DNA of 64,000 nt from a virus, in IMG/VR virus record IMGVR_UViG_3300048582_000084, positions 1 to 64,000 of that record; one strand, given 5' to 3'. Under the pieces are notes generated by a model. That model was given only the letters and a program-made list of their open reading frames with translations, was not told where the DNA came from and searched no databases. Below are positions 1-64,000 of this stretch, piece by piece (positions within the stretch are counted from its first letter, which is position 1; each line of letters begins with the position of its first letter). The position numbers and the translations under genes are program-made.

Positions 1-78
1 CTCGCCCTCGCCCTCGCCCTCGCCCTCGCCCTCGCCCTCGCCCTCGCCCTCGCCCTCGCCCTCGCCCTCGCCCTCGCC
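1..78. repeat. (CTCGCC)n hexamer microsatellite, 13 copies, runs off the window edge
   Basis: Perfect tandem CTCGCC from base 1 to 78. Confidence 0.95.
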
Positions 79-700
79 TGGATATCCAGCCAAGCTAGCC
101 CGGTTTGGTATACTATCCGCCCCGTTTCTTTCCATAATACCAAAAACGCCCCATTATGCGGCAATGGCCGTAAAGGCCCCTATAAACCTCACCTAGGGGC
201 CTCCCGTTTTTTCCATACCTAGACCTAGCAGAAAAACGAGGCCCCTAGGCGAGGCCCCTAGACCCCTAGAAACGCGTGCGGCGTGAAACATTAACTTTCG
301 AACAGAATTTGTTTCACGGTATAGGCGTGTAATACTGAATCAGTCATTAAGCATTGATTTGTAATTAAATTACGCGATTAAATACTCGTTTGATTGATTA
401 AATCAGTCTCGCAATATCGGGCTAATAGAGCCCCGAACGTATTACTTGCCGCTTTGGTATACAATCCGGCAAAAGTACTTTGGCCAGCCTGCCAATGCGT
501 TACAGAATGCCGGGCTATGGCGCGCGTTTTGTAACATACGCCAAACCTTACGAATACCAGCGCCAGCCCCCGACGCGTTACCGAATAGCGGCCCATGCCA
601 CGCGTTCCGTAACATAAGCCGGAACGCATACTGGGCCGGTTTCTACCATAACGCTTCGCGCTTCTACCATTTCACGATTACCGCGCGTGGATTCTCGCGT

Positions 701-790
701 TTCTGCCATGGCGCCCGGTTCTGCCATGTCGCCCGGTTCTGCCATGGCGCCCGGTTCTGCCATGGCGCCCGGTTCTGCCATGGCGCGCGC
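701..790. repeat. 18-bp tandem repeat TTCTGCCATGGCGCCCGG, 5 copies
   Basis: Units start at 701, 719, 737, 755, 773; related TTCTACCAT at 641 and 662. Confidence 0.9.
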
Positions 791-832
791 CTGGATTCCG
801 CAAATTTAGACGCTATCCCATACCGCGCGACG

Positions 833-862
833 TTGTCTCATGTCTTGATTTGCTGTTACAAT
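833..862 (+). promoter_or_regulatory. Candidate sigma70-type promoter
   Basis: TTGTCT-N18-TACAAT with extended -10 TG. Confidence 0.35.
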
Positions 863-1266
863 TTGCATCGCAATTTGCGAAAATATCTCATTAACTTGCG
901 AAACCTTCACTTATGGCAAGTTACCAACGGAATTCAGATTCTTCCCATCTCATGAGACTTTACAACTTAAGGTTGAACCTTGCAACCTAGAGTTGAGTCA
1001 AGGGGACCCCAACCGGGATGGTATACGACCGCCCGCCGCGCCAGCAGGCCATGTAATACCTACATTTTACTGTTTCGGCGCCCTATATGGCCCCAAAACG
1101 CCAACCCGTTAGCGCCCTAACCTAAAGTCCTTTAAGTCACAGCGTTACGCTCGCTTCCAGTAACGTCAATACTAACGTCGGCGCACTGTCAAAACAGGTG
1201 CCGGGGACCCACCCCACCGGGTAGTGAACGACCCTCAGCGCAGGTTCACCCTACAAAAATTTTGCC

Positions 1267-1333
1267 CCGTGGACCCGCCGTACTGGGTACTCTTAACCCA
1301 ACACCGCACCGTGGACCCACCGTACCGGGCACT
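1267..1333. repeat. 25-bp direct repeat CCGTGGACCCRCCGTACYGGGYACT, 2 copies
   Basis: 1267-1291 and 1309-1333, 3 mismatches; related GGGGACCC..ACCGGG blocks at 1002 and 1203. Confidence 0.8.
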
Positions 1334-1433
1334 TTTGATGTACAAGTAACGATTTCAGTGTTACAATTCGGCCCCTTTCCAATTCCTGCTGCGAGGTCAG
1401 CAACGCCAACATAAACCCGACTCACTGGATTCC

Positions 1434-2939
1434 ATGATTTACTCCGCTACATCTTCCCTATTTACCTCGCTTCCAAACACGACCGCAACGAATGGCGAGT
1501 ACCTGTTTTGGTGGCCCTACTGGCAGACCATTCGCGACTGCCTCATGGGCGAGATTCTCGTCAAGCAGCGCAAGGAGCGATACCTCCCCAAGGTCGAGGC
1601 GCAGAGCGCCATTGAGTACGAAGCATATCTCGCTCGCGCCACCTTCTACAACGCGACCTCTCGCACCGTATCTGGACTTGTCGGCTCCGTCCACAGGCGC
1701 ACGCCTGTAATCGAAGGCCTACCTGATTCGATTGACCTAACGAATATCACCAACGACGGTCAGTCGTTTGAGATGTTCATGAAGAAGGTGACACGCGAAG
1801 TCATCGCGATGGGCCGATACGGCGTGATGATCGATGCCCCACCAGACGGTGGAGACCCCTATTTCGTAGGCTTTGATGCCGAAGACATCGTTGACTGGTC
1901 TACGACCAGAGTAGGCAGCCGCGAGAAGCTTGAATACGTCGTGCTTCGTGAAGTGAAGCGTGTACGTCTCCCATTCACAGCGACGGCGAACGAGCTGGTC
2001 GAGACCTACCGTGTTCTACTTATCGACGACGACGGGTTTTACAAGCAGCGCGTTTTCGACAGCGGCTCTCTAAACGGACCCGACTACATGGAGTACGTTC
2101 CGCTTCTACAGGGACGCCCGATGACGGAAATTCCGTTCCTGTTCATCAGCCCCTACGATTTCGGCTTCGAAGTCGAGAAGCCTCCGATTCTCGACATCGC
2201 TCTTCTCAATCTATCTCACTATCGCAGCTACGCCCAGCTTGAGGCAGGCCGGTACTACACCGCTACGCCGGTCTACACCGTATTCCTCCAGGGCGGCGGT
2301 GACGATGATACAGAGTTCAAGGTCGGTCCTAACGTGGTCTGGCAGCTCGGCAGCCAGGACAAGGCCGAAATTATGGAATTCAAGGGCTCTGGGCTCGCGT
2401 ACCTAGAGAACGCGCTCTTGACCAAGGAGCAGCAGATCGCAGCGCTGGGTGGGAAGTTGTCTGGCGCCTCTCGCGGCGGCGCTGCGGAGGCTCCTGAAGC
2501 CATCATGGCGCGAGAGCGCGGCGAAGCGTCGTTCCTCGGTTCGGTTGTGGCGACGATCAGCGAGACCGGCAGCCGCCTGTTGAGCGCTCTAGCAACTTGG
2601 CGCGGCACGCCTGCGGAAATTTCCGTGACGTATTCCTCCGAAGCGACCGAGATTTACCTCGACGGGCGCGAGATTCGCGCAATGGCGATGCTCTACGACA
2701 CCGGTCTCATGCCGCTGGAGACGATCTTTGCGGTCTTCAAGCAGAACAACATCATCCCTGCGGGTCTGTCGTTCGAAGAGTTTGAGACTATGCTGCCGCA
2801 ACGGGCTCCGAAGGTGGAAAACAAGGTGGTCGAGGCAGAAGAAAAGGCGAAGATTGAGCAAAAATACGCTCCACCGGAGCCTTCGACGCCTCCTTCAGCC
2901 ACTCGACAGCGACCTACACCGCGTAATTCACGCGGATAA
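1434..2939 (+). CDS. Portal protein (DUF4055-like)
   Basis: 501 aa; YLPK...YEAYLARATFYN, GRYGVMIDAP and PPILDIALLNLSHYRSYA match this portal family; first structural gene. Confidence 0.85.
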   Translation: MIYSATSSLFTSLPNTTATNGEYLFWWPYWQTIRDCLMGEILVKQRKERYLPKVEAQSAIEYEAYLARATFYNATSRTVSGLVGSVHRRTPVIEGLPDSIDLTNITNDGQSFEMFMKKVTREVIAMGRYGVMIDAPPDGGDPYFVGFDAEDIVDWSTTRVGSREKLEYVVLREVKRVRLPFTATANELVETYRVLLIDDDGFYKQRVFDSGSLNGPDYMEYVPLLQGRPMTEIPFLFISPYDFGFEVEKPPILDIALLNLSHYRSYAQLEAGRYYTATPVYTVFLQGGGDDDTEFKVGPNVVWQLGSQDKAEIMEFKGSGLAYLENALLTKEQQIAALGGKLSGASRGGAAEAPEAIMARERGEASFLGSVVATISETGSRLLSALATWRGTPAEISVTYSSEATEIYLDGREIRAMAMLYDTGLMPLETIFAVFKQNNIIPAGLSFEEFETMLPQRAPKVENKVVEAEEKAKIEQKYAPPEPSTPPSATRQRPTPRNSRG

Positions 2940-2950
2940 GTTATTTTTAC

Positions 2951-2979
2951 TTTACATAAGGTGTTCATTTCTTTAGAAT
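2951..2979 (+). promoter_or_regulatory. sigma70-type promoter upstream of the scaffold gene
   Basis: TTTACA-N17-TAGAAT in an AT-rich intergenic region. Confidence 0.6.
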
Positions 2980-3145
2980 ATGGCCTTATTGAAAACGAAG
3001 ACTTGCTTATTTCTAGTTTGACCCCGGTGTATGGGGGTTTTCCGCCCCCATACACTGTATTATCCAGACAACATCACGGCTTATGGCCCTGATTTCGCGT
3101 TTATGACGCAAAAGCACCTAAATCCCTAAGGGAACAAGTACTACC

Positions 3146-3994
3146 ATGCCTATTTGGATGAAGCACTACGTCGATCTACCTGTGTTCTATCGCGCTCCTG
3201 AAGGGACCGATGGCGGCGGCGGGGACGACAACAAGAATACCCCTGGAGACGACAACGGCGCAGTCGCCGGAACCTCCGCAGGCGGCGAAGACGTCGCCAA
3301 GCTGATTGAGAAGGCGGTCGCAGACGCTGTCGCGGGCCTTCGAAAGAAGAACGAAGAAGTCATTGGGGACAACAAGAAGCTTAAGGATCAGATCAACACT
3401 CTGAAGTCTAAGCCCGCTCTGTCTGATGACGAATACTCCGAATTTAAGTCCCTCAAGGAGCGCATGGAGCGCGACGAGTTCCTGAAGGCGCTCGCTGAGG
3501 GGAAGAGCGAAGAGGTCATCGAGAAGGTGACCCGCAAGACCAAGCTCGATTACGAAGCGAAGCTCGCCGCAGAGGCTGAGGCACGCACGAAGACCGAGAC
3601 AGAAGCGAACGCATGGCGCGCTCGATACGAAGAGACACTGATCAATGCGGAGATTAAGTCCGCTGCTGCTGGGTCGGTGAAGCCGCAGTACCAAGACCTA
3701 GTCGCTCGCCTTGTCGGGGACCGGGTTAAGCTAGTGGACGGCGCAGTACGCGTCGTGAATTCCGACGGCGACATCGAGATGTCGGTCAACGGGACTAAGC
3801 CGCTGGCAGTGTCTGAGCTAGTCGAGTCGCTACGCGCTACCTATACCGATCTGTTTCTCACTTCCACGGGAGGTGGCACGACCGGGTCCACGAAGCGAGG
3901 TTCTGGTACGACCAGCAACAAGATCGCTGTCGAAGTCGCCTCGACCATGTCAGTTGAAGACTACATGAAGGCGCGCGCTGAGGGCCGGATTTAA
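3146..3994 (+). CDS. Head scaffolding protein
   Basis: 282 aa coiled coil; GLRKKNEEV near the N-terminus, GGG-rich linker and MSVEDY...ARAEGRI at the C-terminus; follows portal. Confidence 0.8.
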   Translation: MPIWMKHYVDLPVFYRAPEGTDGGGGDDNKNTPGDDNGAVAGTSAGGEDVAKLIEKAVADAVAGLRKKNEEVIGDNKKLKDQINTLKSKPALSDDEYSEFKSLKERMERDEFLKALAEGKSEEVIEKVTRKTKLDYEAKLAAEAEARTKTETEANAWRARYEETLINAEIKSAAAGSVKPQYQDLVARLVGDRVKLVDGAVRVVNSDGDIEMSVNGTKPLAVSELVESLRATYTDLFLTSTGGGTTGSTKRGSGTTSNKIAVEVASTMSVEDYMKARAEGRI

Positions 3995-4034
3995 TATCCC
4001 CCTTCTCTCCGATCTCTTAACCTGAACATCATCC

Positions 4035-4073
4035 GGCCTCAAGGACAGACCATCGTCTGCCTTGAGGCTTTTT
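4035..4073 (+). terminator. Intrinsic terminator after scaffold
   Basis: GCCTCAAGG...CCTTGAGGC followed by TTTTT. Confidence 0.7.
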
Positions 4074-4126
4074 GCCGAATATCGGCCTTTTACTATCAAG
4101 TGACTAAACTAGGAGCTACTGACTAA

Positions 4127-5278
4127 ATGTCTGGTACTTTGGCCGATACGAATTCTGGCCGGATTTCTATTATTGCCGAATCTACGTTCGGTACTACGCC
4201 TGCTACTCCAACCCTTCAAATCCTCCGCGCCACCAGCTTCGACCTGGGCGCGCAGAAGGAAACCGTCGTCTCCGACGAAATCCGCTCCGACCGTATGGTC
4301 TCCACCGTGGCCGAAGTCGCCGCGATGTCTGCGGGCTCCATGGGTTACGAACTCTCCCTCGGCGGCTCGTTCGACACGCTGTTTGAAGCGGCGCTCTGCG
4401 GTACGCTGCAAACGGCCACAAGCACCACCAACGTCGCGACACTCACTACAAGCACTTTCGACCACGCTGGCGCCGGATTCACCAATATCGTCGTCGGTCA
4501 GTGGGTGTTTGCAGCAGGCTTCGTCAACACCGCCAACAACGGTTGGCACCGAGTGACAGCCCGAACAAGCACAGTCCTGACGGTTGCTTCGGTTCTAGTG
4601 ACTGAGTCCTCGACGGCTGGTAAGACTATCCGCGCTCGTATGGTCCGGAACGGCACCACACGTCGGTCCTTCACGATTGAAGAAGCTTTCACGGATGTCT
4701 CGCAGTTTTTCGCGTTCCGTGGTCAGCGCCTCGGCACGCTGAGCATGGACGTCACGGCGGGCCAGATTGTGACGGGCTCGTTCGGTTTCCAGGGTACTTC
4801 TACTGTTGCCCAGGGTACGACGATTTCTTCCGCCCTCACCCCCGCCACCACCACGCAGGTCGTGAACGCGACGTCCAACGTCGGCGCGATCCTTGAGTCT
4901 TCGACTCTGATCCCCCTCGCGACGGCAATTCAGAGCTTCAACATCAATCTGGATAACGCCCTGCGTAATCAGATGGCTGTTGGTAGCAAATTCCCAACTG
5001 GTATCGGCTACGGCCGACAGACCATTACGGGCAGCCTGAACGCCTACTTCCAAGATCGCACTCTGTACGACCGGTTCCTTAACCACACCTCTTCCGCCCT
5101 GTCGTTTGCTTTCACCGACGGCACCAACCACATGCGAATTACTCTCCCTCGCGTGTTCTTCAACTCGTCCAATCCTAACGTCTCCGGTATCGACCAAGAC
5201 GTCATGGAGAACATCGAGTACACCGCTGTGCAGGACCCGACGACGGGCTGCCAGATTCAGATCGACATCATCACCTAA
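4127..5278 (+). CDS. Major tail tube protein
   Basis: 383 aa; AESTFGTTPATP, SDEIRSDR, RSFTIEE, ITGSLNAYF and ITLPRV are tube-protein motifs. Confidence 0.85.
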   Translation: MSGTLADTNSGRISIIAESTFGTTPATPTLQILRATSFDLGAQKETVVSDEIRSDRMVSTVAEVAAMSAGSMGYELSLGGSFDTLFEAALCGTLQTATSTTNVATLTTSTFDHAGAGFTNIVVGQWVFAAGFVNTANNGWHRVTARTSTVLTVASVLVTESSTAGKTIRARMVRNGTTRRSFTIEEAFTDVSQFFAFRGQRLGTLSMDVTAGQIVTGSFGFQGTSTVAQGTTISSALTPATTTQVVNATSNVGAILESSTLIPLATAIQSFNINLDNALRNQMAVGSKFPTGIGYGRQTITGSLNAYFQDRTLYDRFLNHTSSALSFAFTDGTNHMRITLPRVFFNSSNPNVSGIDQDVMENIEYTAVQDPTTGCQIQIDIIT

Positions 5279-5291
5279 GCTGCACTGATAT

Positions 5292-5324
5292 GGCGGGGCG
5301 TTTCAGCGCCCCGCCTCGATTTTT
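5292..5324 (+). terminator. Hairpin / probable terminator after tail tube
   Basis: GGCGGGGCG/CGCCCCGCC stem with a T-run just downstream. Confidence 0.55.
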
Positions 5325-5340
5325 ACGTAAAGAGGCATAA

Positions 5341-5946
5341 GTGGGTATTTTTCATAAGACAACAGACGGCGGTAGGGATGGACATATCATTCACGTTATT
5401 CCGTCGGTTGGTACTGTGCCGATTTCCGGTGAATCTCCCTTTCCTGTAAGCGCACCGCCTTCTACAACTCCTACAGCCACTTTTGCACGTCCGACGAACA
5501 CGACCCCGTATTCGACCGGCCAGCTTGTAGCAAACAGTACAGCCGCAGGTAGTGTTGCCCCCCTAACTCTCCCAGTAGCTCGTTTTACTGGTGGTACCGG
5601 ACAGCTTTGGAGGTGTAGAGTTCGTAAATCTACGGCGTCACTCACGAACGCCGTGTTTAGGGTTCACATTTTTAGCGGACCCGCCGCTCCTACAGTAGCA
5701 AACGGCGACGGTGGGGTGTTCCTTCCCAACAATGTTGCTAACTACATCGGCGCTTTTAATGTAACTCTCGATTGTGCTTTTTCTGATGGGGCTATCGGAA
5801 TTGGCACCCCCTCGTTTGGCGGCGCTGTAGTCTTCGCGACTGACCCGTCTACTCAGAATTTGTGGGCGCTTATCGAGGCTCGGGGAGCTTACACGCCTGG
5901 AAATGCAGAAGTTTTCGGTGTTACATTGGAAGCGGTACGAGACTAA
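5341..5946 (+). CDS. Probable virion structural protein
   Basis: 201 aa, beta-rich, GTG start with AGAGG RBS, lies in the structural operon. Confidence 0.6.
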   Translation: MGIFHKTTDGGRDGHIIHVIPSVGTVPISGESPFPVSAPPSTTPTATFARPTNTTPYSTGQLVANSTAAGSVAPLTLPVARFTGGTGQLWRCRVRKSTASLTNAVFRVHIFSGPAAPTVANGDGGVFLPNNVANYIGAFNVTLDCAFSDGAIGIGTPSFGGAVVFATDPSTQNLWALIEARGAYTPGNAEVFGVTLEAVRD

Positions 5947-8003
5947 TGCCTTTTCGCCGCTATACGGCTACTATTTTTGAGTATAGTACACGCGAACCGC
6001 TTGTAGCTAACAGCGACGGTGTAGCCGCTTCTTACTCGCGCGTTCCGTTACTGGCTGCTTTAGCTGGCGGTTCGTCATCGGCTACCCTACTGGCGTCGGT
6101 GTCTGATCGAACGTGGGCAAACGTAGGCAGCGTACCGGCCAGCGGAAGTTTAGCTATTGCTATGCGTACTGAGGCTATATCGGCACCGGGAGGTCATCTT
6201 TATTATGACCTCGGATCGTCTGGCACAGGCACACCAGGGACACCTACGGTGTTGATCGAAGAGGCGCCCGACACTGGTAATAACACTCCTCCGGTTTCAG
6301 GTTGGACTACTATTTCTCACACCCCCTTCGCTCCGATTGGTGTTACCGGCCCCACACGACTGATTGAGCGCGGCCTAGTGTGCGGTCTCGCCGCCGGACC
6401 ACGGCGCTGGATTCGACTCACGGTCAGCACCGACAACACACGGCCGATCCCCCTTCGCGTGGCTCTGATGCAGCGGCCAGCGAGCGGGCGCGAAGATTTC
6501 TGGATTATCACAGGCGCGTCGCGTGAGGATCAGGCGCTCAAGGCGGCGGCGCTGCGCGACGAAGTGCAGTCGCAGTTTCCGACGCGTGATCCGATCATCG
6601 TCTGCGGCGCTCGGTCTGGTGCGACGTTGGGTGACGTGGTGACAGAGTGTGTGGAGGCGGGCCTCGCCGCCTATCCCGCCGCCGGTTACTTTATCCTCGG
6701 CAATCCCGGCGGGAACAACGTCAACAGCAGCCGCCCCTACGCCACAGATGCCGCACCGAACACGATCACGACCGAACTCAACGCGGCGCTGGACGCCATC
6801 GAAGCGGCTGGCAAGATCGCCTATGCAGGCGCGATTTCGTATCGCCCCTATGACGTGGCGCCGATCATCGTCGGCCCTGACGCGAACAACGACGGCAGCA
6901 AGCCCTATAACGAGGCGCAGCTTTACCCTCGCATCGCTGCGCGTGTCGCGCGGTCGTGGATCGCGGGCGTGGCGTTGCCTGCGACAGACGAATACAGCCT
7001 GTTCCTGCGAGGCGCGTCGGTCTACGCGGACGTGGCTGGCGCCGAGACGGGCGTGCATCCAACCAGCGTCGGCGCAGAGGCTGGGCGCGTGGTGATGCGG
7101 CGTGAATGGGCGCGCACCGCGTTCTCCCACGCCTACACGGGCGCCCAAGCCGCGACCTACGCCGACCACATTCTCAGTACATTTGAACCGGCGACTGACG
7201 CGGCGACGCGCACAGGGTTGATCGATATGTGTGCAGACCTACCTTCCGGCGCGACGCAGACCGCCTACGCCGCACGCGCTGCGGCCATCGTCACGGCATG
7301 GACCGACCCCGTAGCGGGATGGAAGCCAACCAACGTGGCGGGCGCGGTGTGGTTCGATCTGCGTGACCATTCCACCGCGACCATGGAGGTTGATTACATC
7401 TCCGCGCTCGCCGCCAAGGGTGGCACAGCAACATTGGCACAGACCGGCACCTCCCGACCGACCCGACGAAAGCTAATAGGCCGCAGTCAGTTTGGCTTCG
7501 CTGATGGCGTAAATGACCGCATGACCAGCACCGACGCGGCGATTGTTGGCATGCTCGACGCAGCGTCGCAGCCGTTCACCATTGGCTGGGTGCAGCGCGA
7601 TGCGTCGTTGGCGTCGCTGCGGCGGGTGTTCGGCTGGGGCACTGGGGCAGCCGATCTGCTGTCTGTCGAGGTCAACACCAACTTCACGATCCGCCCGTTG
7701 AACGGATCGTCGATCCTTATCACCGGCGTCGCGATCCCGACGAACACCTGGGATGCGTTCACGCTACTTTACGACGGCACCACGCTGTCTCTGCGCCGCA
7801 ACGGCGCGCAGATCAGCAGCGCCGCATGGGCTAAGCCGGCATGGACCGGCACCGGCTTCGCCCTGTTCTCCCGGTCCTTTACGACTGCCTCTCCGTGGCG
7901 TGGTGACATTGCGACGTGGTTCGCTACACCTACCGCGCTGACCGGTGACGATTTGGCTAGCGCTGAGGCGTTCCTCTCGGTGGCGCGCGGGTCTTTATCA
8001 TAA
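5946..8003 (+). CDS. Virion appendage protein with SGNH/GDSL-like esterase and C-terminal LamG/ConA-like domain
   Basis: ATG overlaps the upstream TAA (TAATG); blocks ITGAS, GARSG, GGNN and GVHP match SGNH blocks I, II, III and V; WFDLRD...YDGTTLSLRRNG is LamG-like. Confidence 0.7.
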   Translation: MPFRRYTATIFEYSTREPLVANSDGVAASYSRVPLLAALAGGSSSATLLASVSDRTWANVGSVPASGSLAIAMRTEAISAPGGHLYYDLGSSGTGTPGTPTVLIEEAPDTGNNTPPVSGWTTISHTPFAPIGVTGPTRLIERGLVCGLAAGPRRWIRLTVSTDNTRPIPLRVALMQRPASGREDFWIITGASREDQALKAAALRDEVQSQFPTRDPIIVCGARSGATLGDVVTECVEAGLAAYPAAGYFILGNPGGNNVNSSRPYATDAAPNTITTELNAALDAIEAAGKIAYAGAISYRPYDVAPIIVGPDANNDGSKPYNEAQLYPRIAARVARSWIAGVALPATDEYSLFLRGASVYADVAGAETGVHPTSVGAEAGRVVMRREWARTAFSHAYTGAQAATYADHILSTFEPATDAATRTGLIDMCADLPSGATQTAYAARAAAIVTAWTDPVAGWKPTNVAGAVWFDLRDHSTATMEVDYISALAAKGGTATLAQTGTSRPTRRKLIGRSQFGFADGVNDRMTSTDAAIVGMLDAASQPFTIGWVQRDASLASLRRVFGWGTGAADLLSVEVNTNFTIRPLNGSSILITGVAIPTNTWDAFTLLYDGTTLSLRRNGAQISSAAWAKPAWTGTGFALFSRSFTTASPWRGDIATWFATPTALTGDDLASAEAFLSVARGSLS

Positions 8004-8321
8004 CTTTTACTGGGGGTTTTTTAATTGTCACCTTACTGAGCGCCGTGTGACGTTACCACTAAACCCATTAACCAACCAATAAACGAGTTTATTGGTACAA
8101 ATAAATCCACACCACACGCCTACGCCAGATGATGGTTTAATATGAATTAAGTCTCGCAATAATGTGTGTGAATGGTAAAATTGCTTCCTAAATTGGGAAA
8201 ATGTTTCTATAATAGAGCACTTTCTCATAAATGACGGTTAGGCCGCTCATAATTGCTTCTATATATGATTATTACACTACTCGGGCGCAGCCCCGTTTAA
8301 GAGAAAAGGTTTTCTTTTACT

Positions 8322-9422
8322 ATGCCTATGCTAGTTCCGAGCATTATCGCTCGCGAGTCCCTGATGATCCTGAGCAGCAACCTCGTTGCCGCTTCTCTCG
8401 TCTACAAGGGCGACACTTCCAACTTCCTCGGCGCCAAGGTCGGTGACACCATCACCATCCGCAAGCCAGCCGACTTCGTGACCAACGAGTTTACAACCAC
8501 GATCTCTCCGCAGACCGTCAACGAGACCAGCGCGACGCTGACCCTTGAGAAGCACTTCGACCTTTCCGTCGAACTGACGACCAAGCAGACCACGCTGGAA
8601 CTGAATGACTTCAGCGAGCAGGTTGTGGCCCCGGCCATGCAGTCGATTGCCGAGAAGATCGACACCTACATCTACAGCAAGTACGCTGAAATCTACAACA
8701 TCCAGGGCGACGGCGCTCTAAACTCCGTGGCTGATCTTGCCGGTGTGAACCGCAAGCTGATGGAGCAGCGGGTTCCGCAGGCTGGCCGCGTTGGCTTCCT
8801 CGACCCGGCGTCGGTTGAAGCCTTCCTGTCCATCGACAACCTGAACCGTCTCGACACCCGTGGTGGCGAAGGCCTCGCGGCCCTGCGTGAAGCCTCCCTG
8901 GGCCGCGTGATGGCGATTGACTGGTACGGCGCGCAGAACGTGTTCACGCACACCCCTGGCGTTCCTGGCGGCACACCGGCTGGTACGGGCTCCCTGGGCG
9001 CGACTTCGGTCACCGTGGCGTCTGGCGGCAACCTCGGCACGTTCAAGCGTGGCGACATCATCACCTTCGCGAACCACACTCAGACCTACACCGTCCTCGC
9101 GGACGTGACGCTGAGCGGCGCTGGTGGCGGCATCATCACCATCTCCCCTGCCCTGACGACCGCCGTCTCTGGCTCTGCCATCACGGTGCGCGCGGCCCAC
9201 TCCGCGAACATCGTCGGCCATCCACGCGGCCTGTCCCTGGCTTCGGTGCCTCTGGAAATGCCGATGGAGACGATGGGTGCGGCTACGCTGTCCTACAACG
9301 GCTTCAACATCCGCGTCGTGTACGGCTACGACATCTCGACGAAGAAGAACACCATCTCCTTCGACCTGATCATGGGCGCCAAGGTCACTGACCCACGCCT
9401 CGTCGCGCGCTTCGACGCCTAA
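8322..9422 (+). CDS. Major capsid protein (P22 coat-like)
   Basis: 366 aa; KVGDTITIRKP, ELNDFSEQVVAPAM...IAEKID, KRGDIITFA, FDLIMG; strongly biased codons. Confidence 0.9.
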   Translation: MPMLVPSIIARESLMILSSNLVAASLVYKGDTSNFLGAKVGDTITIRKPADFVTNEFTTTISPQTVNETSATLTLEKHFDLSVELTTKQTTLELNDFSEQVVAPAMQSIAEKIDTYIYSKYAEIYNIQGDGALNSVADLAGVNRKLMEQRVPQAGRVGFLDPASVEAFLSIDNLNRLDTRGGEGLAALREASLGRVMAIDWYGAQNVFTHTPGVPGGTPAGTGSLGATSVTVASGGNLGTFKRGDIITFANHTQTYTVLADVTLSGAGGGIITISPALTTAVSGSAITVRAAHSANIVGHPRGLSLASVPLEMPMETMGAATLSYNGFNIRVVYGYDISTKKNTISFDLIMGAKVTDPRLVARFDA

Positions 9423-9431
9423 TCTTCTAGC

Positions 9432-9461
9432 GGGAGAGACTCTAACGGGTCTCTCCCTTTT
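9432..9461 (+). terminator. Intrinsic terminator after capsid
   Basis: GGGAGAGAC/GTCTCTCCC followed by TTTT. Confidence 0.8.
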
Positions 9462-9487
9462 CTCGTTCTACTTATACTAAGGCAACT

Positions 9488-9703
9488 ATGCCTCTCATCC
9501 TCATGCACCGCGACGGCGACGTCGCTGAGGTCAACACGGATATCGTGGCGACCTACCAGAATTTTCTCGCACACGGTTGGGTAGAAAAACCTGCCGAAGC
9601 TCCCGAGACGCCTCCCATCGAGGCACCCGCGCCGTCGGCCGAAGCTCCGAAACCGGAGCAGGCTGAACCAGCTTCCCGCCAAGGCCGCAAGGCGGGTAAG
9701 TAA
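9488..9703 (+). CDS. Small capsid-adjacent protein
   Basis: 71 aa, AAGG RBS, P/A/E-rich with a basic tail. Confidence 0.65.
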   Translation: MPLILMHRDGDVAEVNTDIVATYQNFLAHGWVEKPAEAPETPPIEAPAPSAEAPKPEQAEPASRQGRKAGK

Positions 9704-9730
9704 GTAAAAGCGCCTCTGCTATACAAATTA

Positions 9731-9771
9731 AAGCTGAACTGTCGGCCTCCGCAGTTCAGCTTTTTCTTTTT
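9731..9771 (+). terminator. Intrinsic terminator
   Basis: GCTGAACTG/CAGTTCAGC followed by a long T-run. Confidence 0.8.
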
Positions 9772-9783
9772 AGGGTACTGCCC

Positions 9784-10134
9784 GTGGACATCGATCTTCG
9801 CGATATGCTTACTATCGCAGGGTTTTTTATCAGTATCATTGGTCTTTGGTACAAAATCAGCCAGGATACGAACACAAAAATCGAAAAGGTGCGCGACGCG
9901 AGTGGTAGTAAGACCGACGTAGCGCAACTTAAGGAAGAAGTAGCCAATATGCGCGCTAACGCCATCAGCCGTCAGGAACACGACCGAGATATTGAAAAGG
10001 TTAAGGTCGAGATTCGGACTTTCCGAGATGAAGTCCGTGAGGATATTCGCTCTTTGAGTACTAACCTCAATACTCGCCTGGACCTGATGATGGAGCGCAT
10101 TTTCAACATCCATACGGATCAGAAGAACAAGTAA
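9784..10134 (+). CDS. Putative holin (one TM helix plus coiled coil)
   Basis: N-terminal TM segment; abuts the endolysin gene. Confidence 0.55.
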   Translation: MDIDLRDMLTIAGFFISIIGLWYKISQDTNTKIEKVRDASGSKTDVAQLKEEVANMRANAISRQEHDRDIEKVKVEIRTFRDEVREDIRSLSTNLNTRLDLMMERIFNIHTDQKNK

Positions 10135-10887
10135 ATGAAGACCAACAAAGTTGGGATCGATCTCATCAAGCAGTTTGAAGGGCTGGTTGACGGCGATCCA
10201 AAGACGCCGGGCCTCGATCCCTATATCTGCCCCACCGGTTTTGTCACGATTGGTTACGGCCACGTCTTGAAGGACACCAACGGACAGCCTCTCAAGGGCC
10301 GCGCCGGTCTCACCCGCGCCAAGGACCTACACAAGCCGATCACCGCAGCCGAAGCGGACGAACTACTCACACAAGACCTTATCTTGTACGAGGGCGAAGT
10401 TCGCCGCCTCACGCAGGGTATCACATTGAACGAGAACCAGTTCTCGGCTCTCGTTTCGTTCGTGTTCAATCTCGGTGGGTCGAAGTTTCAGCGGTCCACA
10501 CTCCGGAAGCATCTTCAGGAAGGTCGTCACGACCTCGCCTCGGAAGAGTTCGGGAAGTGGGTTAAGGGCGACACGAACGGTGATGGGACTCTTGAAACCC
10601 TGCCAGGCCTAGTTCGCCGCCGTGAAGCCGAGCGGCAGCTTTTCATGAAAGAGGTCAAGCCCCTCACGTCCAGCCGAACCATCCTCGGCAGCGCAGGCGC
10701 TGCGGCAGCCACGGTTGCCTCAGTTGTTGCAGAAGTGGCGGCTGAGGTTCAGACCGCAGACGCGGCGGTGACCGCGACAGGAACCGAACTTGATATCCTC
10801 AAGTACATCCTGGCCGGGCTTGCTGTAGTCGGCGCTCTGTTTGCGATCTACGCCCGCGTCGATGACCGCCTGAAGAAGGGCCACTAA
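10135..10887 (+). CDS. Endolysin, GH24 lysozyme with hydrophobic C-terminal extension
   Basis: IKQFEG, TIGYGH, NQFSALVSFVFNLG, LPGLVRRREAERQLF. Confidence 0.92.
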   Translation: MKTNKVGIDLIKQFEGLVDGDPKTPGLDPYICPTGFVTIGYGHVLKDTNGQPLKGRAGLTRAKDLHKPITAAEADELLTQDLILYEGEVRRLTQGITLNENQFSALVSFVFNLGGSKFQRSTLRKHLQEGRHDLASEEFGKWVKGDTNGDGTLETLPGLVRRREAERQLFMKEVKPLTSSRTILGSAGAAAATVASVVAEVAAEVQTADAAVTATGTELDILKYILAGLAVVGALFAIYARVDDRLKKGH

Positions 10888-10889
10888 GT

Positions 10890-11249
10890 GTGCTGGCCCT
10901 TCTCCCTTTCCTAGCGCCGTTCGTGAACCTCAAAAAGTACTTTATCCTTGGTTTGGTGCTGGCCTGCTTGGCCACTGCCTCTCTCGCCCTCTACTACCGC
11001 GCGAGCTACCACAGCGAGTATTCTGCCCGAACCGTTGTCGCGCTTGAACTTCGTGCTGCCACAGAGAATTTGGCCGCACTCCGACAGGCTCACGAAGCTC
11101 AACTTTCTGCTCTGTCTCAGGCCGAAGCTGACCAGCGACGGATCGCGGAAGAGCGCCGAACCCTGCGCGAACAAGTCCTCAATGCCTCCGAACAAGACCT
11201 TCCTACCTCTCCTACTCTGCGCTGCGCTGTTATCGGCGTGTGCGACTAA
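10890..11249 (+). CDS. i-spanin (Rz-like)
   Basis: N-terminal TM, coiled coil, C-terminal Cys; follows the lysin. Confidence 0.75.
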   Translation: MLALLPFLAPFVNLKKYFILGLVLACLATASLALYYRASYHSEYSARTVVALELRAATENLAALRQAHEAQLSALSQAEADQRRIAEERRTLREQVLNASEQDLPTSPTLRCAVIGVCD

Positions 11250-11442
11250 CTCGCCCCCAGTTACACACGTTCGGATTCCGGACGCCCTACTGACATGCTC
11301 GCCTGAGCCTACACCGCCGCCGAGTTCAATGACTCAGCGCGATGTCGGGTTGTACATCATCGATCTCCGCGCTTTCGGGCGCTCTTGCGAAGCCCAACTC
11401 CGCGCGGTGCGTGAGCTACAGGACAGTCTCACGCAAGAGTAG
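11182..11442 (+). CDS. o-spanin (Rz1-like lipoprotein)
   Basis: ATG at 11182 overlaps the Rz 3' end; lipobox LLSAC, Pro-rich, IPDALLTC motif. Confidence 0.8.
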   Translation: MPPNKTFLPLLLCAALLSACATNSPPVTHVRIPDALLTCSPEPTPPPSSMTQRDVGLYIIDLRAFGRSCEAQLRAVRELQDSLTQE

Positions 11443-11610
11443 TTCACTAGGTCCGTTACTGTTTCTGCGATTTAGATCGATTTCCGTTGATCCTTTCTAC
11501 CCATATTCTTGCTATAATTATCATCGCGGTGGTCACCACCACTGCGGTTCAAATAACCCCTTATCGCGTAAAACGCGGATACCTCATATAACGGAGCGCT
11601 AGAGCGCTCT

Positions 11611-12408
11611 GTGCCCCGGATAACTAGGAATCACTTTGTGGCTCGAAAGCCTGCTCCCGCTGCCTCTACAGACGTTTTTGATACAAGCGCCCGCCCTTCT
11701 AAGGGTGATCTTCGAAAAGCTCGCCGCACCCTAAAGACGGCCAAGCAGGTGGGTCGTCACTTCACACCACTTACACCCAAAAACGATGCTCAGCGCGAGT
11801 ATCTCACCGCTCTTCAAGAGAACGACGTGATCCTCGCCTGCGGCGGCGCTGGCGTCGGCAAGACCTACGTGGCCGCGCGATATGGGCTTCAGGAACTCCT
11901 CGACGGCAACTACGAGCGCATCATCATCACTCGCCCGATGGTGGCGGTCTCCGGAGAGAACATTGGGTTCCTTCCAGGCGGTGTGGCCGAGAAGACCGCA
12001 CCGTGGGGTATCCCAATCACAGACGCCTTCAACGAAGGCGCGGCTAAGACGACCATCGAGCGGCTGATGAAGGACGGCAAGATCGACTTCGTCCCGTTTG
12101 CCCTGATCCGGGGACGGACGTTCAACGACTGCTACATCCTCGCGGACGAGAGCCAGAACCTCACCGTCGAGCAGGCCAAGGTGCTGATCACCCGTGTCGG
12201 TGAAAACAGCAAGATCGTCGTCAACGGCGATATCAGCGGACACCAGTCCGATATTCGGGGCACGAACGGCCTCGATTTTCTCATCAACATTGCAGAGACC
12301 TACGACCTCGATTGCGAGATTTTCGAATTCGATGACTCCGACGTGGTTCGCTCGGGCGTCGCCGCGCAGTGGGTGAAGGCCTTTACCGAATACGGAGTCC
12401 GGAAGTAA
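11611..12408 (+). CDS. phoH: PhoH-family ATPase
   Basis: GGAGVGKT, ITRP, GFLPG, RGRTF, DESQN, TRVG, DVVRS. Confidence 0.95.
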   Translation: MPRITRNHFVARKPAPAASTDVFDTSARPSKGDLRKARRTLKTAKQVGRHFTPLTPKNDAQREYLTALQENDVILACGGAGVGKTYVAARYGLQELLDGNYERIIITRPMVAVSGENIGFLPGGVAEKTAPWGIPITDAFNEGAAKTTIERLMKDGKIDFVPFALIRGRTFNDCYILADESQNLTVEQAKVLITRVGENSKIVVNGDISGHQSDIRGTNGLDFLINIAETYDLDCEIFEFDDSDVVRSGVAAQWVKAFTEYGVRK

Positions 12409-12945
12409 GTGATCGATTTTATTGTAGAGGATGGTACAGGCCTCGCGAACGCAACCAGCTACGTGTCTGCGGAGGAGTCCGACTCCCTCGCAGCACTCAA
12501 CATTCACAACACCGATGCGTGGCTCGCGCTTCCTCTCGATGAGAAGCGCAACCTCCTGATTTACGCCTCTCGCGTATTGGATACCCGAGCCACTTGGACA
12601 GGCATCCGAGCGACGACAACGCAGGGCCTGGACTGGCCGCGTACAGATGTCGTGGACAGATACGGCAACGAGGTCTCGCCAGCGTCGGTTCCCCTCAACG
12701 TCCGATGGGCGGTAGTCGAGTTCGCTAAATGGAGCATGAGCCAAGACCGCCTAGCTACTACGCGACCTGAAAACGCCCTCAGTGAGGTCAAAGTCGATAC
12801 GATTACGCTCAAGTTCGCCAACGCGGCCGAGATCGCTGATCTTCAGTTCAAGACACCGGATATCGTGGTCGATATCCTTCGGGGCCTCGCGACGGTTCGC
12901 CACAGCGACCGAAAGGTCACGTTCGGGAGGCTGCGGGCGCAGTGA
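12409..12945 (+). CDS. Head-tail adaptor (DnaT-like family)
   Basis: FIVEDGTGLANATSYVS and QGLDWPR are characteristic of this family. Confidence 0.8.
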   Translation: MIDFIVEDGTGLANATSYVSAEESDSLAALNIHNTDAWLALPLDEKRNLLIYASRVLDTRATWTGIRATTTQGLDWPRTDVVDRYGNEVSPASVPLNVRWAVVEFAKWSMSQDRLATTRPENALSEVKVDTITLKFANAAEIADLQFKTPDIVVDILRGLATVRHSDRKVTFGRLRAQ

Positions 12946-13337
12946 GTGTAGACCTTTCAGCGCTGGTAAAAACAGCGTTCAGCGCTGTCGGTAGCGGCGT
13001 GGATAATGTAACGAAATCCGCTACTTACCGAGCCACCTCCGGAGCCCAAACCTATAATCCTACTACAGGAGCCATAACGACTCCGCGAACGGATTACTCG
13101 GTATCGGTTATCCTGACGTCCTATAAACGTCGCGACAAAGAAACTGAATTTCAGAACTCTCAGCGCCAGAGCATTGAGTTCGGGGATATGAAGTGCCTTA
13201 TCCCCTATAGCGATCTACCGATTACAGTGTCTCAGGAAGATATCATCGTTATTTCTGGCGTGAGCTGGAGGATCATGGATCATTCACTCGATCCTACCGG
13301 GCAGGCTCTTCACACTTTTCAAATCAGGCAGTCCTAA
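12942..13337 (+). CDS. Head closure / stopper protein
   Basis: 131 aa; YNPTTG...GDMKCLI; follows the adaptor. Confidence 0.7.
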   Translation: MSVDLSALVKTAFSAVGSGVDNVTKSATYRATSGAQTYNPTTGAITTPRTDYSVSVILTSYKRRDKETEFQNSQRQSIEFGDMKCLIPYSDLPITVSQEDIIVISGVSWRIMDHSLDPTGQALHTFQIRQS

Positions 13338-13765
13338 TGTCATTTGAAGCAGAGCGCGCTGCAATCGAGACGCATTTCAACACAGCTTGGCTTTTGTCGG
13401 CTTATGCGAGCGTGCCGGTTATATACGAAAACACCAACATCAAGCAACCAAAAGACAGCGACTTCTTGATCCACCGGATCGGGAATTCGGACGGTCAGCA
13501 AATGGAAATCGTGGGCCAAGCCGATGCCCTACATCGTTACGTTGGTTTGGTTATGGTCGATATTTTGGCGCTCCCAGGCGCAGGAACTGCGAGACCTAGA
13601 GCCATCGCTGACGTTGTTTCTGAAATCTACCGCCGCGCGGAGTTCTCTTCTGTCCAGGCTGGTCGGTTTGTCTTTCGAACACCTTCAATCAAGTCGTTTG
13701 GACTGTACAGCGAGCGCTATCGGTTCTGCGTTACTTGCCCATACCGGCGAGATATTCACCAGTAA
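13337..13765 (+). CDS. Tail terminator protein
   Basis: 142 aa; YEN, GLVMVDI..PGAG; neck position. Confidence 0.7.
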   Translation: MSFEAERAAIETHFNTAWLLSAYASVPVIYENTNIKQPKDSDFLIHRIGNSDGQQMEIVGQADALHRYVGLVMVDILALPGAGTARPRAIADVVSEIYRRAEFSSVQAGRFVFRTPSIKSFGLYSERYRFCVTCPYRRDIHQ

Positions 13766-13778
13766 AGCAACACTTTAG

Positions 13779-13807
13779 TTGTCTTATTCGCAGAAATTCT
13801 TTATACT
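13779..13807 (+). promoter_or_regulatory. sigma70-type promoter for the tail chaperone / tape measure unit
   Basis: TTGTCT-N17-TATACT. Confidence 0.6.
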
Positions 13808-13929
13808 ATTAACTTAGTCATCAATCCCGACATACAGCGAGTTTCTATCGCGCGATAGCTGGGGGAGGATCGTCGTCGGGATCGGTCCTCCCCCTTTAAT
13901 TCCGACAAACAAAGGTTCAAAAACACACT

Positions 13930-14319
13930 ATGGGTTTTCTTAACAAGTACAAGACCGACAAGACCGCCGAAGTTGCGGGCGTTTGGGTCGAAATCGATGC
14001 AGGCGTTGAGTGGAAAGTCGCTCGACTGAACAACGAGAAGGCGCGCACTGAGCGCCGCAATCTGGAGAAGCCGTACCGGAACTTCCAGACAATCCCCGAC
14101 CATGTGAACGAGGAAATCCTCCGCAAGGTCGTGGCCCGCGCCGTCCTCCTAGATTGGAAGGGCGTCACCGGTGATGATGGTAAGGAAATTCCTTACACCC
14201 CCGAGACCGCTGAGAAGCTGTTCAAGGAGCTTCCGGACCTCCTGAACGACGTCGTGTCTCTCGCGATGGCCCGCGAGACCTTCCAGGCGGAAGGTACTGA
14301 GGCTGCAAAAAACGCCTAA
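13930..14319 (+). CDS. Tail assembly chaperone (G-like)
   Basis: GVWV, LLDWKGV and IPYTPE motifs; ends at a slippery site. Confidence 0.85.
   Translation: MGFLNKYKTDKTAEVAGVWVEIDAGVEWKVARLNNEKARTERRNLEKPYRNFQTIPDHVNEEILRKVVARAVLLDWKGVTGDDGKEIPYTPETAEKLFKELPDLLNDVVSLAMARETFQAEGTEAAKNA
14307..14313 (+). other. -1 programmed frameshift heptamer A AAA AAC
   Basis: XXXYYYZ in the correct phase; the -1 frame stays open to 14708. Confidence 0.85.
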
Positions 14320-14708
14320 CAGCGTTCCAAACTTGGAGCCAGAAGTACGGCGACAAGATCGAGTTTCTTGAGGGCCTTGCGGCGGAAAATCCAACAGCCG
14401 ATCTTCCGCCCGCCCTCAAGGACCGCCCTACCCTCCACGGCTTCGAAGTGGATGTGTGGAACGCCTTTTGTAAACTATCCGCCCGTAGACCAGTAAGCGG
14501 GTTCGGGTCCGTAGGGGCGATTCCCTACACAGAGATTACAGCCTACCTAGACCTTATTCTTTATATCGACGACCCCGAAGAACAGGCTCTCTTCATAGAA
14601 CTGGTGGATCATTTAGACTCCCTTTTCTTGAAAAACTACGCTGAGAAACAGCGGGTCGAAAACGAGAAGTCTAAAAACAAGTCTTCTTCAAAACGATCAC
14701 GAACTTAA
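14310..14708 (+). CDS. Tail assembly chaperone frameshift extension (GT-like)
   Basis: -1 frame reads KRLTAFQTWSQ...W.AF.KLS.RR..GFG..GAIPYTEI..Y, a typical T-domain. Confidence 0.8.
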   Translation, partial: KRLTAFQTWSQKYGDKIEFLEGLAAENPTADLPPALKDRPTLHGFEVDVWNAFCKLSARRPVSGFGSVGAIPYTEITAYLDLILYIDDPEEQALFIELVDHLDSLFLKNYAEKQRVENEKSKNKSSSKRSRT

Positions 14709-14713
14709 TACCT

Positions 14714-14750
14714 AGGCCACCCACGCACCCGTCGATGGGTGGCCTTTTTT
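14714..14750 (+). terminator. Intrinsic terminator
   Basis: AGGCCACCCA/TGGGTGGCCT followed by TTTTT. Confidence 0.7.
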
Positions 14751-14766
14751 CTAAAGGACTTTAAGC

Positions 14767-15375
14767 GTGCCGAAGCTGTCTGTCTCCCTCTCACCCGATG
14801 CTGAGAAGCGCCTACGCGCCCGCATCGCTGCCATGGCCGGGAAGAAGCTTCGTGAAATCGTCTACAGTCTCCACGCTCGCATCCTTGAGAACACGCCGCT
14901 AAACACCGGGCGCACACTCGGAAGCTGGGCTGCTTCTGCGGACACCGCTCTTCTTATCGATATCGCGGACACCCTTGGCCGCGACGAGTTCATCTACACA
15001 CCGATGAACCCTGAAACTAATAACCGCCCGGTCGGCAGTGAACCCGGCCGTAGCCAGTTTGTTCAGATGTCTCTTAATACGTCAAAAAAGATCGACTTCG
15101 AACGAAATCCATATCGCATTTTTTTCGTCTCCAACGGCGCTCGCCTCGACTCTGGCTTCATGGAATGGCCAAACGGCTTCGTGAGTGAGAGCCTACCAAG
15201 CGGGTTACCCCAAACTGCTGGATCGCGAGCCTACGCACAAGAATACGGCCTAGTCGCTGGTTTTGACGTCTACGCCAAATCTACAGGTCTTATGACTTTC
15301 CCCTTCAACGCGCGCGGTACACTGGCCGTACATATGGCTGTTGAAAGTATTCGCCTCACCTACGGTAAATTTTAA
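14767..15375 (+). CDS. HK97 gp10-like neck / tail completion protein
   Basis: TPLNTGRTLGSW resembles TPVDTG.LR.SW. Confidence 0.65.
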   Translation: MPKLSVSLSPDAEKRLRARIAAMAGKKLREIVYSLHARILENTPLNTGRTLGSWAASADTALLIDIADTLGRDEFIYTPMNPETNNRPVGSEPGRSQFVQMSLNTSKKIDFERNPYRIFFVSNGARLDSGFMEWPNGFVSESLPSGLPQTAGSRAYAQEYGLVAGFDVYAKSTGLMTFPFNARGTLAVHMAVESIRLTYGKF

Positions 15376-15395
15376 GTACAGGATTATTACGGTAA

Positions 15396-18300
15396 ATGTC
15401 TGATATCGCCCTGAAGGCCTCGATTGATTTCCGCGACGCGGAGAAGCAGGTCAACGAGTTCGTCAACAAGACCAAGAAGAAAATGTCGGAGATCATGGCT
15501 GCTGCTGCACAGCGCGGCGGGTCTCTCGGCGGCGGCGTGACAGGCGGCGGGTCTCCAAGCCGTGGAGGCGGCAGGCTTAATAACATCCAAAACGACATCA
15601 GGATGCGGTGGGCTCTTGAACGGTCTTACACATCGTTCTGGAAGAAAGAACTTGATGCCAAAGATCGGCTGAGCCGGGTCACTAACCAAGCGTTTGAGCG
15701 GGAGCGCAAGATGCGCGCCCAGGCAGACCGCGATAATCGGGCGTTCGACCTTCGGCGGGAGCGCGCGGCTGCCACTCTCGCCCGCGCAAACGAAACGGCA
15801 ATCGAGCGCGAACGGAAGATGCGCGCCCAGGCAGACCGCGATAATCGGGCGTTCGACCTTCGGAGGGAGCGCGCGGCTGCCGCGCTTGCTCGCACCAATG
15901 AGACGGCAATCGAGCGGGAGCGCAAGATGCGCGCCCAGGCAGACCGAGACAATCTGGCATTCGACCTTCGACGGGCTCGGGCGGCTGCCGCCCTCTCTCG
16001 CGCGAACGAAACGGCAATCGAGCGCGAACGCAAGATGCGTGCCCAGGCAGACCGCGACAACCGTTCCTTCGACCTTCGCCGGGAGCGCACGGCTGCCCAA
16101 GCTATTGAGCGCGAGCGTAAGATGCGCGCCCAGGCAGACCGCGACAATCTGGCGTTCGACCTTCGCAAGTCTCGGGCGGCTGCCGCCCTCGCCCGCACAA
16201 ACGAAACGGCAATCGAGCGCGAGCGTAAGATGCGCGCCCAGGCAGACCGCGACAATCTGGCGTTCGACCTTCGCAAGTCTCGGGCGGCTGCCGCCCTCGC
16301 CCGCACAAACGAAACGGCAATCGAGCGCGAGCGTAAGATGCGCGCCCAGGCAGACCGCGACAATCTGGCGTTCGACCTTCGTAGGGAGCGCGCAGCCGCT
16401 GCGTCTTCCAGAAACATGGGCACCGCCGACCAGTCGCGCGCCCGCGTCATTGGAGGCGCCGAAAACACGGCACTCGGCGTTCGTAATCGCATCGGTCGCC
16501 AGCTTTCTGATGATCCTGCACTACAGACTCGCCTTATCAATCAACTCGACGGAGCCCTCCGCAATTACACCGGCACTGTCCAAACTTACGGTGCCCGCTC
16601 GATTGAAGCCACCAGGGCGACTGTCGTCTGGAACCGCGAACTCCAGAACATCCGTGGAACCATTGCTGAAAAGGGGGGTCTTCTTCGGACCCTTAATACG
16701 AACACGGAGACTCTTCGTTCTTCCATTGGCAGTCTCGGCACCGGATTCGGTAGCCTAAACCGGCTTATGCTGAATACCCAGGTCGTGCTTAGCGGCCTGA
16801 CGGCTGCCCTTGGCCTGCGCGAAGTGCTTGATGCTATTCAAGTCTTTGAGCGGTTTTCCAACACACTTCGTACTGTTTCTGCCAGTACTGGCGAGTTTCA
16901 ACAGAACATGGCGTTTCTCTTCGGGGAAGCGGATAGGATCGGTTTCTCCGTCGGGGAAGTCGGCAATGCGTTTGCGCGCCTGTCCGTAGCCATGAGCGGC
17001 GCCGGGTTCTCCACAGAAGAGACACGCCGCGCGTTTACTGGTCTTTCCGAAGCGTCTCGTAACTTCGGCATCACCTCCGCAGACACCAACGGCATCATCC
17101 GTGCCCTTGAGCAGTCCATGTCGAAGGGCAAGTTCATGGCTGAAGAAGTGCGGCTCCAGATGGGCGACCGCCTTCCTATTGCTATGGCTGCTCTTAAGGC
17201 AGCGATGGAACGCGTCGATGGTGGCATAGTTGACGTCAATAAGCGTTTTGAAGAGGGCACAATCGATGTTCGGCGCTATGCGATGGCGTTTGTTGAAGAA
17301 ATCAACCGCATGTCGGGTGGGGCTGAGGCTCTACAGCGGACCTCTACCAGCCTTAGCGCCGCTTTCGGTCGCCTAAGCACTGAATTCCTGCGCTTCTCGC
17401 AGGCTCTGGGCGAAGGCGGTCTTACCAACGCCACCATCACCGTGACTGAGAACCTTAGAAACCTCATGGAGACGGCGCGGGAATCCGGCGCTCTGAATGT
17501 TCTTGGAGATGTGCTGGAGAAACTTGCTAACAGCATGAACCTTTTTGTCGCTGCGGGTGTCGCCCTTGGCGCGCTGTTCGCTGGTCGCATGGTTCAGGCC
17601 TTGATATCGTTTGCCGCTGCTGCGAGCCCCGTCGTGCGCGTTCTGTCTCTTCTTGCGGGCGGCGCTGTCCTGGCGTTTGAAATGATCGACCGCGTTACTT
17701 CTTCAGGTAGGGCCTTTAACACGTTTAACTCTGCCATGCGTGATTTCAACACGTCCGCAGAGAATGTTCGTGGCACAATCAGCCAGTTCAACAACGTACT
17801 GAGCCAGAATACGCAGCAACTTTCGTCTTCTTCTACCGCCGTCGAGCGGCGGATCGAGGCGCTTCGACGTTTGGGTGAAGGCGAAGCCGAAGCGACTCGC
17901 ATCGCGGCGGCAGAAGAGCGCCGCCGCATACAAATCCGCGCCGAGTCGATGCGGGCCGATCTGGCTCGCGCGGAAGCTGCACAGGCTACTCAGAACCGGC
18001 AGGCTCTCGGACGCACGGGGCGTGCCTTTGTTGATGGATTTAACAACAGCAGGGCCATTGCTAATTCACCGCGCTTTAACAACATTGCCGACGACGCATC
18101 CGCGCACGTTGTTGCCCGATACAACGCTGGAATACAGGTTGTTACAGATTTTACTAGCGGTGTTCTCACCGCTAGGGAGGCTGTGCGTAAGCTTAATGAG
18201 ACCTTCGCTGATGGCACCATGCCAAGTGAGATTGACGCTATTCGACGCGCAATCAACGAAGCTTCTATGTCTGAGCAGTTCACGGCTAGCGAGGAAGCGA

Positions 18301-21300
18301 TCCGGTCTGCCCGCCGCGAACTAGAGAGCATTGACCGGGCAATCGCAGAATTTGCCGCAAAATACTCGAATGCGATTAACATCCAAATTAACATGGATTT
18401 GGTGCGACGCGAACTTGCCGACGCCCCTAACACCGGCCAGAACGGTCGAAATGTTCAGCCTCTCTCCGGTGTAGATGCTCAGGGCAACCGGACAGGTGTA
18501 GACGGCACGACCGCGTCGGAGATTACACGAAACCCAACACCAGCCCGCGCGGCACAAGCCGTTCGCACCGCCCTGACCGAACACAACCTCGACCGCACTA
18601 TCGACGGCGGAAATCGCTTCGGTTTCGACGCTAGGGCCGTTAGCGACAGAGAGCTTATTACGCAACTACGCGGTAACCCTCTGTTCCGTAACCTTCTACC
18701 GGGAGCTTCCGCCGCTCTAGGTCGTGTCAACATAAACGAGGGGGGTGGAGGCAACGCAGCCCGACTGGGCAACGCTGTTGGTGAACTGGTTCAGGACATC
18801 AACCGCCAAGCCGACGCAGCGGGTGTCGCTGAGGGCGCCGCGAAGGCCTATGCTGATGCACTCAACCGGCTGAAAGACGCCGCAGCAAACGCGCAGGGCG
18901 GGATCGACATCAACGCGGCCAGCACTGAAGTACTGGCTGCCGTTACTCGTCGTCTTAACTCTGAGTACGAGGCGTTCAACCGCTATGCCGCGCAGGCAAT
19001 GGCGTCCAACAACGAAGTCGCTGATGCTTATATCCGTAGTTCTGAGGCAGGTCAGCAGGCCGAACTACGCATTCGCGCCATGACCGAAGCCCGTAAGACG
19101 GCTATTGAGTTCGAAGCCGACGGCGTAACTCGCACCGCTCTCTATAACCAGCGAGTGAACGAACTAATCACGACGCTGGGACAAGCTGAGCAGGCCGAAC
19201 GCGGTCTCGCCGCAGCGCGCGAAATTAGCCGCAACAATGATGAAATCGAAGTCCTTGAAGCCGAAAGCCGTCTAATCGCTTCCAACGCGGACGCCCGCGA
19301 GCGCGAGGTCGCGGCAATCCGCGCACGTCAGCAGGCCCGTGGGTCTGGTCGCGAGGATGCGGCTGGCCTCAGCGCCGCGCGTGTTGTCGAACTTCGGCAG
19401 CGGAACGAACTCATGTCTAACTCTTGGAATGAGATGGGCCGCGTCGCTGAACAAGCCTTCGAACGCGTCGGCTCCGCGATCACGGAAGCCTTCGCCAAGG
19501 GCGAAATTCGTGCGGTGAAGTTCAGCAACATCTACCGTGCCATCGTGTCTGAAATCATTCAGGCTACGCTGCGTATGGCGGTACTGAATCCTATTCTGAA
19601 CAGCGCTCTTGGTGGCTCTCGCCCTACGATGGCTGGGCTGTTCCAAGCGCAAGCTTCTGGGGCTGCTTCTAGCGGGTCCGGTAGCTCTGGTATCGTTGGC
19701 GGCGCTGCCAGTATTGCTGGTATGGGAACTTCTATCAACAACTGGTGGAACGGAACTTCCTCGACCTCTGCCGCCCCCGCGTCAGGCGCTTCGGGAGGCT
19801 TTGCCGGTCTAGCTGGCATCGGAGCGTCTATCAGCAACTGGTGGAATGGTACGCCAGCAACTGCTGCCGCTGCTTCTACCTACATGGGTCCAGGCGCATT
19901 GGCTGACGGCGCGGGCTTCCAGGCAGCAGGTGCTGGCGCCGCTCCAGCCGCCGCCTCGGGCGCAGCGGGCGGTGCTGGTAGCATGCTCGGCGGCATGGCC
20001 CTAGGCTTCGGTCTTGGGTCCATGGCTGGCGGTCTTGTCGCAGGCAACAGCCGTCCACGTCAGCAGAACGCTCAAATCGGCGCTGCTATCGGCGCCGTTG
20101 CTCTAGGCCCTATTGGGGGTCTCGCTGGCGGTCTAATCGGCGGCGCTATCGGCCCAGGCAACCCTCGGTCCTTTGGTCACGTCGGCGTCGAGAGCCGCGA
20201 CGGTCGTCTTGCTATCACAGGCAGCGGCGGAAAAAATACTGACGTCGAAGCTCTACTGAGTTCCGCTCGTCGCGAAATTGAGAGCCTGAACGATCAGCTC
20301 GATCAGCGCGGCTGGAGCCTCGGCGGCTCGACCTATCTCGGCAACGGCGTAGCCGACATCGAGCAGTTCGATACGCTGGGTGAAAGCACGGCACTGCGGC
20401 TGCGGACAGGCGACGCTAGGGTAGATGGAGCCATCGCCCGCGCTGATGGCGCGAGCCTGGAACGCCAGTTTTCGGTTGCCGAACGCGCCCAAAGTTTCGC
20501 AGACCAGCTTGACCAAATGACTAACGCGATCAAGGACGCCACCAATCCGCTTGGCGGCATCACGCGAGAATTTGACGAGCTATGGGAACAAGCCGACCGT
20601 CTGGGCTTTGGTTGGGATCAGGTCACAGAGGCTGCCAATAACGCGGTCGCTGAATTCAATCGTAACCGCTATCGCGCGAACGAAGACGCCGCTATGGGTT
20701 TCGAGGGTCGCGCCGCCGGTACTGATCGTGCCAAGCAACTAGCCGCTCAGCAGCGTTCTCTTCAAATCGAACAACAGCGGGAGCGTGAAGACCTAGAGCG
20801 GGAACTGATGGCTCTAGGCCTAGATGCTCAATGGGTTGCCAATCTTCGCCCAGAACTTGAGCGCGCGCAGGCTGTAGAGACGGCAGCGATGGTGAAGGCG
20901 TGGGAAGCTCTATGGCGCTCTCAGCGCGAAGCTGTTGAGGGTCTATCGATCCGTGCTGACCGCGCTCGCGCATCGGTCTCTGGTAACGCTATGGACGCGC
21001 AGGGTGCAGACCTTCGCGCCTTTGACCTCCAGGCGTCCGGTGAAATCATTGACACACGACAGGCCCTTCTCGACCTAGGCCTAGCGGCTGACGCCGTTGA
21101 AGCGGAAATCCTCAAGCTTATCGCTACGCACGGGCTGGAGCGGCAGGCTATTGCCGAAACTTACCAAGCCCGGCGCAACGCTATCGCGACGTCGCTCGAC
21201 GACCGACTGTTCGCGGCAACCACCGACACGCAGGGGCTTTCCGGAGCCTTGGCCGCGTTCGAACGGGCGGCTTCTCGGGAACGCGAGCAGGCTGCACGCG

Positions 21301-22523
21301 AGGGTCTTACGAACCTCGTCCAGCTAGAGGCTGTCCATGCGGCCGAGCGTGCTGACCTGATCGAAGAGTTCGCCCGTCAATCCGCTGATCGCATCCGTGC
21401 GCTGGGCGGGAGCATTCGGTCCTTCTTGGATGGTCTCAGCACCGACGCGAGCATCACATCGCCTCAGGATCGTCTGGCGGCTGCTCAAGAGCAGTTCGGG
21501 CGCGACCTGACGCTGGCGCGCGGCGGCGATGAAGAAGCTCTCGGGCGGATCACCGGAACAGCGGATACGCTGCTGACTGCGGGTAAGGACATGTACGCGT
21601 CCAGCCCGCAGTTTCAGGCCATTCTGTCTATGGTTCGGTCGAGCCTTGAAAACCTACCCGCCGTCAAGAACTACGACGCGCTTATTTTGGCTGAATTGCA
21701 GAGTCTTCGTGACGGTATCGCCGTCGGCGTTGATCTTGAGGTCTTCCGTGTTATCACGGAAGCTCTGAACGCGCTGTCTCCTGTGGACCGGGAACGCCTT
21801 ATCCAAGCTGCTACGGTTCTCCGCAACATCACGCAGACTGTTCAGACGCCGAACGGCGACTCTCTGATCACTGAAGCCAATATCACGCGGCAGATTCAGC
21901 TAGGCTTCGACTACGCTGTGGCTAACCAGTTCTCTTATCTGCACAACCTTGCGGATATTCGCATGTTTCTGTCGCATATTCGGGACATGGCTCGCGGCGG
22001 CGCTGGTGGTCTGCGTGTTACGACCTATCAGGCCAGCGGCGCGGCCAATGACGACTACGCTCGCGGATCGTCCAGCCAGATTAACCCACTGTTCAACCCA
22101 CTTCCGGCGAGAATCGGCGGCGTAGTCCGCAACTACGGCGGGCTTCAGTCCGGTGGATGGGTCGGGAACGGCGCATGGAACCGCGACAGTGTCATCGCTG
22201 GTTACGCGGGAGGCGGGTCGATCATGCTGGCCGGTGGTGAACATGTCACGAACGCTGTCCAGGCCGCTCGATATGAGCCCATTTTGAATAGCATCAATAC
22301 TGGCGACTATAACCCCAACTTCGGGGGAGGCGAGATGACAGCTCAGCTCTCCGCTCTAGCCTCTCAAGTTGCGATGCTTAACACTCAGGTCTCTAACCTA
22401 CGCGAAGAAGCCGCACGTACCGCTGAAGCAGCGGAGCGAACGGCCGACGCTGCGGAAGATACCGCAAAGACGAACAAGACAATGGCACGAAACGAAAGTG
22501 TCGCGGCTCGGAGGGTGGCGTAA
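15396..22523 (+). CDS. Tape measure protein
   Basis: 2375 aa, Ala-rich and helical; ALEQSMSKGKFMAEEVRLQMGDRLP tape-measure motif; TM segments; C-terminal SGG...GE motif. Confidence 0.95.
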   Translation: MSDIALKASIDFRDAEKQVNEFVNKTKKKMSEIMAAAAQRGGSLGGGVTGGGSPSRGGGRLNNIQNDIRMRWALERSYTSFWKKELDAKDRLSRVTNQAFERERKMRAQADRDNRAFDLRRERAAATLARANETAIERERKMRAQADRDNRAFDLRRERAAAALARTNETAIERERKMRAQADRDNLAFDLRRARAAAALSRANETAIERERKMRAQADRDNRSFDLRRERTAAQAIERERKMRAQADRDNLAFDLRKSRAAAALARTNETAIERERKMRAQADRDNLAFDLRKSRAAAALARTNETAIERERKMRAQADRDNLAFDLRRERAAAASSRNMGTADQSRARVIGGAENTALGVRNRIGRQLSDDPALQTRLINQLDGALRNYTGTVQTYGARSIEATRATVVWNRELQNIRGTIAEKGGLLRTLNTNTETLRSSIGSLGTGFGSLNRLMLNTQVVLSGLTAALGLREVLDAIQVFERFSNTLRTVSASTGEFQQNMAFLFGEADRIGFSVGEVGNAFARLSVAMSGAGFSTEETRRAFTGLSEASRNFGITSADTNGIIRALEQSMSKGKFMAEEVRLQMGDRLPIAMAALKAAMERVDGGIVDVNKRFEEGTIDVRRYAMAFVEEINRMSGGAEALQRTSTSLSAAFGRLSTEFLRFSQALGEGGLTNATITVTENLRNLMETARESGALNVLGDVLEKLANSMNLFVAAGVALGALFAGRMVQALISFAAAASPVVRVLSLLAGGAVLAFEMIDRVTSSGRAFNTFNSAMRDFNTSAENVRGTISQFNNVLSQNTQQLSSSSTAVERRIEALRRLGEGEAEATRIAAAEERRRIQIRAESMRADLARAEAAQATQNRQALGRTGRAFVDGFNNSRAIANSPRFNNIADDASAHVVARYNAGIQVVTDFTSGVLTAREAVRKLNETFADGTMPSEIDAIRRAINEASMSEQFTASEEAIRSARRELESIDRAIAEFAAKYSNAINIQINMDLVRRELADAPNTGQNGRNVQPLSGVDAQGNRTGVDGTTASEITRNPTPARAAQAVRTALTEHNLDRTIDGGNRFGFDARAVSDRELITQLRGNPLFRNLLPGASAALGRVNINEGGGGNAARLGNAVGELVQDINRQADAAGVAEGAAKAYADALNRLKDAAANAQGGIDINAASTEVLAAVTRRLNSEYEAFNRYAAQAMASNNEVADAYIRSSEAGQQAELRIRAMTEARKTAIEFEADGVTRTALYNQRVNELITTLGQAEQAERGLAAAREISRNNDEIEVLEAESRLIASNADAREREVAAIRARQQARGSGREDAAGLSAARVVELRQRNELMSNSWNEMGRVAEQAFERVGSAITEAFAKGEIRAVKFSNIYRAIVSEIIQATLRMAVLNPILNSALGGSRPTMAGLFQAQASGAASSGSGSSGIVGGAASIAGMGTSINNWWNGTSSTSAAPASGASGGFAGLAGIGASISNWWNGTPATAAAASTYMGPGALADGAGFQAAGAGAAPAAASGAAGGAGSMLGGMALGFGLGSMAGGLVAGNSRPRQQNAQIGAAIGAVALGPIGGLAGGLIGGAIGPGNPRSFGHVGVESRDGRLAITGSGGKNTDVEALLSSARREIESLNDQLDQRGWSLGGSTYLGNGVADIEQFDTLGESTALRLRTGDARVDGAIARADGASLERQFSVAERAQSFADQLDQMTNAIKDATNPLGGITREFDELWEQADRLGFGWDQVTEAANNAVAEFNRNRYRANEDAAMGFEGRAAGTDRAKQLAAQQRSLQIEQQREREDLERELMALGLDAQWVANLRPELERAQAVETAAMVKAWEALWRSQREAVEGLSIRADRARASVSGNAMDAQGADLRAFDLQASGEIIDTRQALLDLGLAADAVEAEILKLIATHGLERQAIAETYQARRNAIATSLDDRLFAATTDTQGLSGALAAFERAASREREQAAREGLTNLVQLEAVHAAERADLIEEFARQSADRIRALGGSIRSFLDGLSTDASITSPQDRLAAAQEQFGRDLTLARGGDEEALGRITGTADTLLTAGKDMYASSPQFQAILSMVRSSLENLPAVKNYDALILAELQSLRDGIAVGVDLEVFRVITEALNALSPVDRERLIQAATVLRNITQTVQTPNGDSLITEANITRQIQLGFDYAVANQFSYLHNLADIRMFLSHIRDMARGGAGGLRVTTYQASGAANDDYARGSSSQINPLFNPLPARIGGVVRNYGGLQSGGWVGNGAWNRDSVIAGYAGGGSIMLAGGEHVTNAVQAARYEPILNSINTGDYNPNFGGGEMTAQLSALASQVAMLNTQVSNLREEAARTAEAAERTADAAEDTAKTNKTMARNESVAARRVA
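15690..16400 (+). repeat. 108-bp (36-aa) tandem repeat in the tape measure, about 7 copies
   Basis: AIERERKMRAQADRDN(R/L)AFDLR.. repeated; one copy shortened. Confidence 0.95.
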
Positions 22524-25252
22524 TGCCTTACCTCCTCCGCGCGCAGCCTTACGATGAGGCTCTCCCAGGTATCCGAAGCCTATATTTCAGTGATGTGGGC
22601 TTCACTACCACTCCCGCAGAATCACCCGCGAACGTCTACTGGGACCGCCGTATTGAGGTTCCTTTGGTAGTTCAGCAGAGCCTATTCTCGGACAGTTCGG
22701 TCGGTGGTCGGAGCGAGATCAGCTTCGGTCGCATCAGTCTGGCTAACGATGACGGCGCTCTAAATGTTCTTGGAGATTACGACTGGGACGGTCGCCTCAT
22801 TGAGGTACTGTACACAGAAAAAGAACGGCCGGTTTATGCTGATTTCATTGCTGTTTTCAGCGGCACCGCCGAGCAGTTTCTTCTTGGTGATATCGTTGAG
22901 ATTGAGGTCCGAGACCTTCAAATTCTGTTTGAAGAGCCATTTCAGCCGAGCAAATTCCTTGGAACAGGCGGCGTCGAAGGCCCTACCGAGTACACCGGTC
23001 GCCGTAAACCTCACCTTCTCGGGACAAAAAGACAGTTCACGCCGTTGCCTCTTGATCCCGCAAATCTAGTGTGGTGCTACCACAGCGGTCCAGCAGGCGG
23101 CGTCCTGGGAGTTAAGGACTCTGGCGCCGATCTCCCCTATGCGGGCGACTACCCGAGCTACGCCGCGCTTATCGCTGCGTCCATCCCTGCTGGTCAATAT
23201 GCGACATGTAATGCTCTTGGACTTCTGCGTTTGAATGCTCCACCAATCGGCGTACTCACTATTGATGCTGAGGGTCAGCGCGAAAATCTTCTGATTTCTC
23301 CTTTCACGCTGACCCGCACTCAAGCGGGCGGCGCGTCTTCGACTGCATTGAACAGCGACGGTTTGACTTGGCGCGAGTATGTCGCCAACGCCGCGCGCAC
23401 GAACGGAACCGCACGCGGTCGCCTTCTTGAGGGCGAACGGACCAACGGTATCCGGAACATTCGGGCAGAGGGCACAGCGGGCGCACTTCCTACCAACTGG
23501 GCACGCGTCAACGCCGGATCGGGTGTTAATCCTACATATTCCGCGATTACAGCGAACGGTATGACAGGACTTCGAATCACATATGTCGGAACCACCGCAG
23601 GCGTTCCGGGTACGGAAACTATCGAGTTCGATGGGCGAACTCCCGGTATTTTCGCCGCGAACGCGGGGGTTCTTATCAACAGCTCGTTTTTCTACCGCCT
23701 ATCCAGTGGAGCCCTGCCTGTAGGCGCTCCGGTTGTACAGAATCGAATTGTTACCTTCAACAATGCTGGCACTGTTATCGCCGCTACTGGTCAAAATTTT
23801 ACGGCGTTGGATGGTGACATTCGCAGGACTTCCCACACCCACACCCCCGCCGCAGGCGTTGGAGTAAACGGTAGAGCTATCAGCGGTATTCACTTTGGGA
23901 CGTGGCCCGCGAGTACTGCTGTAAATTTTTCTATCGACGTTTTTTGGCCGCAACTTGAGACGGGGTGGTCTGCCTCGTCCCCAATTCTTCCGACAAGCGG
24001 CACTCCCGCTTCGGCTACTCGCGGTTCCGATATTGTTTCTGCTCCTTTGTCTTCCTTGGGTGTACCTTCGACGGGAACATGCACGGTTCTGTGGAGTGGC
24101 GTAATTCCACAACAATCCCCGACAGGTTTTGGTCAAAACCTAGTACAGCTTGAACAAACTGGCTCAGACGCCAACAGCTATAGGCTCCGCAACCCCGCTG
24201 CCAGCAACAGTATTGATTTGATGCGAGTCAACGCAGGCGTTGTTAGCAGCATCTCTCTTGGCACGATGACTCCGGGCACGGCGTTTAGAGCGGGTTTCGT
24301 TATCAACGGTTCTGGCCGAATGGCTGGAAGTTTCAACGGCGGCGCGGTTCAAGCCGTGACTGGAGGCGTGACGACAGGCCTGACGGACATGCGGGTTGGA
24401 AACATTGTCAGCGGACTACAACCGCTGTTCGGTGATGTTGCTGTGTTCCGTGTGCTTCCATACGCCCTATCAGACGCGGACCTCCAAACCGCAGTTGCGG
24501 CCCTGCCCGTCGTTAATGGGACGCTGAAAACTTTTGCCGATATCGCCCAGCACAGTATTCTTCGCTCTGTCCCTCTGACCCTCGCAGATTTCAACCCGAC
24601 GACTGTAAGTGCGCTGAACACTAGCTGTTCGCAAGGCCTAGGTTACTGGTACGGTGGAGATTCCGAAGAACCACTACGTGGTGTACTGGACACACTCGCG
24701 TCGAGTGTGGGCGTTTATTACGGGTTTGACGAGTCGAGGAAGATTTTCTTCGGACGGTTCGAGGCTCCAGCCGTCACGCCTGACTATGTGTTTAGTGAGC
24801 GAGACATTTACGACCTTCAACCTATCCCAGCGGATCGCCGCCTCAAGACTCAGATCGTAGCGTGGGGAGAGCGCGTCAGGCCTCTGGAAGATCAAGAGAT
24901 TGCCGGTACCATTACTGGAACCTCACGAACCGCTTTGATGGAGAAGTGGCGGCTTGAGACCCATACAAGTTCTTCTGTCGCGACAGCTTCCCTACTCGCG
25001 CGCGAAGAACGCATTGATAGCTCCTTCGACGTCCTTGCGGATGCTCAGAACGAAGCGCAGCGCCGTGTTGCGCTCTTTGGTCCACGCCGTCAGGCGTTCA
25101 CCGTGGAGGTCCCATTCACGCCGAACCTGCGACCAGGGCATACTGTCGAACTTCAAGACAGTCGCCTCATCGGTGTGGCTAAGCGCTTTCGGGTTCTTAA
25201 GATCGAGCGAGACGCGTCCGAGCAGAGAGTTACAATGGAAGTTTGGGGATGA
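22523..25252 (+). CDS. Tail tip/hub protein with an inserted ~400-aa domain
   Basis: 909 aa directly after the tape measure; central part is paralogous to the 26860-28119 product. Confidence 0.75.
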   Translation: MPYLLRAQPYDEALPGIRSLYFSDVGFTTTPAESPANVYWDRRIEVPLVVQQSLFSDSSVGGRSEISFGRISLANDDGALNVLGDYDWDGRLIEVLYTEKERPVYADFIAVFSGTAEQFLLGDIVEIEVRDLQILFEEPFQPSKFLGTGGVEGPTEYTGRRKPHLLGTKRQFTPLPLDPANLVWCYHSGPAGGVLGVKDSGADLPYAGDYPSYAALIAASIPAGQYATCNALGLLRLNAPPIGVLTIDAEGQRENLLISPFTLTRTQAGGASSTALNSDGLTWREYVANAARTNGTARGRLLEGERTNGIRNIRAEGTAGALPTNWARVNAGSGVNPTYSAITANGMTGLRITYVGTTAGVPGTETIEFDGRTPGIFAANAGVLINSSFFYRLSSGALPVGAPVVQNRIVTFNNAGTVIAATGQNFTALDGDIRRTSHTHTPAAGVGVNGRAISGIHFGTWPASTAVNFSIDVFWPQLETGWSASSPILPTSGTPASATRGSDIVSAPLSSLGVPSTGTCTVLWSGVIPQQSPTGFGQNLVQLEQTGSDANSYRLRNPAASNSIDLMRVNAGVVSSISLGTMTPGTAFRAGFVINGSGRMAGSFNGGAVQAVTGGVTTGLTDMRVGNIVSGLQPLFGDVAVFRVLPYALSDADLQTAVAALPVVNGTLKTFADIAQHSILRSVPLTLADFNPTTVSALNTSCSQGLGYWYGGDSEEPLRGVLDTLASSVGVYYGFDESRKIFFGRFEAPAVTPDYVFSERDIYDLQPIPADRRLKTQIVAWGERVRPLEDQEIAGTITGTSRTALMEKWRLETHTSSSVATASLLAREERIDSSFDVLADAQNEAQRRVALFGPRRQAFTVEVPFTPNLRPGHTVELQDSRLIGVAKRFRVLKIERDASEQRVTMEVWG

Positions 25253-25327
25253 CAAAAAATGTGGTATAATCCGGTCCTTAGGGCTTAAAGCACTTTAGCC
25301 CCTTCATGTTTTCCCCTACCCAACGCT

Positions 25328-26206
25328 ATGCCCCGAGAGGCGATTTTGTCTAATCTTTCTATATTGTGGCGAAAGCCGACAGATTCTGGGACATTCAGCG
25401 GCGGTTCCTGGGCGGCTGGGCTACCGCTAAACAATCTGAAAACCGCAGACGTAAAGCAGGTTGCTAGGTCAACGAACGCAACCACAGCGTTTACTCAGTT
25501 TCGCGTCGATTGCGGCCTACCCATGAACGCTATTTCTATGTTCGCTGTCCTGAATCACAACATGTCTACTTCAGCTAGAATTAGATATGTAGTCACCAAC
25601 AGCGAGACGGACGTTGTCCTTGATCGCGTCTATGACAGCGGACTAATTCCCGTATGGGTTCCTACAGTCGGGTTTGGAACCCTGCCTTGGGGTGTAATGC
25701 CCTGGGACGGTATCTCAACTGATGGGTATCCCGGAGGCACTATCTGCTTTCATTTGGCGCCCGAACCTTACTATGGACGATACATTTTTATCTACATCGA
25801 GGATACGGCGAACCCGTCCGGATACATCGAAATTGGTAGGTTCCTCGCGGGAGAAGCGTGGTCTCCCGCCATCAACATGTCCTATGGCGCAGCTATTCAA
25901 GTTGTCGATCCCTCGGAAAGCCGCAGAACACGCGGCGGTAGGAAGATTGTCCAAGAGCGACCAAAGTATCGAACCCTCAATCTTACACTAGAGGATCAGA
26001 ATCAGTACGATTCTCTCAGTGTTGTTTTTGAAATATCCCGACAAGTTGGGAAGGGGGGTAACATGCTTGTTGTATATGACGTAGATGACAACTCTTCGAT
26101 ACTTTTCCGTCGCACATTCTACGGTTCTCTTGTCGATACTGCCCCCATTTCTCAGACATACTACGATTCTTATTCGACAGAGTTCTCCTTAGAAGAGCTT
26201 ATCTAA
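25328..26206 (+). CDS. Tail structural protein
   Basis: 292 aa; LPLNNL, LNHN, YIEIGR and EELI end are typical of this tail module. Confidence 0.7.
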   Translation: MPREAILSNLSILWRKPTDSGTFSGGSWAAGLPLNNLKTADVKQVARSTNATTAFTQFRVDCGLPMNAISMFAVLNHNMSTSARIRYVVTNSETDVVLDRVYDSGLIPVWVPTVGFGTLPWGVMPWDGISTDGYPGGTICFHLAPEPYYGRYIFIYIEDTANPSGYIEIGRFLAGEAWSPAINMSYGAAIQVVDPSESRRTRGGRKIVQERPKYRTLNLTLEDQNQYDSLSVVFEISRQVGKGGNMLVVYDVDDNSSILFRRTFYGSLVDTAPISQTYYDSYSTEFSLEELI

Positions 26207-26239
26207 AATTCACTACACACCTTACTGGAGATTCTTTAG

Positions 26240-26857
26240 TTGACTTACCCTGTAACTTTCGGCGGGGAGACTTTCGTCGAATCTGATTTCACTGGTTACG
26301 CCTACACCAACAACTGGGAGCGTTTTCTGACTGCTTATGCCCAGGCCGGTCAGGACGTCGAAGACCTCATTGCAGCAAGCACAGTATCTTTTGAAGGTAT
26401 CCGTGAGGCGTCCGAAGACGCTAGGGACGCTTCCGCCGGGTCGGCCGCAGCAGCAGCGGCGTCTCTTGCAGCGGCTCAACTCCTCACAGGAGGCTCGCAA
26501 GGCATCGGGCCGGGCGCACTTTCGCTTCCCCGTGGTATCGATCTAGGGGATGCGGCTTACTGGGACAGCATGTCACTCGCTGGGCGGTTCATCCTTCAGC
26601 AGAACACATCCTATCAGATGGTGCCTCAGGACTTTAGGAAGCTACTGTTGGGCCTAAGCGGGGCGCCTACATACACACTACCCCTGGCAAGCGATGTTCC
26701 CATCGGGTGGTGGGTAGAAGTTAAAGCGCGCGGTACCACAATCACGGTTGCCCGAGCCGGGGCGGATACCGTTGACGGTACCACATCTCTTTCTATCACA
26801 ACTGGTACAGCTCGGCGGATAGTCCGAAGCGGCGCCACTTCGTTTGAGTCGATCTAA
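26240..26857 (+). CDS. Tail-associated protein
   Basis: C-terminal YTLP..GWWV..ITV..AGADTVDG fibre-type motif. Confidence 0.65.
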   Translation: MTYPVTFGGETFVESDFTGYAYTNNWERFLTAYAQAGQDVEDLIAASTVSFEGIREASEDARDASAGSAAAAAASLAAAQLLTGGSQGIGPGALSLPRGIDLGDAAYWDSMSLAGRFILQQNTSYQMVPQDFRKLLLGLSGAPTYTLPLASDVPIGWWVEVKARGTTITVARAGADTVDGTTSLSITTGTARRIVRSGATSFESI

Positions 26858-26859
26858 AC

Positions 26860-28119
26860 ATGAGCATTATTCGACCATCTCTGATGATGGACTTTTCGGC
26901 AACAAACCGCCGTATTCCTCCAACTTTGTCTTTCTCCCGCACAAGCGGCGCGACGGTCCTAGGAAATGCTGGTTCTTGGAGAGAGGTCCCAGCCAACGTG
27001 CCGCGTTTTCAGCACGACCCTATTACTGGGGCCTGCCTAGGAATTTTGCGGGAAGCTAGCACAACAAACAACAACCGGAACCCTCGCGGCGAGGGAACCG
27101 GCGGCACGTCGGGTGCGCCCACTAATTGGGTTGTTGGTTTGGGTGGTCTCACTCTTACTAAGGTCGGGAATTTCGTAGTTAACGGTGTTGACGTAACTCG
27201 CCTCCGCTTGAACGGCACAGCGTCTGGTGTGACGGCAACGGTGGATTTCGAAACCACAACTGGGATCGTTGCTGCACCTAGCCAGTCTTGGACTAGCAGC
27301 TTCTTTTATCGTACTTTTAGCGGTTCTGGTGCCCCCAACAACTATCGCTTCCGAATGAACGGCAGAACGGCTGCTGGCGCGGGAGTTAGCGGTAACTCGT
27401 TTAACACTACGATTTTCTCTCCAACTTCTGTTCTTACACGGTACGAGCGCTCGGAGACACTGACTTCGGACGTTTCTATCGAACGAGTGACTAATGGCGT
27501 TCAGTTCGACCTAACAAATGGAGCGGCTTACGACTTCACTTTTGATGTCGGTTGGCCGCAGATGGAGCTAGGCCTTTTCGCGTCTTCCCCCGTTCTTCCT
27601 CCAGTTGGCGCACCCGCCGCTACAGCGCGTTCTGCCGACAGCATCTCGCTAGCCCTAGCTGACTTTGGGCTGGCTTCCCTTCCAGAGTACACGGTAGTTG
27701 CTTCCGCGCTTGCGGGGTCGTCTACTATCTCTACTAACCAGTCTATCGTTGAGCTGCATAACGGCACTGCGGACGAAGTCATCCAGTTGGTTCGCCGGGG
27801 ATCAGGCGGCAACGCCCGTGGTTTTGTGATCACCAGTGGTGTCGAACAGGGACCACTCGACGCAAACCTTATTTCTATTCCTACCGGGGCCGCTTACACG
27901 GTAGCGTTCGGTGTCAAGTCCAACGATCTTGCGATCACTTTTAACGGCTCTGCTGTGGCCATTGATACCAGCGCTGCTGTACCAACGGTCCTCACTACTA
28001 TGCACCTAGGTGGCGCCCGCGCCGGTGACCGCGCTATTGCGAGTACTTTGCGCCGTGTTGCTGTTTACCCGCGCCGCCTAACAAACGCTCAACTTCAGAC
28101 GATTGCGGCGGGAGTCTAA
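26860..28119 (+). CDS. Fibre/spike protein with carbohydrate-binding and LamG-like domains
   Basis: FSRTS.AT..NVPRF..G.L.E...TN, ATARSAD, YPRRLTNAQLQ. Confidence 0.75.
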   Translation: MSIIRPSLMMDFSATNRRIPPTLSFSRTSGATVLGNAGSWREVPANVPRFQHDPITGACLGILREASTTNNNRNPRGEGTGGTSGAPTNWVVGLGGLTLTKVGNFVVNGVDVTRLRLNGTASGVTATVDFETTTGIVAAPSQSWTSSFFYRTFSGSGAPNNYRFRMNGRTAAGAGVSGNSFNTTIFSPTSVLTRYERSETLTSDVSIERVTNGVQFDLTNGAAYDFTFDVGWPQMELGLFASSPVLPPVGAPAATARSADSISLALADFGLASLPEYTVVASALAGSSTISTNQSIVELHNGTADEVIQLVRRGSGGNARGFVITSGVEQGPLDANLISIPTGAAYTVAFGVKSNDLAITFNGSAVAIDTSAAVPTVLTTMHLGGARAGDRAIASTLRRVAVYPRRLTNAQLQTIAAGV

Positions 28120-28124
28120 TCACT

Positions 28125-28661
28125 ATGCAGTACACTTACTACCGTTGGGCTGATCGTTCTTCCTGGCTCGCCGCCGCAGATTCCGCTGGTTGGGACCTCG
28201 ATCACTCGGGGTCTCCGCTAGTTGAGGGTGTAGAAGCCATCGCAGGGCTCGCTCCTTCACCCGAAGGCGAGCCCTCTGACACGCGTTGGCATCTCGTTCT
28301 AGCGACGTCTTCCGAGCTACCGGAAGCCATCACCTCGGCTGAGCAGCCTACCACTGACGCGCCATTCTGGTGGTCTGGTGTCCCTCGCGAAGTGGCGGCT
28401 CCGGTCTCTCTGGCGCTTCCAGACCTAACGGCTAGACAGCTACGCCTCGGCCTTCTTCTGGTTCTCGGGATGACTGCCGCCGACGTTGAGTCCCTAATCG
28501 AGAGCATCCCAGATGCCACGCAGCGTCAGGTCGCCCACATCGAGTGGGAGTACGCTACGACCTACGTTCGGACGCACCCCCTCATTACTACCATTTCGTC
28601 TGCTCTAGGGCTGACAGACGCTCAGATTGATTCGGCTTGGGTATACTCCGCTTCGCTGTAA
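28125..28661 (+). CDS. Tail fibre assembly-associated protein
   Basis: LTARQLRL, EWEYA..RTHP, LGLTDAQID motifs. Confidence 0.7.
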   Translation: MQYTYYRWADRSSWLAAADSAGWDLDHSGSPLVEGVEAIAGLAPSPEGEPSDTRWHLVLATSSELPEAITSAEQPTTDAPFWWSGVPREVAAPVSLALPDLTARQLRLGLLLVLGMTAADVESLIESIPDATQRQVAHIEWEYATTYVRTHPLITTISSALGLTDAQIDSAWVYSASL

Positions 28662-28694
28662 CCATCTGATAAATCTACAAACTCAATCTCGTTC

Positions 28695-28729
28695 AGCCGC
28701 ACGATCTATGGTCGTGCGGTTTTCTTTTT
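28695..28729 (+). terminator. Terminator ending the late operon
   Basis: CCGCACGA/TCGTGCGG followed by a T-run. Confidence 0.8.
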
Positions 28730-28832
28730 GACAATAAAGAGTGAAATAAAAGCCCGACATACTAAGTATAGTGTCAGTCTGATCGAAAGTACTTTATATG
28801 TAGCGCGAAGTAAAAAGCACTCAATAACGGTT

Positions 28833-28876
28833 TTGGTAAGGGAGAGGTCGAGAGTTCAATCCTCTCCAGCAGCACC
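28833..28876 (+). other. attP core: 3' half of a tRNA-Thr(GGT)
   Basis: TTGGTAA anticodon loop, GGGAG, AGGTC, T-arm GAGAG-TTCAATC-CTCTC, acceptor strand CAGCAGC-ACC; no 5' half; ~95 bp from the integrase. Confidence 0.85.
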
Positions 28877-28969
28877 TCGGAACCCTTTGAAAAACCTCGG
28901 TTTTCTCAGCGGCTCCAATCCGGGTTTATCGTGCAAAACCCGATATTCAGGTACAAGTATAGAACGCAG

Positions 28970-30031
28970 CTAGAACGCTACAGCACGCATCGCGCCCGCC
29001 ACGAACTCCGGGGAGTGGTGTCCATAGACGCGCTCCACTACGTCCTTCGATGTGCTGGTGAATTTGGCGATTTCTTCGAAGGTCATCCCGGCCTGAACCA
29101 TCCACGTAATCGCGGTATGTTTCAGCACATGCGCGCTGATGACCTCGATACCCGCCCGCTCGCACGCAGCCCTTAAAGCGACTTTAACGTCCTTGATCGG
29201 TTCCCCTCGGAACTCGATGACAAAAGACGTCTTCGCGCGCTCCTTGGCCGATTTGAGCGCCTCGATCAGCCTGACGTTTCCAGCGATGGGCGTCCTGCCC
29301 CGCCGCTTGTTCCCGACGTCGTCACCAAAATCGAGCGATTCATGTCCTGGGCGGCTCAGGTCCACGGATGACCAAGGCAGTGTCAAAATCGCCTCGCGGC
29401 GCTTGGCGCTCGTCAGTCCGATGAGAATGAACAGGGCGAGGTGCGGAGGTGCCGCCAGCATGAGGCGGTTCGCTTCTTCCTTCGTGATCCAGCGCGCTCG
29501 GCTTGCGCCTGCGGATAGTTCCACCCGGAAGGTCACCTCTCGCTCGATCATATGCTCCGACCACGCCCAATTCAGCGCAGCCCGTAGCGACCGAAGCTCC
29601 TTGCTGACGGTTGCCTCGCCCACCGGCTGGTCACCGTAGCGCCCGCCCTTCCGGATCACAGGCTCTTCAAGGCGATCTTCAACGTAGTCGTTGACGACGG
29701 TCTGCGTGATGCTGTCCGCGTAGAGCGCTCCAAGATGGCGCTTGAGGGGCGCGTAGCAGTACGGAAGCTGGCCAGGGCGCGCGACGGTCGGCGTTCGATA
29801 CGTCACATAGGCATCGCATAGCTCTGCCACAGTAGGGCGAGCGGCAAGCTTCGGCTTTCTGTAGTCCTGCGCGAACCGTGTGCGTTGTGCTTCGGCTTCC
29901 TTGGGGTCTTTGGTGCCCGTCGCCTTGTCGCGCGTCTTCCCGGTCTCGGGGTCTGTGTAGCGAATGACGTAGTAACCATCATCGCGCTTCGTTAGATTGA
30001 AATTTGGGGACTGAAGTTTGGTCCTGGGCAT
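28970..30031 (-). CDS. int: Tyrosine integrase
   Basis: SAKRREAIL (catalytic R), HVLKHT, VYGHH (catalytic Y); N-terminal arm-binding-like region. Confidence 0.9.
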   Translation of the reverse strand: MPRTKLQSPNFNLTKRDDGYYVIRYTDPETGKTRDKATGTKDPKEAEAQRTRFAQDYRKPKLAARPTVAELCDAYVTYRTPTVARPGQLPYCYAPLKRHLGALYADSITQTVVNDYVEDRLEEPVIRKGGRYGDQPVGEATVSKELRSLRAALNWAWSEHMIEREVTFRVELSAGASRARWITKEEANRLMLAAPPHLALFILIGLTSAKRREAILTLPWSSVDLSRPGHESLDFGDDVGNKRRGRTPIAGNVRLIEALKSAKERAKTSFVIEFRGEPIKDVKVALRAACERAGIEVISAHVLKHTAITWMVQAGMTFEEIAKFTSTSKDVVERVYGHHSPEFVAGAMRAVAF

Positions 30032-30045
30032 TTTTGCTCCTTACT

Positions 30046-30076
30046 AAAATACCCTCGCGGTCTCCCGCGAGGGTAT
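30046..30076 (-). terminator. Hairpin / terminator upstream of the integrase
   Basis: ATACCCTCGCGG/CCGCGAGGGTAT with a T-run on the - strand. Confidence 0.65.
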
Positions 30077-30079
30077 AGC

Positions 30080-30265
30080 TTAATCTACGAGCTTGCGAAG
30101 CATAATTCCGCCGTCTGCGGTAACGACGCAGAGAAACTCGTCGCCTTCCTTTGCACCGACGATATCGGTGATGATTTCGGGTAGAGGAAAGATTTCCCTA
30201 CCCTTCTCGTCTTTCTCGACGGTCAGCCGAGTTCGGAAGTTGTAAGCTAGGCTCCAATGACTCAT
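30080..30265 (-). CDS. AbrB/MazE-like small DNA-binding protein
   Basis: LPEII..VGAKEGDEF swapped-hairpin pattern. Confidence 0.55.
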   Translation of the reverse strand: MSHWSLAYNFRTRLTVEKDEKGREIFPLPEIITDIVGAKEGDEFLCVVTADGGIMLRKLVD

Positions 30266-30705
30266 TACCGTGCCCCCGTGGAGCCAAACGCTCCGTCGCC
30301 TCGATCCGTGTCCCCCAGCAGGCCGACTTCCACGAATTCCGCCCGCTCAACGCGGGCGAATACCATCTGCGCGATCCGGTCTCCCGCATTAATGACGAAG
30401 CTGATATCCCCATGATTGATTAGGACGACACCAATCTCGCCACGATAGTCGGAGTCGATAGTACCCGGCGAGTTCAGGACAGTGACGCCGTGCTTCAAGG
30501 CAAGCCCAGAACGGGGGCGAATCTGCGCTTCGTAGCTATCAGGAATCTCCAGGCAGATTCCGCACTTCACCAGCGCTCGACTGCCTGGACCGATGATCAG
30601 ATGTTCGGCTGAAATGAGGTCCATACCCGCAGCGCCCGCACTGGCGTAGAACGGGTAATTCCACTTTGAAGCATATGCTAGCTGATTGATCTTAACTTGC
30701 AGCAT
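30265..30705 (-). CDS. dut: Trimeric dUTPase
   Basis: [35 protein letters not shown]. Confidence 0.97.
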
Positions 30706-30712
30706 TTACGTT

Positions 30713-31162
30713 TTACCCTTCGTAGTCGTAGACGACTGGCTGGTAGCTTGTCGCCGTTTCTTCGATGATTGTCTCAATGATCCGCCAGTTACCGCCGCCG
30801 AGACCGGCTCCGATGCGAGGCATGGCAATCTCGGTAACTTTCTGAGCCTTGGCTTCGATGTTAATCGTTTCGAAGCACTTATAGATCGACTCGTAGTTGA
30901 CTTGGCGCTTGTCGGTCCCGTATCCGCCCTGTGTGATGGCGTTTAGGATACGTTTCCCGTTCGTCATTCCACCGTCGTAGACGCTACCGAGTTTAAGACC
31001 GAAGTTTTCATGCTCTTCGCGGTAGCTCTTATAGGCCTCGGGAAACTTCTCCCGAATGGTCTTGGCGACGCCACTACCCATGACGCCTAGAGCGTTGCAG
31101 CCGTGAACGATAACGCCCTCGGAAGCTTCCGTGACGTCGCCCTTCTTGTAGATGATCTTCAT
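30713..31162 (-). CDS. Macrodomain (ADP-ribose binding / hydrolase)
   Basis: GDV, HGCN..GVMGSGVA, AMPRIGAGLGGGNW. Confidence 0.9.
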   Translation of the reverse strand: MKIIYKKGDVTEASEGVIVHGCNALGVMGSGVAKTIREKFPEAYKSYREEHENFGLKLGSVYDGGMTNGKRILNAITQGGYGTDKRQVNYESIYKCFETINIEAKAQKVTEIAMPRIGAGLGGGNWRIIETIIEETATSYQPVVYDYEG

Positions 31163-31926
31163 ATTTCCACTACCAAATTGGGGTTGAAGTTAGGATTTTC
31201 GAAACGCAGGCCCAGGCCGAACCTGTCGGTCGGGTATCCGCGAGGGTTCGCAATTACGCGCGTCTTGCCGACCATGTAATCGTGGCTGGAATGGACATGA
31301 CCGTGGACCCACAGAATCGGCTCGTACTTTAACATCATCCATTCAAGGTCGCTGACGAACGCGGGGTTCAGCGGGCTTCCAATGAACTCTGGAGAGATTG
31401 ACTGAGGCGACGGTGCATGATGCGTCATCACGACTGTCCTGTAGCTTCGGTACTTCTCCAACTGAACGCTTAGCCAGTCTACGGCTTCGTCGTGTAGGCT
31501 GCGCGTGTAGAATGGCGTTAGTCGGGCGTGTTCCTTACCAACACCGATCAGCCGATAGTCCGACATTTGCATCGATGCGTATTGCATCGCTGTCACCTGA
31601 CCGCCGTGGGCGAAATCGGTCCACAAGGTGCAGCAAAGAAACACCACGTCGTTGATGAGGGTGACCTTCATGTCGAGGAACCGAACGGATTGGTCCCTGT
31701 CGGCTTCGAACTCTTTCAGTAGGTCCTCAAGATTTTCCCCATAGAACTCATGATTCCCTGGAACCGCGAGGACTGGGCTCTTGTACCCAAAGGACTTTAA
31801 GGCTTCGATGCCCGCCGTCCCGTTCGCCACGTCGCCCGCGATCAGATTCACGTCGGCTTCTGGCGGCTTGTACGTCCAAGCGGGTGTGAACTCCAAATGG
31901 AGGTCCGACGCAATGTGTATCTTCAT
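31159..31926 (-). CDS. Calcineurin-like metallophosphoesterase
   Basis: SDLH, AGD, GNHE, HH, HGH.H, NPRGY. Confidence 0.92.
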   Translation of the reverse strand: MKIHIASDLHLEFTPAWTYKPPEADVNLIAGDVANGTAGIEALKSFGYKSPVLAVPGNHEFYGENLEDLLKEFEADRDQSVRFLDMKVTLINDVVFLCCTLWTDFAHGGQVTAMQYASMQMSDYRLIGVGKEHARLTPFYTRSLHDEAVDWLSVQLEKYRSYRTVVMTHHAPSPQSISPEFIGSPLNPAFVSDLEWMMLKYEPILWVHGHVHSSHDYMVGKTRVIANPRGYPTDRFGLGLRFENPNFNPNLVVEI

Positions 31927-32222
31927 TTATTTCTTCCGAATAATTGCGCGTTTCCGCGAAGGGTGTTTTCTCGTACCGTTACCGGTTCAAGATGGTTTGG
32001 ATTTACACAGGCTCGATTGCGGCATAGGTGGTCTAGCAGAAGTCCGCTCGGCACCGGGCCGACGATCTCTTCGTAGAGCGCCCTATGCGCCACGCGGCAT
32101 CGGCCGTTGACTCGCAGCTTCGCGTAGCCGTTTCCCGTGTTCCAACCAGAACACACCCAACACCCACTTTCCGGATCGACTTTCATGCGACCGGACAAGC
32201 GAGTGTAGATTGATGTTGACAT
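31923..32222 (-). CDS. HNH endonuclease
   Basis: GCW, AHR, DHLCRNRACVNPNHLE. Confidence 0.9.
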   Translation of the reverse strand: MSTSIYTRLSGRMKVDPESGCWVCSGWNTGNGYAKLRVNGRCRVAHRALYEEIVGPVPSGLLLDHLCRNRACVNPNHLEPVTVRENTLRGNAQLFGRNK

Positions 32223-32260
32223 GAAAAAGGGGAGGGCCTTGCGGCTCTCCCCTTTCTTAT

Positions 32261-32314
32261 TTAGCCGCCGAACTTCTTAATGACGGTCGGCTTGCCGTCT
32301 TTCCATCCGCTCAT
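32261..32314 (-). CDS. 17-aa micro-ORF MSGWKDGKPTVIKKFGG
   Basis: GAGG RBS; fills the gap between nrdJ and a terminator. Confidence 0.5.
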   Translation of the reverse strand: MSGWKDGKPTVIKKFGG

Positions 32315-32327
32315 ATTTTACCTCTTC

Positions 32328-34328
32328 TTAGCGAACCGGGCAGGCGCCCGTAGCGCACTCGTCACCCGCATCGATTGCATCTTCGGACTGCTCCGACAGC
32401 GACTCGATATTGATGAACTTCAGACCAGCCACATAGGCGTCGTAGACTTCCTTCGTGACAGGCTCTTGGGGAAGGTAGGGATAGCCAAGATCGGCGGCGG
32501 TCTTCAGCGGATCAGCCCGCAACAGGAAACTGACTCCCACGTAGTGGTCCCAGTTCTCCATCAGCCAGTCGATGATGGCTTCAATCTCGCTCGGGTCGTA
32601 GGACACGGTGATCGAGCAGTTCTGCTCGACGTAGTTGTCCATTGCGACCTTGTAACGCTCAAGCTGGCTTACCGCCGACTCAAGGTTGACCTCAAGATCG
32701 CCCACCTTCTCAAACTCGACGTCTTCCCAGGCCACAGGCAGCGTGACCACCCAATCGTAGCCGTTCGGGTGCTGGAAGACCTTGTAGTTGCCATCACGTA
32801 GGACAGGCACCAGCGGGTCATGGCGACCGAATGCCACATTGTTGAAGATGTACTTCGCCAGCGGCTTGTGGATGCCCTCAGGCGCGTCGTAGCACTTCGA
32901 CCCAGTGCCTTCCGGCTTGATCGTGGTGACGTTCTTCGGACGCGGTGTCCCTAGTTCGTCAGCCATGCTGTACGCGCCCATGACAGCCGTGTTCTTCAGC
33001 ATGCGGTATTCGTAGGGGCCAATGTCCGACCGCGCTGCGATGCCAGTCAGGCTGACGCCGCACAGGCGCAGGAATTGGTTGTTCTCATGCCACGCGCTCT
33101 GGAGGATTTCGTCCTTCAGGTTCACGCAGGTCTGGCGGTAGTTGGCCCGCGAGATGAGGTAGATCGCTCGCAGTAGGCCAGCGGGGTCATTCTTGAACCT
33201 GTTCAGTACAACCGTGACGAGGTTACAGAAGCCCTTGTTACTGAGCAAAATCTCCGCGCATGGATTTAGGCCAGAGAACCACGGAGCGCGGCTCAGCGCC
33301 GCCTCACCATTGATCATGCCCGGCTCCGACCCACCAGCGGCGAGCATGAGTTCGAACATATGCTTGAGGTCTTCGCGCTTCGGCTTCTTGTAGAAGACCA
33401 GGGAGTTGTTCGACTGCCCTCGCTGCATCTGGCCCTTAGACCAGTAGTCCTTCTTACAGACTGCGAAGTCTTCCCATTCGGGGGAGCCGTATTCGAACAG
33501 GCTGATCTGCGCGGAGCGCCGGGTCGAGAGAATCGTGCCCAGCCAGTTGACGATGTCGTGGATGTCCATCTTACGAAGAAGCTGACCCGCACGCCGGTTC
33601 ATCAGTTCGCAGATCGCGCGATACGCCACAGCAATCGTCTCGTCGCCTTGGCTGATCCAGCCATAGCCGCGCAGCCGCACACCGGCAGGACGAATCTCGC
33701 TGAAATCTAGGACCAGCTTCTCGGCGGCATACTTGCCCGCCATCAGCTTACCGACCGACTTCGCCCAGGCCTCCGCAGAGTCGCCCACGCTGATCGTCCA
33801 CGTCTTGGTCTCGGCATCCCAGGTCTCGACGTTCGTCTCGCGACCGCGTTCGCCTTCGTTCCACTGCTCAAGCGTGCGCTTGGAGCGAACGACCTCGATG
33901 TTGTGGATCGGCTTGGTGAAGCCCGACAATGTGCCTGTAATAGGCGAGAAGCCAACGCCGCACCCCTGAAGCAGCAGCCACAGGGCGTCCACAACGTCCG
34001 CTACGGTCTCGATGTGCGAGAACGCGCAGTTAAAATTGGAGGCCTCACGGCGCCTAGCGACTTCAGTGCCGCCAAGCCAGAGGGTTCGGCCTGCAACGCC
34101 GACCTTGCGGTCTAGGAGTAGCTGGCGAAGTTCGGTAAGTTCGGCATCCTGGCTCTTGTTAAGAGGGCGACCTAGGGCTCGCTTCCAAAGCCACCGCTGG
34201 TGTTCGACCACCCGGTCGATTGTCTCTTCCCAACTTTCGAAGACAGTACCTTCGGCGTCGAGCGGGCGGTTGTACGTGCGGCGCGTAATAACCTGCGCGC
34301 GAAAAGACGGAGTATAAGTTGTAGTCAT
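32328..34328 (-). CDS. nrdJ: Class II (adenosylcobalamin) ribonucleotide reductase, monomeric type
   Basis: FNC, GCGVGF, NPCAEI, CNL, TTIKPEGT, C-terminal C....C. Confidence 0.95.
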   Translation of the reverse strand: MTTTYTPSFRAQVITRRTYNRPLDAEGTVFESWEETIDRVVEHQRWLWKRALGRPLNKSQDAELTELRQLLLDRKVGVAGRTLWLGGTEVARRREASNFNCAFSHIETVADVVDALWLLLQGCGVGFSPITGTLSGFTKPIHNIEVVRSKRTLEQWNEGERGRETNVETWDAETKTWTISVGDSAEAWAKSVGKLMAGKYAAEKLVLDFSEIRPAGVRLRGYGWISQGDETIAVAYRAICELMNRRAGQLLRKMDIHDIVNWLGTILSTRRSAQISLFEYGSPEWEDFAVCKKDYWSKGQMQRGQSNNSLVFYKKPKREDLKHMFELMLAAGGSEPGMINGEAALSRAPWFSGLNPCAEILLSNKGFCNLVTVVLNRFKNDPAGLLRAIYLISRANYRQTCVNLKDEILQSAWHENNQFLRLCGVSLTGIAARSDIGPYEYRMLKNTAVMGAYSMADELGTPRPKNVTTIKPEGTGSKCYDAPEGIHKPLAKYIFNNVAFGRHDPLVPVLRDGNYKVFQHPNGYDWVVTLPVAWEDVEFEKVGDLEVNLESAVSQLERYKVAMDNYVEQNCSITVSYDPSEIEAIIDWLMENWDHYVGVSFLLRADPLKTAADLGYPYLPQEPVTKEVYDAYVAGLKFINIESLSEQSEDAIDAGDECATGACPVR

Positions 34329-34406
34329 TTGTCCTGTTATTATTCTGATATTTCAAAGGCTTATATGGACCAGCGTAAAGCTGCGGTCCTGCAAAAAGGG
34401 GACGGG

Positions 34407-34805
34407 CTAATGCCCGATCCCCGTACCAGCCGACACTACTCGCTGCTGGTGAATGCTGTACTCGCGGTCGAACAGCCGCCACTCGTAATTGTCGAGCCCG
34501 TGACAGGTCTTGAGATACGTCGCGACCTCTTCCGGCTCAAAATCGGCACAGGAATACAGGTCGAACTGGAGATTCGACGTCCCATCGAACCTGTCCCAAT
34601 CATGCCACACCATGTGCGAGGTCGTTAGAAGGACCGCGCCCGTGTACCCTACATTGTCCTGCTCGTTACACTTCACCACGTTCGGCGGTGAAAGTACTTT
34701 CATCCCAACGAGACGGACGATGTTCAGCAGTGTATGGTAGATATCCGCTTCGGACGTGGGGCTCGTAATGAACCCCTTTAGAATCAAGTGCTTATGTGCA
34801 AGCAT
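34407..34805 (-). CDS. speD: S-adenosylmethionine decarboxylase-like pyruvoyl enzyme
   Basis: HLI, GYTGAVLLTTSH..H.W, DLYSC. Confidence 0.8.
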   Translation of the reverse strand: MLAHKHLILKGFITSPTSEADIYHTLLNIVRLVGMKVLSPPNVVKCNEQDNVGYTGAVLLTTSHMVWHDWDRFDGTSNLQFDLYSCADFEPEEVATYLKTCHGLDNYEWRLFDREYSIHQQRVVSAGTGIGH

Positions 34806-34829
34806 GTGGAGTCCTGATAGAAACGGGGG

Positions 34830-35108
34830 CTATTCGCCCCCGTATTCGTATTCTTCTGGAAGGTGGTGGAACCCCATAGGAACGGTGTCCCGCCATTGGA
34901 GTCGATATATCTCGTCCCCGTTCTCGTCTAAGATGCCTGTAGGTACAGGGTCTTCGTCGTATAGGGTCTCGATTAGCGTACTTGCTGTCGAAGAATATCC
35001 CATGTCTTCGTCGTAGAAAATTTGGATAGCTGTCGATCCGCCGCTTGATTGCCCGCCTGCTGCGGCGCTCTTGGCGAGACGCCGTTTGGTTTGGGCAGAG
35101 ATACTCAC
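34830..35108 (-). CDS. Hypothetical protein
   Basis: Fills the gap in operon orientation; PTGILDENG. Confidence 0.5.
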   Translation of the reverse strand: MSISAQTKRRLAKSAAAGGQSSGGSTAIQIFYDEDMGYSSTASTLIETLYDEDPVPTGILDENGDEIYRLQWRDTVPMGFHHLPEEYEYGGE

Positions 35109-35155
35109 GAACTGAGCCTTTCGCGGCTTAGTTCCTGTGCTTTTGTTTCGAATAC

Positions 35156-35452
35156 TTACGGCTCCAATTCCACCACAACATTTGGGTTGTAGAGTGGACC
35201 GGCATAACTCTCTTCAACTTCTTGGACCTCGACCGGCTTAGGAAGGTCCTCAACAAGAACCATCTTCACTTCGACCACTTCACAGTCGATTGGGGGCTGG
35301 TTGCCGTTCCACCGGCACGGCTTGTTCATCCGAGTGATAAACGCCCGCATAGGCCCCTTACCAGCGTAGTAAATCGCAGACTGTAGGTCAGGACTCGATG
35401 TCCTGTACCCCGTAACAAATTCACCTGTTGCAATGACTCTTGCTACAAACAT
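35156..35452 (-). CDS. Hypothetical protein
   Basis: GAGGTG RBS upstream. Confidence 0.55.
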   Translation of the reverse strand: MFVARVIATGEFVTGYRTSSPDLQSAIYYAGKGPMRAFITRMNKPCRWNGNQPPIDCEVVEVKMVLVEDLPKPVEVQEVEESYAGPLYNPNVVVELEP

Positions 35453-35460
35453 TTTTCACC

Positions 35461-35712
35461 TCAAAGCGTTGTTGCGTGTGTGAAAACCGGACACCGAGAA
35501 TACGGGCACGAATATCCATAGGCGGCATTGTTTTCGAATTTCACACCGCAGTGCCCACACTGGACACCCTTCTCAACTATAGGCTCTGGAATTGGCGGGA
35601 TGATTCGATAGCCGTCGGGGGTGATGGTGTACTCTTCGATACTCCACCAACCCTCTGACCTGACACGCATCGGAGGCGGCGGTACCTTGGAAGGCGAATT
35701 AGGCGGCTTCAA
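35461..35712 (-). CDS. Small Cys-containing hypothetical protein
   Basis: Probable TTG start overlapping the thyX TGA; CGHC...C....C. Confidence 0.5.
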   Translation of the reverse strand: MKPPNSPSKVPPPPMRVRSEGWWSIEEYTITPDGYRIIPPIPEPIVEKGVQCGHCGVKFENNAAYGYSCPYSRCPVFTHATTL

Positions 35713-36449
35713 GCAGTCAAAACCTTCCAAGATGTCGGGAACAGCGGCTCGATGATCTTGCCGACTTGGATCGCGAGGTCTTGAATTTCCTTCTGAGCGT
35801 GCGGATCGATCCGCTGCTTGTACATACGACCCCACGCGGCCAGAGAGCCGCTGACGTAGTAGGACGTGTACATCGACTGAGGCAGCACCATACGAGCCTG
35901 TTCGGGACACACACCGTCAAGCAACATTTCGCGGTATAGCTTCAACGAGGACTCGATGTGCCGCGCGTATTTGCGCTTAATAGAACCTAATGGAAGGCCC
36001 GTGAACACGGAATCAGAAGAGCCTTGCTTTTTGTTCACAGCGCGCTTGCGCCAATCCTCAGGAACGAAGAACGTCGGGGCGCTGTCCACGTAACGACGGC
36101 TGACCTCGTTGTACGAGAAGCCGACCATGTGCTTGAACCGCTGACGCGCCACGAAGATCGGGACGGTCTCGCGCAGTGTGATGAAGCAGTGGCTGAACGG
36201 CGTCCAGTGGCCGTGCGACGCGAGATAACCGATCAGCTTCTCGTCTCGTTCCGAGAGCTTGTAGTTTCCGTCGCAGTGATCATCGCTTCGCGCATCAGAG
36301 CAAAAGTCCGCCCGAGACGATTTATCCTCGATATCCTGGCAGTAGCCGCACAAGCCCTTCTCCCACTCGCTCTCCTTATCGAAGGACACACGCGCAGCGT
36401 TCACGACTGTTAGGTCTGACCCAACATGCTGAATGTAAGAGGCTTCCAT
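35709..36449 (-). CDS. thyX: Flavin-dependent thymidylate synthase
   Basis: AARVSF, HWTPF, NEVSRRY, EQARMVLP, HAQKEI. Confidence 0.95.
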   Translation of the reverse strand: MEASYIQHVGSDLTVVNAARVSFDKESEWEKGLCGYCQDIEDKSSRADFCSDARSDDHCDGNYKLSERDEKLIGYLASHGHWTPFSHCFITLRETVPIFVARQRFKHMVGFSYNEVSRRYVDSAPTFFVPEDWRKRAVNKKQGSSDSVFTGLPLGSIKRKYARHIESSLKLYREMLLDGVCPEQARMVLPQSMYTSYYVSGSLAAWGRMYKQRIDPHAQKEIQDLAIQVGKIIEPLFPTSWKVLTA

Positions 36450-36685
36450 TAGCGCGACGCCAACCACTCTACGAGGTCGGTATAGCCGCCAATCAAGCCA
36501 TGCTCTTTCGACGCGCCTGCGACGTAAATCTGTGGAACGGTCATGAAACCATGCGCCTTGAAGTCGGCCATATGCGCGTTGACGCTTAGGTCGCGAACTT
36601 CAAACTCGTACCCAAGGCGTGTCAGCAGAGCCTTAGCTTTGTCGCACCATGTACAGGACGACTTAGAATAAACGATGAACTTCAT
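36449..36685 (-). CDS. Glutaredoxin
   Basis: CTWC, TVPQI, IGGYTDL. Confidence 0.92.
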   Translation of the reverse strand: MKFIVYSKSSCTWCDKAKALLTRLGYEFEVRDLSVNAHMADFKAHGFMTVPQIYVAGASKEHGLIGGYTDLVEWLASR

Positions 36686-37029
36686 TATGGGTTTTGAATA
36701 CCGTCAATACCGTTCGATGCGTAGGCGGCACTAATGGAGCCTCGGATCAGTTTGTCGGACGCCACTAGGACAGAGGCTTTGGCTTCCGCGAGCCCCTTAG
36801 CCTTTTCAGCTTCTTCCCGCTTCGCGCGTTCAATCATGACGCCGAGATAGAACTGCGCCTTTGCCAAGTCTTGGGCGCCGCCTTTATGCCGCCACCGCCA
36901 GAGGTACTTGAGGATATTACCCTTGAGCCAGCCAAGAAACTCGTCGGCTGTCATGCTCGCTTCGATGGCCTGAATGGCCTCGATACCGCCCTGCGTATAG
37001 TGAGCAGGGTAACTTACTGGATCATTCAT
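36685..37029 (-). CDS. DUF3310-family protein
   Basis: P.HY..GGIEAI, GNILKYLWR..KGG.QDL.KA..YL. Confidence 0.85.
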   Translation of the reverse strand: MNDPVSYPAHYTQGGIEAIQAIEASMTADEFLGWLKGNILKYLWRWRHKGGAQDLAKAQFYLGVMIERAKREEAEKAKGLAEAKASVLVASDKLIRGSISAAYASNGIDGIQNP

Positions 37030-37561
37030 TCCGTAGTTTTACTTTCAGTGATTTAGCCGCTTCATCTGCGATGGTGTAAGCTTCCGCAATCATGGACACG
37101 GTTTCCCGGTACACGACGCCCCCTCGCTTGAGCGTGTCTTCGATCTTGGCCGATATCGGCGCTTCGTCGATCTCTCCGTGAACACGCGCTTTGCTCTCAA
37201 AGGCGTGGCGACGCGTGACGAAATAATTGAGAGACGGGTACATGTTGTGATAATGCACACACACGTCGAAGAACGCGGCAGGGAGGTCTTCACCGTAGAC
37301 GGGCGAAAGTAGAATAGGGCTATCGCAGACGACTATATCTGCGTGTCCCTCACATCGGGCGATCTGCCAATGCTGGCGACCGGCGATGTAGATTTGACAC
37401 CGAAGTGCCTTGTGCGCCTCGTCGTAGACAGCGAGTTTCGCGATCTCGTCTGGACACTCGGTAGAGAATTCGGGGTACTTCGTTTTGAGTATCCCCGCGA
37501 CAAGAAGAGCAAGCGTAGATTTTCCTGCCCCCGGCGCGCCGAACAGATTTACTACCAGCAT
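37022..37561 (-). CDS. P-loop kinase (NadR/Ttd14-like AAA)
   Basis: VNLFGAPGAGKST, DSPILL. Confidence 0.75.
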   Translation of the reverse strand: MLVVNLFGAPGAGKSTLALLVAGILKTKYPEFSTECPDEIAKLAVYDEAHKALRCQIYIAGRQHWQIARCEGHADIVVCDSPILLSPVYGEDLPAAFFDVCVHYHNMYPSLNYFVTRRHAFESKARVHGEIDEAPISAKIEDTLKRGGVVYRETVSMIAEAYTIADEAAKSLKVKLRNE

Positions 37562-37562
37562 T

Positions 37563-37748
37563 TTACCCGGACATGATCCCGATAATCTTTCCTGTCTTGT
37601 CAAGAACGATATTAACTCGGCTCATGTCAAAATCGGCCTGAACCGGCGTACCCGGCCAGAGAACGCGGCTGGAATCTGCAAGGCCTGGGGGAAGGTCCGC
37701 TAAGACCTTCCCCACATATTCCTTGTACCGCTCGGAAGCGGGAATCAT
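37563..37748 (-). CDS. Peptidase inhibitor I78-like protein
   Basis: RVLWPGTPVQADFDMSRVNIVLD..G.I....G fits the potato-inhibitor / I78 pattern. Confidence 0.7.
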   Translation of the reverse strand: MIPASERYKEYVGKVLADLPPGLADSSRVLWPGTPVQADFDMSRVNIVLDKTGKIIGIMSG

Positions 37749-38461
37749 CCGAAGTTCCGTCGCCGCCCGCTGGCAGCGTTGCCCTTCGTGTTCACCTGAA
37801 CGTCTTCCTCCTCGGCCTCAGCCTCAGCGCCCGAGTCCTTCGCAGCGTCTAGCTTGGCGATCAGGTCGGCTTCCGAAGCCCACTCCACGATCTTGAAGAC
37901 CGGCGCGAACTTCTTACCGATGGAATCGCCGTCTTCGTCCTTCGCTTCGAAGGAGACGTGCTGAAGCTCGATGATGGCAAGCTCGCCGGGGTGCTGAGAG
38001 AACGCCTTACCGAAGTCCCGGATCAGATTGGCGACCGAGATGTTGCCGCCCTTGGACGACGTCTTGAACTGGAACTGAGTGCCGTCCTCGATGTCGCGCA
38101 TCTCAAACGAGGCCTGTTCGCGCCAGCCGTCCTGCTTCTTCTTGTAGGGGCCATGGTCGGTCAGGCTGCCCTTGGCAGGCGGCTTGCCCTCAACAACGCG
38201 GACCATGATTTCTTCCATCACTTCCTTGTTGTTCCAGCAAATCCAACCACGCTTGAATTCGTTCGGGTTCAGCGCGAGGCGCGTGCCCTTCTGGAGTTCT
38301 TCGGCGTCCTTGCCGAAGCTGTAGATACCCGTGTTGCCGTCAAACTTGAGGTACAGAGCGCCCGAAGACGCGCCCATGTCATCGGCGGCGTCGAGGAACG
38401 GGTTGTGACCGGCAGCGGTCATGGCACCATTCGGCGCAACAGCGGGGAGATTCGTAGTCAT
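37745..38461 (-). CDS. ssDNA-binding protein (probable)
   Basis: LKF, GWICW, TSSKGG, PVFKIVEW, acidic tail. Confidence 0.65.
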   Translation of the reverse strand: MTTNLPAVAPNGAMTAAGHNPFLDAADDMGASSGALYLKFDGNTGIYSFGKDAEELQKGTRLALNPNEFKRGWICWNNKEVMEEIMVRVVEGKPPAKGSLTDHGPYKKKQDGWREQASFEMRDIEDGTQFQFKTSSKGGNISVANLIRDFGKAFSQHPGELAIIELQHVSFEAKDEDGDSIGKKFAPVFKIVEWASEADLIAKLDAAKDSGAEAEAEEEDVQVNTKGNAASGRRRNFG

Positions 38462-38599
38462 ATTAGTACTTGTTAACCTTGTGCTTAGTATCTTGGTAGA
38501 GGGACGCCTTAGGCGTCGTAATGCAGGAACTTAGCCTGTCAAAAAGCGGCGAAAGGGGGTAATTATACTCCCTTTCGTTCGCTTCATTGAACTACTTTA

Positions 38600-39787
38600 T
38601 CACTGGAATTCGGTGATATTTCCCTTGCGCGTCAGATATTCGCCAGAGACGTTCTTGAGAATCTTCCGCCCGAAGCGGTGGACGTTTTCCTCCGTGGCGG
38701 AAGTGATGACGACACCTTCTCGAATGTGACCACCACCGAGTGTGGTCTTGCCGTCAGTCAAGGACAGCATCGTCTCTCGATTGAACGGGCCTCGGTAGAG
38801 GACCGGCACAGTCGGGATGCCAAGGCGGTCGAGTAGGCTGTACTTGTCGGCGGCATCAATGAACCGACCGCCCTGGGGCGTGCCAACCCATAGGTCGAAC
38901 GCACGGAAAGTCGGACTGCTGTGACCATAGCCCAGGTCCTGCACGCCGATTCCATAGACCTCACCGAAGAGGAATATCGGCGTCTCGGGCGGCGCCAGCC
39001 CCAGGTCGTACAGACCCTCCGCAAGGCGCTCTGTGACGGTCGCGGCTAGGGCACTGTCGCTGGTCATCCCGTGGAACGCCTTCAGGTACACGTTGTCGGC
39101 GGGGGTGCCATCATCGTTCACCCATTTGAAGACGTTCCCACGCGCGCCGAGACCCTTCGAATAGACGAAGACGTCATCCGGAAGATCGGGGTGCATCAGC
39201 CCAGGGAAGTAGGCGAAGCAGCACATCGTCCCGTGTAGCTTCTCGGTGATGACGACTTCATCCCCGTCCTTGAAGATGTTCGGGTACTTCTTCCAGTTTT
39301 CGAAGTCGTACCGGACAGTCTTCTCGGGACCGACGTAGGCGCAGTTCCCATAGAACCGCTTCCGCAGTGCCGGGTCCATCGCTTCCATGGGGTCGTACTT
39401 CTTGACGCCAAGGAATTCGGTGACGTCGTCGCCTTCGGAGACCTCGACGGCCTGAAGATTTCCAGCACCCCGTACTACATGGCAGGAGTGATCCACCATT
39501 TCGTTGACCTGATACACGATCCCCTGGCTCAGACAGCCGCGCAGCTTGATCGCCTTGATGCGGTTCTTCTGCGAGCCGGATAGCTTACCGACCAGATTGA
39601 GCCTTTCGATCAGCCACTCAGGTAGAACGGAGGCCTCGGGTAGATAGACCGCGAGGTCGCCGGGCTTGAACGAGCCCTTAGCAACGATGCTACGGTACTC
39701 TCCGACAACGGCGAGTTCGATCTTGTCGGCGCCCTCGACGGGCTCGATGGCGCTGATACGCTCCACCGTCACTACAAAGTCAGACAT
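38600..39787 (-). CDS. RNA ligase, DRB0094/Rnl5 type (OB fold plus ligase)
   Basis: ADKIELA, LRGCLSQG, TEKLHGT, FGE, FD, REGVV. Confidence 0.9.
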   Translation of the reverse strand: MSDFVVTVERISAIEPVEGADKIELAVVGEYRSIVAKGSFKPGDLAVYLPEASVLPEWLIERLNLVGKLSGSQKNRIKAIKLRGCLSQGIVYQVNEMVDHSCHVVRGAGNLQAVEVSEGDDVTEFLGVKKYDPMEAMDPALRKRFYGNCAYVGPEKTVRYDFENWKKYPNIFKDGDEVVITEKLHGTMCCFAYFPGLMHPDLPDDVFVYSKGLGARGNVFKWVNDDGTPADNVYLKAFHGMTSDSALAATVTERLAEGLYDLGLAPPETPIFLFGEVYGIGVQDLGYGHSSPTFRAFDLWVGTPQGGRFIDAADKYSLLDRLGIPTVPVLYRGPFNRETMLSLTDGKTTLGGGHIREGVVITSATEENVHRFGRKILKNVSGEYLTRKGNITEFQ

Positions 39788-39844
39788 TTTATGATCCTTA
39801 ATTTGGTTGCAAAAAGACCCACCTCGCGGCGGGTCTATATTCTC

Positions 39845-40285
39845 TCAGATACTCAGTACACGCTTCGCGATGATCAGACGTGGATCGTACAGCGCGGCCC
39901 AATTCCAGACGTCGAAGACGCTACTAGCGCCGACAATTACTAGGGTGAAGCAGAGAAGAGCAGCGAAGATTGACACCACTCCCACGACGGCTCGTGATTC
40001 CTCTTTCTCGGCTTGATTTTCTTTCGCGGCCCTATATTCGATGTAGTCCGCGTAATCTGATCGATCTACTGCTGGGTTCTTTTTACTTGCATACAAGGCT
40101 CCTCGATATGACGCATATCCAAAGCCGATACCCAGGCACATGAGAAATGCGCCCCACACAACCGCACTAATGTGCTGGACAATGATAGCTGTCATCGCGA
40201 GTGCGAAGACTTCAGGCCCAACTTGGGCAGCAAGCTCGGCAAGCTTCTCGCCCCAGCGCTCAATCAACTGAATTGCTTGATCCAT
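39845..40285 (-). CDS. Membrane hypothetical protein
   Basis: Two hydrophobic segments; AAGGA RBS; flanked by 19-bp direct repeats. Confidence 0.65.
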   Translation of the reverse strand: MDQAIQLIERWGEKLAELAAQVGPEVFALAMTAIIVQHISAVVWGAFLMCLGIGFGYASYRGALYASKKNPAVDRSDYADYIEYRAAKENQAEKEESRAVVGVVSIFAALLCFTLVIVGASSVFDVWNWAALYDPRLIIAKRVLSI

Positions 40286-40341
40286 GTTCTGTCATCCTTA
40301 ATTTGGTTGCAATAAGGAGACCCGAAGGTCTCCTTATAGGT

Positions 40342-40671
40342 TCACGGAACCGTGATTTTTGGTTTCCACAGCCTAGCGAACTTCAGTACGTTCGGAATCT
40401 CAGAGTCTGCACAGGGTAGCAGAATCGCGCAGCTTTTGATTCCGTCTAGGGTCTTGTTTTCGTGGCCGAGATAGGTCCAAGGAAGCATAGCGATCTTGTC
40501 GAATTCGCGCCGGTTTACCCGAACCACACACTTCTTGAAGCTGTTATTCAGCCAATACTGATAGTCAGCATTTTTGGAGAACACTAGATGGGCGCCCAAA
40601 ACTGAATGGGCGACCAGTGTCGGTGCCATGAAGTCCGGAAACTCATCCAACACCGCGATATACATTTTCAT
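40342..40671 (-). CDS. Peptidyl-tRNA hydrolase Pth2-like
   Basis: KMYIAV, LVAH, W....F.K.VVRV. Confidence 0.7.
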   Translation of the reverse strand: MKMYIAVLDEFPDFMAPTLVAHSVLGAHLVFSKNADYQYWLNNSFKKCVVRVNRREFDKIAMLPWTYLGHENKTLDGIKSCAILLPCADSEIPNVLKFARLWKPKITVP

Positions 40672-40683
40672 TCTTAAAGTCCT

Positions 40684-41847
40684 TTAACCGTTCAGATCGA
40701 CTGGAGTTGCGGTCCAAGGCTCGACGCCTCCCAACAAGGCGAGAAATTCGCGCGCCTTGGTCGTTGAAGACACTTGCTTTAGGGCATGCTGACGCAGTGC
40801 CTCCAAAGGATCGGCCCCATCGTAGATTCGGAAGCAGATCGATGTAGCGAACTGGTAATTGGAGAACTTGTCCCGCACGTACTGTGCGAAAGCCTTCCGG
40901 TCTCGGTGAACGAAGGAGGGAGAATTAACTGCCCCGTTACGGATGATGGCAGCGACGATCCTGAGCCGCCAGTTCAGCGCATCGCGCCACGCCAGCAGCC
41001 GCTTCGCCTCGTCCTCAGGCAACAGAGCCGACACATCATCGACCTTGTTCTCTAGTACGAGCCGAAGGACGTCCTTTTCCCACAACAGCCCCGAGCGAGC
41101 CCGGTGCGCTGCGACGTAGTCGTCGGCCTTCAGCTTGATGAGTTGCTGGCCCACGCGAACGACATAGCCCTCCGTGTCCTTCAGCGCCTTCGTGTGTTCC
41201 ACGAACGCGTTGATGTCTTGGATGGCGTTCCCGAAGATACGGACGGCGCCAACTCCCAGTTTATTCAGCGTTTCTGCGAACGGGGCGGTGTCCGCATACG
41301 TGCCGGTGTCGTTCATTCTTACGGCGAGAAGTGTGAGGTTCTCGCTCGCGTAGCGAACAACGATCTGGTTGAGGGGCGACGTGAATTCGAAGATAGGCGT
41401 TGCGCCTCCACGAAGAACACCTTCGCACCATGCTAGGACAAACTCACCGAGCGGCAGTCGCTTGCACGCCGCCAGCGCCATCTTCGCCTGCTCGGTGACG
41501 CCTGCCCTGGTCATGAAGACCAGTTCGTCGTTAACCATCGCCGGGTGGATCATTGACCCGTCCAGCTTCTCCATGATCACAGCGTCGTCCCAAGACGTCG
41601 GGATTTCGGCGGGCTTCTCATGGAGGTTGAAGAACTTGTGGAACGGGCGGGCGATCAGCTTACCGTCGAGGTCGAACTTGAGACCCCGGCACTCGCGGCG
41701 GATCGGGCAGTCGAAAGAATCCGAATCCGCGTAGTTGTAGTCGATGAACATGTAGCCGTCTCGTTTACCGACCACGAATTCATCGCGTTCAGCAATCGCG
41801 GGTAGCACGTCATTGATGTGGTGGATCACGGGAAAATCATAGGGCAT
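40684..41847 (-). CDS. rnlA: T4 Rnl1-family RNA ligase
   Basis: ECRGL.F, PFHKFFN, EKLDGS, FE, EGYV, KLK. Confidence 0.92.
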   Translation of the reverse strand: MPYDFPVIHHINDVLPAIAERDEFVVGKRDGYMFIDYNYADSDSFDCPIRRECRGLKFDLDGKLIARPFHKFFNLHEKPAEIPTSWDDAVIMEKLDGSMIHPAMVNDELVFMTRAGVTEQAKMALAACKRLPLGEFVLAWCEGVLRGGATPIFEFTSPLNQIVVRYASENLTLLAVRMNDTGTYADTAPFAETLNKLGVGAVRIFGNAIQDINAFVEHTKALKDTEGYVVRVGQQLIKLKADDYVAAHRARSGLLWEKDVLRLVLENKVDDVSALLPEDEAKRLLAWRDALNWRLRIVAAIIRNGAVNSPSFVHRDRKAFAQYVRDKFSNYQFATSICFRIYDGADPLEALRQHALKQVSSTTKAREFLALLGGVEPWTATPVDLNG

Positions 41848-41891
41848 TGGTTCTTCTCCTGAGTGGGTTTTGGTTTTCAAAAAAAGAGAGC

Positions 41892-42767
41892 CTAATCGGG
41901 CTCTCCTATATCAATCGGGTCTCTAAATCCTTGAAACGAAGGAATGCGTGGCTTGTTCTTCGTACCATCTGGTTGGTATCGAAACTTCACCGTCTTTCCG
42001 AGATAGTCAGAGCGGTTGTCCCAGATTTCTTGGCGCAACTTTGCGTCGAATCCTGTACCTAGATTGAAGAGCCCAAACTGTGAGTTTTCAAGAATTAACG
42101 AACCCATCGTTCCGGCTGGAACAAGGTTCTTCTTGGAAGAGCTGCGCTTAGTCCGCCCAAAGGCGTCTTTGATCGCTTCGTTTTCGTTGTGCATAAGTTC
42201 TTCGAAACCGACAACGACCGCTTCGTCGTCCTTGAAGTTCTTAAGTTTCAGGAGGATACCTTCTCGTTCCGTAGAACGCCCGAACTTGTAGTAGCTTCGC
42301 GGTGAGCGGATCATCGACCCTTCGAAGTTTTGCGACAGATCGACGTGGAGATTAACGACCTCGTCCCAAGACGACGCTTCGTATTGCGGAGTAACGATGA
42401 GAAACTTGATTCCAATAGCCGCCGATACTCGGCGCCTCAAGATCGCCAATCGCGCTGTGAAGATCAGTAGCGGATCAGTGAAATCATCGAACACATAAAA
42501 CGTGAAGTTTGGCTCACCAGCTTCGCGCATGACGTTGCCGGTCGTCTCTTGAAATGTGTCTCCAGCAATAAGTTCTCCGTCGAAACCGCTAAACTCTGGC
42601 CTGGACAGCGTCGTCCTGATGAAGTGGTTGGGGATCGGCTTCAGTGTGCGGCTGACAAGCTGACCATCGATAACGAGGGCACGAATGCCGTCGAGTTTGG
42701 GGGACACGTAAACCGGGAAGGTCAGCTTCGCCGGGTCTGTCAATTCTGCTGCAAGAAGGGGTTTCAT
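41892..42767 (-). CDS. ATP-dependent DNA ligase
   Basis: PKLDGIR, DGE, FD, EG.M.R, KLK, GTGF, RIP.F. Confidence 0.93.
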   Translation of the reverse strand: MKPLLAAELTDPAKLTFPVYVSPKLDGIRALVIDGQLVSRTLKPIPNHFIRTTLSRPEFSGFDGELIAGDTFQETTGNVMREAGEPNFTFYVFDDFTDPLLIFTARLAILRRRVSAAIGIKFLIVTPQYEASSWDEVVNLHVDLSQNFEGSMIRSPRSYYKFGRSTEREGILLKLKNFKDDEAVVVGFEELMHNENEAIKDAFGRTKRSSSKKNLVPAGTMGSLILENSQFGLFNLGTGFDAKLRQEIWDNRSDYLGKTVKFRYQPDGTKNKPRIPSFQGFRDPIDIGEPD

Positions 42768-42796
42768 CAAAAACCCACCTTTCGGTGGGTCTTGAG

Positions 42797-43117
42797 TCAG
42801 CGAGCTGTCATGAACTCACCCCGGTCGATGCGTCGCCGCATGCTTCCTGGGATGTTGGTCTTCGGATAGGTCTTCTTGCTGACGCGATGGAACAGGCGGC
42901 GAGGGATCATAGATGCCTCACCGTTCGTCTTGAGGGGCGCGGGCTCCATGACACCACCGACCGTCAGCGCGGTCAGCTTGTTGTCGCGGCGAACCTGCTT
43001 CGCGCGGTTGCGGCGGGAAGCGCGGTACGTGCGCGCAGATCGGGCAGCAGACGCCTTGCCAGAGGCCAGCCGCGCGCGAGCGCGCTTAGAAGACCGATAG
43101 GCGACGGGGCGAGGCAT
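42797..43117 (-). CDS. Highly basic hypothetical protein
   Basis: Arg/Ala-rich; translationally coupled (TAATG). Confidence 0.55.
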   Translation of the reverse strand: MPRPVAYRSSKRARARLASGKASAARSARTYRASRRNRAKQVRRDNKLTALTVGGVMEPAPLKTNGEASMIPRRLFHRVSKKTYPKTNIPGSMRRRIDRGEFMTAR

Positions 43118-43461
43118 TAGGTGCCATCCTTTCGAATAATCTCAGCAAGGCCCCGAAGCAATTCCAACTGCGCCTCTGCGTCGAGCATTGCGCGCCGCTT
43201 AGTTTCTGCAACGGCGTTATCGAAGGCGTCTTGATCCACCACGCGGGCCGAGACGATTTCTTCGGTAGCAATCACCATTTCGCCGTCGAGGGAGATGAGT
43301 CGATGGCTGGAGTTATCAGGGTCGTTGTAGCGCCGAGTCCCGATCTTGGGCGCGAGGCTTTCTAGCTGTTCTAGCGCCGCTTCTTGGGTGCCAAACGTAA
43401 GTCTGTGAGAAATCGGCGTGTACTTACCTGTGACGATTTCTAGGTAGAAAGTAGTCACCAT
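43117..43461 (-). CDS. Hypothetical protein
   Basis: AAGGAG RBS, TGATG coupling. Confidence 0.65.
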   Translation of the reverse strand: MVTTFYLEIVTGKYTPISHRLTFGTQEAALEQLESLAPKIGTRRYNDPDNSSHRLISLDGEMVIATEEIVSARVVDQDAFDNAVAETKRRAMLDAEAQLELLRGLAEIIRKDGT

Positions 43462-43742
43462 CAGTTTGACTCCTTAATCATAGGTTCGTAGGTCATGGCG
43501 AAAATATCAGGCTTGCACGGGTAACACTCACCCTGGACGCCTCGGATAACCCAATCCGACGGCGATGCCGTCATTGAGCCCTCAAGCGTGTGGATCACCA
43601 GGGTTTCGTATTCGCTGCTCTCCCATTCAGCGTCCCGTAGAATGTGATGAAGGTCAGCCAACGCCGCCTCGGAGATGTCTTCTCCCGCAGGCGGTAGTTG
43701 GACTGCCTCAATCACGACAGGCTTCTTTCGGTAGAAGGGAAT
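43461..43742 (-). CDS. Conserved phage protein (RKKPVVIEA...YPCKPDIF family), probable ATT start
   Basis: TLEG.M...DW.I.GV.GE.YPCKPDIF..TYE; conserved N-terminus lies upstream of the GTG. Confidence 0.7.
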   Translation of the reverse strand: MPFYRKKPVVIEAVQLPPAGEDISEAALADLHHILRDAEWESSEYETLVIHTLEGSMTASPSDWVIRGVQGECYPCKPDIFAMTYEPMIKESN

Positions 43743-43927
43743 TAGCCGTCCCTCCGCGTGACACCGAGCCAGTTATCCAGCGCGCCCTCTTCAATCGAAC
43801 GGCGGCGTGAAAAACTATCGAGATAGGCAGCGGCGGCTTCCGGATTGTACTTCCGGATCAGGCTCGCGATATAGCGAGCCTGCGCGAGCGTCTTCACCTT
43901 CACAGGCGGTTCAGCCATAGTATTCAT
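43742..43927 (-). CDS. Hypothetical protein
   Basis: AAGGA RBS, ATGA overlap. Confidence 0.55.
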   Translation of the reverse strand: MNTMAEPPVKVKTLAQARYIASLIRKYNPEAAAAYLDSFSRRRSIEEGALDNWLGVTRRDG

Positions 43928-44910
43928 TTTTGGTCCTTAGTTTTTCTGAGGTCAGTGACGTGGATATTCTTCAATCCATCCCCGTTGAGGATGTCCTTCA
44001 AGGCGCTCTTCATCATCTTGTGGTGACGCTCGACCAGGGTCTCTCCGTCTTTGACGACGTCGAGACGCCACCCGCCATCGCGCATCTTGTCCGACAGCGG
44101 TCGGTCGATGACGATGTACTCCACAACCGTTTTCGCAGGCGCGAGAGCAACGGACGCGAGGCGGTCCTTGCGACGAAGATGCGTCGCATCGATAATCGTG
44201 GGGAGACCGTACTTGAGGCGGGTCTTCACAAGGTCATGGACGTAGCTGAACACCCGCGCGTTCTGCGACTGGTCGCGAAAGTCCCCGAGCATTTCGGCGC
44301 GGACCTTGTCCGACGAAACGACCGACCCCTCGGTCCCAGAGAACTGGGTCAGATAGGAAGTCTTCCCCGCCCCGCTCGGGCCGACCATGAGACGCAACAG
44401 GATTTCCTGTGGCTTCGGCGTGTAGGCGAATCCAGCAGGCGATGTGTCGAAGTCGCCGGGCGCGCACTGGAACACGGTAATCCCGTTCTCGCGCCACATG
44501 TCCACAACACGCTGACGGTCATCCACGACGAACCAGATGTCGTGGCCCTCGGCGCGGAGCGCATCGAGCATTTCGCGCTTGATGATGCTGTCCTCACGGC
44601 TGTCCTTGGCAGGACGCATGCGGAGGTCGAGCGACCTCAGAAGCCCGCCGTAGACGTGCTTGTTGAGCCACTCCACAGTCGTCTGGCGATGTTCCTCGCC
44701 GCGTCCCGAGCAGAACACAACGCGGAACTTACCGGCGCAATCGAACAGCAGGAACTGGCAGAACGAGACCACATCTTCGATGGGCGGGTCCTTGTCCATC
44801 TCTGCGAAGAACAAGTCCCAACGCTTCGGCTTATTCGCAACATGGTGGCGGCGGTGTTCGACACACGCGAGCGTGCCATCGATATCAAAGATGACGGTCT
44901 TCATTCTCAT
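43924..44910 (-). CDS. Polynucleotide kinase/phosphatase (HAD then kinase)
   Basis: FDIDGT, SGR, DDR; then GPSGAGKT, SSD, IDATHL. Confidence 0.9.
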   Translation of the reverse strand: MRMKTVIFDIDGTLACVEHRRHHVANKPKRWDLFFAEMDKDPPIEDVVSFCQFLLFDCAGKFRVVFCSGRGEEHRQTTVEWLNKHVYGGLLRSLDLRMRPAKDSREDSIIKREMLDALRAEGHDIWFVVDDRQRVVDMWRENGITVFQCAPGDFDTSPAGFAYTPKPQEILLRLMVGPSGAGKTSYLTQFSGTEGSVVSSDKVRAEMLGDFRDQSQNARVFSYVHDLVKTRLKYGLPTIIDATHLRRKDRLASVALAPAKTVVEYIVIDRPLSDKMRDGGWRLDVVKDGETLVERHHKMMKSALKDILNGDGLKNIHVTDLRKTKDQK

Positions 44911-44955
44911 TTTTGGCTCCTGATTTATGTCTTCTCTATGAGGGTAGAGTATTCC

Positions 44956-45390
44956 CTACTTGGTCCCGTCGAATTGGTGAGGGTACTTGTCCCTGAAGCG
45001 CATGGCCTGGATTGTCTGTACGGCGGTCTCAGTCTTCAACTGCTTCACCACCTCGTCTTTTGGCGCGACGACCCAAGTCTGCCCCCGCGCGCCGCGCCGA
45101 GTTACCCGCTTATTGTCAAAACGGTCTAGTACATGCTTCTTAATCCTTGTCGCCATCAATCGGCTTTGGACAGGAATGATTTCGGCACAAACAATGGTGG
45201 GATTGACACATCGGATATCTTCGACACGCTTCTCCGCATTTTTCGAAAGACCTACACGACATTCGCCGTGCTTTGTAGCGGCCACGTATATGTAGGTGGG
45301 TAGGGCGTCTTTGCGGTACATTTTAGCTTTCCGCTCAAGATCTTTCACCGTACTAATCTGTAAGTTTTGTTTGCGTGGTGTGATGTACAA
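44956..45390 (-). CDS. GIY-YIG / T5orf172-like nuclease
   Basis: YIYV.......RVGLSKN...R; TTG start after AAGGAG. Confidence 0.55.
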   Translation of the reverse strand: MYITPRKQNLQISTVKDLERKAKMYRKDALPTYIYVAATKHGECRVGLSKNAEKRVEDIRCVNPTIVCAEIIPVQSRLMATRIKKHVLDRFDNKRVTRRGARGQTWVVAPKDEVVKQLKTETAVQTIQAMRFRDKYPHQFDGTK

Positions 45391-45437
45391 TTTTGTCTCC
45401 TTAGTCAAAAGGGAGGCCCGAAGGCCTCCCTACTTAC

Positions 45438-46517
45438 CTATTCGTCCTTCGGACTCCGCACCGTCAAGCGCTCGCTTGGCGAGCCCTCGACCATGTAGTC
45501 CGCGAGGTCGATGCCAGTGTCCTCAACAACGCGATCCATATCGACGCTCTTGCGTCCCGCCATCTTCGTCCACGACACGGACGAGCCGTCCGAAAGATTT
45601 GCCCACCTTTTGCCGATCCCGATCAGGAAGGTCTTGATGGCTTCCTGGGCTGCGGCCTTGTCGGTCTTTGCCGCCTTCTCTCGCGCAGACGCGTCGCGCT
45701 CTCGCACGACCAGTGTGGTCAGGGTCTGTTCGTCGTTCAGGGCGAGGTCGGATCGACGCTTCTTCGTCCCCGGCGTTTCCTCTGGAATGCGCCCTACCTG
45801 GGCCAGCGAGCATTGCTGCTGAAACGGGCAGTAGTCGCACTCAGCACCACCACGAAGCTTGCCTTCTGCGGCAAGGGCCTTGGCCTCGGTGGCCTCGTAG
45901 ACGAGGTCTGCTCGCTTCTTGCACGCCTCATAGATCGCTGGATCGCGCTTGATGACGAACGGACGGACGTCGTCCAGCCAGGACGCGTTGATGTAGAGAA
46001 TGACGGCATAGTTGGGACGATGGTTCGTCGTTTCCCACACCAAGCCCATCTGCTGTTGCACCTGACCGGCGTGAACCGGCTTGGGCTCCTTTAGATCGAG
46101 ACGCGAATCGAAGGTCTTGATTTCGACTAGGATTTCGTCGCCTTCGATGTCGTCAATCCCGTAGTCCTTGAGGGCATCCCTCGGAAGGCCGGTGATCAGC
46201 CCGTCAGGCGTCGCGGATAGTCGGTCCTTGATCAGGGTGACTTGGTCGTCGCCCGCCCACAAGATGTGGGCGTCATCGGGAAGCTGCGACCGCAGCGCCG
46301 GGACCACGTAGTGGGCTTCCAGAAGGCTTCCGCGCGTCGTCGCGCCATAGCTCTCCTTGAAGTCGGGATCAGGCTTGTAGCCTCGCTTCACGAAGAACGT
46401 GCGCCGAATGCACTGGAACTGCTCCGATGCACCGACCGTCTTGGAGCGGTCATGCTCCCATACGCGTTTGTTGCTGTCGGCGTGGCCGTCAAATACGCGC
46501 TTAAAATTCAAACTCAA
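45438..46517 (-). CDS. Cas4-like PD-(D/E)XK exonuclease
   Basis: ASE..QC.R, ATPDG, EIKT, Q.Q.QM, CDYCPF...C. Confidence 0.85.
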   Translation of the reverse strand: MSLNFKRVFDGHADSNKRVWEHDRSKTVGASEQFQCIRRTFFVKRGYKPDPDFKESYGATTRGSLLEAHYVVPALRSQLPDDAHILWAGDDQVTLIKDRLSATPDGLITGLPRDALKDYGIDDIEGDEILVEIKTFDSRLDLKEPKPVHAGQVQQQMGLVWETTNHRPNYAVILYINASWLDDVRPFVIKRDPAIYEACKKRADLVYEATEAKALAAEGKLRGGAECDYCPFQQQCSLAQVGRIPEETPGTKKRRSDLALNDEQTLTTLVVRERDASAREKAAKTDKAAAQEAIKTFLIGIGKRWANLSDGSSVSWTKMAGRKSVDMDRVVEDTGIDLADYMVEGSPSERLTVRSPKDE

Positions 46518-46954
46518 GGTAGTTTAAGCTCTTTCAGCGCTGCCTCAAAAGTCGTTTGGGCAGCGTCCGCTGTAGTGAATGCGCTCTCCGGATATCGAAT
46601 CAGCGTTTTCGCCGCCTGCGTGACCGGGACGAAAAGTACTTTATCGATGGGGAGAGCAGCGCAGGCGATGATATCAATGTCGTCCTGCGTGTAATGGGTA
46701 AGGCTCACCGCGTGGCTGTTCTTGTTGGCGTATCTGCCGCGCGCAGTGATGAACTTGAAACTACCGCCGTCGCGGTACTGCGTAGACTTCGTCTGGATTC
46801 GGACAGATTTCCCATCCACGAAGGCCAGTACGTCGAAGGAAAACCCTTCTCCTGCCTCCATGGATGAAATACCCAACTTCCGAAGTGTGTAGAGGACCAA
46901 CGCGACACCTTGAGCCCCGACGAGGGCGTAGTTCTTAGGCGCTAGTTTCGTCAG
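46514..46954 (-). CDS. PD-(D/E)XK homing-type endonuclease (start uncertain)
   Basis: FDVL......RIQTKS, Y..DDID. Confidence 0.7.
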   Translation of the reverse strand: MTKLAPKNYALVGAQGVALVLYTLRKLGISSMEAGEGFSFDVLAFVDGKSVRIQTKSTQYRDGGSFKFITARGRYANKNSHAVSLTHYTQDDIDIIACAALPIDKVLFVPVTQAAKTLIRYPESAFTTADAAQTTFEAALKELKLP

Positions 46955-47526
46955 GGGTCCATTCCATAATGGCGGCAAAGAGCGCCGTAAACCTTGATAG
47001 TTGCGCGCACGTCCACAAGAGCGTCGTGTGCGCCATCGAAGTCTTCCTGAAAGAAGAACTTGTGGCACTCGGACAGGCTAGGGAACTTGTAAGCGTCGTT
47101 CACGTATGGGTTTCGATTTGGTAGTTTCAATACGGGCTTTGCAGCGCGCATGGTACAGAGCGGAGGTTTACCTTCGAAAGGTTTTGCCTCGCTCTTGATC
47201 CGCGCCAGGGCGTTCTCGATAACCGGGACGTCGTACTCGGCGTTGTGGATGACAAACTTTGTTGCAACGCCCGTGAGAGCGAGGAACACAGACATCACGT
47301 CAGGGAGAGCCAGACCTTCGGCTTCGGCCTTGGCGTGGCTGATTCCGTGAATTGCGGCAACCTCGTCCGAAATAGTCCAGTACGTCGGGTAAACGATGTT
47401 GTTGAGAGCGACGATTTCGTTGAGGTCGTCGTCTGTTAGGACAGCAGCCAACTGCACGATATCAGGCAGCGGCTGGCGGGGTTTGATCTTACCCGTTGTT
47501 TCTGTGTCGAAAAAGAGAATAGGCAT
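46951..47526 (-). CDS. DEDDh 3'-5' exonuclease
   Basis: FDTETTG, HN..YD, AHDALVD. Confidence 0.92.
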   Translation of the reverse strand: MPILFFDTETTGKIKPRQPLPDIVQLAAVLTDDDLNEIVALNNIVYPTYWTISDEVAAIHGISHAKAEAEGLALPDVMSVFLALTGVATKFVIHNAEYDVPVIENALARIKSEAKPFEGKPPLCTMRAAKPVLKLPNRNPYVNDAYKFPSLSECHKFFFQEDFDGAHDALVDVRATIKVYGALCRHYGMDP

Positions 47527-47532
47527 CTCGGC

Positions 47533-47658
47533 CTACTTCTTCTTTAGGAGGAAGGCGAGGAGAATAATCCCCCCGCCCGCCACCAGAGCTACAGACGCAA
47601 GCTGCAACACGAAGATCACCCCCAGGACCGCGAGCGCGGCTTCTGGGATTTGGGTCAT
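47533..47658 (-). CDS. Small membrane peptide
   Basis: ATGA overlap; hydrophobic helix with a KKK end. Confidence 0.45.
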   Translation of the reverse strand: MTQIPEAALAVLGVIFVLQLASVALVAGGGIILLAFLLKKK

Positions 47659-47912
47659 GCCTTTACCGTGGATGCCTTGAAGAAGCCGCCCACGAAGCCG
47701 AGCATAGCGCCGAGTTGCCACATTTCCAGCTTCTGCATTCCGAGCGCGTTCAGGAATTCCCGAGACGTCTCGTCGAAGAAGAATCCGATCACCGCGCCCG
47801 CGAACGCGCCGAAGAGCGGCATGATCAGCGGGAGTAGCACTGCCGCGACAGCGACGCCTAGGGCGCTAAGTACAAATATCATAAATTTTTCCATGTAGTT
47901 TGCTTTCTTCAT
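47655..47912 (-). CDS. Membrane hypothetical protein
   Basis: Hydrophobic; WQLGAMLGFVGGFF. Confidence 0.65.
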   Translation of the reverse strand: MKKANYMEKFMIFVLSALGVAVAAVLLPLIMPLFGAFAGAVIGFFFDETSREFLNALGMQKLEMWQLGAMLGFVGGFFKASTVKA

Positions 47913-47916
47913 TGTT

Positions 47917-50028
47917 TCAGTGGCAATCAGCCCAGTTCAGGCCGACCTTGAATTCACAATCAAGAGGACAAAGGAATTCGAAATGCTTCTCGACTTCCTT
48001 GATTGCCTCTTTAACTGCTGTTCCGATTCGGCGGATTTCCGGCGACTTCCCCCAGAACCAGTCCTGAAGATGCTTGGCCTTGTGCGCCTTGATCTTCTTT
48101 TCATCTTCCCAGGTCGAGTAGTCGGTATCGTTCTTATATTCACACAACATGTTGTATGTCGATTCCGCGCGCACCGCTATTTGTAGCTCGTCGTGGAAAT
48201 AGCCAAGGATCGCGAAGTCGCCGTCCCAGCCGTGTTTCCATCCCGTGCCGAGAAGCTTCTCCTCCAAAAGAACGGACCACTTCTTAGCCACCAACGCGCC
48301 TGCCGATTGAAGGGACGTATTGAGGGCCTTGTGTTCACTGCGAACGTGCAGTCGCCCGCCGTCGAGGGCTGGAATCCAGCCGTTTCGGGTGACCTGTTTG
48401 TTGAGGCGTTTGACCACTTCGCCGTATGCAGGAACCGCCTTCATGAAATTCTTCTTGATGCGTCTTCCGGCCTCGGAACCTTGGTCGATGATACTACCTA
48501 GCTTGGCGTCCCCCGCGCCGTATAATAGGGCGTACAGCGTAGTTTTTGCGTTGTCCCGTGTAGGGACGCCGAAAGCTTTCTGGTTCTCGCTGTGAACGTC
48601 GCCCTCGATGACAATGCGGGCGTACTCGCCGCCATCGAATTCGGCCAGGACGTCCGCGAAGCACCTAATCTCGATACCCGACAAGTCGGTTCCGAATTGC
48701 AGCCAGCCCTTAGGAACATGCCACAGCTTCCGCATCTCGACGCCGTAGGGCGACCGCACAGCGGGGCACTGAGACATGTTAGGCTTGGCGTGCGTGACGC
48801 GGCGGGTGACTGCGCCTAGGCCGTTTACGGACCCATGGACCTTGCCGTCTCTGACGAGTTTCAGCCAGCCGTTCTTGCCCTCGGCAAGCTGACCAATACG
48901 CTTCTGAACGAGGAAGTAGTCCGCGAGGTACTTGGCCTCAGGAACCGTCGTGACGAGCTTGTCGTAGAGTTCCTGTTCGGACTCTTCGATGCCGTCTTCG
49001 TCTTCGTCCAGCTCGCCCACAAGGTCGCGTAGAACGTCCTCGCTGACTTTGGGCTTGCCGGTGTCGGTGAACTGTTTCGGCTTCCAACCGTAGCCCCGTT
49101 GCAGGCGGTCAGCGATTTGATCGCGGCTGCCTGGATTGAATTCTTCCAGCTTGACAGGACAGAAGGGTGCGCCCGCTGTGCGTGAGGCCTTCAGCGGGTC
49201 CTTGTAGTTGAGCGTTTTCTGTGGGGTGATGGTACTAGCTTCACGCCACGCCATAGGGCGGTCTCGATTGTCCTTCTCCCACTTTTCAGCCTTCCACCAG
49301 GGGCGGAACTGAGAAAGTAGGAAGCCTTCGATCTGTGCTTTCTCTTCGCTGAGTCGGGCGTAGAGCGCCTTCGCCTCTTCCTCGTTGAAGGGGAAGCCGT
49401 TGTGTTCGATCTTCGTCAGAAGATTGGCGAACTGATGCTCCAGCCGAATTGCTTCCTGGCTGTAGTTCATTCGTGCAATCTGGCGTTCGACATACCGCCA
49501 CAGCTCGACGTTCACGACGACGTCCTGGCGGGCGTAGGTCTCCATCTCAGGAGTCCAAACCGCCCAGTCCTCGATGCCGCCTTCTCCGAATTCGGCCTTG
49601 TGTACGCCGATGCGGTAGCCCCAAGCCTTGAGCGAGTGCATGCCGATCAGTTTGCCGGGGAGCGAACCCTTCCGGAACTTGACGAAGTCGTCGTCCTTGA
49701 TGTCGGAGAACAGTAGCCGCGTCAGGATCAATGTGTCGCGGATTAGTCCGGACACTTCAAACCAAGGGTACAAGTCCTCAAGCGTGGGGATATCATAGCC
49801 GATCAAATTGTGCCCTACCAACAGATCAGCACTCATTAGCAAGCGAAGGCCGTCTTCGATCCAACCGTCGCATGGGGCTACTTCGGCGGCTCGGTGTAAT
49901 TGAACGTCTGCCCTATTTCGAAAGACCATCTCTTTATCTGAGTCAATGTCACGGACGATAAGGAGGTGAACCTTGGTAACACTTCTCCGCAGCCCGTCCG
50001 CTTCAATATCCCATGTTAGGCGCTTCAT
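47917..50028 (-). CDS. polA: DNA polymerase family A, T7-like
   Basis: DIEADG exo I, HN...YD, FNPGSRDQI, DLSGIEIR, RDNAKTTLYALLYG, HDELQ. Confidence 0.97.
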   Translation of the reverse strand: MKRLTWDIEADGLRRSVTKVHLLIVRDIDSDKEMVFRNRADVQLHRAAEVAPCDGWIEDGLRLLMSADLLVGHNLIGYDIPTLEDLYPWFEVSGLIRDTLILTRLLFSDIKDDDFVKFRKGSLPGKLIGMHSLKAWGYRIGVHKAEFGEGGIEDWAVWTPEMETYARQDVVVNVELWRYVERQIARMNYSQEAIRLEHQFANLLTKIEHNGFPFNEEEAKALYARLSEEKAQIEGFLLSQFRPWWKAEKWEKDNRDRPMAWREASTITPQKTLNYKDPLKASRTAGAPFCPVKLEEFNPGSRDQIADRLQRGYGWKPKQFTDTGKPKVSEDVLRDLVGELDEDEDGIEESEQELYDKLVTTVPEAKYLADYFLVQKRIGQLAEGKNGWLKLVRDGKVHGSVNGLGAVTRRVTHAKPNMSQCPAVRSPYGVEMRKLWHVPKGWLQFGTDLSGIEIRCFADVLAEFDGGEYARIVIEGDVHSENQKAFGVPTRDNAKTTLYALLYGAGDAKLGSIIDQGSEAGRRIKKNFMKAVPAYGEVVKRLNKQVTRNGWIPALDGGRLHVRSEHKALNTSLQSAGALVAKKWSVLLEEKLLGTGWKHGWDGDFAILGYFHDELQIAVRAESTYNMLCEYKNDTDYSTWEDEKKIKAHKAKHLQDWFWGKSPEIRRIGTAVKEAIKEVEKHFEFLCPLDCEFKVGLNWADCH

Positions 50029-50030
50029 TT

Positions 50031-50582
50031 TTACTTATTAACCCCAGTGTATTTGGCGAATGCTCCGTGATGCGTGATTGCCGCTTCTGCGTATGCTGCG
50101 GCAGCCTCTTCGGCACTATCGAAATGGCCTAGGAAGCGCTGTTTACCGCCGTGATATATGCAGGCTCGCCATTTGTCCCGTTCAGCGCGAAAAGTTACAC
50201 CCTTAATTCCGCTCTTCGAATCTTTGTGATGGCGCCTATTATGTATGTTCTGAGTCCGTGAGGCTTCGCGCAGATTAGACGGCCTGTTGTTGGTGGGATT
50301 GCCGTCGATATGGTCGATTTCATCCGCTGGCCATCTGCCGTTCTCAAGAGCGAAAACTATTCGGTGTGCAAGGTGGTGGACGCCGCTTATACTAACGATG
50401 ACGAACCCGTGTGTTTTATCTTTGTGCCCCGCTACTTGTCCCGCGAAGCGTGTATTCCATGTCTTTACGTGCCTACTATGTCCCGACCTTATTTTCCAAA
50501 TCAGAGTCCCAGTTGTTTTATCTAGGTCCAGCCTCGTTCTTATGTAGGCGATAGCTTGTGGTGTTTCGTCTTTCTTTGGCAT
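50031..50582 (-). CDS. HNH endonuclease with AP2-like domain
   Basis: AHR, IDHIDG...NNR.SNLR, SGIKGV, LG.F...EEAA. Confidence 0.9.
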   Translation of the reverse strand: MPKKDETPQAIAYIRTRLDLDKTTGTLIWKIRSGHSRHVKTWNTRFAGQVAGHKDKTHGFVIVSISGVHHLAHRIVFALENGRWPADEIDHIDGNPTNNRPSNLREASRTQNIHNRRHHKDSKSGIKGVTFRAERDKWRACIYHGGKQRFLGHFDSAEEAAAAYAEAAITHHGAFAKYTGVNK

Positions 50583-50612
50583 TAAAAGGAGACCCAAAGG
50601 TCTCCTTTATAG

Positions 50613-51134
50613 TCACTGCGCCGCAGAGGGAACGACGGACACGATGACCGGCTCAACGCGCAGACGAATCGGCTGAGTCGAGTAGAAGTAAGCACCAGAC
50701 CACTGCCGATACTCACCGTTGGTGTTCCAGTAGTAGATGTACGGGTTAGACGAGCCGTAAGTCCCCTCGTCAGAGGGCGCCTGCCGGGTCACGTACTGCG
50801 TACCGTTACCGGTACTGTGGCCGGTCACCCGATCTGGCTGAGTCAGGCGCTTGCTACCCGACGTCACCTTGCCACGGACGCCCTCGTACATGATGGGAGC
50901 GCCAGCCTCATTGAAGAGGACGATGAAGCCGAGCAGGTTCGGATTGGCTGTCAGTTCCAGCCGCCTGCGGACGTTGTCGATTTCCGCATTGTCGGTGAAG
51001 GAGATTGAGTTGGCAGCCTGTTGCGCCGCCTGCGCCTGCCGGTCGCGCGCGGTCGGTGCTGGGGCCTCCGGAACGCACGCCGAGAGGGCGAACATCAGCG
51101 GAGCGGCGAGCAGTAGAACGATGAGCTTCTTCAT
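50613..51134 (-). CDS. Lipoprotein
   Basis: MKK plus hydrophobic stretch and LSAC lipobox; DEGTYGSS. Confidence 0.75.
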   Translation of the reverse strand: MKKLIVLLLAAPLMFALSACVPEAPAPTARDRQAQAAQQAANSISFTDNAEIDNVRRRLELTANPNLLGFIVLFNEAGAPIMYEGVRGKVTSGSKRLTQPDRVTGHSTGNGTQYVTRQAPSDEGTYGSSNPYIYYWNTNGEYRQWSGAYFYSTQPIRLRVEPVIVSVVPSAAQ

Positions 51135-51140
51135 GGGGGC

Positions 51141-51539
51141 TTACTCACAGAGTTGGGCGTCGAGTTCGACCGGGGCGGTTTGCCCCCGGAAGATCGCGCG
51201 GTTGGTCATGGTGGAACGAGCGTTGTAGGTCTGCGCCAGATCGCGACAGGCCTGTTGAACGGCAGCCATCTCGATACGGAGACGGCGCTTCTCAGCGTCG
51301 TTGGTCTCACTGCTTAGGAAGCCCTTGAATTGGGCGACCTGACGCGTGCGGGTCTGGAACGTGCCGTTCGCTTGGTGGAACCATTCGTAGTTGGTGATGA
51401 TGTTGTCGGTCTCCAGCGTGCGCTGAATGACTCGACCGGGCGCCGTAGCGACGGATGAGAACGTCCCCGCCATGTTGAGCGCGATAACCAGGGCGACCAG
51501 GGCGAGAATCCCACCCAGTGCCCATCCGATGATCTTCAT
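51141..51539 (-). CDS. Membrane-anchored hypothetical protein
   Basis: N-terminal TM; NYEWF, YNA. Confidence 0.7.
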   Translation of the reverse strand: MKIIGWALGGILALVALVIALNMAGTFSSVATAPGRVIQRTLETDNIITNYEWFHQANGTFQTRTRQVAQFKGFLSSETNDAEKRRLRIEMAAVQQACRDLAQTYNARSTMTNRAIFRGQTAPVELDAQLCE

Positions 51540-51596
51540 TAAGTATTCAATCTCCGTAGTTGAGTTGTTGACGAAAAGGAACCGCCTAAGCGGTTC

Positions 51597-51821
51597 CTAA
51601 TCCCGCTTCGCCCGAATGATCGTGAAGTTGAGTCGAGACAGGTTGATGTTGCCGTCCAGCCAGACTACCAGCCCGGCGATCCATACAATCACCAGCACGC
51701 CGAGCAAGGTGGAGAGCTTAATATCCATCCCGTCAGAGAGCATGCGGCGGATCGTGGCTACGACACCGAAGACCCACATGCAGAGAATCAAGATCAAGAC
51801 TAAAGTGCCAAGGATGGTCAT
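51597..51821 (-). CDS. Two-TM hypothetical protein
   Basis: AAGGA RBS; two hydrophobic helices. Confidence 0.6.
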   Translation of the reverse strand: MTILGTLVLILILCMWVFGVVATIRRMLSDGMDIKLSTLLGVLVIVWIAGLVVWLDGNINLSRLNFTIIRAKRD

Positions 51822-51876
51822 TTCTTTTCCTTATTTTGTGTGTGTGAAAAGGAACCGCTTTCGCGATTCCTAATCA

Positions 51877-53271
51877 TTACATACGGTTCGACCGCGCGCG
51901 GATATCCGCGAACGTCTGGTCATTGAGTGCGGTGCCGTTCCCGAACACCGGGTCCAGTACGTCATCCAAGTCTAGGATATCGCCCCCAAACTTATCGACA
52001 GTTGTGTACTCGCCGGTCCACCTGTCGCGGACGAGCGCTAGTCTGCCCGTCTTCGACCGCTTGCCGGGGTCTGTGACCGGGTCCTTCTGCACGTCGCGCC
52101 ATTGTCCGTTCGCACGGATGGCGCTGCACTTCATCGCGAACTTCTGCGTGTCACGGTTGATGCCCTGTAGAAGAGCGCCACCCATGCCGAACGCGATGTT
52201 GTCGGCAGAGAATCCAGTCTTGGTCAGCTCTTGTAGAATCGAGGTAATCGAATCCGCATTGATGCCGTCGCCCTGGATGACACGGACGTTGTTCAGGACG
52301 TGGTAGCCCTTACTGTTCGTTGTGTACCCAAACTTCGACGCGAGACGCGCCACCGCCACGACGGGTGTCAGCACGGGATCGCCGCTGTCAGGCCGGATCA
52401 CGACCGTGGCGCCGCTATTGACGACGTCCTCGCGGAGCTTGTCGCCCCAGAGATTGTCGATAGCGTTCCAGAGGTCGTAGGAGTCGCTCACCACAGCGAC
52501 GAGGCTTCCAGGCTTGGCGAACTTCCAGAGCATGTTTCTGTACGCATGCTCTTCGTTACTCCTACCCCACGAAGTGATCGTGGAGTGTTCCGAAGCAGGG
52601 ATCGAGAACCCCGCCATGCCAGCCTTGTAGAAGCGGTTGGCAGCGAGAACACCCTCGACGGTGTCGGAGCCCATGAAGTTGACGAGGTGAGCAGCACCAC
52701 CAATGGCCGCGCTCTCTGCACTCGACACACCCCTCGCGCCGAAGTCGTGAAGCTTGAACGGGAGCTGTCCCTCAGGATCGTCCGACGTCTCTGTTAGTGT
52801 CTTCCGGATGATCTGCTTGATATGCCAGGACTGCGTCGCGACCGTCGTCGGATACCAGACCGCTCGCAGGAGCGCCGTCTCAAGATACGACGTCAGCCAG
52901 AAGCACTTCGGGTCCGTGTTAACGACGGTCGCCAGCACGTTCTTCGTCGGGACCACCAAGCCTTCCGGCACCGCGCGAATCAGCACGGGCAGGAATCCGT
53001 CGTGGGCCTTGACGATGTAGTCCCAACCTTCGCGGTTGAACGGAAGACCATGCGCCTGGAAAAAGGTTTCGGCTTCGTCCACGTCCTTGGCGGAAATGGG
53101 CTTCAGCAGGTATCGCTTGATGAACATCTGAAGACCGAAGAACAGGGTACGGTCGTGGGCGCCGCCGCGAGACTCGATATACGAGTAGACGTACTCGGTG
53201 CCGGGCGGGTACTGGACGAAGTGGGAGGACTTATAAGAGTCCACCATCAGAAGAATGTTGTCGTTGTACAT
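51877..53271 (-). CDS. nadV: Nicotinamide phosphoribosyltransferase
   Basis: DSYK.SH..QYP, HDFGARG, PASEHS, VSDSYD, RPDSGDP, IQGDG, FGMGG.LLQ. Confidence 0.97.
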   Translation of the reverse strand: MYNDNILLMVDSYKSSHFVQYPPGTEYVYSYIESRGGAHDRTLFFGLQMFIKRYLLKPISAKDVDEAETFFQAHGLPFNREGWDYIVKAHDGFLPVLIRAVPEGLVVPTKNVLATVVNTDPKCFWLTSYLETALLRAVWYPTTVATQSWHIKQIIRKTLTETSDDPEGQLPFKLHDFGARGVSSAESAAIGGAAHLVNFMGSDTVEGVLAANRFYKAGMAGFSIPASEHSTITSWGRSNEEHAYRNMLWKFAKPGSLVAVVSDSYDLWNAIDNLWGDKLREDVVNSGATVVIRPDSGDPVLTPVVAVARLASKFGYTTNSKGYHVLNNVRVIQGDGINADSITSILQELTKTGFSADNIAFGMGGALLQGINRDTQKFAMKCSAIRANGQWRDVQKDPVTDPGKRSKTGRLALVRDRWTGEYTTVDKFGGDILDLDDVLDPVFGNGTALNDQTFADIRARSNRM

Positions 53272-53274
53272 TGT

Positions 53275-53322
53275 GGATAAGAACTCCTCTATCCGGTTAT
53301 GAGTCCCGTCTTTCGAGGACCC
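53275..53322 (-). promoter_or_regulatory. nadV structured leader (GAAAGAC-loop hairpin plus SD-enclosing hairpin)
   Basis: Same architecture as the 55161-55210 leader. Confidence 0.6.
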
Positions 53323-53374
53323 AAAAAACAGCGGAAGAGTACTTCGATACCATAAATTATGTTACAATAATTGT

Positions 53375-54157
53375 ATGATTACAAAATACGGATTTATCTA
53401 CATCACTACTAATACGGCTAATGGTAAGCAGTACATAGGCAAGCGTTCGTACATGAAAAACGGGTGGGAGCGTTATCTCGGCTCAGGGAAGCTTCTGCTT
53501 CGGGCAATTCGAAAGTACGGGAGGACGTCATTCAGCCGGGAAATTATCTACGAGTCCTTCTCCAAAGAAGACTTAGATGCCGCCGAAAGGTCGGTCATCC
53601 GCAGTCTCAGCGCTGTTGAATCAGAGGCGTTCTATAATCTCTCTCCCGGTGGGAGTGGGACATCGTTTGGGTTTATGGGTAAGAAGCATAGTGCCGATAC
53701 TAGGGCTCGGATGTGCGCTTCAGCCAGGAAGGAAAACTCCAGACGGCAGATTACCGATAAACTTCGGAAGGCCACATCGGAGAATGGTAAAAATTCTATT
53801 GGAAAGCTTATCGCATATCGTAGAAGTATTGGCTATCAGACCGGTGCGGAACACCCAAGGAGTATACCAGTCACCGTCGATGGTGTTCTGTACAACTCAG
53901 TGTCTGCGGCCAAAGAAGCAGGGTATCGCTACAAAGACATCAAAGCACTTATCGCGGGGGAAGTTAGCGAGATCGACACTAGTACAAAAGGGCGCGGCCC
54001 AGCGAAGGCAGCGCACCTATTTGGCGTACATTATCAATCAATAGCAGCAGCCTGCCGAGCGCTGGGGCTGACGCGCAGAGAAGTTAAGGCTCTCACAGAG
54101 AACGCCACATACACATCAGAATATCTTGGTGGTCCTCAAACATCATCGACCGCTTGA
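53375..54157 (+). CDS. GIY-YIG (Seg-like) homing endonuclease with NUMOD repeats
   Basis: GFIY.TTN..NGK.YIGK, YLGSG, FYNL..GG, GKKHS; opposite strand and AT-rich. Confidence 0.92.
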   Translation: MITKYGFIYITTNTANGKQYIGKRSYMKNGWERYLGSGKLLLRAIRKYGRTSFSREIIYESFSKEDLDAAERSVIRSLSAVESEAFYNLSPGGSGTSFGFMGKKHSADTRARMCASARKENSRRQITDKLRKATSENGKNSIGKLIAYRRSIGYQTGAEHPRSIPVTVDGVLYNSVSAAKEAGYRYKDIKALIAGEVSEIDTSTKGRGPAKAAHLFGVHYQSIAAACRALGLTRREVKALTENATYTSEYLGGPQTSSTA

Positions 54158-55160
54158 CGTGGTTGATGTGCCACCACTGCGCCTTACTTGCGTCGCTGGA
54201 CGCCTTGACCGCTGGCAGTCCATCGCCGTGCGGCGGTAGGTGGATCAGCGAGGCATGTGTGATCGTGCGACCGCGTAGCGACCGACCTGGGTCATCGAAG
54301 ACTTTGGTGGTTACGACGTTTCCGCGAAGTACGGCTTCGGGAACCTTGAGACGCGTCTCTTCGCGAAGCTCGCGGATCGTCGCATCGAGGATGCGCTCGC
54401 CTTGGTCTAGGAAGCCCCCAGGAAGCGCCCAGAGACCCCTGCCCGGCTCAGCCCGGCGCTCGACCAGTAGGATGTGACTGGACTGCACCACGACCGCGTC
54501 CACCGTCACGAAGGTTGGTGGGTATGGGGCGGATGCCCAAGACGCTCGGTACTTATCGATGAAGGCCTTCTCGGCTTCAAGCTGCTCCCGTGCCGGTGTC
54601 CAGTAGAAGCTGCCATCAGCTTCAACGTCCGTGCTGAGGAACTTCTGGACGCCTACCGGGAGGTAGTCCCACAGCCCCGCGCTGTTCCATTTGGACGAGA
54701 AGTAGGCGTTGCGGAAATCAGTCGCGCTGATGGGCTTGCCCTTCTGCGTGTGCTGTCCGGCCTCCACGAACTTCCATTGAGGAAACATTCGCACATGGGA
54801 TGCGCCTGCATCCTTGTCGTGACCGACATGGATGACGGTAGGGAGGTGTTCGGAATCCGCGCTGAGGATGATGTCGTCAACCGCAGCGACTACCGCCGCT
54901 TCCCAGGCACCGTCGTTGTAGACGGAATCCTCAATAGGAACGAAGGTGACGTGCTTGTTTTCGAAATCGGTCAGGCAGGCGCGAATCATGGTCTCGCGCT
55001 CTTCATGCGTAAACGGGTTCTTGACAGTTCGCGGGCCGAAGCTGGACCCGAGAATGACGATAACGTGGGAAGCCAACGATAGCGCCTGAGTTAGGACGTG
55101 AAAGTGGCCAAGATGAAAGGGCTGAAAACGCCCAATGTAAACTGCATAGTCTGCTCGCAT
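54093..55160 (-). CDS. nadM: Bifunctional NMN adenylyltransferase / ADP-ribose Nudix hydrolase
   Basis: IGRFQPFHLGH, SAT..R, TVDAVV, LPGGF.....E......RELREET, RGRTITHA, FEDH. Confidence 0.96.
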   Translation of the reverse strand: MRADYAVYIGRFQPFHLGHFHVLTQALSLASHVIVILGSSFGPRTVKNPFTHEERETMIRACLTDFENKHVTFVPIEDSVYNDGAWEAAVVAAVDDIILSADSEHLPTVIHVGHDKDAGASHVRMFPQWKFVEAGQHTQKGKPISATDFRNAYFSSKWNSAGLWDYLPVGVQKFLSTDVEADGSFYWTPAREQLEAEKAFIDKYRASWASAPYPPTFVTVDAVVVQSSHILLVERRAEPGRGLWALPGGFLDQGERILDATIRELREETRLKVPEAVLRGNVVTTKVFDDPGRSLRGRTITHASLIHLPPHGDGLPAVKASSDASKAQWWHINHVKRSMMFEDHQDILMCMWRSL

Positions 55161-55210
55161 AGCAATACTCCATTGCTTAGTTTGGCGACCGCCCGTCTAT
55201 CGTGACGGTC
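55161..55210 (-). promoter_or_regulatory. nadM structured leader (GATAGAC-loop hairpin plus SD-enclosing hairpin)
   Basis: Same architecture as the 53275-53322 leader. Confidence 0.6.
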
Positions 55211-55237
55211 AAAAGGAGACCGGAAGGTCTCCTTTAT

Positions 55238-56125
55238 TTACCGATACTTACTCAGCAGCCCGTCGATATCTCGGACCAACTGATCTATCGACGGGTCGCG
55301 CTGAACTACGACCGCCATCGAGCCGTAGTAGTTCTCAAGGCAGTCGAGAAGTAAGGCCTTGAGCGCGCGTTCGTTTGCCTGCTCCGGAAGTTTGGATTCG
55401 GCGTACTGCTTCTCCAAAGAATGCTCCTTCTCAGTGAAGTAGCGCTCCAAATCTTCGAACTTCCAGTCACCACGTCGGATCGACTTTAGCTGCTCGCGGT
55501 TGCGTTCGATGTCGAGGTCGCCCTCGACGAGGATTTGCTCGACCTCGTTCAAGAGTCGTACAGTGTGGTAGGCATACTTCAGATCGTAGCCGTGTTCTGC
55601 AATCGACTCTGCGCGGGCTGGATTAAGCGACGCGGTCTTGTCCCTAATCTTGCCCATCTGCCCGTAGGCATAGCCCTTGAACTTCGGCCAGCAGCCTTTA
55701 TGCAAGAACTCGCGGCGGCGTTCACGGACCATCTCCGCAACCGGTGTCGTGTGAAGGACACAGCGGCGTGGCGTGAACAGGCTGTTTAGCATGTTCGGAT
55801 TATTGTCCATGCAAAGCTGAAAGTACTTTACGATGGAGAAGACCGCGAAGTCGTAGGTCTGGTCCTTGCCGTCCGGATTCTTGATGTGGTGATGTTGCCA
55901 CTGTTCGAATCGCTTGGGCTGTTCTCCGAAGCCTGGAATGACGCCCTGTAGGTGGGGGAAGATGTCCTCCTTGGGAGGAACGCAGAATCCGTAGATATCC
56001 ATGTCGGACGTGTCGGCCGAGACGCCGTAAGCGTTGCTGCCCATCATCGTCAGGTATGCTGTCTGGCCTGGGAGCCACTTCGGTGGGTGGGCGGCTCCAG
56101 CAGCCACCAGTTTGTCGAGGATCAT
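55238..56125 (-). CDS. Pol-beta superfamily nucleotidyltransferase (RlaP-like)
   Basis: GS.AYG.....SD.D, NPN, GYD.K..H..RL. Confidence 0.88.
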   Translation of the reverse strand: MILDKLVAAGAAHPPKWLPGQTAYLTMMGSNAYGVSADTSDMDIYGFCVPPKEDIFPHLQGVIPGFGEQPKRFEQWQHHHIKNPDGKDQTYDFAVFSIVKYFQLCMDNNPNMLNSLFTPRRCVLHTTPVAEMVRERRREFLHKGCWPKFKGYAYGQMGKIRDKTASLNPARAESIAEHGYDLKYAYHTVRLLNEVEQILVEGDLDIERNREQLKSIRRGDWKFEDLERYFTEKEHSLEKQYAESKLPEQANERALKALLLDCLENYYGSMAVVVQRDPSIDQLVRDIDGLLSKYR

Positions 56126-56186
56126 TTTCTTTAGCCCTGTTGTGCAAAAAAGAGGGCAACCCAAACTGGATTGCCCTCTCAACCCG

Positions 56187-56384
56187 TCACAACCGGTCGC
56201 GGATAGCGCGCAGTAGCCTCGCCAACACGCGAGAGTCGATGATCGTCTTGTAGTCGTTGTGCTTGTGCGCCGTACTCACCAGATCGTCGTAGTGACCGGC
56301 TTTGACCGCCTGGATGAGGCGAGTCTCTTCCCAGCGGCGTGTCTCTTCTTCTGCGGCTTCGCGCTGGTCGTCGTAGTGCCCCAT
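56187..56384 (-). CDS. Hypothetical protein
   Basis: TGATG coupling; GHYDD occurs twice. Confidence 0.55.
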   Translation of the reverse strand: MGHYDDQREAAEEETRRWEETRLIQAVKAGHYDDLVSTAHKHNDYKTIIDSRVLARLLRAIRDRL

Positions 56385-56848
56385 CAGCACGCACCTCGCG
56401 CGTCGATAGCCTTGAACCCATACTCGATCAGGACTGGAATATCGGTCTCGCTGAGAGTCAGGCTCATGGGGAGCAACCAGCGAAGGTTGGGCATCAGGTC
56501 GAGGTCCGGACGAACCAGTACATCGCCGTCGAAGATGCGAACTTCTTCACTCTCGGGAGAACGAACTTCATCGAGGATCGATGGCGGGAGAATGGTGACG
56601 AAGCAGTCGATCTCAAATCCAGCCTGTTTGTCCCGTAGAATAGCGAACTTCTGCCATACGGTGTGGAAAATCGACACACCGGTCTCTTCGCGGAACTCGC
56701 GAGCCATTGCGGCATGAGGGTCCTCGCCCGGTTCGATCTTACCGCCGACGCCGTTCCATTTCCCTGCCATCCAATCAGGACGGTCTTTCTTAATTAGGGT
56801 CACACGAATGTCGTAATCGAAGGCAAAACCTAGTACATAGTGTTGCAT
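56384..56848 (-). CDS. Nudix hydrolase
   Basis: GGKIEPGE....AM.REFREETG. Confidence 0.92.
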   Translation of the reverse strand: MQHYVLGFAFDYDIRVTLIKKDRPDWMAGKWNGVGGKIEPGEDPHAAMAREFREETGVSIFHTVWQKFAILRDKQAGFEIDCFVTILPPSILDEVRSPESEEVRIFDGDVLVRPDLDLMPNLRWLLPMSLTLSETDIPVLIEYGFKAIDARGAC

Positions 56849-56901
56849 CTAAAGTCCTTTAAGTTTGTAGAAAGGGAGGCCCGAAGGCCTCCCTCAGTCA
56901 A

Positions 56902-58086
56902 TCACCAGCGCGAAAGCTGCCAGCGCTTGCTACCAGATACGATGTGGACATTCACGACGCGTGCGCCGTCTTCCCAAACGTCAGCAGTTTCGAAGAATTC
57001 ATCCTCGTCAGGCTGGCAGTCTGCGGCCCACTCGACTGTGACAGTCTCAGTCATGAGGTCCCCATCTTCATCAAGCCACCGGATTTGACCCGTCCAGTCT
57101 GCCACTTCCTCCATGCAGGAGGCCTTGAAATCCTCAATGGCTTCCTCAAGGTCCTCCAGACAGGTCGCGTATTCCTGATCTTCACCATCGACGGTGAAGT
57201 GGGCGACCCACTCGTCGTCGTAATCAAGGGCGAAACGCACGACGACGCCGTGGATATCTCGGATCACGTCCGTCTCATCTGCCTCCAGAGTACCTCCGGA
57301 GGTGAGGTCGGACTCGGCACGCGGCGCGAAGTTCGCTTCGCTCATGACAGCCGACGAGAAGATCGTAGCCACATCGGCCGGGGCGACCTCACCGATCACG
57401 CGGTAACCCGCGCAGCGCATCTTCGCGTTGTTGTAGTCGCGAGGAATGGCGACCACATCGGCAGGATCGACCTCAACGATGACCACGCGGTCGCCGTTGG
57501 AGTAGCTACCAAAGTGCGGCAGATACGACGCCGAGCAGACGTGCAAGCCGTGCGAACAGGTCTGGTCAGGGTTCTCGTCCACCTGATTGCGCGGGATGCG
57601 GAGCGTCTGCCCCACCGCGTTCAGCATGGTGCCGCTGTGAATGTCGTAGTAATCCTTCCGGACCTTCTTGTAGGCAAGGAACTTACCATCCGGCGTGATC
57701 GGAATGTTGGTAGCCTCAAGGAAGTCGTAGAGGCCCGTCACCGCACGGTTAGACGGGTTGTTCATCAGGCGCTCAAGGAAGTTGGTGAGCGGGCTGATAT
57801 CGAAGCCCTCGGACAGCATGCTGAGCATGCGACGCGACAGCGTCGAGTGTAGCGGCTTTCCGTCGAAGAAGACGGTGTCGTTGGTGATCGTCACCCGACC
57901 GGCGCTCTTGGTCTGGATCGCCTGCGGAATGTCGAACATCTTGGCGAGCTTGGCCTTGTCGGCGGCGCCAGCCTTCAGGTAGTCCTTGATATCCGCGAAG
58001 TTCGGGTGCGAAGTCTTGGCAACGTAGGTCTTGCCGTCAACGATGACGGTGATCGAGGCGCTGCCGATGATAAACGGAACAGTCAT
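56902..58086 (-). CDS. rIIB: rIIB-like protein with acidic C-terminal extension
   Basis: NPS....LYDFL, DG.FLAYK.V, CS.GLHV, DVV.IP.DY..KMR. Confidence 0.92.
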   Translation of the reverse strand: MTVPFIIGSASITVIVDGKTYVAKTSHPNFADIKDYLKAGAADKAKLAKMFDIPQAIQTKSAGRVTITNDTVFFDGKPLHSTLSRRMLSMLSEGFDISPLTNFLERLMNNPSNRAVTGLYDFLEATNIPITPDGKFLAYKKVRKDYYDIHSGTMLNAVGQTLRIPRNQVDENPDQTCSHGLHVCSASYLPHFGSYSNGDRVVIVEVDPADVVAIPRDYNNAKMRCAGYRVIGEVAPADVATIFSSAVMSEANFAPRAESDLTSGGTLEADETDVIRDIHGVVVRFALDYDDEWVAHFTVDGEDQEYATCLEDLEEAIEDFKASCMEEVADWTGQIRWLDEDGDLMTETVTVEWAADCQPDEDEFFETADVWEDGARVVNVHIVSGSKRWQLSRW

Positions 58087-58145
58087 TTTATTCTCCGTAA
58101 TAGGGGGTTTGGGAGTGGGGAGAGACACGGCTCTCCCCACCAAGA

Positions 58146-60437
58146 TCAAGCTGCGATGGTGGTAGACGACGCAGCGGTAGTTTGAACGATAGCGGCAGTC
58201 TTCGCTGCGGCACGGGTTGCGTGCAACAAGTCGATAGCCTCAATGTACTCCAAGATTGGTGCGAGGTCGGCAGAAGACCCGCGAGTGAGTGTATAGTGGT
58301 CGTACTTACGCAAGATGGGGTAAGACCTGTTGCACGCCTGAATCTTACTAATCAGTGTGGCGAGCTTAGGCGAGTTGTTGACCCGAGACTGCGCCTTACT
58401 TCTCACATTGGAGACGTCGTAACCCAAATCATTAAAGGCGACGAGTGTACGCGCATAGGGTGCAGCAAGCGCATTGAGCCACTTCTCGGTGTTCTCGATC
58501 CCGAGATTCGGGATGGCGCTGTGGATATCGTAAAGATTCCCCCGCTTGGAGTTCTGGACGACTCCCACAAGCGTCTGGTTCACACGCAACAGAGTACACC
58601 AGTTGTCTCCGCGTAGCATGTTAGCGAGAGACTGGTTTTCCCCCTCAACTGTAAGCTTGTCTTCCAGCGTAGTGACATGGGGAGCCAGGGTCGCGGACCA
58701 CTCGGTCCAGCTTCCGCTGTCTTCCACACGCTTCTGGTAGACCACACTGACTACGTAGAGGGGCTTAGTTGAGTCAACGAACCCGGCAGCGTGAAGGCCA
58801 TGCAGCCCATTGAGGAAGGTGCTGATTTGGGCCTTGATTTTACGCGGACCCAAGTCTTGGATTATCGATTCGCGCATGAACACGTAGTAAGCATCACCGT
58901 CCAGTTGGACGACCTTCTCCGGTTCAAGGGCGTAGCCGTCCTTACCAAGCTTGGCTTCACGAACCTTGACCTCTTCCTTCTTCGTCGTGCCACGCTTGGG
59001 AGCGCTGGCGCGAGGCGTCATGACAGGGGCCGGTAGATCGCGCGTCCACGTCACCATCGTCGCTGGAGGGTTGCCCATCGCATCGAGGATAGCCTTGTGG
59101 TCCGCTTCATCCGCGAGGACGAAGAGGATGGCGCTGCCGTTGTTGGCTACACGCTTGTAGTGTTCCATGATGCGGCGCCCTTCGTGGGTTGGGCGCTTCT
59201 CGGCAACAGTGAAGTAGATGGATAGGGTTTCGTTGCCGTAATCCCACAGCATCCGACTGCCGCTGGAACGCGAGTCCCCGTCGATGTAGACGGACGAGTT
59301 GAGGCGTCGCAGGCGGTAGTATTCCCAGAAGTATGGAGAGAACTTGATTCCCTTTGCGTCCAGATCAGTAATGATCCGGGACATAGAGAAGTTGTCGCAG
59401 TTCGTCGTGCCCTTCCACTTGGTGCCAGCAATCAGCCGCACCAGCGAGATGGGAAGGTTCGACTTTTGAGACAGTTCTCTAAGCTTCTTGCCCGCCTCCC
59501 AAAGCGTGGGAGCGTCCTTGATCGACTTACCGTAGTGTTCGTGGACGTCCTTGGACACGCTGTTGAGGCGTGCAACGATGTTCGCACACGTAGGGGCGTC
59601 ATAGGACAGAGACTCGCGAGAGGCTGCGACGTCGAGGCTGCCAATCGGGAAGTCGATCAGCAGCGGCGCGTTCAGTAGTGCCACGTACTCAGGTGGAAGC
59701 TGACTGATCGAGGAGGCCGACAGCGGGTAGACCACGCAGCCCTGGCGAGCGCGAGCGCCGCCGTGGGACTGAAGAAGCTGCCAGCCCTTGCCAGAGGCGA
59801 GGGTAACAGGCTTCATCAACGTGATCTGGTTCCCCTCGATCTTTGGGAAGGTCGGGAACCACTGAAGAATCGAAGCCGCCTTGTCCCGGAACCCGGTGAC
59901 GTCCTTCTGCTCGATGGTCATCTGGAATTCGACGCCCTGCGGCTCCGTCGAGGGCTGGCGGTCCATCAGCGCGATGCTGGGGACACCGTCCTTGGCGAAG
60001 TACGCGGTGTAGACGCGCCGTTCGCCGTCCTTCCACACCGTGATGGTGAAGGAATCGACCAGCGAGAACGGGGACTTCGACCCCAGGCCGAACGCGCCGA
60101 CTTGGTTGTTCGACGTGTCCTTGGACGATTCGAAGACCGTGCTGAGCAGACGCATCGTCTGTTCGTGCGTCATGGAGACGCCGAAGTCGCGAACCTTGAA
60201 GGTGGGGTCGAAGATGGTCGGCAAGCGGACGACGAACGGGACGTCGCCCTTGCCGATTGCAAGATGCGCGTCGTAGGCGTTCGTGCAGAGTTCGCGGATA
60301 ACCGCCGCGACCTTGTCGGCGTACAGCCCGTCGATCAGAATCTTGAATGCCTTACCCGACGCGCGGATCGTGAAATCGCGGGTCTCGGTCAGGTTGGCGG
60401 TCTCAAATGCGCCGCCAGTCGAAGTGTTGAGTTTCAT
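58146..60437 (-). CDS. rIIA: rIIA-like protein (GHKL ATPase)
   Basis: LY.DK..AVIRELCTNAYDA, RDFG, G.FGLGSKSP, SRESLSYD. Confidence 0.92.
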   Translation of the reverse strand: MKLNTSTGGAFETANLTETRDFTIRASGKAFKILIDGLYADKVAAVIRELCTNAYDAHLAIGKGDVPFVVRLPTIFDPTFKVRDFGVSMTHEQTMRLLSTVFESSKDTSNNQVGAFGLGSKSPFSLVDSFTITVWKDGERRVYTAYFAKDGVPSIALMDRQPSTEPQGVEFQMTIEQKDVTGFRDKAASILQWFPTFPKIEGNQITLMKPVTLASGKGWQLLQSHGGARARQGCVVYPLSASSISQLPPEYVALLNAPLLIDFPIGSLDVAASRESLSYDAPTCANIVARLNSVSKDVHEHYGKSIKDAPTLWEAGKKLRELSQKSNLPISLVRLIAGTKWKGTTNCDNFSMSRIITDLDAKGIKFSPYFWEYYRLRRLNSSVYIDGDSRSSGSRMLWDYGNETLSIYFTVAEKRPTHEGRRIMEHYKRVANNGSAILFVLADEADHKAILDAMGNPPATMVTWTRDLPAPVMTPRASAPKRGTTKKEEVKVREAKLGKDGYALEPEKVVQLDGDAYYVFMRESIIQDLGPRKIKAQISTFLNGLHGLHAAGFVDSTKPLYVVSVVYQKRVEDSGSWTEWSATLAPHVTTLEDKLTVEGENQSLANMLRGDNWCTLLRVNQTLVGVVQNSKRGNLYDIHSAIPNLGIENTEKWLNALAAPYARTLVAFNDLGYDVSNVRSKAQSRVNNSPKLATLISKIQACNRSYPILRKYDHYTLTRGSSADLAPILEYIEAIDLLHATRAAAKTAAIVQTTAASSTTIAA

Positions 60438-60535
60438 GTTAGAGGGTTTGGCTCCTGAGTTTGGGTTGAATTACAAAAAGGACCCGAAGGTCCTTTTCTT
60501 GATTTTCTCTCTAGGAGGGTTGAGTATTCGGCTGC

Positions 60536-61693
60536 TCAGAGGTTTGACAGACCTCCTAAGTGTTCGACCCGTGTCCAATAATCTTTCACACTTACCGTGT
60601 GTATGTTCTTACCTTTAGCAAGTAGATAAAGAGGTTGGTCCGCTCCGAATGTACTTCTAATCGCAGTCTCTACTGCCTCTCTCAAAACACCGTTTTTCAG
60701 ACAGGAAAAATGGATTCGAATAAGAGGTATTTGATTCTTAACGCAGAACGCGTCTTTTTCCCTATCTGAGGGGAGCGTTCTAGATGCCAGCCTCCCTTTC
60801 TCTCCCCATAACGGCGCACCATCAGAAAAATGCTGCTGGCCGTCGAATTCGATCATCATCCCGTCCTGTAACCTGAAATCGAATTTGCGAAGTCTTTCGC
60901 CTATTCTAACCGAAAACTCTTTCTGAAAGTTTATACCTTCTTCGATTAGAAAATTCTCGATAATAGTCTCGCCCCTGCTCTGCTTTGGGTGACACCCAGG
61001 ACAGCGCGCAGTACCTTCGTCGATAGCGGTCATTTGGCGCCTACACGGTGTTAGGCAGAGCATACATTCATAGAACCCATACACCGATCCATCGGTTCGT
61101 ATAAACCTGAAGCCCATATCCGTCGCGCGAGTTTTTCGCCTGTTTTCGACGCATCTGTCACATCTGAACTCACCTCTACGGACTGAATCCCTCTTTCGGT
61201 TTACGACGAGGTCGCACTTCAGACATGCGTACTCGGACCTAGCCCGGTCAATACGGCGGATATGCTGAAGGCCGACTTTAGCCGCCTCGTCCCGCCACCG
61301 TGTACCTTCGCATCCGGGGCACTGCACGCTGGCGCTCTTTATACACGAACGCTCGCGTTCGAATTGTTCACTACAGGTAAGGCACTCGTACAGAGCCTTC
61401 CCATGCTTTTTGTTTTCCACATAACGTAGACCGAGACGGGCCGCTGCGTCTTCGCGCTTTAGTATCACACATGTAGGACACTTTGTTTCTCCACGTCTCA
61501 TGGACGAGCGCGAGGCCGTCAGTTCAGCCGTGCAAGCGCGACACTTATACGCACCAGACGCGCTGCCTACAGATGCTATAAAATTGAAGTTGTTTGCGGC
61601 TGCTTCTTCCCGCCAAATCGCAGTTTTATTCGATCCATTTTTAGCTGAATCGGTAAGCACATTAGGGGGTAGACCTGTCTGACATGACAGCAT
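60536..61693 (-). CDS. Zinc-ribbon repeat protein with C-terminal Vsr/DUF559-like nuclease (homing endonuclease-like)
   Basis: Five CxxC...CxxC units; SRGE, FDF, IEFDGQQH, D..KD..C....I.LIRI. Confidence 0.8.
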   Translation of the reverse strand: MLSCQTGLPPNVLTDSAKNGSNKTAIWREEAAANNFNFIASVGSASGAYKCRACTAELTASRSSMRRGETKCPTCVILKREDAAARLGLRYVENKKHGKALYECLTCSEQFERERSCIKSASVQCPGCEGTRWRDEAAKVGLQHIRRIDRARSEYACLKCDLVVNRKRDSVRRGEFRCDRCVENRRKTRATDMGFRFIRTDGSVYGFYECMLCLTPCRRQMTAIDEGTARCPGCHPKQSRGETIIENFLIEEGINFQKEFSVRIGERLRKFDFRLQDGMMIEFDGQQHFSDGAPLWGEKGRLASRTLPSDREKDAFCVKNQIPLIRIHFSCLKNGVLREAVETAIRSTFGADQPLYLLAKGKNIHTVSVKDYWTRVEHLGGLSNL

Positions 61694-63056
61694 CGATATT
61701 TGCCTGTTTCTCTACAAGTTTGTTTGCAATCGTTGCGTCCAAACTACCCCCAAGAACAAGGTAAGAAATGTTACAGGGAAGGGTTTGGCTAATCCTGTGG
61801 ACGCGATCCGCACATTGTAACATGCTTGCAGGGACATAATCCAGTTCCGCAAATACAACGGTACGGCTCTTAGTCAGCGTCAGTCCCACACCTGCGGCGC
61901 GAATCTGACCGATGAACACCATAGGTTGCCCATCCGCCTGGAACGCATCCACGGCGGGTTGCCTAAGTTTCTCGGGGGTATCTCCGGTGATGGTTACCGC
62001 ATCGTCTCCGAAATGGTCCGTCAGCGCAAGAGAAATAGCCTTATGATACGTGAAGACGACGACTTTCTCGCCCTGCTCAACAAGGTTCTCAACGAACGAC
62101 ACGACCATCGGGAGCTTCTTCAACGCGACTTCCTGGCGGGTCGCTGCGAGGTCGGTCATGATCTGAACGCGGTCAGGTGCCTTTTCTTTGGCGAGCCGTT
62201 CGACCTGTTCGTCGAAATCCTCGGCCTCCAGATCGACACCGCTTTGCGCCAGTTTGGCGAATAGTTCGGCCTCACGTTTCAGCAGCTTATCGACGCCCAA
62301 ACCATCAGTCGGAAGTTCGATGACGCTGTGAAGCTTCGGAGGAAGGTTCAGCAGGTCTTTGTCATGTCGAATCATGAAGGAGGCGCGCAGCTTGTCGCCA
62401 AGTTCTTCAAGGTTCGAAGCACCAGAGACGTCGAGGCCCCACGGGCTTCGCCACGCCTTGCAGTAGCGCTTGACGAACGAGAAGTAGTCCTTCCCAAGAC
62501 CCTTGGGATCAGCGACCTGACAGAAATTCCACAGATCGATGGGGCGGTTGGTCATCGGCGTGCCGGTGAGCAGCACAAGCCGCTTGTACGGAATACCAAT
62601 GATCGGCTTTCGCTTCGCCTTCTTGCCGAAGATCAGCTTCGTGCGCTTCGCGTCTGGATTCTTGGCGTAGTGCGCTTCGTCCAGAACGACGAAGTCCCAG
62701 GTCTTCGCAATCAGCAGAGCGTGGTGCTTGTCAATGAGGTCGTAGTTAATAACAACGACATCGCCATCGAGAGCGACCGTCTTTGAGTTCACAATTTGCA
62801 CGACTATGTGGTCATGGACCGTGTACTTGTTCCACTCTCTCTGCCAGTTCAGCTTAAGAGACGCGGGGCAGACGATAAGGACGCGCTTGGGTTGGAAGCA
62901 GTTCATCAGCGCGATAGTGCTGAAGGTCTTGCCCAAGCCTGGAGCGTCCGCTATTAAAGTTACTTTACGTCCCGCCGCGAACCGTACATTTTCGTCTTGG
63001 TGCTTCATTAGAGCGACGCCGTCGGGGAGCGGGACGACGTAGTCGTCCGGTAGCAT
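61662..63056 (-). CDS. SNF2-family helicase
   Basis: GLGKT, DEAH, LTGTP, GVGLTL, Q..DRVHR. Confidence 0.93.
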   Translation of the reverse strand: MLPDDYVVPLPDGVALMKHQDENVRFAAGRKVTLIADAPGLGKTFSTIALMNCFQPKRVLIVCPASLKLNWQREWNKYTVHDHIVVQIVNSKTVALDGDVVVINYDLIDKHHALLIAKTWDFVVLDEAHYAKNPDAKRTKLIFGKKAKRKPIIGIPYKRLVLLTGTPMTNRPIDLWNFCQVADPKGLGKDYFSFVKRYCKAWRSPWGLDVSGASNLEELGDKLRASFMIRHDKDLLNLPPKLHSVIELPTDGLGVDKLLKREAELFAKLAQSGVDLEAEDFDEQVERLAKEKAPDRVQIMTDLAATRQEVALKKLPMVVSFVENLVEQGEKVVVFTYHKAISLALTDHFGDDAVTITGDTPEKLRQPAVDAFQADGQPMVFIGQIRAAGVGLTLTKSRTVVFAELDYVPASMLQCADRVHRISQTLPCNISYLVLGGSLDATIANKLVEKQANIDAVMSDRSTP

Positions 63057-63063
63057 TCCAGCC

Positions 63064-63486
63064 TTAGTTACGCCTTCGTGGGCGATGAATTGTCGTTATC
63101 TCGACACGCGCGATCCCTCGCTCCGTCATCTGGAGGCGGTCTGCGGTCCCCCGACTGACGTCGAGAATTCGCCCGCGAATGTAGGGTCCGCGATCCGTGA
63201 TCGTGACAATGACGGATGTGTCATTGGCGAGATTACGGACGTGGATGCGTGTACCGAGAGGAAGGGTGCGGTGGGCAGCCGTAAGCGCCCACTGGTTGAA
63301 AGGTTGACCATTCGCCATCAGCTTTCCGTGATGGTTTGATCCGTACCAACTAGCTGCCCCGCGCTCTCGCGCGGTCGCCTCACTTGGAGCCGACAGCAAG
63401 ATCGCGGTCGCTGCGATGAGGCAGCGGAGTGTCTTGATGCAGGTTTTCATGAAAAGGAACCCGCTAGGGTTCCGATCCATCACCAT
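63064..63486 (-). CDS. rlpA: RlpA-family lytic transglycosylase
   Basis: ASWYG, TAAHRTLPLG, TDRGP..RILDVS; signal peptide (alternative start 63450). Confidence 0.9.
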   Translation of the reverse strand: MVMDRNPSGFLFMKTCIKTLRCLIAATAILLSAPSEATARERGAASWYGSNHHGKLMANGQPFNQWALTAAHRTLPLGTRIHVRNLANDTSVIVTITDRGPYIRGRILDVSRGTADRLQMTERGIARVEITTIHRPRRRN

Positions 63487-63743
63487 CAGGTGGTGGTGTG
63501 ATACTCAACGACACGGCGCTTGGCGGCGGGCGACAGAGAGAGCGTCGCGTCCTCGATCAGGTCAAGGACGTCCTGAAGGAGTACCTCGGCTGCGAGCCTA
63601 GCGGCGTGGGCCTCGCCATTTCGTCCGTCAGCCAGACGGACGTGCATGTTGAGGAAGCATTCATCGAGGCCTTCGTGTAGCGAATTCGATGCCATAGCCA
63701 TTGCCACGGCACAGCGAAGGTCTTGCTCTGTAGTTGCGGTCAT
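63486..63743 (-). CDS. Hypothetical protein
   Basis: AGGA RBS, TGATG coupling. Confidence 0.6.
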   Translation of the reverse strand: MTATTEQDLRCAVAMAMASNSLHEGLDECFLNMHVRLADGRNGEAHAARLAAEVLLQDVLDLIEDATLSLSPAAKRRVVEYHTTT

Positions 63744-63785
63744 TTGTTTCCTGAGTAGGTGTCTGGATATTATATTGGTGGGGTA

Positions 63786-63874
63786 TGGTGGGCGATGTAG
63801 GATTCGAACCTACTCACTCCCTAAGGAGAACAGATTTACAGTCTGTCGCGACTCTCCAACTTCGCCGCTCGCCC
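63786..63874 (-). tRNA. tRNA-Tyr(GTA)
   Basis: GGGCGA/TCGCCC acceptor, ACAGA-CTGTAAA-TCTGT anticodon arm, long variable arm, GTTCGAATC, encoded CCA. Confidence 0.95.
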
Positions 63875-63883
63875 GAAAGGGGA

Positions 63884-64000
63884 TTAGTATTTGCGCCTGT
63901 TTGCCACCCGTTCGGCGGTTCGGTAGCACTCACCGAAGAGTGCTTGGCAGTATAGTTCTAGGCTCTTCTCGTTTCGCCACAGCGTGCGCCGCCTGGGAGA
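63884..64000 (-). CDS. 3' end of a CDS running off the window
   Basis: Open frame ending ...AERVANRRKY*. Confidence 0.35.
   Translation of the reverse strand, partial: SPRRRTLWRNEKSLELYCQALFGECYRTAERVANRRKY

Follow-up and report, generated by a model that had tools for sequence, protein, structure and literature searches.

The window analysed here, that is, the whole 64,000-nucleotide stretch of the IMG/VR virus record IMGVR_UViG_3300048582_000084 (positions 1 to 64,000 of that record), contains two NAD-salvage genes, nadM and nadV, each preceded by a short structured leader (Table 1). The homing-endonuclease gene lying between them differs in base composition from its surroundings (G+C of 42-51% vs 58-64% in the flanks), and in three relatives (L007, L009 and the cultured Rhodobacter phage RcXuper) its place is occupied by an open reading frame (ORF) of ~60 aa. 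The U-run of the terminator-like hairpin adjoins hairpin 1 of the nadM leader, and the same arrangement is found in L007 and L009; this terminator-like hairpin was missed by a consensus scan because it has only 4 T. No sigma-70 or Caulobacter-type promoter was seen by eye within the nadM leader, nor does the promoter scan list one there. The sigma-70-like match upstream of nadV is no evidence on its own, since the region holds three such sites against 2.3 expected.

Table 1. Features of the nadM-nadV locus (positions refer to the window).
Feature	Positions	Strand	Basis
nadV: nicotinamide phosphoribosyltransferase, 464 aa	51877..53271	-	Pfam NAMPT_N 1e-28, NAPRTase 5e-63
nadV leader: 6-nt linker (53300-53295) and hairpin 2 (53294-53275) enclosing GGAG (53287-53284), then ACA and ATG at 53271	53275..53300	-	sequence + fold
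nadV leader, hairpin 1: 6-bp stem, bulged U, C-G pair, G-C closing AAAGA pentaloop; heptamer GAAAGAC 53314-53308	53301..53322	-	sequence + fold
Sigma-70-like promoter match TTGTAA-17-CATAAT, upstream of nadV leader, weak	53356..53384	-	9/12 positions
GIY-YIG (SegE-like) homing-endonuclease gene, between nadM and nadV	53375..54157	+	Pfam SegE_GIY-YIG 1.3e-8
nadM: bifunctional NMN adenylyltransferase and Nudix ADP-ribose pyrophosphatase, 355 aa	54093..55160	-	Pfam CTP_transf_like 8e-13, NUDIX 8e-18
nadM leader, hairpin 2: encloses Shine-Dalgarno GGAG (55171-55168), runs up to ATG at 55160	55161..55177	-	sequence + RNAfold
nadM leader, linker: 9 nt, G-poor	55178..55186	-	sequence
nadM leader, hairpin 1: 7-bp stem, bulged A, C-G pair, G-C closing AUAGA pentaloop; heptamer GATAGAC 55201-55195	55187..55210	-	sequence + fold
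Terminator-like hairpin, directly 3' of the stop of the RlaP-like gene (55240-55238), upstream of nadM leader	55212..55235	-	RNAfold -15.4 kcal/mol, z -5.3, 0/200 shuffles equal

Both leaders (minus strand, 55210-55161 and 53322-53275) read exactly as the first-pass annotation had written them, and the two-hairpin structure that it had drawn was confirmed by folding. Hairpin 1 reaches -11.6 kcal/mol in nadM (RNAfold; z -3.3, equalled by 0/200 shuffles) and -10.5 kcal/mol in nadV (z -3.0, 2/200). Hairpin 2 of nadM has -4.2 kcal/mol (3/200 shuffles equal), whereas hairpin 2 of nadV, taken alone, is no better than shuffled sequence (-5.2 kcal/mol, 40/200 equal). Some details of the drawing must be amended: the loop of hairpin 1, described as the 7-nt GAWAGAC, is a pentaloop because the G and the C of the heptamer pair; the heptamer lies 34 nt (nadM) and 36 nt (nadV) before the AUG, and not 27-30 nt; and the best fold of nadM hairpin 2, previously given as AGCAAT-GGAGT-ATTGCT, has 7 pairs and a GAG triloop. 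The leaders of the window represent a GC-rich form, with the bulged base two pairs below the loop of hairpin 1.

The exact 11-mer common to both leaders, CGAWAGACGGG, occurs twice in the window against 0.10 expected, a count reached in 1 of 100 shuffles; when one mismatch is permitted it is not enriched (3 in the window vs 3.15 expected), and the 81-kb record holds no further occurrence. The remaining GANAGAC sites of the window have at most three flanking pairs, none of them in a comparable stem, and no start codon nearby. Scored with covariance models, the nadM leader is a strong family member (39.5 bits with R1; 39.9 bits, E 6e-8, with R2, a model not trained on the window). The nadV leader is a divergent and weak family match (R2: 15.6 bits, E 0.07, as compared to 15.7 bits for a decoy at 56843-56894), supported mainly by its loop, its spacing and its orthologues; the orthologous leader of L007 obtains 28.2 bits (R2). 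The decoy, which was the third match in the window, was rejected as a leader copy, as it consists of a terminator plus Shine-Dalgarno (SD) and not of the motif.

The two leaders are copies of an RNA element that is widespread before the NARP2-type NAD-salvage genes nadM and nadV. In general terms, the layout of the family is as follows: (i) hairpin 1, with a covarying stem and an R-N-A-G-A pentaloop that in most cases reads AUAGA and has G-C as its closing pair; (ii) a G-poor linker; (iii) hairpin 2, with GGAG at its apex; and (iv) the AUG, which is usually located 25-38 nt past the heptamer, with a peak at 31-34 nt in the family catalogue, a spacing that is within reach of a bound 30S subunit. 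Among the 167 catalogued instances, the commonest loop is GAUAGAC (124), followed by GAAAGAC (12). That the UAG of the loop might terminate an ORF lying upstream was considered and discarded as a general property: it applies to RcXuper and L009, and to 7 of 123 GAUAGAC instances vs 9 and 1 in the other two frames.

The claim of a structured RNA, whose loop is conserved and whose stems covary, was borne out by a MAFFT alignment of 42 leaders. In this alignment, 89.8% of the cells are paired vs 50.8% in shuffles (0/500 reach the observed value) and 38-46% in slid controls, with double changes at 12/12 pairs, and helix 2 is 93% paired with compensatory changes in 5/5 pairs; the 42 leaders were picked by a regular expression demanding a stem beside the loop, so that the pairing of helix 1 is partly selected and that of helix 2 is not. 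They are what was kept of the 48 sequences of set A2 once six had been dropped as misaligned by MAFFT (the window nadV leader, both L007 leaders, L023:3925, L009:5203 and L074:5002). Each position of the stem arms shows 4-6 pair types, with a conserved centre.

As for its distribution, the window and 240 loci centred on nadM or nadV gave 215 covariance-model matches at E<=1, every one on the sense strand of the gene (82/82, 23/23 and 110/110 in the three sets); the leader is present ahead of the same genes in numerous unrelated phages and in a few bacteria. At the looser E<=3, 1 of 68 matches is antisense (L043, 15 bits). The sources with a match at E<=0.01, counted by hand, amount to 37/80, 13/80 and 50/80; L004-L006, L014 and L041, whose leaders are identical to those of L003, L012 and L040, were left out of the first set. 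The family extends over AT-rich and GC-rich phages, cyanobacteria, and alpha- and gamma-proteobacteria, with NadA and NadE as occasional additional targets. The first-pass annotation had noticed the element before no other gene, and its restriction to NAD genes is supported both by the lack of any comparable GANAGAC in the window and by the presence of only 2-3 sites in each of five phage genomes of 235-519 kb; RcXuper has two strong sites, at 89291-89342 and 90539-90590, placed exactly before nadM and nadV. Five bacterial genomes, which belong to the training set of R2, have 1-2 sites each. When further bacteria were scanned, matches appeared in 4/151 genomes of the order of Thalassospira and in 4/151 cyanobacteria, the new ones being weak or apparently false except for one nadV leader (L270). 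A model-free scan of 385 distinct nadM/nadV leaders detected, in 295 of them, a hairpin with a pentaloop at 24-64 nt upstream of the AUG, and A-G at loop positions 3-4 in 147 of these 295 vs 4/303 on the reverse complement; here, as in the counts of loop class, shared loops and hairpin presence given below, start codons were assigned by a heuristic that at times errs, so that the "none" and "other" classes are too large.

The strand of the matches bears on a reading at the level of DNA, according to which the inverted repeat would be a palindromic operator, a promoter element or a homing-endonuclease target. The location of the repeat near promoters and the GIY-YIG endonuclease gene between the two copies of the window would suit such a site. 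Nevertheless, this reading is highly improbable: the arms vary and the centre is conserved, which is the reverse of what a dimeric DNA operator displays; every match at E<=1 follows the sense strand; the distance to the AUG is fixed; and relatives carry the leaders in the absence of any endonuclease gene. The first-pass annotation had failed to match the element to the NrtR box, and indeed it is not a DNA box of this kind.

Another explanation is that of a passive leader with no specific trans factor, in which hairpin 1 would be a 5'-terminal stabiliser or a ribosome standby element, hairpin 2 would tune initiation, and conservation would reflect the travel of the NAD cassette. AT-rich phages have a sigma-70-like promoter that stops just short of hairpin 1, by a few bases, which would make this hairpin the 5' terminus of the mRNA. 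Many leaders, moreover, have hairpin 2 without hairpin 1. But a stabiliser does not need an invariant loop, and the A-G preference at positions 3-4 coexists with stems that are free to vary; even in genomes as large as 519 kb the element is restricted to NAD genes; and the window and its relatives have a terminator, not a promoter, before hairpin 1. In consequence, a purely passive role is considered quite improbable.

Specific recognition of the RNA could be carried out by a metabolite or by a protein. According to the former reading, the mini-hairpins and the linker would together make up a small aptamer that binds NAD+, NMN, ADP-ribose, nicotinamide or PRPP, and the ligand would alter SD access in hairpin 2. 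The regulon is purely one of NAD metabolism (nadM, nadV, NadA and NadE), and the additional targets NadA and NadE fit a metabolite sensor equally well. The wide taxonomic range of the family implies that no shared host protein is needed, two different hairpin 1 loops can be used in one genome, and very small two-hairpin riboswitches in which only the loops are conserved do exist (guanidine-II). Several observations argue against it: conservation extends to no more than some 5-7 nucleotides and the SD; no position of the linker is conserved across the family; no conserved internal loop or junction is present; the loops of hairpins 1 and 2 are not complementary, and an inspection by eye of ~15 leaders gave no consistent complement for a pseudoknot or kissing of the loop with the linker, the SD loop or the start region; leaders with only hairpin 2 are common; the element is rare in the sampled bacterial genomes; and, as described below, the loop class shifts with the NadM clade. 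On balance, a metabolite riboswitch is somewhat unlikely, though a serious rival. It is likewise unlikely that the leader is a third kind of NAD-pathway riboswitch, made of two mini-hairpins, by which phages would respond to a crash in NAD+, or to a surge of ADP-ribose and nicotinamide, provoked by NAD-depleting defences and would only then turn on the rebuilding of NAD.

The tentatively preferred reading, to which we give somewhat less than an even chance, is that the leader may be an autogenous translational operator whose hairpin 1 would be read by a trans-acting factor, most likely a NadM-type enzyme. Loops of the A.A type (G-AUAGA-C) were counted 57 times alongside a NadM at least 37% identical to that of the window and in none of the 37 leaders with a NadM below 37%; the G.U type (G-GUAGU-C) is found in 12 of those 37 and in 1/175 of the others. 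The loop class therefore switches with the NadM clade, which favours a NadM-type enzyme as the factor, although this link is confounded, as the leader adjoins nadM and both can be inherited or swapped together. Hairpin 1 is lacking in 0/29 nadV leaders that coexist with a divergent NadM vs 67/98 otherwise, and in the NadV tree its presence and absence are interleaved, with at least 8 changes forced. In addition, the same rare loop is shared by both leaders of one genome in seven cases against 0.5 expected. NadV itself was ruled out as the reader: in Thalassospira xianhensis, nadM and nadE are both preceded by the leader and no NadV match was obtained, so NadV is not needed.

Some facts complicate the case for NadM. 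Its Pfam domains are CTP_transf_like and NUDIX only, with no known RNA-binding domain among them. Seven related cyanobacterial loci have C-GGAGA-G before nadM and G-AUAGA-C before nadV in the same genome, and a single reader would need to accept both. Hairpin 1 is missing from many phages that encode NadM, among them the KVP40-type phage phi-pp2 and Klebsiella phage Miro, and Stenotrophomonas phage Bhz51 has hairpin 2 only; autoregulation would therefore not extend to all members of the enzyme family. A bacterial match of 29 bits is located at a contig end, in a genome that yields generic Nudix matches only. Binding of the CsrA type was discarded, because CsrA is not known from the bacterial hosts in which the leader was found.

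Mechanistically, the NadM-operator reading predicts that the element acts on the initiation of translation. Hairpin 2 would keep the ribosome-binding site in a weak stem, and hairpin 1 would serve as the recognition site of the factor which, once bound, would exclude the 30S subunit. The factor could be the NadM-type enzyme encoded alongside, possibly carrying an NAD-related ligand, and the resulting autogenous feedback would curb both the consumption of PRPP and ATP and the synthesis of excess NAD. In the window, transcription apparently reaches nadM by passing through the terminator-like hairpin next to hairpin 1, and nadV may have a weak promoter of its own. A search for sequencing runs that could provide expression data gave none.

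NARP2 (Nampt plus Nmnat) is a published phage counter-defence against NAD-depleting immunity; this pathway overproduces NAD and consumes PRPP (NARP2 preprint), both of which provide a rationale for feedback control. The passages of the preprint considered here contain nothing on regulation, with 0 occurrences of the words riboswitch, UTR or hairpin, and searches of the open-access literature gave no description of the leader among the papers listed. The existence of a dedicated, conserved leader before both genes indicates that the NARP2 pathway is regulated, and the leader probably controls the amount of enzyme made. It is a compact RNA of about 55 nt whose reader, either a moonlighting RNA-binding enzyme or a small molecule, can be identified at the bench. 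If true, either outcome would be new: a translational repressor that is an NAD enzyme, or a class of riboswitch borne chiefly by viruses. RcXuper, a cultured phage of Rhodobacter capsulatus with two strong copies, allows this to be tested directly.

Regarding known systems, no Rfam family matched the element, be it at the gathering score, at E<=10 on positions 53000-55500 or at E<=5 on eight strong-copy loci. This holds for the NAD+-I (nadA motif) and NAD+-II (pnuC motif) riboswitches, to which the first-pass annotation had been unable to match the element and which, like it, are cis-regulatory leaders of NAD-metabolism genes but differ from the two-hairpin leader in size and architecture. Guanidine-II (mini-ykkC) resembles it in having two small hairpins with covarying stems, conserved only in their loops, a variable linker and a second hairpin at the SD; in guanidine-II, two identical ACGR tetraloops kiss around the ligand, whereas the loops of the leader (AUAGA and GGAGU) are different and not complementary, and the Rfam match is likewise lacking. 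Unlike an NrtR-type operator, the leader lacks strand-independent conserved half-sites. The boxB of lambdoid phages, bound by the N protein, shares with it a short stem with a purine-rich pentaloop, and a GNRNA-type loop (G-GAAGA-C) occurs in 10 of the 167 catalogued leader instances; but boxB functions in transcription antitermination, with no tie to NAD genes or to a fixed AUG distance. Finally, E. coli thrS and phage T4/RB69 genes 43 and 32 have autogenous translational operators read by the encoded protein. We know of no RNA-binding activity of NadM, the leader has no sequence similarity to these operators and, unlike them, one operator type would here serve two to four genes. In any case, the likeness lies in a loop-specific hairpin that sits immediately 5' of the ribosome-binding site of its own mRNA, or overlaps it, and in translational feedback, which is proposed here for the leader.

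Both NAD-salvage genes of the window, nadM (NMN adenylyltransferase plus Nudix) and nadV (nicotinamide phosphoribosyltransferase), are preceded by a leader in which hairpin 1 is followed by a linker and by hairpin 2, enclosing the Shine-Dalgarno (SD) sequence GGAG ahead of the AUG. The two sequences agree exactly with their transcription in the first-pass annotation, whose structural reading is sound: the feature is real and its two-hairpin structure is right. Hairpin 1 has the described stem, single bulged base and C-G pair, but the proposed 7-nt loop does not stand, as the outer G and C of the heptamer (GATAGAC or GAAAGAC) pair in RNAfold predictions, leaving an AUAGA or AAAGA pentaloop closed by G-C. 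An exact 11-mer shared by both leaders occurs twice in the window (0.10 expected), with no further copy in the whole 81-kb record. As had been remarked, the motif was noticed before no other gene: no other GANAGAC in the window lies within a stem preceding a start codon.

Features of the NAD locus and its surroundings in the window
Feature	Position	Strand	Details
RlaP-like nucleotidyltransferase gene	56182-55238	-	
Strong terminator-like hairpin	55235-55212	-	-15.4 kcal/mol, z -5.3
nadM leader	55210-55161	-	
nadM	55160-54093	-	domains CTP_transf_like + NUDIX
GIY-YIG SegE-like homing-endonuclease gene	53375-54157	+	in lower-G+C insert (42-51%) between nadM and nadV
nadV leader	53322-53275	-	
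nadV	53271-51877	-	domains NAMPT_N + NAPRTase
Second endonuclease-type gene	50031-50597	-	HNH_3 + AP2 domains; 1.3 kb downstream of nadV
tRNA gene	63789-63874	-	Rfam tRNA, 43 bits

The nadM hairpin 1 directly adjoins the U-run of the terminator-like hairpin, an arrangement common to the related loci L007 and L009; since, in addition, no promoter is evident for the nadM leader in the window, transcription of nadM by read-through is suggested. Between nadM and nadV, L007, L009 and the cultured Rhodobacter phage RcXuper (L273) carry an ORF of about 60 aa, and the window phage carries the opposite-strand GIY-YIG gene; the nadV leader is still present despite this insertion, with a weak promoter-like site upstream. 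In L009 (5031-5219) and RcXuper (L273 3532-3714) the intergenic ORF is zinc-ribbon-like (Cys-x2-Cys ... Cys-x2-Cys) and its UAG stop forms the centre of the nadV leader's hairpin 1 loop, although across the family the loop UAG ends an upstream ORF in only 7 of 123 GAUAGAC instances. Genes of RNA-repair type stand beside the NAD genes: the RlaP-like gene in the window and, in RcXuper (L273 1-1457 and 5303-6008), RNA ligase and polynucleotide kinase genes, with a DNA ligase gene coming after nadV.

Recurrence was assessed in three sets of 80 loci: viral loci centred on NadM relatives, bacterial loci, and viral loci centred on NadV relatives. The nearest NadM loci show the same upstream design with unrelated stem sequences, and the presumed covariation of the stems is confirmed: in a MAFFT alignment of 42 leaders, picked by a regular expression that partly selected for pairing in helix 1 and not in helix 2, the two helices are 89.8% paired, versus 50.8% in shuffles (0/500 reaching the observed value) and 38-46% in slid controls, and both sides vary in all 12 helix pairs. 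A model-free count in the first 84 loci gives 45 occurrences of GAWAGAC enclosed by six or more perfect pairs on the gene strand and none on the other. Matches at E<=1 to a covariance model of the leader (R1), all on the sense strand, number 82 for the window and 79 NadM-centred viral loci taken together, 23 for the bacterial set and 110 for the 80 NadV-centred loci; at the looser E<=3, one of 68 matches was antisense. By hand count of the tables, 37/80 NadM-viral, 13/80 bacterial and 50/80 NadV-viral sources hold a match at E<=0.01.

An unbiased scan found a pentaloop hairpin 24-64 nt upstream of the AUG in 295 of 385 distinct nadM/nadV leaders; A-G occupies loop positions 3-4 in 147 of these 295, versus 4/303 on the reverse complement, a control that places the A4 and G5 of the heptamer far above chance, their invariance itself being set by the selection criterion. 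Heptamer position 3 is free (U in most), positions 2 and 6 are A.A (114), G.U (15) or G.A (8), and the closing pairs of hairpin 1 are G-C (115), C-G (13) or A-U (10). The linker has few G and no position conserved across the family; from heptamer to AUG the commonest distance is 31-34 nt. In many leaders hairpin 2 is present and hairpin 1 absent. In L008, which has the second-closest NadM relative (55% identity), hairpin 1 is absent (3940-4000); a sigma-70-like promoter and a different hairpin are present, and the apparent start is ATT where others have ATG. The viral contig L055 bears a permuted, alphaproteobacterial-type tmRNA gene about 2 kb upstream of nadM (1563-1930, + strand; Rfam alpha_tmRNA, 130.8 bits).

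With a second model built without the window and L007 (R2), the nadM leader scores 39.9 bits (E 6e-8) and the nadV leader 15.6 bits (E 0.07). A terminator-like hairpin, SD hairpin and ATG at 56843-56894 (- strand), rejected as a third leader, lack the loop motif and score 15.7 bits, which shows that the layout of hairpin plus SD hairpin by itself yields about 15 bits; the nadV copy is therefore classed as a divergent member of the family. Its membership is supported by (i) the AAAGA loop, second commonest in the family; (ii) a heptamer-to-AUG spacing of 36 nt; (iii) its position before nadV; (iv) the L007 orthologue, at 28.2 bits; and (v) a hairpin 2 sequence common to both.

The leader is an RNA-level, sense-strand, position-constrained element specific to NAD genes. 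Each of five phage genomes (235-519 kb, completeness 90% or more) yields 2-3 matches. All nine with E below 1e-5 precede nadM or nadV; the weaker matches comprise one nadM leader, that of genome G006 (23.2 bits), plus two sites upstream of unannotated ORFs, at 24.8 and 19.8 bits. RcXuper (147,673 bp) yields two matches and no more, one before nadM and one before nadV. Strong copies also precede the NadA quinolinate synthase gene in L013, the glutamine-dependent NAD synthetase gene nadE of Thalassospira xianhensis, and a few small ORFs (98-124 aa, no Pfam family) within NAD loci.

The favoured reading is translational control in which a trans factor, NadM being the likeliest, would recognise hairpin 1. 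Three patterns point to NadM as the reader: (i) loop class, A.A-type loops (57 cases) all occurring with a NadM that shares at least 37% identity with that of the window and in 0/37 other leaders, and G.U-type loops (G-GUAGU-C) in 12/37 leaders of the divergent NadM clade versus 1/175 others; (ii) hairpin 1 in nadV leaders, found in 0/29 with the divergent clade versus 67/98 otherwise, the two states interleaving on the NadV tree with at least eight changes forced by well-supported branches (FastTree); and (iii) rare loops recurring in the two leaders of a single genome (7 times, 0.5 expected). Phages with the divergent NadM (31-35% identical; L172, L179, L189, L190, L201, L216 and others) have G-GUAGU-C or G-GCAGU-C as the hairpin 1 loop of the nadM leader, their nadV leaders being without hairpin 1. 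The hairpin 2 apex, G-GAG-U, repeats the pattern of the hairpin 1 loop, as might be expected of a dimeric reader. NadV is excluded as the reader by Thalassospira, which carries the leader yet gave no NadV match. Against NadM, or limiting the case for it, physical linkage of the leader to nadM can let co-inheritance pass for co-evolution; in related cyanobacteria a single genome carries two different loops; no RNA-binding domain is known in NadM; and many NadM-bearing phages, a KVP40-type phage included, lack hairpin 1. A metabolite riboswitch, plausible if rather unlikely, fits the purely NAD regulon and the host-independent spread of the leader, and is hard to reconcile with so small a conserved core and a loop switch linked to the NadM clade.

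The first-pass annotation could not match the leader to the NAD+-I or NAD+-II riboswitches or to the NrtR DNA box. In Rfam 15 the window's sole match at gathering score is the tRNA gene, and no family matches either window leader (E<=10) or eight loci with strong copies (E<=5); no description was found in the literature searched. The parts consulted of the preprint on NARP2, the phage NAD-rebuilding pathway, describe an anti-defence pathway formed by Nampt and Nmnat, one that makes excess NAD and uses up PRPP, and mention no leader. The element belongs to a known kind, that of cis-regulatory mRNA leaders, in which it forms a new family.
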